Of a stretch of 32,000 nt of DNA, positions 1-32,000 are shown one piece after another. Origin of the DNA: Moraxella nasicaprae (lineage in GTDB: Bacteria > Pseudomonadota > Gammaproteobacteria > Pseudomonadales > Moraxellaceae); assembly GCF_025643275.1 (NCBI RefSeq), contig NZ_CP089977.1, forward strand, positions 1,620,001 to 1,652,000, given 5' to 3'. Positions within the stretch are counted from its first letter, which is position 1, and each line of letters opens with the position of its first letter. The position numbers and the translations under genes are program-made. The notes under the pieces were generated by a model that made no database searches, was not told the DNA's origin, and was given only the letters and a program-made list of their open reading frames with translations.

Positions 1-40
1 ATGGCGTCATTGCTATGGGACACAGTCATCATTGCATACA

Positions 41-286
41 TTAAACTGACTGGCATTGTTCATGCAGGCGAGCATTAAGCTCATCGACCGTCAGCGACCA
101 AGCGGTGTCTGTGCCACATTCTTCGGTCAAAAAAGCTCGCTGTGCGGTCGTCCAAAATGCTGCCTCTTGTAAAATGGTGCTTGGTGCTAGTTGGTGTTTG
201 GCAATGAATGCCTCAATGGATACTTCGTCATTATCCAGACCCAGCTGAGCAAAGAGTGCTGCCATGCTATAATCTAAATCGTACAT
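41..286 (-). CDS. small DUF2789-like protein, function unknown
   Basis: 81-aa ORF with an AGGA-type SD a few nt upstream of the ATG at 286. The pattern LF.QLGL...I..FI..H.L...FW..AQ..FL.E....W...VDELN..L matches my recollection of the DUF2789 family. Confidence 0.5.
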   Translation of the reverse strand: MYDLDYSMAALFAQLGLDNDEVSIEAFIAKHQLAPSTILQEAAFWTTAQRAFLTEECGTDTAWSLTVDELNARLHEQCQSV

Positions 287-497
287 CTGTTTTTCCTAAG
301 TCATGCTTATGCCAAGCATATCAAAGTTTGCCCAAATCAGCAATAGTTAGACGATACACTTTGAGGCAAAAAAGTGGCAAGCACCATGCCAAACGCAATC
401 ACAAATCGTCAAAATCATGCTTTTGGCGGTTGGTATAAGCCAATCATCGCCTGAGCGATGACCAAGCATACCATCACCAAAAGGTAATGCCACACCC

Positions 498-530
498 ATA
501 AAAATATCCCCAACCATCAGGGCTGGGGAT
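498..530 (-). terminator. rho-independent terminator downstream of mdh
   Basis: Stem ATCCCCA (506-512) pairs with TGGGGAT (524-530). On the minus strand it is followed by ATTTTTAT, directly after the mdh stop. Confidence 0.55.
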
Positions 531-548
531 ATGTCTGACAAAGTCTGC

Positions 549-1532
549 TTATAGCAAGTGTGCAATCGCATCACGCTCTTCGGTCAGCTCTTTTAGAGTG
601 ATGTCGATACGCTCTTGGCTGAATGCATCGATTTCTAGACCCTGAACGATTTTGTATTCGCCATTTTCGGTGGTGACAGGGAAACCAAACACCACACCCT
701 CTGGAATGCCATAAGAACCATCTGATGGTACGCCCATGGTTACCCATTCGCCATTTGAGCCCAATGCCCAATCACGCATGTGGTCGATGGCGGCATTGGC
801 AGCAGAGGCGGCTGATGACAGACCACGAGCCTCAATGATGGCAGCCCCTCGCTTGCCAACGGTTGGTAGGAATACATTGGCATTCCACTCTTGGTCGTTA
901 ATCATCTCTTTGACTGATTCGCCATTGATGGTGGCAAAACGATAGTCAGCGTACATGGTTGGGCTGTGGTTGCCCCAAACGGTCAAGTTTTTGATGTCTT
1001 TGACGGCTTTGCTAGTTTTCTTAGCCACTTGGGTCAAGGCACGGTTGTGGTCAAGACGAAGCATGGCGGTGAAGTTTTTGGCTGGCAAATCAGGAGCAGA
1101 CTTCATGGCGATATAAGCGTTGGTGTTGGCTGGGTTGCCTACAACCAAAACTTTCACATCACGGCTTGCCACATCATTTAGGGCTTTGCCTTGAACGGTG
1201 AAGATTTTGGCATTTTCTTGAAGTAGGTCAGCACGCTCCATGCCTGGTCCACGAGGACGAGCACCCACCAGTAGGGCGTAGTCAGCGTCTTTGAAAGCGA
1301 CATTTGGGTCATCTGTGCCAATGACATCAACCAGCAGAGGGAATGCACAGTCATCTAGTTCCATGATGACGCCTTGCAGGGCTTTTTGGGCTGCTTCAAC
1401 TGGGATTTCCAATAATTGCAAAATGACAGGCTGGTCCTTGCCAAGCATCTCGCCTGATGCGATACGAAATAGTAGGCTGTATCCGATTTGACCTGCGGCA
1501 CCAGTGACCGCAACACGAACAGGTTGTTTCAT
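549..1532 (-). CDS. mdh: NAD-dependent malate dehydrogenase (long LDH-like type)
   Basis: N-terminus [18 protein letters not shown] (Rossmann fold), plus NPANTN and LDHNRA motifs, about 327 aa. The track start at 1538 is TTG. The ATG at 1532 lies 6 nt after AAGGA and is preferred. Confidence 0.93.
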
Positions 1533-1622
1533 CGTCAATCCTTATGTTTTGATAAATAAAAAATGATAAAAAATCTGTTGGATTTTATTTTGGCAAATCT
1601 TGTCAAAATCAAAATCGATTCT

Positions 1623-1631
1623 AGTTTAGCA
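1623..1631 (-). promoter_or_regulatory. candidate extended -10 element (TGCTAAACT) for mdh
   Basis: The minus strand reads TGCTAAACT about 90 nt upstream of the mdh start. Same TGnTAnnnT pattern as upstream of other operons here. Confidence 0.3.
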
Positions 1632-1671
1632 CTTTATATTCACAAAAACAAATGGTTAATGGGCAAAACGC

Positions 1672-1711
1672 CAAAAAATAAAAATCCAGCGGGTGTGATG
1701 CTGGATTTTTT
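1672..1711. terminator. bidirectional rho-independent terminator after slt
   Basis: Stem ATCCAGC (1684-1690) pairs with GCTGGAT (1700-1706), flanked by an A-run on one side and a T-run on the other. Confidence 0.65.
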
Positions 1712-1718
1712 GTGAGAT

Positions 1719-3722
1719 TTAGTAGGGTCTAACAACACCCATACGCTGACTGATGGGGAGGTAATTACCCAGTAATGCCCCATAGATGGTGGCGTTTTCC
1801 ATCACATGTTTGACATAGGCACGAGTCTCGCCATAGGGAATGGCTTCGACATACTGATCGGCACTGATGTTACCATAAGCAGGTAGCCATTTTTTGGCGG
1901 CATTAGGACCGGCATTATAGCCTGCGGTTGCAACGGCAATCTGCCCACCTGCACGATTGGCAAGGTCGTTTAGGAACCAAGTACCATAGCGAATGTTGGT
2001 GTCGGCATCGCCCATATTGCCTGTGCTTTCGCCCATACCACGAGCGATTTGGGTAGCAGTACCTGGAATGATTTGCATCAAGCCACTGGCGGCAGCACCC
2101 GAGCGAGCGGCTGGCTGAAAGCGACTTTCTTGACGCATGATGCCATACGCCCAGGCAGGGTCAATGCCAACATTGCGACTGTGTCTGATGACGCTGTCGC
2201 TGTATGGCATCGGGTGGGATAATGCTCCGTTTCGTAGGTTTGGCGTGTTTTCGATGGCATGAATACTGCGATGATAGTAGCCTTTGTCATGAGCCATCTT
2301 GGCGGCGTGTAGCACCAGTTGGGTGTTGCCTGTTTCTTTTGCCATACGCACCGCCCAGTTCCATTCACGATTGATGTGTTCTAGGCTGGCATTATTTTGC
2401 ATGAGCAAAAATGCACGAGCAAAGTATGGATTTGCCATCACTTGTTGTTCTTGCTGGCTGCTCAGAGCGGGCAGGGTGTTGCCACCAATATCGTTTAAGG
2501 TTAGCTTTTGACCCAAGCGGTCTTTGGCAAGCAGACCATAATAGTCAATCTCTTTGGCAAGTGATGTATAAATGGTGCGAGCCTGTCCAGCCTTGCCAGT
2601 TTGCTCATAGGCACGAGCCAGCCAGTATTGCCAGATGTTTTCTTGTTGGGTAACAGCACTCATGGTTCCGATGGCGTTAATGACATCTTGCCATTGCCCA
2701 AAATGAATGGCGGCTTGGGCATAATCTTCGGATTCTTCGAAGTTAAAGGGTTCGCCTAAGCTGTTTTGGAACCAACTGATTGCATCACGACTAAATCCCT
2801 CATCGGTATTGACATTCATTCGCTTGACGGCAATGCTTCGCCATGCATAGCGACGAGCCATGTCAGAAATCAGATGATTTGGGCGGCGATTATCGATGGC
2901 GATGTCATGAGTTAGTTGATTGGCAGCCTCCCAATGTGAGCGATGAGCCAGCAAGCTGATGGCATAGACATACAGATATTGGTTGGTTGGGCTAAATGCT
3001 TCTGTCTGAAAGCGACTTAAAAACCCCTGAGGATTGTTGCGTACTTCTTGAAGTGTACCATAATTGATGTTTAAGCCCAGCTGATTGGACAAGCTGACAA
3101 TATCGGCGGTTTTGTCGGTTGCAGGATTTTTGCTGGATAATTGGCGTTTGTCAATTCGCATCATGCGAATGAGCTGCTCGTGCTTATCGGTCTGATTGAT
3201 GCGTGGGTTGTAGCTCATTTCGCTGGCAAGTTTATCACACAAAGACTGTTTAATCTGCGTATTTAGCCACACATTTGGTTTTTGGTATAAGGCTCTCATG
3301 GAATCGGCAGCACTTTGGTTATAGCCCAAAGCGATGGCACAAGCCTCTGAGGCATCGGCATTTTCGATGGAGTTGGCAACAGCTCGGACGCTGGCGTAGT
3401 CGCCCTCACGAGCCTTAGTCTCGGCATAGTCAGCAGCCAGTTTTTCGCTCATCACATTGCGTGGATATTGACGCACAAATTCATTGACCGCATCAGGACT
3501 TTGGCCAGATAGGTTGTAGTTCATTCGCCAGTAGGTAGGATACATACCAAAGAGTGTGCCTTGCATACTTTGTTCGTATTGACGCATGGTGTTGGGATTG
3601 TTTTTTTGGCGTTCGGCTTCCAAAAATTGGTACACGCTGCCATCATTGGCATTGGCAAGCGGCAGGGCGGTTAGGCTGGCAAGAGAGAGTGCCAAAAGGC
3701 GATGGGCTGGTTTTAACATCAT
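1719..3722 (-). CDS. slt: soluble lytic murein transglycosylase (Slt70-like)
   Basis: Signal peptide ...ALPLANA, a long superhelical N-terminal region, and a C-terminal SLT domain with MRQESRF, GLMQI and AGYNAGP motifs. The ATG at 3722 follows AAGG; the track start at 3725 is TTG. Confidence 0.9.
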   Translation of the reverse strand: MMLKPAHRLLALSLASLTALPLANANDGSVYQFLEAERQKNNPNTMRQYEQSMQGTLFGMYPTYWRMNYNLSGQSPDAVNEFVRQYPRNVMSEKLAADYAETKAREGDYASVRAVANSIENADASEACAIALGYNQSAADSMRALYQKPNVWLNTQIKQSLCDKLASEMSYNPRINQTDKHEQLIRMMRIDKRQLSSKNPATDKTADIVSLSNQLGLNINYGTLQEVRNNPQGFLSRFQTEAFSPTNQYLYVYAISLLAHRSHWEAANQLTHDIAIDNRRPNHLISDMARRYAWRSIAVKRMNVNTDEGFSRDAISWFQNSLGEPFNFEESEDYAQAAIHFGQWQDVINAIGTMSAVTQQENIWQYWLARAYEQTGKAGQARTIYTSLAKEIDYYGLLAKDRLGQKLTLNDIGGNTLPALSSQQEQQVMANPYFARAFLLMQNNASLEHINREWNWAVRMAKETGNTQLVLHAAKMAHDKGYYHRSIHAIENTPNLRNGALSHPMPYSDSVIRHSRNVGIDPAWAYGIMRQESRFQPAARSGAAASGLMQIIPGTATQIARGMGESTGNMGDADTNIRYGTWFLNDLANRAGGQIAVATAGYNAGPNAAKKWLPAYGNISADQYVEAIPYGETRAYVKHVMENATIYGALLGNYLPISQRMGVVRPY

Positions 3723-3863
3723 CAATATACCTTATTTATCAAGAATTCTTGTCATTAGCGGGCGATAGCTTAACAAATTTACTTTACTTGGGTGTATAAA
3801 AGTTGTAACTGCTGAATTTTTTAATAATACAATTAAATTGATATTATCAAAATGCGATCAATG

Positions 3864-3872
3864 TGGTATTAT
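3864..3872 (+). promoter_or_regulatory. candidate extended -10 element (TGGTATTAT)
   Basis: TGnTATTAT lies about 45 nt upstream of the ATG at 3916. Confidence 0.3.
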
Positions 3873-3915
3873 ATATCAATCATAATCAGGTTAATATGGA
3901 TAGGAGAATGATTTG

Positions 3916-4287
3916 ATGAATAAATGGCAATCATACATCTTGGCGATGGCATTGTTGGGTTTTGGTGTCGGTCAATCGCAGGCAGCGATATATTTGGGTC
4001 AAGATGCCTCTGGGCATGATTGGACTTTTTTGGAAAAACGCATCGTCAATAAAGGGCTTGGCTACAAGGAGAGTTGGGCATTTATTGAGAGAGGCAATGA
4101 CAAGCGAAAGGTGCTGTATTCTTTTAATTGCAATCGTGCCAGCGTTGCTCAGCTTGCGGTTGATGACTATAAAGTGGCACGAGGGCGTGCTGACCGCCTG
4201 ATTCATTCGTGGCGACCTGTCAGACCCAGTTATTATCAGATTGGTCAAGGCACTTTTGAGGCACAGATGTATTATATCGCCTGTTAA
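3916..4287 (+). CDS. small secreted protein, possibly surface-adhesin protein E-like
   Basis: AGGAGA SD 8 nt upstream of the ATG. Signal peptide ...GVGQSQA/A. Two Cys (in NC, and the C-terminal residue). The segment Y..NC.....Q...D.Y aligns position-for-position with my recollection of Haemophilus protein E around its disulfide Cys. Confidence 0.45.
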   Translation: MNKWQSYILAMALLGFGVGQSQAAIYLGQDASGHDWTFLEKRIVNKGLGYKESWAFIERGNDKRKVLYSFNCNRASVAQLAVDDYKVARGRADRLIHSWRPVRPSYYQIGQGTFEAQMYYIAC

Positions 4288-4298
4288 GCATCATCAAA

Positions 4299-4335
4299 AC
4301 AAACACAAAATCTTGGCTGGGTTTTGTGTTTTTTG
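4299..4335 (+). terminator. rho-independent terminator
   Basis: Stem AACACAAAA (4302-4310) pairs with TTTTGTGTT (4322-4330), followed by a T-run. Confidence 0.7.
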
Positions 4336-4386
4336 ATGAGAATTGGTAGGTTGGCTGTGTGAAAATCTCCCATTTGCCAAATTTTA

Positions 4387-4395
4387 TGCTAAAAT
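4387..4395 (+). promoter_or_regulatory. candidate extended -10 element (TGCTAAAAT) for miaB
   Basis: TGnTAAAAT lies about 45 nt upstream of the ATG at 4440. Confidence 0.35.
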
Positions 4396-4439
4396 AGTGC
4401 GTTTTAATTTGATTTCTTTGGAATTTGGAAAACCCCGTC

Positions 4440-5897
4440 ATGAAAGTCGCTACGTTTAACCCAAAAGACCATCAAGCCATCAACAAGCCTGTGATGAATG
4501 CTGATGACTTGTCTGCCACAAAAACCGTAAAAAAAGTCTATATCGTTACCCAAGGCTGTCAGATGAATGAATATGATTCTGAAAAAATGGGCGATGTGTT
4601 GGGGCAATCGCACGGTATGGTCGTTACCAAAGACATCAATGAGGCTGATGTATTGCTGATGAATACTTGTTCCATTCGTGAAAAAGCCCAAGAAAAGGTG
4701 TTTAGTGAGCTTGGTCGTTGGCGTAAACTTAAAGAAAAAAACCCAGATTTGATTATTGGCGTAGGAGGTTGTGTTGCCTCCCAAGAGGGCGATAATATCC
4801 AAAAACGAGCCCCTTATGTGGACATGGTGTTTGGGCCTCAAACCCTGCACCGCTTGCCTGAGCTGTACGAAAATTCCCAAAAAGCCAAATCGGTCTTTGA
4901 TGATAAAACCAAAACCAAAAATCGTATTGGCGTGGTTGATGTCTCCTTTCCTAGCATCGAAAAATTTGACTTCTTACCAGAACCAAAGGTAGAGGGCTAT
5001 AAAGCGTTTGTTTCCATCATGGAAGGCTGTTCCAAATACTGCTCGTTTTGTGTCGTGCCTTATACCCGTGGCGAAGAGCTGTCTCGCCCCTTAGATGATG
5101 TGCTTGCTGAGATTGCTTCTTTGGCGGAGCAGGGCGTGCGTGAGATTAACCTTTTGGGACAAAATGTCAATGGCTATCGTGGCGAAAAAGATGATGGTAG
5201 TATTTGTCGTTTTAGCGAGCTTTTGCATTATGTTTCACACATTGATGGCATTGAACGCATTCGCTACACCACCAGTCACCCCCTAGAATTTACCGATGAC
5301 ATCATTGAGGCATATAAGACGCTACCAAAATTGGTGTCGCATTTGCACTTGCCTGTACAGTCTGGCTCAAACGCCATCTTGGCGGCAATGAAACGCAATC
5401 ACACCATTGATGTTTATATCAATCAAATCAATAAGTTAAAGGCGATTCGTCCTGATTTGCATTTATCAAGCGATTTTATCATTGGCTTTCCAGGTGAGAG
5501 CGATGCAGACTTTGCTGATACGCTCAATCTTGCCAAAGAACTAGACTTTGACCATTCATACAGTTTTATCTACTCAAAACGCCCTGGTACGCCTGCTTCT
5601 GACTTGCCTGATGATGTAAGTTTGGACACCAAAAAAGCCCGTTTGGCAGAATTTCAAGAAGTCATCAAAAAATCCACCTTTGCCAAAACGGAGGCGATGG
5701 TCGGTCAGACGGTTAGGGTGCTGGTCGAAGAAAAAGCCGATCGCTATGAGGGGCATTTGCACGGTTCTGCGGACAATACTCGCTCGGTGGTTTTTGCAGG
5801 AGGCGAGGAGCTGTTGGGTAAATTTGTTCTGGTCAAGATTACTGCCGCCAAAAGCATGCATTTGGTGCTAGGTGAGCTGGTGTCGGTGCTTGATTGA
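4440..5897 (+). CDS. miaB: tRNA-i6A37 methylthiotransferase MiaB
   Basis: N-terminal Cys triad ([26 protein letters not shown]), radical-SAM motif [15 protein letters not shown], and a C-terminal TRAM-like region. The first ATG in frame is 4440; the track start at 4425 is TTG. Confidence 0.93.
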
Positions 5898-5924
5898 TTA
5901 TTTTTATTCAAAAAAACTTTTAGT

Positions 5925-5960
5925 AAAACCGATGGTCAAACTGTCGGTTTTGCTATTTTT
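5925..5960 (+). terminator. rho-independent terminator after miaB
   Basis: Stem AAAACCGA (5925-5932) pairs with TCGGTTTT (5944-5951), followed by GCTATTTTT. Confidence 0.65.
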
Positions 5961-6064
5961 GGGATTTGGTGGTAGTATAACAATCATCATCAGCACCCAG
6001 ATATTCATTTGTGTTTTGATGTCTTGATTTGATGATGTTTTATGTTTGATGATGTGATGTTTTA

Positions 6065-7723
6065 ATGATGTTCAAAGGAATGAGACTGCCTTACTTGTTT
6101 CGCCAATCGTCTTTGCAGATTGGCATACATCTGACCAACACCGCTGCTTATGCGGTGGTGTTGGATAATGAGCAAGGCCATCCTTGTGTGCTGGATTATT
6201 GTTTGGTTGGGCGAGATAGTGAGCAGTCCGCCATAGCACAGCTGGCACGATTTTTTGACAAATATCAACAAGATAAACCAAGTGTCAATGTTTGTATTTT
6301 GCCAGAGGTAGTAGCAAGCAAAGAAATTCGATTACCAATATTAGCCAACGAAGATGAAATTTTGGCTCACATTTTGCTTGACGCTGAACAGTATATCGAC
6401 ATCCCCCTTCATGAGGCGGCGTTTGATTTTTTGGTATTGCCCAATCAGACTGATGGCAATGACCGACATCTAAACATCAAATTATTTACCGCTTACCAAT
6501 CTGCCGTCGATCAGGCGGTGGCATTTTGTGCCAGTCTTGGGTTTGAGCCAATGACGGTCGAGCCTCAGATACAAAGCCTGCAACGAGCATTGGCATCAAT
6601 GCTTGAACCACAAAAGCATTTTTTGGTGGTGGACATTGATGAAATGCAATCTTTGATTTATTTTGCTCATCAGCATCATCTTAACCATATCCAAACCTGC
6701 CCAATGGGTGCAGGAGTGATGTCATTGTTGAATCATCAAACTGACGATTTGGATAAAGCAGATGAGCGGGTCGGTCACAAAGTGTTTATCGAGCAGTCTT
6801 GGCAAGAGCCATCATCGCCGTCATTTGGCATTACTCGGATTGAGTTTGGCGAGCAATATGATGATGTGCAAGCACCTTTCACGCACCAATCTCCTCTTGT
6901 GCAGAATTTCAATGGACAGACCGATGAGGCGGTACTGGCACAGCAGCTGACACAAACCATCAAGCGGCTGCAAATCAATCAGGCTGATATGGCTGGTGTG
7001 ATATTAACAGGGCTAAATGGTAATTTGCCTAATCTTGCCTCAATACTTACCCAAATGCTTGATATGCCAGTTGAATGGGCGACATCAAAGATACAGACAG
7101 CCAAAGCCACTGATGGCATGATGCCAGCATTGATGGTGGCGTATGGGCTGGCCTTAAAAAGTGATGATACTGCCATCAATTTTTTGCCTTGGCGAGAAAA
7201 CAGACGATATCGCCAGCAACGCCAATTCGTGCGGTTGTTATGGTCGGTGGCGATATTTAGTCTGTTGTTGGTGCTGGCGGGCTGGGCGTTCTTATGGTTG
7301 CAGATTAGCCATCAGCAGAGTATCAATGATGTCATCAAACATCAGATTGATGAACAGGCACAAAAAATCAGCCAAATCGAACAAATCAAATCGTCATTGG
7401 GGCAGATTGATGAACAGCTTGGTGCGGTCAATGCCTTGCAAGACGCTAACATCGCTTTGCTTGATGAATGGCAGGAGTTGCCCACCTTATTGGGCGATGG
7501 GGTGTATTTGGTGTCGATTGATGGGGCAAAAACGGTGCAGATTGCTGGCGTGGCAAAACAGCTTACTTTGGTCGCAGATTTTGCTAGAAATTTGGAAAAT
7601 ACAGGACGCTATCAATCCGTGATGATTACACAAGTGGCAAATAATGAGCAAGGATTGGTGGATTTTGTCATCAGTGCAGATAGGGCGAATGCCGATGGAG
7701 CTAAGCTTGATGACTCAAAATAA
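6065..7723 (+). CDS. pilM-pilN: type IV pilus assembly protein, PilM-PilN fusion
   Basis: One uninterrupted 552-aa ORF. Residues 1 to about 365 form an actin-like PilM-type region ending ...AYGLALK. These are followed in frame by the canonical PilN N-terminal peptide INFLPWRE (7175-7198), a basic stretch, one TM segment (LLWSVAIFSLLLVLAGWAFLWL) and a coiled-coil/periplasmic PilN-like domain. Confidence 0.8.
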   Translation: MMFKGMRLPYLFRQSSLQIGIHLTNTAAYAVVLDNEQGHPCVLDYCLVGRDSEQSAIAQLARFFDKYQQDKPSVNVCILPEVVASKEIRLPILANEDEILAHILLDAEQYIDIPLHEAAFDFLVLPNQTDGNDRHLNIKLFTAYQSAVDQAVAFCASLGFEPMTVEPQIQSLQRALASMLEPQKHFLVVDIDEMQSLIYFAHQHHLNHIQTCPMGAGVMSLLNHQTDDLDKADERVGHKVFIEQSWQEPSSPSFGITRIEFGEQYDDVQAPFTHQSPLVQNFNGQTDEAVLAQQLTQTIKRLQINQADMAGVILTGLNGNLPNLASILTQMLDMPVEWATSKIQTAKATDGMMPALMVAYGLALKSDDTAINFLPWRENRRYRQQRQFVRLLWSVAIFSLLLVLAGWAFLWLQISHQQSINDVIKHQIDEQAQKISQIEQIKSSLGQIDEQLGAVNALQDANIALLDEWQELPTLLGDGVYLVSIDGAKTVQIAGVAKQLTLVADFARNLENTGRYQSVMITQVANNEQGLVDFVISADRANADGAKLDDSK

Positions 7724-8345
7724 TCACTCGTCTTTTAGGAGCTTTTGGCAAGAACTTCATACGCTAGATAAGGACAATCTGGGACAGGCGTCGCCCATGG
7801 CTAAGGGGCTTGTTGTGCTGATGATGGTCATCATCATTGCGATGATTGCTCATCTTGTTATCATTAATCCTAGTAGGCAAAAACTGATGGCGTTGCAATC
7901 AACACAGCAGAGCCTGCTGACAGAGTACCAAGAAAAATATCTGATTGCTCGTAATTTGCCTGCATATCAAGAAAGACAGTTGCAACAAAACAACCGCTTG
8001 CAAGGTCAGATTTTGGCATTGCCACGCACCGCTCAGATGAGTTTGTTTGTGGAGCGTATCAATCAAGCGGCACAGGCTCATCAAGTGACGGTGCTAACCA
8101 CCAGCATTCGCCCGATGCTGCAGCAGACTTATTATACCCAAAGACCTGTGCAAGTAACCACACAAGGCAGTTATCATCAGCTGGGTCGTTGGCTGCATGA
8201 ATTGATGACAACCATACAGCCGCTTGGTATTGATGACCTTAAATTGACCGCCCAAGATGGTCGTCTAGTCAATATCAGCATCTTACTAAGCACTTATCAA
8301 GCACCCAAAGAGATTTCTTTGCCAACCAGTGATGAGGGTCAATAA
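7710..8345 (+). CDS. pilO: type IV pilus assembly protein PilO
   Basis: Start MTQNNHS... overlaps the pilMN stop by 14 nt. The pattern L..LD..NLG..........TM helix then coiled coil is typical of PilO. The longer track ORF from 7644 would overlap pilN heavily. Confidence 0.8.
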   Translation: MTQNNHSSFRSFWQELHTLDKDNLGQASPMAKGLVVLMMVIIIAMIAHLVIINPSRQKLMALQSTQQSLLTEYQEKYLIARNLPAYQERQLQQNNRLQGQILALPRTAQMSLFVERINQAAQAHQVTVLTTSIRPMLQQTYYTQRPVQVTTQGSYHQLGRWLHELMTTIQPLGIDDLKLTAQDGRLVNISILLSTYQAPKEISLPTSDEGQ

Positions 8346-9004
8346 TGAAAATATGGCGATGTGGTTGGCTGTTGGCATTGTGTCTGGTGGCGTGTCAGGA
8401 CGATGTTAATGATGTGGTCAAAGAGAAGCTAGACCCTATTCATGATTTGCCCAGCGAGCCTGACAGTTTGCCAATCCCAAAAAATCCGCCTGTATTGACA
8501 GGGTATCGACAGATGGGTAAAGACCCATTCGTCAATCCCTATCATCACGCAGTAACAACCAACACGCCAGCCCATCAAAACCAGTCATCTGACAAGTCGT
8601 CCGATGAAGTGGCGGTGCAGCACCCATCGGCTGATACAATTCGTTTGGAGGCAGATGTCAAACCTTGGGAGAATGTACCAAAAACAGCAGAATCATTGCC
8701 AAAATCAGACACCAAATCAAGCCAGTCGCCAGTCATCAAACAACCCAAGCCAGCACCTGCACGCAACAAAGAACCGCTGGAATATCAGTCATTAAGTCAG
8801 TTAAGCTATCGTGGCAGAGTGTTGGTCGATGGGCGTTGGGTAGCACTTGTATTCGACCAACATGGCTTGATGTATGAGCTTGTCATTGGTGGATATCTTG
8901 GACAAAATCAAGGTAAGCTCATCGCTATTGATGAACAAAAATTGAGCATTTTAGAGCGTGTTGATGGGCAAGAACGCACGGTTTATCTGCCTTTGGCACC
9001 TTAG
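8345..9004 (+). CDS. pilP: type IV pilus assembly lipoprotein PilP
   Basis: The ATG overlaps the pilO stop (TAATG). Lipobox LVAC, a long Pro/Ser/Lys-rich linker, and a C-terminal beta domain (RGRVLVDGRWVALV...). Position between pilO and pilQ fits. Confidence 0.8.
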   Translation: MKIWRCGWLLALCLVACQDDVNDVVKEKLDPIHDLPSEPDSLPIPKNPPVLTGYRQMGKDPFVNPYHHAVTTNTPAHQNQSSDKSSDEVAVQHPSADTIRLEADVKPWENVPKTAESLPKSDTKSSQSPVIKQPKPAPARNKEPLEYQSLSQLSYRGRVLVDGRWVALVFDQHGLMYELVIGGYLGQNQGKLIAIDEQKLSILERVDGQERTVYLPLAP

Positions 9005-9025
9005 ATTTATAATAAGGATAAAGTG

Positions 9026-10450
9026 ATGAAAAAATGGAACAATGGTCTTAGATTGGCTTTGTGCATAGGGCTGATGAGTTCATCATTGGCGGTACGGGCA
9101 AATGATTTGTCAGAACAACAGATGCCACAGATGACTTATCAAGGCAAGCCCATCACTTTGGAATTTCAAGAGATTCCTGTGCGAGCCGCCCTTGATGTGC
9201 TGGCAAGATTTAGCGGTCAAAATATCGTGGTTGATGACTCAGTATCGGGCAATATTACGCTACGCTTGACGAATGTGCCGTGGGATCAGGTGCTGGACAT
9301 GATTGCCCAAAGTCAATCGCTTAGTATCATCAATCAAGATGGTATCATGTTCATCAGCTCAAAGACACTCCAATCGACAGGTGCGTTACAAACTCGTCAT
9401 ATCCGCCTAAAATATGCGATGGCAGAAGAGGTGCAGCGTCTGATTGCTGGCGAAAAAACTTATCATAGCCAGCATAAAAAGAACGATGTCGTCAGGGCTT
9501 ATAATCGCCTTGTGCCAATCAGTAGCAATGTTGAAGACAAAACCATCATTGAAAGTGAGCGATTGGGACTGCTTTCTGAGCAAGGCACAGTCACGGTTGA
9601 TAAGCGAACCAACACACTCATCATTCAAGATAACAGCAAACGACTTGATGGCATTGTTCAGCTTATCGAACAAATCGATATTCCAATGAAGCAGGTCATG
9701 ATTGAGGCAAGAATCGTCTCTGCCCACGAGAATTTTGGTCGCCAGCTTGGGGTGAATTTTGGTGTGTCAGGGCAACATGGCAAGTGGCAATACGCCAGCT
9801 CAAATCGCTCTTTGTGGGCGATGCAAGGACAGCTTAATCCACAAGAATTAAGCGACCAAGACCGACTTAATGTCAATCTTGGCGTGACAAATGGCGTGGG
9901 AAAAATCGCCTTTGGCTTTTTAAACTTACCCAATGCGATATTGGATTTGGAATTGTCAGCCATGCAGGCAAATCAGCACGGAGAAATCATCTCAACCCCT
10001 AAGGTCTTGACCGCAGATAAGCAAACCGCACGCATTTCCTCAGGCGTACAGATTCCTTATCAGGAGGCGAGTGCCTCGGGAGCAACCAGCACTAGTTTTA
10101 AAGAGGCTTCTTTGGTGCTAGAAGCAACGCCAAACATCACCCCAGATGGTAAAATCGCCTTAAAATTAAACATTAAAAACGGTACACCCATCACCAACTT
10201 GGGTAATGTCGCCATTCAAGAAGATGCCATCGAAACCAATGTGCTGGTGTCTGATGGTCAGACTTTGGTGTTGGGCGGTATCTATCGACAAAATCGCAGC
10301 AATGGCGTGAATAAAGTGCCATTTTTGGGCGATGTGCCTGTGCTTGGTCGGTTGTTTCGTTCGGACAGTCGCAGTGATGATAAATCCGAACTGCTGATTT
10401 TTATCACGCCAACTTTGGTTGATGATGGCATTGATGCTCAAAAAAACTAG
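9026..10450 (+). CDS. pilQ: type IV pilus secretin PilQ (compact form)
   Basis: Signal peptide, an STN/N0-like domain (ITLEFQEIPVRAALDVLA...NIVVDDSV.GNITL), and a C-terminal secretin domain (PKVLTADKQTA...VPFLGDVPVLGRLF...ELLIFITP). The ATG at 9026 is preferred; the track start at 9023 is GTG. Confidence 0.9.
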   Translation: MKKWNNGLRLALCIGLMSSSLAVRANDLSEQQMPQMTYQGKPITLEFQEIPVRAALDVLARFSGQNIVVDDSVSGNITLRLTNVPWDQVLDMIAQSQSLSIINQDGIMFISSKTLQSTGALQTRHIRLKYAMAEEVQRLIAGEKTYHSQHKKNDVVRAYNRLVPISSNVEDKTIIESERLGLLSEQGTVTVDKRTNTLIIQDNSKRLDGIVQLIEQIDIPMKQVMIEARIVSAHENFGRQLGVNFGVSGQHGKWQYASSNRSLWAMQGQLNPQELSDQDRLNVNLGVTNGVGKIAFGFLNLPNAILDLELSAMQANQHGEIISTPKVLTADKQTARISSGVQIPYQEASASGATSTSFKEASLVLEATPNITPDGKIALKLNIKNGTPITNLGNVAIQEDAIETNVLVSDGQTLVLGGIYRQNRSNGVNKVPFLGDVPVLGRLFRSDSRSDDKSELLIFITPTLVDDGIDAQKN

Positions 10451-10505
10451 CAAGATGAGCCAAAAACTTGTATGATAGGGCAATTTTTAGTATTGAGGCG
10501 ATGAC

Positions 10506-11111
10506 ATGCTTGAAGAAAATTCAGCACTAATCGAAAATGTATTGGTAGAAAAAAACGCCAGTATGCCAGCCAAAAATCTACCCGCCATCTATCTAGTTGG
10601 ACCGATGGGTGCTGGCAAAACCACGATTGGCAAACTGCTTGCCAAGCATTTGGGGCGTGAGTTCGTTGATTGTGATTGGTATATTGCCAAGCAGACAGGG
10701 GCGGATATTCCGTGGATTTTTGAAAAAGAGGGCGAGGCAGGTTTTCGTGAACGAGAAACCAAAGCCATTAGTGAATTGACCGTGTTGCCAAACATCATCA
10801 TGGCGACAGGTGGTGGTGCGGTGGGTAATGCCCAAAACCGCCAAATGCTCAAACAAGGTCTGGTGATTTATCTGGACGCCAGCGTAGAAACCCAGTTACT
10901 TCGCACCAAAAAAGACAAAAATCGCCCCTTGCTCCAATCAGGCAATCCACGCAAAGTGCTAGAAGAGCTGTATCAGATTCGAGACCCTTTGTATCGAGAA
11001 GTGGCAGACATCATCATACCTACAGGACGAGCTTATCCTAAGCAGATGATTGGCGATATTTTGGATATTTTAAATGATTATGCCAAAAAATCCTATTTTA
11101 GCCAAGAATAG
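10506..11111 (+). CDS. aroK: shikimate kinase
   Basis: Walker A GPMGAGKTTIG and strong similarity to E. coli AroK (ADIPWIFEKEGEAGFRERE). GAGG SD before the ATG at 10506. An alternative start at 10563 (MPAKNLPAIYLVGP) would give the canonical length. Confidence 0.9.
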   Translation: MLEENSALIENVLVEKNASMPAKNLPAIYLVGPMGAGKTTIGKLLAKHLGREFVDCDWYIAKQTGADIPWIFEKEGEAGFRERETKAISELTVLPNIIMATGGGAVGNAQNRQMLKQGLVIYLDASVETQLLRTKKDKNRPLLQSGNPRKVLEELYQIRDPLYREVADIIIPTGRAYPKQMIGDILDILNDYAKKSYFSQE

Positions 11112-11177
11112 CATGGATACGATGTCTAAGACGAGTTTATCAAACCAAGTAACCATCATATTAAGCGGAGTGTAGTC

Positions 11178-12284
11178 ATGACCGCCAAGCCAGCTTTAAT
11201 GGTCAAAACCCAAAGCCACGATTATCCGATTTTTATTCAGGCAAGCCCAACAAAAGCCGATTTGGTTAGCCAGATTGTGCCATACATTCGTGGTCATCAG
11301 GTGCTGATTGTCAGTAATGACACCATCGCTCCTTTGTATCTGGCAGACATGCAAGCAGGACTGATACAGGCAAATTTTGTCGTACAAACTTGTATTTTGC
11401 CAGATGGCGAGGCTTATAAGAACCAACAAAGCATCGACCATATTTATGATGTGCTGTTAGAGCATCATTTTGCCAGAGACTGCACCTTGATTGCTTTGGG
11501 GGGCGGTGTGATTGGCGACATGGTGGGTTTTGCAGCAGCCAGCTATATGCGTGGGGTGGATTTTATCCAAGTGCCAACCACCTTGTTGTCGCAGGTGGAT
11601 TCTAGCGTTGGTGGCAAAACAGGCATCAATCATCGTCGTGGCAAAAATATGATTGGGGCATTTTGGCAGCCCAGATGTGTCTTGGCAGACATGACGACTT
11701 TTGCCACTTTGCCTAAGCGAGAATTTGCCGCAGGCATGGCAGAAGTCATCAAATACGCCTTGATTATGGATGCATCGTTTTTGGACTGGCTAGAAGAAAA
11801 TCATGTTGCCATCAATGCCCAAGATGGCGAAATTTTGGCACAGATGGTACGCCAAAGTTGCCAGTTTAAGGCTCAAATTGTTGCCGAAGATGAGCGAGAG
11901 TCGGGCAGACGAGCTTTACTGAATTTTGGACACACTTTTGGTCATGTGATTGAGACGCATCAAGGCTATGGTGTGTGGCTGCATGGTGAAGCGGTGGCGG
12001 CTGGCATGGTGCAGGCAGCCATGATGTCACAGCAGTTGGGCTATATTGATGAAGATGATGTGGCTCGCATCAAAAAAGTGCTGGCATTGTTTCATTTGCC
12101 CACCCAGCCACCAGCCATCTTGCCTGATGAGGCGTTGGATTTGATGGGGCATGACAAAAAGGTTAAACAAGGACAAATTCGCTTGATTTTGCTCAAAAAA
12201 ATCGGTCAAGCATTTGTTACCTCAGATTTTCAGATGAATGACTTACAAAAAGTATTATCAGCTTTTACCAATTCAATGGTATAA
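11178..12284 (+). CDS. aroB: 3-dehydroquinate synthase
   Basis: 368 aa with GGGVIGDMVGFAAASYMRG, VDSSVGGKTGINH and NFGHTFGH motifs. GGAG SD. Conserved aroK-aroB order. Confidence 0.93.
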   Translation: MTAKPALMVKTQSHDYPIFIQASPTKADLVSQIVPYIRGHQVLIVSNDTIAPLYLADMQAGLIQANFVVQTCILPDGEAYKNQQSIDHIYDVLLEHHFARDCTLIALGGGVIGDMVGFAAASYMRGVDFIQVPTTLLSQVDSSVGGKTGINHRRGKNMIGAFWQPRCVLADMTTFATLPKREFAAGMAEVIKYALIMDASFLDWLEENHVAINAQDGEILAQMVRQSCQFKAQIVAEDERESGRRALLNFGHTFGHVIETHQGYGVWLHGEAVAAGMVQAAMMSQQLGYIDEDDVARIKKVLALFHLPTQPPAILPDEALDLMGHDKKVKQGQIRLILLKKIGQAFVTSDFQMNDLQKVLSAFTNSMV

Positions 12285-12319
12285 TTTGGCTGAGTAAAAA
12301 ATCAAAAAGGTTAATTATT

Positions 12320-13339
12320 ATGTCGCAAAGTTTAGCGATGAGTGCTCAATATTTTCGCAGACAAGCCAAATATTGGTTCTTGGCTGCCATCATTATTGCC
12401 ATCGTTTGGCTGGTTGTGTGGCTGACTTCTGCTGCACCCAGTTTGACAAACAAGGCAGGCGAAGAAGAGCAAGTGGCGGCGGCATTGCCAACTCGCATTG
12501 AACATTTTGTGGATTTGGCAAAAGAAGTGCGTCCGATTGATTTTTCGACAATCGTGCGTGATATGCGTAGCTATCCTGCCGAATTTAAGGATAAGCTGTA
12601 TTATGAAAATATGGGCAATCGTTATACCATTGAATTGATGGATGTGCTTGAAAATGAAGTCATTGTTGATTATTTGGAAGGAGTGGTAGACCGTCAGCAA
12701 TACGCTTATTTTCGCTATTTAGACAAAGAAAAAAGACCGCACTATGTATTGACCTATGGTAAGTTCCAAACGGTAGAAGAGGCACAACAAAACATCACGA
12801 CAAATAATTTTGGTCTGCCACAAAGCCTAAAACCAAAGGTGGTCAAAGCGGCTGATTACCTAAAAATCATCGATAACTACATGCGTGCCGAAGGGATTGC
12901 CGATTTGGCAACCAATCAGCCACGCCGTATCATTCTTAATGCCACCAACAAAGAGATTCCTGTACAGGCAGCGACTCGTGCTGATGAGGATTTGGTGCGT
13001 CGTAGTTATGAAAGTCAGGCAAAAGTGCGTTCACAGCTTGCCAGACAACAAGAATACGCCAAGTATAATGAATTTGGTGGCTATGCCAGTCAGCCAGCTG
13101 AAAAGCAGATGGCAGCACCGGCACACTCTACACCAACACCAGCACCTAGTGAGCAAAGCACGCCGCTGACAGAAGCACCAGCGATGGCACCGACAGCCAA
13201 GCCAACTTCTGCACCTGTGCAGGATAATACACCAAAGCCTACTAATTTTGCCCCAACGCCAAAACCTGATGCCATGGCACCGACAGCCAAGCCAACGGCA
13301 GAGGCACAGAGCGTACCAGCGGAGGCAGGCGAGCAATAA
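12320..13339 (+). CDS. DamX-like membrane protein with SPOR-like domain and Pro/Ala/Thr-rich tail
   Basis: One N-terminal TM helix. A central segment (YTIELM....YAYFRY.....HYVLTYGKFQTVEEAQQ) resembles a SPOR fold signature. Occupies the position after aroB where damX lies in enterics. The C-terminal roughly 90 aa are low-complexity PAT-rich. Confidence 0.5.
   Translation: MSQSLAMSAQYFRRQAKYWFLAAIIIAIVWLVVWLTSAAPSLTNKAGEEEQVAAALPTRIEHFVDLAKEVRPIDFSTIVRDMRSYPAEFKDKLYYENMGNRYTIELMDVLENEVIVDYLEGVVDRQQYAYFRYLDKEKRPHYVLTYGKFQTVEEAQQNITTNNFGLPQSLKPKVVKAADYLKIIDNYMRAEGIADLATNQPRRIILNATNKEIPVQAATRADEDLVRRSYESQAKVRSQLARQQEYAKYNEFGGYASQPAEKQMAAPAHSTPTPAPSEQSTPLTEAPAMAPTAKPTSAPVQDNTPKPTNFAPTPKPDAMAPTAKPTAEAQSVPAEAGEQ
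13184..13206 (+). repeat. 23-bp exact direct repeat, copy 1 (encodes MAPTAKPT)
   Basis: ATGGCACCGACAGCCAAGCCAAC is identical to 13274-13296 and lies in frame in the PAT-rich tail. Confidence 0.9.
13274..13296 (+). repeat. 23-bp exact direct repeat, copy 2
   Basis: Identical to 13184-13206, 90 bp (30 codons) downstream. Confidence 0.9.
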
Positions 13340-13345
13340 TCAGCT

Positions 13346-13969
13346 ATGGCAAATTTGGATGCAAAACAGGTATTAGAAATGTTAAAGGTTGGCAATGAGC
13401 GATACATTGCCAACCTAAGTAGCACCAAGCCACTCATGATACCACCGCCAACTTTGGTGCGTGAGCAAAAACCTAATGCCATCATTTTGGGGTGCTCTGA
13501 TGCTCGTGCGCCTGTGGAGTTGATTTTTGATCAGGGTTTGGGCGATTTATTTGTCATCAGGGTGGCGGGCAATGTGGTTGCTCCTAGTCAGATTGGCTCG
13601 GTAGAATTTGCTGCCGAAAAATTTGGCACTCGTTTGGTGGTGGTGCTTGGGCATTCGCATTGTGGTGCAGTGACAGCGTGCATAGAAGCATTGGTTAATC
13701 CTGATGCTTATTATTCGCCAAACTTACAATCCATCGTGGATCGCATTCGCCCAAGTGTGCTAAATTTACATGAAATCACCACCGCTGCTGGCGATGATGT
13801 GGATATGGACGAGTTGATTGACCGTTCCATTCGTGCCAATGTTAGTATGTCAGTCAGTCAGCTAAAACACGGCTCTCGCATCTTAGAGGACATGGTCAAA
13901 TCAGGCGATTTGCTCATCATTGGTGCAGAGTATGATGTAGCGACTGGCAAAGTGGATTTTTTTGATTGA
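13346..13969 (+). CDS. beta-class carbonic anhydrase
   Basis: Zinc-ligand motifs GCSDAR and GHSHCGAV; 207 aa. Starts 6 nt after the preceding stop, so probably co-transcribed. Confidence 0.88.
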   Translation: MANLDAKQVLEMLKVGNERYIANLSSTKPLMIPPPTLVREQKPNAIILGCSDARAPVELIFDQGLGDLFVIRVAGNVVAPSQIGSVEFAAEKFGTRLVVVLGHSHCGAVTACIEALVNPDAYYSPNLQSIVDRIRPSVLNLHEITTAAGDDVDMDELIDRSIRANVSMSVSQLKHGSRILEDMVKSGDLLIIGAEYDVATGKVDFFD

Positions 13970-13984
13970 TTTTTTAAAGAGTTT

Positions 13985-14524
13985 ATGATGAGTATTAAAC
14001 AACCAGCCAACGCCATTAGTGTTGAGGGCGTCAAAGACATTCCTGTACAATCTGAGGGTTTTGTATATAATCACACGATGTTACGCATCAAAGACCCTGT
14101 TAAGTCACTAGAATTTTATACTGGTGTGCTTGGCATGACTTTGTTGAAGCATCGTAGCTTTCCAGAAGCAAAATTTGATTTGTATTTTTTGGCACGCTTG
14201 ACCGAAGAGGAGCGAAATGCACTACCAGCAGGCGATGAGCTAAAAGATTTTGTGTCTCGTCAGCGTAGTATTTTGGAATTGACACACAATCACGGCACAG
14301 AAAATGACGATGATTTTGCGTATCATAATGGCAATAGCGAACCAAGAGGGTTTGGGCATATTTGTTTTGCTGTACCTGATTTACAGCAGGCGGTGGCGTG
14401 GTTTGATGCCAATGGTGTGGTGTTTCAAAAACGCCCAGAAGAAGGCAGCATGAAAGACATCGCCTTTATTAAAGACCCTGATGGCTACTGGATTGAGATT
14501 ATCGAACTAAACAATAATCGCTGA
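13985..14524 (+). CDS. gloA: lactoylglutathione lyase (glyoxalase I, long type)
   Basis: HTMLRIKDP, ELTHNHGTE, GFGHICF and GYWIEII motifs. 179 aa, i.e. the longer eukaryote/GloA3-like form. Confidence 0.9.
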   Translation: MMSIKQPANAISVEGVKDIPVQSEGFVYNHTMLRIKDPVKSLEFYTGVLGMTLLKHRSFPEAKFDLYFLARLTEEERNALPAGDELKDFVSRQRSILELTHNHGTENDDDFAYHNGNSEPRGFGHICFAVPDLQQAVAWFDANGVVFQKRPEEGSMKDIAFIKDPDGYWIEIIELNNNR

Positions 14525-14526
14525 AC

Positions 14527-14553
14527 AAAAAAGCACCAATTTGGTGCTTTTTT
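14527..14553. terminator. bidirectional terminator shared by gloA and tRNA-Arg
   Basis: Stem AGCACCA (14532-14538) pairs with TGGTGCT (14542-14548) with a 3-nt loop, an A-run before and a T-run after. Confidence 0.75.
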
Positions 14554-14559
14554 AAAAAA

Positions 14560-14636
14560 TGGTGTACCTGACGGGAGTCGAACCCGTGGCCTTCAGCTTC
14601 GGAGGCTGACACTCTATCCAACTGAGCTACAGGTAC
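14560..14636 (-). tRNA. tRNA-Arg (anticodon CCG)
   Basis: Hand-folded 77-nt cloverleaf on the minus strand. Acceptor stem GTACCTG/CAGGTAC, D arm GCTC/GAGT, anticodon stem TCAGC/GCTGA with loop CTCCGAA, T arm ACGGG-TTCGACT-CCCGT, discriminator A, encoded CCA. Confidence 0.92.
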
Positions 14637-14896
14637 AAAATCAATGATGGGGTAAAATTCTTGCAAATTTTATCAAGTTTTTGATAAAAAAACCACCACC
14701 AAAGTAAAAATAATCACTTTTTGTGAAAAACATTGCTAAAATTTTACACAAATGCGTATAAAGGCATGGCATTTTACCCCCTTTTTCCCTTATAATAGTA
14801 AGGTAAATAATTTCATCAGTCTAACCCATCAAAGCCTTGCTTGATTGGTTTGGATTTGATTTCCCCAGAGCGATTTGCTCAAGGTTATAAAACGAG

Positions 14897-15520
14897 ATGA
14901 TGACAATGAAAAAAGTTGCAATGTTATCCGCCAGCTTGTTGGCAATGTTTGCCATGGCGACCAGCCAAGCCCAAGAAGGTGCTAAACCTGCTGAACAAAC
15001 CGAAGCGACTGCGACAGCTGAACAAGCAACCACAGATGCCAAACCTGCTGATAATGCAGAACAAGCAGAACAAGCCACCGAAGACGGTGAGGCTGCCCAA
15101 GCAGCACCAGCACCAAAAAAAGCAGAAGAGCCAATCCCGCAAGACTCTCCGCAAGTTGCTAAATTGGTGGCGATGTATCCAAAACTCATCGCTCGTATCG
15201 CCCCCTATGGCAAAGTATGTTTTGATGGCGAAGAGTGCGACATCAATATTACCGTCCTAGCTCCTGCGGTCGAAGGTCAGGCTCGTGATGGTGAAAGCCT
15301 GTACAAGGCGATTTGTTCAACTTGCCATGATGCAGGCTTGGTGGGTGCTCCTAAGTTTGGCGACAAAGGTGCTTGGGCACCACGCATTGCCAAAGGTAAA
15401 GCTACATTGTACAACAGTGCAACCAATGGCTTTAATGCGATGCCAGCTCGTGGTGGTGCGGACATTTCTGATGAAGAAGTTCAAAATGCTGTGAACTACA
15501 TCATCGAAAAATCAAGCTAA
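14897..15520 (+). CDS. cytochrome c5-family protein with long acidic linker
   Basis: Signal peptide ...AMATSQA. About 60 aa of Ala/Glu/Gln/Thr-rich low complexity. C-terminal haem motif CSTCH with GAPKFGD...MPARGG typical of cytochrome c5. The exact ATG (14897, 14900 or 14906) is uncertain. Confidence 0.8.
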   Translation: MMTMKKVAMLSASLLAMFAMATSQAQEGAKPAEQTEATATAEQATTDAKPADNAEQAEQATEDGEAAQAAPAPKKAEEPIPQDSPQVAKLVAMYPKLIARIAPYGKVCFDGEECDINITVLAPAVEGQARDGESLYKAICSTCHDAGLVGAPKFGDKGAWAPRIAKGKATLYNSATNGFNAMPARGGADISDEEVQNAVNYIIEKSS

Positions 15521-15544
15521 GTTGATTTAATCGATTGAAACCAA

Positions 15545-15593
15545 ACATACCCAAATCATCGTGTGTGATGGTTTGGGTGTTTTTGTTTTTTTT
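15545..15593 (+). terminator. rho-independent terminator after the cytochrome c gene
   Basis: Long stem ACATACCCAAATCATC (15545-15560) pairs with GATGGTTTGGGTGT (15567-15580, including G-U pairs), followed by TTTTTGTTTTTTTT. Confidence 0.75.
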
Positions 15594-15685
15594 GTGCCTG
15601 ACTTGAAATTTGGGTGCTAATCCACATTAAGAAAAGCAACCACACACCTTTTCATTACATCAAAAAATAAAAAAAGAGTAATATA

Positions 15686-16636
15686 ATGACAGACAATGTG
15701 CCAGCCCTAAAAATCAGCGGCTTAACCAAAACTTATCACAATGGTTTTACTGCCTTAAAAGGGGTGGATTTAAGCGTGCCACAAGGTGGATTTTTTGCCT
15801 TGCTTGGTCCTAATGGTGCAGGCAAATCCACCACGATTGGCATCATCAGTTCTCTGTTTCGCCCCAGCTCTGGTACAGTTCAGATTTTTGGGGTGGATTT
15901 GTTTAAAGAGCCAGCCAAAGCCAAGACTTTTTTGGGTGTTGTTCCCCAAGAGTTTAATTTCATGCAGTTTGAAAATGTGCAGGATATTTTGGTAAATCAG
16001 GCGGGTTATTTTGGTATCAAAGCAAGCGATGCCAAGCCACGAGCTGAGAAATTGCTTAAAGCATTGGGTTTGTGGGACAAAAAAGATACTAAGGCTCGCA
16101 TGCTTTCTGGCGGTATGAAACGCCGCTTGATGATTGCTCGTGCCTTGATGCACAAGCCTAAACTGCTGATTTTGGACGAGCCAACCGCAGGTGTGGATAT
16201 TGAACTTCGCCGTTCGATGTGGGATTTTATGCAGACCATCAACCAAGAAGAAGGCACAACCATTATTTTGACCACACACTATCTAGAAGAGGCGGAGCAA
16301 CTTTGCAAAAATATCGCCATTTTGGATAAAGGCGAGATTCGCATCAATACCGACATGAAGACCTTGCTGGCTAGCCTTGATGTGGAGAGTTTTGTGCTGG
16401 ATTTATCCAAGCCCTTAGACAAACCTGTTGTGCTGGATAATGTGCTTAAATACAGTCAGCCAGATGAGCTAAGCCTTGAAATTACGCTCAAAAAAGGCGA
16501 TAGTCTAAACGATGTCTTTGTTCAGCTGTCCAAACAAGGCGTGCAAATCGCCAGTATGCGAAATAAGACCAATCGCCTAGAAGAGCTGTTCATGAATTTG
16601 GTTGAGAATAATTTAAGCGATAAATTATCTGCTTAA
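15686..16636 (+). CDS. ABC transporter ATP-binding protein (YadG-like, ABC-2 type)
   Basis: Walker A GPNGAGKST, signature LSGGMKRR, Walker B LLILDEPT. Followed by an ABC-2 permease. Confidence 0.9.
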   Translation: MTDNVPALKISGLTKTYHNGFTALKGVDLSVPQGGFFALLGPNGAGKSTTIGIISSLFRPSSGTVQIFGVDLFKEPAKAKTFLGVVPQEFNFMQFENVQDILVNQAGYFGIKASDAKPRAEKLLKALGLWDKKDTKARMLSGGMKRRLMIARALMHKPKLLILDEPTAGVDIELRRSMWDFMQTINQEEGTTIILTTHYLEEAEQLCKNIAILDKGEIRINTDMKTLLASLDVESFVLDLSKPLDKPVVLDNVLKYSQPDELSLEITLKKGDSLNDVFVQLSKQGVQIASMRNKTNRLEELFMNLVENNLSDKLSA

Positions 16637-16708
16637 TCAAGTCATCAATCATCATGATTGCCTGAATAAAAAACTTGTTCATCATACAATAATAATCGAT
16701 AGAATTTT

Positions 16709-17485
16709 ATGACAAATCTTAGTAAACAGTGGGTTGCTTTTTGCACCATTTTGTTCAAAGAAATCAAACGCATTTTACGCATTTGGCCACAGACTTTATT
16801 ACCACCTGTCATCACGATGACCTTGTATTTTGTGATTTTTGGTCAGATGATTGGTAGTCGAGTGGGGCAGATGGGCGGTGTGTCCTACATGCAGTTTATC
16901 GTGCCAGGTCTGATTATGATGGCGGTCATCACAAACAGCTATTCGAATGTGGTGTCGAGCTTTTTTAGCATGAAATTTCAAGGCAGTATTGAGGAGCTAC
17001 TGGTATCGCCAGCGTCCAAGCACACCATTTTGCTTGGCTATGTGGCAGGCGGTGTGTTTCGTGGCTTGATGATTGCCTTGATTGTGTCTGTGGTGGCGTT
17101 GTTTTTTACCAAGTTGGGCGTGGCACATGTTGCTGTGATGTTATTGACCATTTTGGGGACTTCGGTGTTGTTTTCATTGGGTGGTTTTATCAATGCGATC
17201 TTTGCTCGTTCCTTTGATGACATCTCCATCATTCCAAGTTTTGTGCTGACACCGCTGACCTATCTGGGCGGGGTGTTTTATTCGATGGAAAATTTGTCAG
17301 GATTTTGGCAGACGCTATCGTTGCTCAACCCCATTGTCTATATGGTGAATGCGTTTCGCTATGGCATTTTGGGCTATTCTGATGTGAATGTTTGGTGGTC
17401 TTTGGCAGCGATTTTGGCGTTTTGTGTGATTTTTTATGGCATTTGCCATCGTTTATTGACCGATGGTTCAAAACTTCGTATCTAA
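16709..17485 (+). CDS. ABC-2 type transporter permease (YadH-like)
   Basis: 258-aa protein with six predicted TM helices. Size and pairing with the upstream ATPase match the E. coli yadG-yadH arrangement. Confidence 0.8.
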   Translation: MTNLSKQWVAFCTILFKEIKRILRIWPQTLLPPVITMTLYFVIFGQMIGSRVGQMGGVSYMQFIVPGLIMMAVITNSYSNVVSSFFSMKFQGSIEELLVSPASKHTILLGYVAGGVFRGLMIALIVSVVALFFTKLGVAHVAVMLLTILGTSVLFSLGGFINAIFARSFDDISIIPSFVLTPLTYLGGVFYSMENLSGFWQTLSLLNPIVYMVNAFRYGILGYSDVNVWWSLAAILAFCVIFYGICHRLLTDGSKLRI

Positions 17486-17512
17486 ATTTGGTGGATTATT
17501 AAGGATAACATT

Positions 17513-18355
17513 ATGAGTATTCACGGTGTATTGGGCGAGACAACCAGCTATCCACAGCAGTATGACCCAAGTGTTTTGTTCGCCATCAGTCGCACTTTGG
17601 GGCGTGAAGCGGTGTATCAAGAGACGAATATTGATACCGAAGCATTGGCGGTCGGCGTGGATATTTGGCAAGCCTTTGAATTGTCTTGGTTAAATCCCAA
17701 CGGCATTTCTCAGGTGGCGGTAGCCAGAATTTTGATACCAGCCAATTCGCCTAATATCGTTGAGTCAAAATCACTCAAACTGTACCTAAACAGCCTTAAT
17801 TTTAGCACCTTTGCCCATCTGGACGAAGTGGCAAGCGTCATTCAAAAAGACCTATCAGACTGCATTGGGGCGATTGTCTCGGTGCAGATTGAGCCACTAA
17901 ACTCATCAAGATTTGCCATCACAACGGCAATGGGCGAGTGCATTGATTTGGTGCTCAATGATTGTCAGGGTGTAACAATCAGTGATGATATTGACGCATC
18001 AATGCTGGCAGATGCCAAAACTGGCGTGAGTAAGACTTATCAATTTCATACCAATCTGCTAAGAAGCAACTGCCCTGTGACCAATCAGCCAGATTGGGGA
18101 ACTTTGTCAGTATCCATCACGACAGACAAGCTGCTTGATTATGAGAAAATTTTGGCTTATGTGCTGACTTTTCGCAAACACAACGGCTTTCATGAGCAAT
18201 GTGTAGAGCGGATTTTTGCCGATTTTTTGGTGCATTTTCAGCCTAGCCAAATGGCAGTCTGGGCAAATTATACCAGACGAGGTGGTATCGACATCAACCC
18301 AATTCGAGTACTCAACCAGACTTTGCCTGATTTTGGGCGTTTGGTTCGCCAGTAG
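17513..18355 (+). CDS. queF: NADPH-dependent 7-cyano-7-deazaguanine (preQ0) reductase, bimodular type
   Basis: 280 aa with QueF motif ESKSLKLYLNS and catalytic Cys context SNCPVTNQPDWG. Confidence 0.9.
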   Translation: MSIHGVLGETTSYPQQYDPSVLFAISRTLGREAVYQETNIDTEALAVGVDIWQAFELSWLNPNGISQVAVARILIPANSPNIVESKSLKLYLNSLNFSTFAHLDEVASVIQKDLSDCIGAIVSVQIEPLNSSRFAITTAMGECIDLVLNDCQGVTISDDIDASMLADAKTGVSKTYQFHTNLLRSNCPVTNQPDWGTLSVSITTDKLLDYEKILAYVLTFRKHNGFHEQCVERIFADFLVHFQPSQMAVWANYTRRGGIDINPIRVLNQTLPDFGRLVRQ

Positions 18356-18375
18356 TCATGCTGTCAAGAATAACA

Positions 18376-18417
18376 AAAACCCAAAGGCATTTAATGTTTT
18401 TGGGTTTTATTGTTTTT
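18376..18417 (+). terminator. rho-independent terminator after queF
   Basis: Stem AAAACCCAAA (18376-18385) pairs with TTTGGGTTTT (18399-18408), followed by ATTGTTTTT. Confidence 0.7.
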
Positions 18418-18547
18418 GGCGATAAATAAGAGATTACTCATTGATGGGTAGATGGCTGTAATGGGTTGATTTTTGGGCGATTTGGCAAAAAATCCTAAGA
18501 TTTGATGAAATGATATGGATAAAAAAGATTTGCTTTTTTGAAAAATA

Positions 18548-18556
18548 TGCTAAGAT
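18548..18556 (+). promoter_or_regulatory. candidate extended -10 element (TGCTAAGAT) for the peptide transporter
   Basis: TGnTAAGAT lies about 140 nt upstream of the ATG at 18694. Confidence 0.4.
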
Positions 18557-18693
18557 GGTAGTGATTTTATGTCATTAAATTGATTTGACCAGTCAGCTTG
18601 TCGTTATGGATAAGTTGTGTCTGGTTTGTTTTTTGTCTGCTTGGCGAATGGTTTGACCGTTGGCAGACTGATTTAGGTTTTAAGGATAATATC

Positions 18694-20130
18694 ATGCAAA
18701 ATAAAAAGTTCTTTGGACACCCAAGGCAACTTGGCAATCTGTTCCACATTGAGCTATGGGAACGCTTCTCGTATTATGGCATGCAGGCGATTTTGATGTT
18801 TTATATGTACTATGCCATCACTGATGGTGGCTTGGGCATGGATAAAGCAGTTGCTGGTGGTGTGATGGGGGCGTATAGCGGTAGTATTTATTTGGCAACC
18901 TTAGGTGGTGGCTGGGTGGCTGACCGTGTCTTAGGTCCAGAGCGGACGCTGTTTTATTCAGGCATCATCATCATGATTGGACATATTTTGTTGGCGATTG
19001 TACCAGGATTGCAAGGTCTGATTTTGGGTCTTGTTTTTGTTGCTATCGGTAGTGGCGGGGTAAAAGCACCTGTGAGTGCCATGGTGGGTTCTTTGTATGA
19101 AAATGATGAAAACAAGCATTTGCGTGATGCTGGCTTTTCGATTTTTTATGTGGCGATTAATATTGGTGCATTCTTTGGCCCGCTATTAACAGGTATTTTG
19201 CAAAGTCGTGTTGGCTTTCACTATGGTTTTGCGGCAGCAGCGGTGGGCATGGCGGTTGGTCTGACTCAGTACAGTTTTGGACGCAAAAGTCTGGGGCATA
19301 ATACCGCACCAAACCCATTGACCGCCAGCGAAAAAAGTAAGGCCATCATGATTGGTCTGGCTGGCATTGCAGTCGTGGCTGGCATCATCAGTGCAGGTTT
19401 GGTGACGCTAGAAAACTTCAAAACGGTATTATTTTATACAGTCATTGCGATAGCGGCCATTTATTTTGTTCGTCTGCTAAGTGATAAGCGTATCGACAAC
19501 ACCAAACGTTCTCATATCGTGGCTTATATACCATTATTTGTGTGTATTTGCGTGTTTTGGTCGCTGTTTTTCCAAAACTACACCCTGCTTATTGTGTACT
19601 TTGAGTCCACAGTAGACCGTATGCTTGGTTCGTTTGAGTTTCCAGCAGCGTGGCAACCCTCAATGCAGAGCTTTTGGGTGATTGCATTGGCGGGCGTGAT
19701 GTCGGCATTATGGGCAAAATTGGGCAAAAATGCACCATCAGCCCCTGTTAAATTTGCTTTATCACTCATCATTGCAGGCTTGGCATTCGTCTTTTTTGTG
19801 CCTTATGTCACATCTGGTAATCCGATGCCAATCTTGGTGTATATGCTGTCGCTTGGTGTTTTGACGGTGGCAGAATTGATGATTTCTCCGATTTCATTGT
19901 CTTTTGCAACCAAGATTGCACCTGATTTTTTTAGAACCCAAATGGTGGCATTAAACTTCTTGGGTCTGTCGATTGGCTTGACTTTGGGCGGTATCTTATT
20001 TGGTAATTTCTTTAACGAACAAAATACGCTGGATTATTATTATCTGATGATTAAGATGGGTATCGGTGCAGGTGTGCTGTTTTTAATCATCTCGCCAGTA
20101 TTGAAAAAAATGCTACAAGGTGCAGAATAA
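18694..20130 (+). CDS. POT/PTR2-family proton-dependent di/tripeptide transporter
   Basis: Start MQNKKFFGHPRQL... lies 7 nt after AAGGA. PTR2 signature ELWERFSYYGM. Many TM helices. The upstream part of the track ORF (TTG at 18598) is leader, not coding. Confidence 0.9.
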   Translation: MQNKKFFGHPRQLGNLFHIELWERFSYYGMQAILMFYMYYAITDGGLGMDKAVAGGVMGAYSGSIYLATLGGGWVADRVLGPERTLFYSGIIIMIGHILLAIVPGLQGLILGLVFVAIGSGGVKAPVSAMVGSLYENDENKHLRDAGFSIFYVAINIGAFFGPLLTGILQSRVGFHYGFAAAAVGMAVGLTQYSFGRKSLGHNTAPNPLTASEKSKAIMIGLAGIAVVAGIISAGLVTLENFKTVLFYTVIAIAAIYFVRLLSDKRIDNTKRSHIVAYIPLFVCICVFWSLFFQNYTLLIVYFESTVDRMLGSFEFPAAWQPSMQSFWVIALAGVMSALWAKLGKNAPSAPVKFALSLIIAGLAFVFFVPYVTSGNPMPILVYMLSLGVLTVAELMISPISLSFATKIAPDFFRTQMVALNFLGLSIGLTLGGILFGNFFNEQNTLDYYYLMIKMGIGAGVLFLIISPVLKKMLQGAE

Positions 20131-20147
20131 TCATCAGCCCAATCAAC

Positions 20148-20176
20148 AAACCGACTGGTTCATCAGTCGGTTTTTT
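20148..20176. terminator. terminator between the convergent transporter and MerR-family genes
   Basis: Stem AAACCGACTG (20148-20157) pairs with CAGTCGGTTT (20164-20173), followed by a T-run. Confidence 0.75.
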
Positions 20177-20213
20177 ATCATTGGCAGCATCAGATTTATG
20201 GAAGGTATTGTTA

Positions 20214-20603
20214 CTAATCTTGTTCGAGTGATGTAATGATGGGGCAATGATGCAAGCCATCGCCCAAACAACTGTCGTGCCAGACTTGCAGGGTGTTTTT
20301 CATGGTTTGCAGTTCGTTGATTTTGTCGGTCAATTCAGCGATGTGCAGGGCGGTAAGAGCCTTGACTTCGCAGTTTGTTCGATTGGGATTGCTTTGCAAA
20401 TCAAGCAATGTACGAATCTGTGCCAGCGAAAACCCAACCGCCCGAGCATGAGCGATGAATTTAAGTCGCTTGATGTCGCCATCATCATAGCAGCGGTAGC
20501 CTGAGGCACTGCGAGCTGGGTGGTTGAGCAGTCCGATTTTTTCGTAATCTCGAATCTGTTTGCTGGACAGTCGAGTTAGTTTGGCGGCTTGACTGATGTT
20601 CAT
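20214..20603 (-). CDS. MerR-family heavy-metal-responsive transcriptional regulator (CueR/ZntR/CadR-like)
   Basis: HTH MNISQAAKLTRLSSKQIRDYEKIGLL, dimerisation helix, and C-terminal metal loop C-LGDGLHH-C-PII. Starting at the ATG at 20603 (MNISQ, as in CueR), the cysteines fall at 78, 112 and 120. The longer track start at 20624 adds 7 residues. Confidence 0.85.
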   Translation of the reverse strand: MNISQAAKLTRLSSKQIRDYEKIGLLNHPARSASGYRCYDDGDIKRLKFIAHARAVGFSLAQIRTLLDLQSNPNRTNCEVKALTALHIAELTDKINELQTMKNTLQVWHDSCLGDGLHHCPIITSLEQD

Positions 20604-20633
20604 TGTGGGTTTGTTAAATGACATTAAAATTGC

Positions 20634-20664
20634 TTGACCTTGACATAAGGTTATGGTTTAGAAT
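20634..20664 (+). promoter_or_regulatory. MerR-type promoter/operator: TTGACC, 19-bp spacer, TAGAAT
   Basis: -35 TTGACC at 20634-20639 and -10 TAGAAT at 20659-20664, with exactly 19 nt between them. Palindromes ACCTT-N5-AAGGT (20637-20651) and CATAA-GG-TTATG (20644-20655, centred on the spacer midpoint). Confidence 0.6.
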
Positions 20665-20717
20665 ACTAAAAAAATAACCCATTGGCAAATTTTTTGCCAT
20701 TTTTTAAGGAGAGTGTG

Positions 20718-20843
20718 ATGTCAAATCAAACTGAAACAACCAGCCAATCTTGCACTTGTACTTGCAGCTGCTGCCAAGACCATAGCAAATGCGATCCAAA
20801 TTGCAAATGCTCACAAGGCGAGCCGTGCATTTGTGGCAAATAA
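20718..20843 (+). CDS. 41-aa cysteine-rich peptide, metallothionein-like (absent from the ORF track)
   Basis: AAGGAG (20706-20711) lies 6 nt upstream of the ATG. Hand translation: MSNQTETTSQSCTCTCSCCQDHSKCDPNCKCSQGEPCICGK, then stop TAA at 20841-20843. It has 10 Cys in CxC/CC clusters and sits downstream of the MerR-type promoter. Confidence 0.6.
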   Translation: MSNQTETTSQSCTCTCSCCQDHSKCDPNCKCSQGEPCICGK

Positions 20844-20865
20844 GCCTAAGAGAATTTAGAACCAC

Positions 20866-21774
20866 TCAATCTAGGTTGGGTGGTTTTTTGTTGCGATATT
20901 GACTGGGCGTGATTTGATAGTAGCTTTTAAAGGCTTTACCAAAATGCGTCTCGGATAAAAAACCAGTGGATAGTGCGATGCTTAGAACAGAATCATTGCT
21001 TTGGGCAAGTAGCATTGCTGCTTTTTGCAGGCGGATTTTATGCACAAAAGCGTGTGGTGTCGCCTGCAAATGCTGATGAAACAGCCGAATCAACTGCGAG
21101 CGAGACAGATGAGCAAAGTCGCTCATTTGTTCAATTCGCCAATCTTGCTCAGGGTGTTGCATGATGGCGTTGATGAGCGGCTGCAATCTGGGTTCTTGAT
21201 AGCCTTTGAGCGTGCCAAGCACTTGGGCATTTTTATCGGTCAGATATTGGCGTAGCATCATTGTCAAAAAGACAATGGATAAAGCATTGACGACCGATAC
21301 GCTGGCAAGTGATGGCTGATTGGCTTCATGTTTTAGCAGGTCGATGAGCGTGCTAAGCGGGCTTTGTTCAATGTGTAAAATCAGCATTTCTGGCAAGCTG
21401 TACATCAACTCAGCGTGCCTATCATAATGGAAATGCAAACAAAATAATTCACAATCATGGTCGCTATCGCCGATTTGATTGATGACAAAACCGCCTTGAT
21501 TGCTAAATTTTTGGGTGTTTGTTGATGGCGGTTGTTCGGTATGGCTATACAGACAATGCGTTGGCGTGCGTGGGAATAGGGCAATATCGCCTTCATTAAG
21601 CAGCCAAGTTTCATCGCCGTGCGTCAATTTTGCCATGCCTTTGGTAACGATATGGGCGACAGCTTGGGCATCTTGGGCGGTGTTGTCTAATTGCCAGTTG
21701 CCATGTAATTGGCATTTGATGTTTACGCCACCGGTGATTTGGGCGAAATTGAGTAATTTATCTAGAATGTCCAT
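20866..21774 (-). CDS. AraC-family transcriptional regulator with N-terminal cupin-like domain
   Basis: 302 aa. The C-terminal double HTH (SRSQLIRLFHQHLQATPHAFVHKIRLQKA...GFLSETHFGKAFKSYYQITPSQYR) is typical AraC/XylS. The N-terminal half is cupin-like. Confidence 0.85.
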   Translation of the reverse strand: MDILDKLLNFAQITGGVNIKCQLHGNWQLDNTAQDAQAVAHIVTKGMAKLTHGDETWLLNEGDIALFPRTPTHCLYSHTEQPPSTNTQKFSNQGGFVINQIGDSDHDCELFCLHFHYDRHAELMYSLPEMLILHIEQSPLSTLIDLLKHEANQPSLASVSVVNALSIVFLTMMLRQYLTDKNAQVLGTLKGYQEPRLQPLINAIMQHPEQDWRIEQMSDFAHLSRSQLIRLFHQHLQATPHAFVHKIRLQKAAMLLAQSNDSVLSIALSTGFLSETHFGKAFKSYYQITPSQYRNKKPPNLD

Positions 21775-21835
21775 CGTGATTGCATCGTCAGGGATTTGAG
21801 ATAATTGTACTGTAATTTGGAACGATTTGATAGGA

Positions 21836-21863
21836 TTTACCCAAAAAAATACGCTATTATACT
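21836..21863 (+). promoter_or_regulatory. candidate promoter for the AhpD-like/rhodanese operon (TTTACC, 16 nt, TATACT)
   Basis: Hexamers at 21836-21841 and 21858-21863. Phased GATTTGA-like repeats lie immediately upstream. Confidence 0.3.
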
Positions 21864-21893
21864 CATATCCTTTTTACTTTTTAGGAGTTTATT

Positions 21894-22235
21894 ATGTCAT
21901 TTGCAGATTGGAAACACATCAGTCGCCACACCAAACAATCTTTTGGTAAGCTTGGCAAAACTCATCCAAAAATGCTAGAAGCCTATGCCACGCTTGACCA
22001 AGCGGCAGCAGCAGAAAGCCTAGATGCCAAAACTCGTGAGCTGATTGCCATCGCAGTTTCTATCACCACTCGCTGTGAAAGCTGTATCGCTGTGCATACC
22101 GAAAAAGCATTGGCAGCTGGTGCAACCGAGAGTGAAATCGCTGGTGCGTTGGCAACAGCCATCTCTTTGAATGCAGGTGCAGCTTATGCGTATGCTTTGC
22201 GTGCCTTAGAATCTGTGGAAGCTCATCAAGGCTAA
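21894..22235 (+). CDS. carboxymuconolactone decarboxylase (AhpD-like) family protein
   Basis: 113 aa with the family CxxC motif in TTRCESCIAVHTEKAL. AGGAG SD upstream. Confidence 0.8.
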   Translation: MSFADWKHISRHTKQSFGKLGKTHPKMLEAYATLDQAAAAESLDAKTRELIAIAVSITTRCESCIAVHTEKALAAGATESEIAGALATAISLNAGAAYAYALRALESVEAHQG

Positions 22236-22246
22236 GAAGGGGGTAG

Positions 22247-22639
22247 ATGATGAAAAAATCTGTTCTTGCAATAACGGGATTGATTTTGCCAGTTGCGGTG
22301 TTGGCGTGCAGTCAGCCAAAATCTGAGGTCACAGCACAAACTTCGGCAGATACCCAAGTGCAACCTGCTACTGCTGAGCACGCCAAGGGTCTTTGGATTG
22401 ATGTGCGAAGTGCTGAGGAGTATAGCGAAGGTCATCTAAGCAATGCCATCAACATTGCTCATACGCAAATTGGCGAACAAATCGCCTCAGTCGCCCCTAA
22501 TAAAGACGAGCCGATTCATCTGTATTGCCGTTCTGGTCGTCGTGCCGAAGCTGCTTTGCAGACGCTAAAATCAATGGGTTATACCAATGTTACCAATCAT
22601 GGTGCTTATGATGATTTGGTGAAGCAAGGTCTAAAATAA
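22247..22639 (+). CDS. periplasmic single-domain rhodanese (PspE-like sulfurtransferase), probable lipoprotein
   Basis: Signal peptide with lipobox VLAC. Rhodanese active-site loop YCRSGRRA. AAGGGGG SD. 11 nt after the upstream stop. Confidence 0.8.
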   Translation: MMKKSVLAITGLILPVAVLACSQPKSEVTAQTSADTQVQPATAEHAKGLWIDVRSAEEYSEGHLSNAINIAHTQIGEQIASVAPNKDEPIHLYCRSGRRAEAALQTLKSMGYTNVTNHGAYDDLVKQGLK

Positions 22640-22660
22640 CCTTTTATGCCTCATTCATCC

Positions 22661-22699
22661 AAAAAAATCCCAATACAGTTGATGGTATTGGGATTTTTT
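22661..22699. terminator. bidirectional terminator between the rhodanese and TonB-dependent receptor genes
   Basis: Stem AATCCCAATAC (22666-22676) pairs with GTATTGGGATT (22685-22695), with an A-run before and a T-run after. Confidence 0.8.
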
Positions 22700-22711
22700 G
22701 TGTCGGTTTAA

Positions 22712-25264
22712 TTAAAACTCATAAGTCAGCGACAAGGCATAGTTACGACCAGGAGCGGTATAACGAGCAAAGCCGTATCCATCTGCATCAACCATGTTAT
22801 TGACATTGGCGTTGCTAAACATTCTTAGGCTTTCCCAAGGAATGTATTTGACATTGGTCAGATTATAAACACCTGCATTGAGGGTTAATTGTTTATCTTT
22901 GCCAAATTTACGGCTGCCATACACATCAACCAAGATGGCGTTTTTGCTACGATTGGCGTGTTTGTAGGTATCGACATATTCAGCATAACCTGTGCGAGTG
23001 CGTTCGGTTTTTGTCCAAGCACCGCTTTCATCTTGGGTGTAGCCATCATATGAACAATAATACTCATAACCCACATAAGGGCAATTAACAGTCTTAATGT
23101 CATAAGTTGGGGCAACTTCCAGCGTTTTGGTGTCTTTGGCTTTTTTACGCATCAGACCACGCACACGAGTGTGCAACTGCCAATCTTGATTTGGCGACAC
23201 ATAATCTGCCCCTAGGATAAAGCTGCTTGGTGTGGCCGCCAGCGTATTGATTTTAAAAGTGCCATCATGGTCGCTTTCAACAGTCGCACTGTCTTTGGCG
23301 ATATGATAATCAGCCGTCAGATTGAGCTTGCCATCAAGATTTAGCTTATCAGAAATATCGCTTTTGATGCCCAGTTTAAAGCCATACACTTTGGCTTTGT
23401 CCAAATTGGTGGACTGTAAGCAGGTGGCACGACCATTACAACCGCCCGTTTCTCCTTCCCAAAACTTGGTGTGAATGAAGTTCTTGTAATTGGATAGATA
23501 GCCAGATGCGGTCAGCGAAGTGTTGGCGGCAGGCTTAAATTCAAATTCAAGTTCTTGGTTGAGCGAGGTTTCTGGTTTTAGGGCGTAATTTGGCACTTCA
23601 AGCACGCCTAAACCCTGAAAATTGCGATAAATCTGTGTGCCAGTCGGGGCAAGAAAACCTGTGCCAATCTTATAACGAGTGGTTAGCTTTTCGGGAATGA
23701 GCTGATAATTTAGCATACCACTCCAACTGGTGTGGCTAAATTTTGTTTTGTTTAGATGGTCGCCTGCTCGATAAGCATCACAAAATCCACCTAAGGCATT
23801 GTTGGTTACGCAGGTCTGATGGATACGAGCATTTTCGTCAGCACCAAAGACATCGTTTTGAAAGTATGGTGTGTATTTAAAGTTATCATAACGAATACCC
23901 AGCAAGGCTTGCAAGCGATTACCAAAAGAGATTTGGTCGCTGATGGCAATGTGATGGCTGTTCTTTTTGACATCGACGAACGGGTGGTTTAGATAGTTGA
24001 GTGAACCATCTTCTTTTAGGACGCTGGCTGATGTGGTGCGATCAGCCTTGATTGCAGATGCAGTTAAAGACAGACGGTGTTCGCCAGCACGACTCAATTC
24101 AAAAGGCGAGCTTTGTAGATTAAGTTGGTATTGGTTGGTTTCGGTTTTGGTAGGGCGATATTCACGATAATCAAAAGTGACCTCATCACCACTCCAAGAG
24201 CGGTCATAAATCCAAGTGTCCGCCAAGCCTGTCACATCACTTCTGGTGTAGCCCAAAGTTGCTTCGTGCAGCCAAGCGTTGTCTGGTTGATAGCGGTAAT
24301 TGATGCCGTAGCTTTCAAGCTCCTCTTTGTCTTTGGCACGGCGTGGATCGACACTGGTGCGACTACCGAAGCTGGCGTTAATATCGGTATTCATGTGCGT
24401 GCGTTGTCTTTGATACAGCCCGTGCAATCCCAAGCGATGACGCTCATTAACATGATAATAAAACTTACCAAGCAGGGCATCACGATTAAAAGACATTGGG
24501 TTTGGGTACAGCAGTGATTTTAGTCGTCCTGGCATGTCTTCGGCAGAAAAAGTATAACCAACGGACAGTTGGTCGCCATCAAAGCGACGCATGGCGTGGT
24601 TTTTGGTTTCATTGCCTTCTTTGTGAGTGTAGGTGAGCAAGGCTTCTACTTGCTCGTTGGCAAAAGCAAGACCTGCACTGATGGATTTTTCACTGTTTTT
24701 GCTGGCATAGCCAGTTTTGACATAGCCACCAAAGTTCTCGTGATGATTGATGAGGTCTCTTGGTTCTTTGGTTTGATAAGAGATAGAACCGCCAACTGCA
24801 CCAGAGCCTGTCAATACGCTATCAGCACCAGCAGCGATACGCACGCCACGCATCATGTCAAGGTCTGGATTAAAACGCCCTTCATACATATAACCATAAG
24901 GCGAAAAAATCTCGTTAATCTCAACTTCGGGCAATCCCACGCCATCGATGTTCATCGCCACACGGTTGCCGTCCACACCACGAATGGCAAAGCCTTTATT
25001 GCCATAACGACCCACTTCCGCCACATCAACTTCGGTGTGATAACGCACCAAATCGTGAGCGTCTTGGGCATTTTGTTCTGATAATTGTTCTGCGGTTAAG
25101 GTGCTTTCGCCAACTTTTTTGTTTAAAGTTTTATTGATGATGATTTTTTGTGTGCCTAAATCGGTTTCTTGAACGCTGGCTGTATCATCAGCGTGAGCAT
25201 GCAGTGCCATCAATATTGATAGAGTTAGCATTGAATATTTAGCTAAATGTGTGGATTGTGCCAT
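22712..25264 (-). CDS. TonB-dependent outer-membrane receptor (TbpA/haem-receptor-like class; substrate unknown)
   Basis: Signal peptide ...ALHAHA/DD. Plug motifs (FAIRGVDGNRVAMNIDGV, GAVGGSISYQTK). Large barrel with three loop Cys pairs. Terminal ...LSLTYEF. The ATG at 25264 lies 6 nt after AAGGA and is preferred over the track start at 25285. Confidence 0.88.
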   Translation of the reverse strand: MAQSTHLAKYSMLTLSILMALHAHADDTASVQETDLGTQKIIINKTLNKKVGESTLTAEQLSEQNAQDAHDLVRYHTEVDVAEVGRYGNKGFAIRGVDGNRVAMNIDGVGLPEVEINEIFSPYGYMYEGRFNPDLDMMRGVRIAAGADSVLTGSGAVGGSISYQTKEPRDLINHHENFGGYVKTGYASKNSEKSISAGLAFANEQVEALLTYTHKEGNETKNHAMRRFDGDQLSVGYTFSAEDMPGRLKSLLYPNPMSFNRDALLGKFYYHVNERHRLGLHGLYQRQRTHMNTDINASFGSRTSVDPRRAKDKEELESYGINYRYQPDNAWLHEATLGYTRSDVTGLADTWIYDRSWSGDEVTFDYREYRPTKTETNQYQLNLQSSPFELSRAGEHRLSLTASAIKADRTTSASVLKEDGSLNYLNHPFVDVKKNSHHIAISDQISFGNRLQALLGIRYDNFKYTPYFQNDVFGADENARIHQTCVTNNALGGFCDAYRAGDHLNKTKFSHTSWSGMLNYQLIPEKLTTRYKIGTGFLAPTGTQIYRNFQGLGVLEVPNYALKPETSLNQELEFEFKPAANTSLTASGYLSNYKNFIHTKFWEGETGGCNGRATCLQSTNLDKAKVYGFKLGIKSDISDKLNLDGKLNLTADYHIAKDSATVESDHDGTFKINTLAATPSSFILGADYVSPNQDWQLHTRVRGLMRKKAKDTKTLEVAPTYDIKTVNCPYVGYEYYCSYDGYTQDESGAWTKTERTRTGYAEYVDTYKHANRSKNAILVDVYGSRKFGKDKQLTLNAGVYNLTNVKYIPWESLRMFSNANVNNMVDADGYGFARYTAPGRNYALSLTYEF

Positions 25265-25340
25265 AACGATTCCTTGATAAGTCATCTTTGGTATATTGCT
25301 AAAAAGTTACAAAATAGTAAGAATCTTGTTAGATGAGCGG

Positions 25341-25389
25341 ATTATATTATAAAAAATTTTTTATGTAAATAATAATTGCTATCATTTTT
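25341..25389 (-). promoter_or_regulatory. receptor promoter (-35 TTTACA, 17 nt, -10 TATAAT on the minus strand) with an overlapping Fur-like box
   Basis: -10 at 25341-25346 and -35 at 25364-25369. On the minus strand AAAATGATAGCAATTATT matches 13 of 19 positions of the consensus GATAATGATAATCATTATC (hand count) and overlaps the -35. Confidence 0.45.
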
Positions 25390-25428
25390 GTTTGTTTTCT
25401 TATGAGTGTTAGTTTCTTGGTAAAATTG

Positions 25429-25437
25429 TGATACAAT
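25429..25437 (+). promoter_or_regulatory. candidate extended -10 element (TGATACAAT) for the rhomboid gene
   Basis: Overlaps the first ATG of the track ORF (25436), which argues for the downstream start at 25481. Confidence 0.3.
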
Positions 25438-25480
25438 GCCAAATCATTTTTCCAAAATCATCAATCAAGACCAACGCATA

Positions 25481-26206
25481 ATGAACATACAGACACTGTG
25501 GCGACATACACCCATCACTTTGATTTTATTGATAATTTTTGTATTATCGGCAGTCATTCAATGGATTTTTGGGGTCAGTATTGACAATCCAAGCAATCGG
25601 GATTTGGTGCGTTTTGGGGCAAATTTTTTACCGCTTTCTTTGACCTATGAACCATGGCGACTCATCAGCAGTGGCTTTTTGCACATTGGTATCATTCATC
25701 TGTTGTTCAATAGTTTTGCGATGTATTATTTTGGGCAAGCAGGCGAGCTGATTTTTGGTCGATGGCAATTTTTGCTGATATTTTTATGGTCAGTGATTGG
25801 TGGTAGTTGTTTGACATTATTGGTGACTTGGTGGCAAATACAGGCAGGCGGGCAAGCGATTGTGAGTGCAGGAGCGTCTGGTGGCATCATGGGGCTTGGT
25901 ATGGCGATATTGATGGCGGCTTGGCTAAAAACTTGGCAAGCAAGATACATCAGCATCAAACATCTGGCGATGGTGATGGGGCTAAACCTAGTGATGGGAT
26001 TTGCGGTTGATGGTGTGGATAATGCAGGACATATAGGCGGTCTTTTGGTCGGCGGCTTGCTTGGTGTGGCGTTTGCATTACAACATAAAAAGCACAATGA
26101 GCAGCGTGGATTGCCATATTTTTGGGCAGTATCATTGGTGCTGTTGATGGTGTTTACAGGATTTTGGTGGGTGTTGCAAGGCGAGATGATGGTATTGCTA
26201 TCTTAG
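25481..26206 (+). CDS. rhomboid-family intramembrane serine protease
   Basis: Six TM helices, catalytic GASGGIMG (Ser) and AGHIGGLLVG (His) motifs. Start is ambiguous: 25436 is the longest ORF, while 25481 (MNIQTLW...) is favoured because a -10-like element overlaps 25436. Confidence 0.8.
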   Translation: MNIQTLWRHTPITLILLIIFVLSAVIQWIFGVSIDNPSNRDLVRFGANFLPLSLTYEPWRLISSGFLHIGIIHLLFNSFAMYYFGQAGELIFGRWQFLLIFLWSVIGGSCLTLLVTWWQIQAGGQAIVSAGASGGIMGLGMAILMAAWLKTWQARYISIKHLAMVMGLNLVMGFAVDGVDNAGHIGGLLVGGLLGVAFALQHKKHNEQRGLPYFWAVSLVLLMVFTGFWWVLQGEMMVLLS

Positions 26207-26297
26207 TTTATCCATGCAGGTGCTGTGGCTATTGCATTTTTTAATGGGGGTATTAAAAAATTTCAATAACGCTTGGCGTCTTTTTAAAAATAACTTC

Positions 26298-26306
26298 TGC
26301 TATAAT
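26298..26306 (+). promoter_or_regulatory. candidate extended -10 element (TGCTATAAT) for cydABX
   Basis: Perfect TGnTATAAT about 175 nt upstream of the cydA start. Confidence 0.45.
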
Positions 26307-26478
26307 GCCTGTCAAGATTTGTCAATCTTTGGATAAAATCTGAACAGATTTATCACATGATTTAGGGCAAGTCATCAGTAATATATTAGCATAACTGCGT
26401 CATCAGGGACTAAGAGCCTTTGGCTTGGGATTTCTGGTGGCGTTTTTTATTGGCTTTCTGTGCATAGGGGGTCTTGGT

Positions 26479-28074
26479 GTGATTACAGAATATTTGGTCG
26501 ATATTTCTCGGTTGCAGTTTGCTGTTACGGCATTGTTTCATTTTTTATTTGTGCCTTTGACGCTTGGCATGACTTGGCTGTTGGTCATCATGGAGGCGGT
26601 TTATCTGACCACAGGTAAGCAGATTTGGAAAGATATGACCCGTTTTTGGGGTAAGTTATTTGGCATCAACTTTGTACTTGGTGTCACAACAGGCATCACG
26701 ATGGAGTTTCAGTTTGGGACAAACTGGGCGTATTATTCACATTATGTGGGCGATATTTTTGGTGCACCGCTTGCCATTGAGGGATTGATGGCGTTCTTTT
26801 TGGAATCAACGATGGTGGGGCTGTTTTTCTTTGGCTGGGATAAGATGTCTCGCTTGCAGCATTTTGTTACGACTGTCTTGATGGCGTTGGGTACAAGTTT
26901 GTCAGCCTTGTGGATTTTGGTGGCAAATGGCTGGATGCAAAACCCTGTGGGAGCGGAGTTCAACTACCAAACCATGCGTATGGAGATGGTGAGTTTTGCA
27001 CAGATTTTCTTTAATCCTGATGCTCAAAATAAATTCGTCCACACAGTATCAGCAGGCTATGTGACAGGTGCATCATTTGTGCTTGGCGTGTCAGCATGGT
27101 ATCTGCTAAAAAATCGTGATGTGGCGTTTGCCAAACGCAGTTTTCATGTGGCGGCGGCGTTTGGATTTGCAGCGATTTGTAGCACGATTGTTTTGGGTGA
27201 TGAGTCGGGTTACTCTATCGGACACGCCCAGCAGACCAAATTGGCAGCCATTGAGGCGATGTGGGAAACAGAGCCTGCCCCAGCCAGTTTTAACATTATT
27301 GCTGGTATTAACGAACAAGAGCAAAAAAACGACTGGGTGGTGCATATCCCTTATGCGATGGGTATTATCGGTACTCGCTCGCTGGATAAGGAAATTTTGG
27401 GCATTCATGACATCAAAAAAATCAATGAAGCTCGTATCAAAAATGGTATGACTGCCGTCAGTCTGCTGGATAAAATGCGTGCAGATAAGGCAGCAGGTAT
27501 TGAGCCATCAACACAGACGATTGCCCAATTTGAACAAGTCAAAGAGGACTTGGGTTTTGGTTTGTTGCTAAAAAAATACACAGACGATATGAGTCAGGTA
27601 ACACCGCAAATGATTGCTCAGGCGGTTGATGATAGCATTCCTGGTGTTACGCCAATGTTTTGGACATTTCGTGTGATGGTGGGCATGGGAATGTTGATGC
27701 TGACCTTATATGCTTTATGTTTATTCTTTGTGCTAAAAGGCAATTTTGCTCATAAAAAATGGCTTTTAAGATTTGCTCTCATGATGATTCCCGCTCCATG
27801 GATTGCCATTGAGGCAGGGTGGTTTGTGGCTGAATATGGTCGTCAGCCATGGACGGTTTATGGGGTGTTACCAACCCATCTGTCGGTATCCAATATTGAT
27901 GTAAATCAAGTGTTATGGTCTCTGGCGGGTTTTGTGGCATTTTATACGATTTTGTTCATCATTGAGATGACGCTGATGATTAAATATGTGCGTCTAGGCC
28001 CAGCCAGTCTTGGCACAGGCAGATATGATGGCGAACAAAAAACCGCACTCATCAATGCAGATGTGAGCAACTAA
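26479..28074 (+). CDS. cydA: cytochrome bd ubiquinol oxidase subunit I
   Basis: The N-terminus aligns with E. coli CydA (..SRLQFAVTALFHFLFVPLTLGM..). Q-loop region present. The GTG at 26479 lies 7 nt after GGGGG and gives the canonical length. The track start TTG at 26425 would add 18 hydrophobic residues. Confidence 0.9.
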   Translation: MITEYLVDISRLQFAVTALFHFLFVPLTLGMTWLLVIMEAVYLTTGKQIWKDMTRFWGKLFGINFVLGVTTGITMEFQFGTNWAYYSHYVGDIFGAPLAIEGLMAFFLESTMVGLFFFGWDKMSRLQHFVTTVLMALGTSLSALWILVANGWMQNPVGAEFNYQTMRMEMVSFAQIFFNPDAQNKFVHTVSAGYVTGASFVLGVSAWYLLKNRDVAFAKRSFHVAAAFGFAAICSTIVLGDESGYSIGHAQQTKLAAIEAMWETEPAPASFNIIAGINEQEQKNDWVVHIPYAMGIIGTRSLDKEILGIHDIKKINEARIKNGMTAVSLLDKMRADKAAGIEPSTQTIAQFEQVKEDLGFGLLLKKYTDDMSQVTPQMIAQAVDDSIPGVTPMFWTFRVMVGMGMLMLTLYALCLFFVLKGNFAHKKWLLRFALMMIPAPWIAIEAGWFVAEYGRQPWTVYGVLPTHLSVSNIDVNQVLWSLAGFVAFYTILFIIEMTLMIKYVRLGPASLGTGRYDGEQKTALINADVSN

Positions 28075-28084
28075 GGGGCGTTAG

Positions 28085-29224
28085 ATGTTATTTGATTATG
28101 AAGTTTTAAAGCTGATTTGGTGGGCTTTGGTCGGAATTTTGTTGGTGGGTTTTGCCATCATGGGTGGGCAGGATATGGGCATTTGCTCGCTGTTGCCATT
28201 TGTGGGCAAAGATGACACCGAAAGACGAGTCATCATCAATACCATTGGGGCACATTGGGAAGGTAATCAGGTTTGGTTCATTACCGCAGGTGGGGCGATT
28301 TTTGCCGCTTTTCCTTTGATTTATGCCACAGCATTTAGCGGATTTTATTGGGCATTGATGGCGGCATTGTGGGCGATGTTCTTTAAGCCTGTGGGTTTTA
28401 AATATCGCAGCATGATAAAAAATGACGCTTGGCGAAATGCGTGGGATTGGCTGCTATTTGTCGGTTCTGTCGTGCCTGCCGTGATTTTTGGTGTGGCATT
28501 TGGCAACTTACTGCTTGGTGTGCCGTTTGGGTTTGATGAGTATTTGGTTTCTCGCTATACAGGCAGTTTTTGGGAATTATTAAGTCCGTTTGCTTTATTG
28601 TGCGGTTTGGTCAGTTTTTGTATGATTGCCGTGCAGGGCGGTACATTCTTGGCACATCGCACTTTGGACGATATTCAACACAGAGCCATCAAACTAAGTC
28701 AGTTGTTTGCCGTATTGTTTGTGGCATTGTTTGTGCTGGCTGGGTTTTGGATAGTCAATCTGGACGGTTATCGTTTGCTGACGGCATTGGACGGTAATGC
28801 GATTTTGACACCGCTGGATAAGCAGGTCATGCTGGCAAAGGGTGCTTGGCTGGATAATTATCATGCCACACCACTGTTGTGGATTTTGCCAGTTTTGGGC
28901 GTGACTGGGGCGATTTTGACCATGATTTTATTGCAATATCGTCAGACGCTGTTGGCTTTTTTGGCATCAAGTTTGGCGATTTTGGGTACGGTGACGACCG
29001 CAGGCGTGGCAATGTTTCCTTTTATGATGCCATCATCTAGCCACCCAAATATGAGTTTGACGCTGTATGATAGTGTATCATCGCACTTAACTTTGATGAT
29101 TATGTTGTTTGTGGTGGTATTTTTATTGCCTATGGTGGTGACTTATACCAGCTGGGGCTATGCGGTAATGCGTGGTAAAGTGACCAAAGCATACATTCAA
29201 GAAAATGAGAAATCACTGTACTAA
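28085..29224 (+). CDS. cydB: cytochrome bd ubiquinol oxidase subunit II
   Basis: 379 aa. The N-terminus MLFDYEVLKLIWWALVGILLVGFAIMGGQDMG is collinear with E. coli CydB. Confidence 0.92.
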   Translation: MLFDYEVLKLIWWALVGILLVGFAIMGGQDMGICSLLPFVGKDDTERRVIINTIGAHWEGNQVWFITAGGAIFAAFPLIYATAFSGFYWALMAALWAMFFKPVGFKYRSMIKNDAWRNAWDWLLFVGSVVPAVIFGVAFGNLLLGVPFGFDEYLVSRYTGSFWELLSPFALLCGLVSFCMIAVQGGTFLAHRTLDDIQHRAIKLSQLFAVLFVALFVLAGFWIVNLDGYRLLTALDGNAILTPLDKQVMLAKGAWLDNYHATPLLWILPVLGVTGAILTMILLQYRQTLLAFLASSLAILGTVTTAGVAMFPFMMPSSSHPNMSLTLYDSVSSHLTLMIMLFVVVFLLPMVVTYTSWGYAVMRGKVTKAYIQENEKSLY

Positions 29225-29244
29225 TCATCAAGACATTGGAGAAT

Positions 29245-29370
29245 ATGATGTGGTATTTTGCGTGGATATTAGGCTTGGGATTTGCCGTGCTTTTGGCGAT
29301 TTTGAGTGCGGTTTGGGCGGAGTTTGAAGACGATCGCAATCGTGCTTTTGGTCAAGATGAGCAATCTTAA
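29245..29370 (+). CDS. cydX: cytochrome bd oxidase small subunit CydX (absent from the ORF track)
   Basis: GGAGAA SD. Hand translation: MMWYFAWILGLGFAVLLAILSAVWAEFEDDRNRAFGQDEQS. The MWYFAWILG start is the same as E. coli CydX. One TM helix. 20 nt after cydB. Confidence 0.8.
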   Translation: MMWYFAWILGLGFAVLLAILSAVWAEFEDDRNRAFGQDEQS

Positions 29371-29391
29371 TCATCAATCCTAGAATTGATA

Positions 29392-29427
29392 AAAACACCC
29401 AGACTGATGAGTTTGGGTGTTTTTTTG
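29392..29427 (+). terminator. rho-independent terminator after cydX
   Basis: Stem AACACCCAGAC (29394-29404) pairs with GTTTGGGTGTT (29411-29421), followed by a T-run. Confidence 0.8.
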
Positions 29428-29482
29428 TAAGAATTGGGCAAGAAAAATAACCAAAAATAATCATTGTTTGGACGATTGTTTT

Positions 29483-29491
29483 TGATAAAAT
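29483..29491 (+). promoter_or_regulatory. candidate extended -10 element (TGATAAAAT) for dsbD
   Basis: TGnTAAAAT lies about 35 nt upstream of the ATG at 29526. Confidence 0.35.
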
Positions 29492-29525
29492 ATGCCATTT
29501 GGATAATCAATTAAGAATAATCATC

Positions 29526-31646
29526 ATGAAAAAAACAGCATTGGCTATACTGACCGCCTTAACCATGGCGGGTGGTGTTTATGGTGTGCCAGCACAGGCA
29601 ACCAGCTTGTCGTCTTTATTTGGACAAAATCCTGCCCAAAAATTTCTGCCTGTCCATCAGGCATTTGGAGTGACTTTGGAGCAGTCTGGCGATGTACTGA
29701 CTGCACGATTTAAAGTGACGCCAGAGCATTATATTTATAAAGATAAATTATCTCTAAAATTACCTGAGGGCGTATCCGCAGGCGAGTGGCAATTTGACCA
29801 AAATGCCAGCTGGGTTGAAGACCCAAGTTTTGGGCGTGTGGCGGTTTTTGAGAAAGATTTTACTGCCAGCATTCGCCTAAATAGCAAACAAAATATCAGC
29901 GAGCAGGCATCACTTCGTTGGCAAGGCTGTGCCAAGGCGGGACTGTGTTATCCGCCAGAAAACACCACCGTTGGGCTAAATCTGACCGCTCAATCTGCCA
30001 ATGCTGCAAGCGACAAAGCCAAAACGGACAAAAAAGCCGTTCAGACAGACAAAGCGGAGAAAGGCACAAAGGCTGATAAAGGTACATCAAGCGATAAAGC
30101 AGAAAGCACTGCCACAACCAACCAAGCCAATCAAACCGCTGCACAGGCATCTGGCAAGCAATCATCAAAAGCGGTTGATTTTATCCCTGCCAAGCAAGAT
30201 GAGCAAGCCGAGCAATCTGCCTCCAAGACAGACAATCAATCAGCCAGCGATGACAAACAGCAGTCATCTGCGGTAGATGCGTCTGAAAATACAAATGCTG
30301 ATGACGCTTCTACCACCAATCCAAGCGATATAACCAAGCAAACATCAGATGGCACGCCTGTTGCCAATGCGGTTGATATGAATGCGACTGGTGGCTATCC
30401 GCTCAATCATGCGTTGCCAGCAATGGAGAGCCATCAGACCAATCCAATCTTGATGGTGGGGTTGTTATTTTTGGCTGGTTTGTTGCTTGCATTCACACCG
30501 TGTATCTATCCAATGGTGCCGATTGTTGCCAATATTGTTGCACAAGGCGATAAACAGCAAAGTGCTAAGCGTGGTTTTGCACTATCAGCCGCTTATGGCG
30601 TGGGTGTTGCGACCGCTTACGGGGTGCTGGGTGCAGCGATTGCGTGGTTTGGTCAGGCATTGGGTATTGCTGGTTGGTTCCAAAGACCTGCTGTATTGAT
30701 TGGTGCAGCAGCATTATTTGTGCTATTTGCCCTGATGATGGCAGGCTGGGTGGAGATTCGTTTGCCTGCCAAGATTAGCCACGCCTTGCAGTCAAAATCT
30801 CAGGCGGCTGATGATAAGCTGGGCAGTTTGTCGGGCAGTTTTTTAGCAGGTGCTTTATCTGCTTTGGTGGTATCGCCTTGCGTATCAGCACCGATGGCAG
30901 GTGCATTGACCGCAGTATCAGTCAGCGGTAATGTGATTTTTGGTTTCTTGGCGTTATTTGCACTAGGGCTTGGCATGTCTGTACCTTTGATGATGATGGG
31001 GGCAGCACAGGGCAGATTTATGCCCAAAGCAGGTGCTTGGATGGTCAAGGTTCGAGAATTTGGTGCGTTACTATTGCTGGGTGTGGCACTGCTTTTGGTG
31101 GAGCGAGTTTTGCTATCGCCTGCAATGCTTGTGCTGTGGGCGGTATGGTTTGCGGTTGTGGCGATTTGGCTATACAAAATTGGCAAACCGATGTTCAAGC
31201 TACTGGCGATTTTGCCAGCAATTTGGGCAGGTTGTTTGCTTTATGGGGCAAGTCAAGGGTCTAGCAATGCATGGCAGCCACTCAAATCTACTGAAAAAAC
31301 CCAACATCAACAAGCCTATCCTGACATTCATGCTACTTCATTAGCACAGCTTGATGTGGTGCTGGCAAGCCGAGAAAAAGCGCTGGTCGATGTGACCGCT
31401 GAGTGGTGTGTCGAATGTCGTATCATGGAGCGAACTTTATTCACCAACCGTCCTGCGGCATTGGCAGACTATCAGGTGGTCAAGCTGGACATCACTGAGA
31501 CAACAGAAGACAGTCGTGCCATCTTGGCTCGCTATCAGTTGTTTGGACCACCTGCATTGCTGATTTATCAACAAGGCACATTAAAGCAAGTCTTGCTTGG
31601 CGAAACCAAACGAGAGGATTTTGAGCAAGCACTTAGCCAGCCTTGA
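29526..31646 (+). CDS. dsbD: thiol:disulfide interchange protein DsbD, with a long low-complexity insertion
   Basis: Signal peptide MKKTALAILTALTMAGGVYGVPAQA. Alpha-domain Cys pair WQGCAKAGLCYPP. TM Cys FTPCIYPMVP and VSPCVSAPMAG. Thioredoxin-like gamma domain AEWCVECR. The track start at 29499 is TTG. Confidence 0.9.
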   Translation: MKKTALAILTALTMAGGVYGVPAQATSLSSLFGQNPAQKFLPVHQAFGVTLEQSGDVLTARFKVTPEHYIYKDKLSLKLPEGVSAGEWQFDQNASWVEDPSFGRVAVFEKDFTASIRLNSKQNISEQASLRWQGCAKAGLCYPPENTTVGLNLTAQSANAASDKAKTDKKAVQTDKAEKGTKADKGTSSDKAESTATTNQANQTAAQASGKQSSKAVDFIPAKQDEQAEQSASKTDNQSASDDKQQSSAVDASENTNADDASTTNPSDITKQTSDGTPVANAVDMNATGGYPLNHALPAMESHQTNPILMVGLLFLAGLLLAFTPCIYPMVPIVANIVAQGDKQQSAKRGFALSAAYGVGVATAYGVLGAAIAWFGQALGIAGWFQRPAVLIGAAALFVLFALMMAGWVEIRLPAKISHALQSKSQAADDKLGSLSGSFLAGALSALVVSPCVSAPMAGALTAVSVSGNVIFGFLALFALGLGMSVPLMMMGAAQGRFMPKAGAWMVKVREFGALLLLGVALLLVERVLLSPAMLVLWAVWFAVVAIWLYKIGKPMFKLLAILPAIWAGCLLYGASQGSSNAWQPLKSTEKTQHQQAYPDIHATSLAQLDVVLASREKALVDVTAEWCVECRIMERTLFTNRPAALADYQVVKLDITETTEDSRAILARYQLFGPPALLIYQQGTLKQVLLGETKREDFEQALSQP

Positions 31647-31654
31647 TGACCAAC

Positions 31655-31687
31655 AAAAAACCACGCAATATTGGCGTGGTTTTTTTC
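31655..31687. terminator. bidirectional terminator after dsbD
   Basis: Stem CCACGC (31661-31666) pairs with GCGTGG (31674-31679), with A6 before and T7 after. Confidence 0.75.
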
Positions 31688-32000
31688 ATGTTGATGATGT
31701 GTTTTTGATTCAAAATCAAATGGCTGTATTTTTAAGCAGGGCTGGGAGTGTGTTTTTTTGTGCGTACCTGATGTTAATTTGGGTTGATTGAAATTAATAC
31801 CCTCATCTTTTTTGGGTGCAAAAGACTGACAATGTTTATCCATCTTAGCATCATTGCCACGAACTGATGATTTTTGTTTTGGTCGGACTGGTTAATAAGC
31901 GAAGCGATAAAATATCCCAAGACAGACTTACCATCAAACCAAACCGCCAAAACAATCAATTTTCAATCAGATGAATCTTATCATCATGATTTGTCAGAAG

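Follow-up and report, generated by a model that had tools for sequence, protein, structure and literature searches.

The DNA analysed here, which we call the window, is a 32-kb stretch of the Moraxella nasicaprae chromosome. Within it, a MerR-family regulator gene and a very small Cys-rich gene lie divergently on either side of a pair of promoters (Table 1). The small open reading frame (ORF) runs from ATG 20718 to TAA 20841–20843 by direct reading, and its product is MSNQTETTSQSCTCTCSCCQDHSKCDPNCKCSQGEPCICGK. It is annotated by no gene caller. An earlier note on this DNA had described an unannotated 41-codon ORF with an AAGGAG Shine-Dalgarno sequence at 6-nt spacing, and it is indeed present; translation gives 10 Cys among the 41 residues (24%), one His and no Phe, Tyr, Trp, Leu or Val, again as described. 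The Cys residues are arranged in the motifs CxCxCxCC, CxC and CxC. The same note placed every Cys in a C-x-C or C-C cluster, which is not the case for Cys25, found in a C-x3-C spacing. Its description of the composition as metallothionein-like stands: the peptide has the features by which the superfamily is operationally recognized, i.e., small size, Cys packed in C-x-C and C-C pairs, and a scarcity or absence of aromatic residues. A signal peptide is absent, and an AF2 model of the peptide alone has a pLDDT of 53, a value to be expected if folding occurs only around metal.

A 53-amino acid version of the peptide starting at TTG 20682 was rejected; this start has no Shine-Dalgarno sequence and falls within a hairpin of the 5′ UTR. 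The hairpin contains the −35 element of the putative regulator promoter on the minus strand. We also considered it as an attenuator and rejected this, the fold energy being no better than that of shuffled sequences (z = −0.22). The terminator downstream of the peptide gene, absent from the earlier note, has a fold energy of −16.3 kcal/mol (z = −2.9; 0 of 200 shuffles equally stable). It overlaps the stop codon (20866) of a convergent AraC-family gene, so it could serve both strands. In the window the peptide gene is monocistronic. Genes near the locus encode an AraC regulator of RclR type, a CMD protein resembling AhpD, and a rhodanese.

Table 1. Features of the divergent regulator–peptide locus (positions in the window)
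Feature	Position	Strand	Basis and remarks
CueR-subfamily MerR regulator, 129 aa from MNISQ, plus stop	20214–20603	−	NCBIfam, exact protein match, alignment
MerR-type peptide promoter: −35 TTGACC, 19-nt spacer, −10 TAGAAT	20634–20664	+	Sequence, relatives, promoter alignment
Putative operator dyad ACCTTGAC-N5-GTTATGGT	20637–20657		6 of 8 arm positions complementary; centred in spacer
Putative regulator promoter: TTGCCA, 17 nt, TATTCT	20660–20688	−	Consensus scan, 9 of 12 positions
Hairpin UGGCAAA-UUU-UUUGCCA (7 bp) and U-run	20683–20699	+	5′ UTR, just 5′ of the Shine-Dalgarno; terminator-like
Shine-Dalgarno AAGGAG	20706–20711	+	6 nt 5′ of ATG; invariant in close relatives
Gene for 41-aa metallothionein-like peptide, stop codon included	20718–20843	+	Sequence, relatives, homologues
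Intrinsic terminator: 13-bp stem, 4-nt loop, U-run	20858–20889	+	Inverted repeat, fold energy

The promoter of the peptide gene consists of TTGACC (20634–20639), a 19-nt spacer (20640–20658) and TAGAAT (20659–20664), a combination that occurs once in the 32 kb, with 0 chance matches. It aligns position by position with the CueR-dependent copZ/copA promoters of Pasteurellaceae and also with the promoters of homologous peptide genes, whose spacers likewise measure 19 bp. The reading of this element in the earlier note, as a MerR-type long-spacer promoter with palindromes in and around the spacer, is borne out. The dyad at 20637–20657 is the single match in the window to the pattern ACCTTNAC-N5-GTTANGGT, for which 0.11 matches per window are expected by chance, and it is seen likewise in relatives; its placement at the centre of the spacer is presumably that of the E. 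coli copA promoter. This is where the regulator would be expected to bind. No second operator or promoter of the same pattern was found across the 32-kb window, in agreement with the earlier suggestion that the peptide gene is the only visible target. The −10 elements of the peptide promoter and of the putative regulator promoter overlap. Overlapping divergent promoters of this kind are typical of autoregulation in the MerR family.

Is the ORF translated? In four close relatives it is intact and the promoter is invariant; the substitutions, only three in number, are all synonymous third-position transitions (3/3, P = 0.005–0.03). More distant homologues of 47 and 49 amino acids, described below, differ from each other with dN 0.20 and dS 1.39 (dN/dS approximately 0.14) and keep 12 of 12 Cys. 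Between the window peptide and these 47–49 amino acid peptides dN/dS is about 0.5, with dS saturated. One could suppose instead that the promoter drives a small RNA, or is left over from a copZ/copA operon since lost, with the Cys-rich frame accidental: all gene callers missed the ORF, the 5′ UTR contains a terminator-like hairpin, and Cys-dense chance frames antisense to real genes do exist (e.g., 13034–13339). We consider this highly improbable. The strong Shine-Dalgarno sequence at ideal spacing, the ATG and the dedicated terminator argue against it, as do the purely synonymous differences among close relatives and the low dN/dS with every Cys kept in homologues from other genera. So does the presence of unlike Cys-rich ORFs in the same slot, beside regulators of the same clade, in M. 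nasovis, an Acinetobacter and a metagenome-assembled genome (MAG). Judged by its translation signals and substitution pattern, the ORF is a genuine coding gene.

The 47–49 amino acid homologues occur in Moraxella and in livestock Pasteurellaceae. The window peptide and these homologues have in common the core C-x-P-x-C-x-C-x-x-G-[EK]-P-C-I-C, and their alignment contains 12 invariant columns, among them seven Cys, P27, G34 and I38. Their genes, like the window gene, are divergent from CueR-clade regulators and stand behind 19-bp-spacer promoters. By core motif, gene position and promoter, the window peptide belongs, in shortened and divergent form, to a Moraxella/Pasteurellaceae metallothionein-like family. 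It is 34–37% identical to the longer peptides; these have a C-terminal C-T-C-x-x-C-x-C extension, which the window peptide lacks, whereas the window peptide has a denser N-terminal run (CTCTCSCC). In M. nasovis, the Acinetobacter and the MAG, the slot beside the clade regulator is taken by Cys-rich peptides that have diverged further.

Annotation misses many members of this family or calls them in a wrong frame. Known entries are WP_162028652.1 and WP_263075901.1, both “hypothetical protein” of 47–49 amino acids; relatives are P0128, P0131, P0133 and P0135. M. nasicaprae itself carries two 47–49 amino acid paralogues, and UniProt has automatically named both “Metallothionein.” A literature search found no paper describing the Moraxella/Pasteurellaceae peptide family. 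The earlier claim that the peptide is undescribed therefore stands as regards the literature and fails as regards the databases, where family entries are already auto-named but uncharacterised.

Searches with the window peptide itself found little. A word-indexed protein search with the 41-residue sequence gave zero candidates, and a phmmer run covering 1.84 billion representative proteins likewise produced no hit at E ≤ 0.001. These searches were empty because the peptide is short and unusual in composition and most members of the family are uncalled. A profile search of a 5.8-billion-protein set returned two clusters (Pasteurellaceae/Moraxella) and a frameshift chimera (P0136), and nothing else. 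Neither the window peptide nor four homologues matched any Pfam family at E ≤ 10, the profiles PF02069 (Metallothio_Pro, SmtA/BmtA) and PF00131 (vertebrate metallothionein) included; NCBIfam likewise gave no match for the window peptide or its homologues. This agrees with the remark in the earlier note that the Cys pattern is not SmtA/BmtA-like. The family was found through the gene contexts of individual regulator homologues; a scan of genomes with the regulator covered 80 loci, none of them from Moraxella, and no Cys-rich ORF adjoined the regulator. The operator DNA pattern alone retrieved 35 metagenome loci, with the peptide downstream in 14 of them.

What kind of regulator faces the peptide gene? 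The protein is identical to WP_263077365.1 of M. nasicaprae, named “Cu(I)-responsive transcriptional regulator” by NCBI. A 136-amino acid form starting at ATG 20624 was rejected; this upstream ATG is lost in close relatives, so MNISQ is taken as the real start. The regulator passes the NCBIfam CueR model (TIGR02044: 155.1 bits, cutoff 147.4) and fails those for ZntR (TIGR02043: 103.8, cutoff 167.95; NF007069: 109.9, cutoff 143) and CadR/PbrR (TIGR02047: 90.8 bits, cutoff 151.45); it is also below the cutoff of the MerR model. It aligns without gaps with E. coli CueR (1q05), and Cys112 and Cys120 fall on the CueR metal ligands. By classification, it is a member of the CueR subfamily. The metal loop, Cys112-x7-Cys120-PII, is of CueR length, and this loop and Cys78, numbered from MNISQ, are as the earlier note had given them. 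Residue 77 is Asn in place of the Ser77 of CueR, residue 78 is Cys, and residue 81 is Lys. The Ser77 that is replaced here is considered the mark of monovalent-metal sensors (PMC11591864). Cys78 is conserved through a whole clade of CueR-like regulators, as placed in a neighbour-joining tree without support values, and most relatives in this clade keep Ser77.

The earlier note had predicted a Zn/Cd/Pb sensor from Cys78, and one may still suppose that the regulator is a divalent sensor using Cys78 as a third thiolate and that the peptide is a Zn/Cd-thionein. Several points speak for this: Asn in place of the monovalent-selectivity Ser77 with Cys next to it, the retention of Cys78 throughout the clade, and a Salmonella CueR S77C variant whose response, in a work cited in PMC11591864, was broadened to Zn/Cd. 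The ten Cys could also form an M(II)3 cluster in the style of the metallothionein β-domain. The alignments argue otherwise. By counting, Cys78 is spaced from the conserved Pro as is Cys79 of ZntR, as had been claimed; in helix register, it aligns with Ala78 of CueR, one residue C-terminal to selectivity position 77, and is thus off by one from ZntR Cys79, which we take to be the equivalent of CueR residue 77. The ZntR loop has the form CC-x3-H-x4-C, and such a loop is absent from the regulator. In gapless alignments, the divalent-sensor Cys residues, Cys77 of CadR and Cys78 of PbrR, correspond to Asn77 of our regulator and not to Cys78. The metal-facing helix positions of CadR are 77 and 81, and its site uses Cys77 and Asn81 (PMC6789929). 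Together with the scores far under the ZntR and CadR/PbrR cutoffs, these findings tell against the earlier prediction. The loop also carries His118-His119 in the M. nasicaprae strain; the idea that these are extra metal ligands is weakened by a His119Tyr replacement in a 98% identical relative (P0002). Taken together, Asn77, Cys78 and His118-His119 mean that metal selectivity may differ from that of canonical CueR.

Gene neighbourhoods in relatives bear on the same question. All peptide genes found are divergent from a regulator of the window regulator's clade, with a 19-bp-spacer promoter. In many relatives the peptide gene is the first gene of a copper-protein operon: unlike the monocistronic window gene, it is followed by a DUF305 (CopM-like) gene, or by a DUF411 (CopG-like) gene and a multicopper oxidase; in one relative's locus a P-type ATPase lies downstream. 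DUF305 is the family of CopM, a copper-binding resistance protein (PMC4335983). The paired regulators in relatives keep Ser77, either as Ser77-Cys78 or, in many cases, as canonical Ser77-Ala78, and this pairing with copper proteins is further evidence against a divalent sensor. In Neisseria dentiae and N. leonii, clade regulators are divergent from a CDF gene, a transporter that usually exports divalent ions; this favours the divalent reading, and it counts, like Asn77, against a Cu(I) reading. The Pasteurellaceae members of the peptide family lie in metal- and drug-resistance islands, and in the islands of Pasteurella, Histophilus, Glaesserella, Actinobacillus and Moraxella the family adjoins mco, czcD and tet(H)-type genes; the published ICEHs1 carries cargo of a like kind (PMC6048870). 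These islands hold a separate MerR-CDF pair, presumably for Zn/Cd, a further point against the divalent reading. All considered, we find a divalent sensor possible but doubtful. The earlier note saw no P-type ATPase, CDF or RND gene adjacent to the locus, and in fact none is present anywhere in the 32-kb window; copA or a second CueR may exist outside it and cross-regulate.

The operons of the relatives also raise the possibility that the peptide is a Cu(I) shuttle, handing metal over to exporters or periplasmic partners, or a thiol-redox buffer protecting against oxidants. The peptide gene comes first in operons that also encode CopM-like and CopG-like proteins and an oxidase, the chaperone gene copZ holds the same position in canonical CueR loci, and the window neighbours listed above (AraC regulator, CMD protein, rhodanese) would suit such a role. 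Nevertheless, both an HMA/ferredoxin-like fold and an MxCxxC motif are missing from the peptide; it also carries no signal sequence, although its partners are periplasmic, and 10–12 Cys are far beyond what a one-site chaperone needs. Moreover, the gene is monocistronic and without a partner in the window, the Acinetobacter locus and a MAG. We regard a shuttle or redox role as improbable.

How does the locus compare with known systems? Regulator family, Cys112/Cys120 loop, 19-bp-spacer promoter and ACCTT...AAGGT-type dyad are common to the window and the canonical CueR regulon (E. coli copA/cueO; Pasteurellaceae copZ-copA). The canonical targets are an exporter, a chaperone and an oxidase, while the target here is a predicted sequestration peptide, and the regulator belongs to a distinct Cys78 clade with Asn replacing Ser77. 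The closest functional analogue of the peptide is MymT of Mycobacterium tuberculosis, a copper-induced peptide on which Cu resistance depends, with a predicted capacity of up to six Cu(I) (PMC7558416). Like the window peptide it is small (approximately 5 kDa), Cys-rich and was at first unannotated, but it is actinobacterial and has no sequence similarity to the window peptide in the phmmer and profile searches above. MymT is controlled by a CsoR-type repressor, RicR, and not by a MerR-type activator. SmtA/BmtA proteins (PF02069, including Pseudomonas PmtA) are also small, Cys-rich, metal-binding proteins of bacteria. SmtA handles Zn; its ligands are Cys and His, and its fold is zinc-finger-like (PMC7558416). 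In Cys pattern the SmtA/BmtA proteins differ from the window peptide. The regulator of SmtA is the ArsR/SmtB-type repressor SmtB. There is a weak motif likeness to the β-domain of vertebrate MT-2 (2mhu): the window core DPNCKCSQGEPCIC matches DPNCSCAAGDSCTC at 8 of 14 positions, and the 47-amino acid homologues reproduce the β-domain spacing C-x-C-x5-C-x-C-x2/3-C-x-C-x2-C-x-C. In a search of the PDB with the peptide profile, the MT-2 β-domain has a nonsignificant E-value of 3.4; a pairwise comparison with the MT2A sequence gives 1E-4. The likeness is most simply convergence, a resemblance rather than membership.

We propose that the locus is a chromosomal, Cu(I)-induced two-gene switch for metal sequestration, formed by a CueR-like regulator and a cytoplasmic Cys-rich peptide, and we would put the probability of this reading at about 60%, judging from the DNA and its relatives. 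The regulator would sit on the dyad within the over-long spacer of the divergent promoter. Once loaded with metal, Cu(I) being the likeliest, it would activate the promoter by untwisting the spacer, as expected from the behaviour of its family. A monocistronic transcript would then run from approximately 20671 to the terminator at 20889, and the peptide would buffer surplus metal in the cytoplasm, folding around a metal-thiolate cluster. Going by metallothionein domains of 9–10 Cys, it might load approximately 4–6 Cu(I) or approximately 3 divalent ions. The bacterial metallothioneins named in a published review are of two kinds only, SmtA/BmtA and MymT, and the review describes efflux as the main cytoplasmic copper defence (PMC7558416). 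It is tempting to go further and see in the peptides a third, independent family, with Cys78-clade sensors of wider metal range (e.g., Cu(I) as well as Zn/Cd), a core mirroring the vertebrate β-domain spacing, and a spread on the resistance islands of livestock respiratory bacteria, the M. nasicaprae chromosomal copy being a regulon with sequestration as its only output. This wider picture is speculative and, taken as a whole, unlikely.

If the proposed switch is correct, copper handling in Gram-negative bacteria would gain a sequestration arm, in which a CueR-type activator has a metallothionein-like peptide as its direct and, in the window, sole output; the peptides would also form a new family that annotation pipelines have missed or mis-framed. 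The conserved Cys78, adjoining selectivity residue 77, is a natural experiment on metal discrimination by MerR regulators. Supplementation of feed with Cu and Zn is thought to co-select metal tolerance with antibiotic resistance, and the overlooked family could contribute to Cu/Zn tolerance in livestock bacteria.

The peptide ORF translates as MSNQTETTSQSCTCTCSCCQDHSKCDPNCKCSQGEPCICGK, with 10 Cys, one His and no Phe, Tyr, Trp, Leu or Val among its 41 residues. The ORF, its Shine-Dalgarno sequence, the MerR-type promoter with a dyad in the spacer, and the divergent regulator are all found as an earlier note on this DNA had described them. In a pattern scan the dyad matches only once in the window, against 0.11 matches expected by chance. 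The intrinsic terminator is absent from that description. Promoter, Shine-Dalgarno sequence, ORF and terminator thus together form a full monocistronic unit. In the 5' UTR, a perfect 7-bp hairpin with a U-run (20683-20699) lies immediately upstream of the Shine-Dalgarno sequence; its pattern is terminator-like, yet its stability is not above that of shuffles, and it also holds the -35 of the putative regulator promoter. In Moraxella sp. GCA_030530725 (locus L081, 3610-3745), an insertion of ~135 bp with inverted ends separates the peptide stop codon from the terminator, equivalent to window position about 20859; it is missing in the window and in locus L084. Two Logan contigs (L082, L083) end inside such an insertion, which suggests a MITE-like repeat.

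Features of the peptide gene and its regulator in the window
Feature	Position	Strand	Details
Regulator gene (from MNISQ)	20603-20214	-	divergent from peptide gene
Putative regulator promoter	20688-20660	-	TTGCCA-17-TATTCT; overlaps peptide promoter
Peptide-gene promoter	20634-20664	+	TTGACC 20634-20639, 19-nt spacer, TAGAAT 20659-20664
Operator dyad	20637-20657		ACCTTGAC-N5-GTTATGGT, within promoter spacer
Shine-Dalgarno sequence	20706-20711	+	AAGGAG, 6 nt upstream of ATG
Peptide ORF	20718-20843	+	ATG to TAA
Peptide residues 26-39	20793-20834	+	DPNCKCSQGEPCIC
Intrinsic terminator	20858-20889	+	13-bp stem and U-run, -16.3 kcal/mol, z = -2.9

Is the ORF coding? In four close relatives about 96% identical (one Moraxella sp. 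genome and three Logan assemblies), it is intact in every case, and promoter and operator are invariant. The three substitutions within it are all synonymous third-position transitions (Cys TGC/TGT, Ile ATT/ATC, Gly GGC/GGT; probability by chance 0.005-0.03). The distant homologues give the stronger coding evidence: comparing the 47- and 49-amino-acid types yields dN = 0.20 against dS = 1.39, a ratio of about 0.14, with 12 of 12 Cys conserved.

Direct searches with the 41 amino acid peptide did not recover these distant homologues, which were located via the genomic surroundings of regulator homologues. Within resistance islands of Pasteurella multocida, further Pasteurellaceae and several Moraxella, a Cys-rich ORF of 47-49 amino acids lies divergently, where the peptide ORF lies in the window. 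Twelve columns of the alignment of these forms with the window peptide are invariant; seven of them are Cys, and they take in the core C-x-P-x-C-x-C-x-x-G-[EK]-P-C-I-C. Cys-rich small ORFs are also found in this position in M. nasovis (42 amino acids, unannotated), Moraxella sp. FZLJ2107, an Acinetobacter sp. (54 amino acids, monocistronic; L103 2673-2837) and two MAG contigs (78 amino acids, internally duplicated with GRPLDENGKCTCPPDC repeated; L104 207-440, L106 143-376). With the window peptide, those of M. nasovis, Acinetobacter and the MAG have position and composition in common, but no clear sequence homology. As a check independent of peptide sequence, the operator pattern alone was used as a metagenome query; it returned 35 loci, 14 with a peptide gene downstream. 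On one island of a Moraxella genome (CP089975; L097 4782-8941), metal modules stand in tandem: a MerR-CDF pair, then two CueR-like regulator-peptide pairs, one with DUF411 next and the other with DUF305. Mosaic peptide variants at other loci suggest recombination between metal modules.

The metallothionein-like character proposed earlier holds. Membership of the SmtA/BmtA type, doubted from the start, is rejected for lack of a Pfam match. The closest functional analogue is MymT, another small protein that once lacked annotation and whose up-regulation serves Cu resistance (PMC7558416); at the sequence level no relationship to it was detected. The peptide core DPNCKCSQGEPCIC equals the N-terminus of the vertebrate MT-2 beta-domain, DPNCSCAAGDSCTC, at 8 of 14 positions, and the 47-amino-acid forms have nearly the Cys spacing of that domain. 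The pairwise comparison gives E = 1e-4; in a search of the PDB the match falls short of significance (E = 3.4), so we treat this likeness in sequence as apparent convergence.

The peptide is absent from a collection of 15 billion proteins and is therefore unannotated; neither Pfam nor NCBIfam has a model for its family. Gene callers often annotate an overlapping wrong frame instead (L086 520-666; L089/L090/L092 2664-2810; L104 200-391), giving Ala-rich "proteins" of 48-63 amino acids, and protein P0136 is a chimera in which a frameshift joins both frames. We found no published description of the family or of a CueR-controlled metallothionein, and the small ORF goes unmentioned in the ICEHs1 paper (PMC6048870). 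"Undescribed", as the earlier note put it, holds to this extent only, for annotated members are named "hypothetical protein" by NCBI and two M. nasicaprae paralogues carry the UniProt automatic name "Metallothionein". The peptide family and its regulator pairing are new, both within a known kind of system.

The regulator is identical to WP_263077365.1, an M. nasicaprae "Cu(I)-responsive transcriptional regulator". A start at the upstream ATG 20624 was rejected because this codon is lost in relatives, and numbering from MNISQ is thus right. It scores 155.1 bits against NCBIfam CueR (cutoff 147.4) and lies far under the cutoffs for ZntR (104-110), CadR/PbrR (91) and MerR (86). Its alignment to E. 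coli CueR is gapless, with Cys112 and Cys120 on the Cu(I) ligands, an equal C-x7-C loop, and Asn77 and Cys78 opposite Ser77 and Ala78. By counting, Cys78 does have the spacing of ZntR Cys79 from the Pro; ZntR presumably carries one extra loop residue, so that Cys78 is one position off in helix register. The third-ligand Cys of divalent sensors falls on residue 77 (PbrR Cys78, aligned here; CadR Cys77), and in the CadR structure helix positions 77 and 81 face the metal (PMC6789929). The Zn/Cd/Pb-type sensor predicted earlier is, on these scores and this register, unlikely. A CueR-like clade with members in Moraxella, Acinetobacter, Pasteurellaceae and Neisseria keeps Cys78; its residue 77 is S, R, N or D. 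In a rough neighbor-joining tree, without support values, peptide-paired regulators separate from copZ-paired Pasteurellaceae CueRs.

Which metal is sensed? The operator matches the copZ/copA promoters of canonical Pasteurellaceae CueRs position by position. Downstream of the peptide gene, and on its strand, relatives have either a gene for DUF305, the CopM family, whose members bind copper and act in resistance (PMC4335983), or genes for DUF411/CopG and a multicopper oxidase; in one case a P-type ATPase is nearby. Many peptide-paired regulators have the canonical Ser77-Ala78, and all keep Ser77 except the M. nasicaprae type (Asn77) and the MAG type (Arg77); Ser77 is a hallmark of monovalent-metal sensors, and S77C widens the response to Zn/Cd (PMC11591864). 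The resistance islands hold a separate MerR-CDF pair that presumably serves Zn/Cd. We put the probability of Cu(I) at about 0.6. Asn77 in the window regulator, and Neisseria clade members divergent from a CDF gene, argue against certainty and would fit a divalent or mixed response, which we consider less likely. In Neisseria dentiae and N. leonii (L001, L087/L088), a Cys78-clade regulator at 4001-4390 stands opposite a CDF (Cation_efflux) gene with a 19-bp-spacer promoter, an unusual arrangement for a CueR-like sensor; in a second N. dentiae assembly (L002), a DUF411/CopG-like gene takes the CDF position.

Family searches found no metal exporter among the genes of the 32-kb window, in agreement with sequestration as the only local output. 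The gene content is otherwise housekeeping only, including mdh, aroB, cydAB, dsbD, and genes for an SLT-domain transglycosylase, a MiaB-like enzyme, PilM/PilN-like proteins, a secretin, a POT transporter, AraC-family and CMD-family proteins, a rhodanese, a TonB-dependent receptor and a rhomboid protein. Adjoining the peptide gene (20866-22639) are an AraC-family regulator, whose best match is the reactive-chlorine regulator RclR at a sub-cutoff score, a divergent AhpD-like CMD-family protein and a PspE-like rhodanese; they may form a thiol or oxidant-stress cluster.

It is reasonable to suppose that a regulator dimer would sit on the dyad, that metal binding would make it realign the -35 and -10 elements and activate the peptide transcript, and that it probably represses its own overlapping promoter. 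The peptide has no signal sequence, and its AF2 model (pLDDT 53) is compatible with a chain that needs metal in order to fold. The peptide would form a Cu(I)-thiolate cluster, buffering copper in the cytoplasm.
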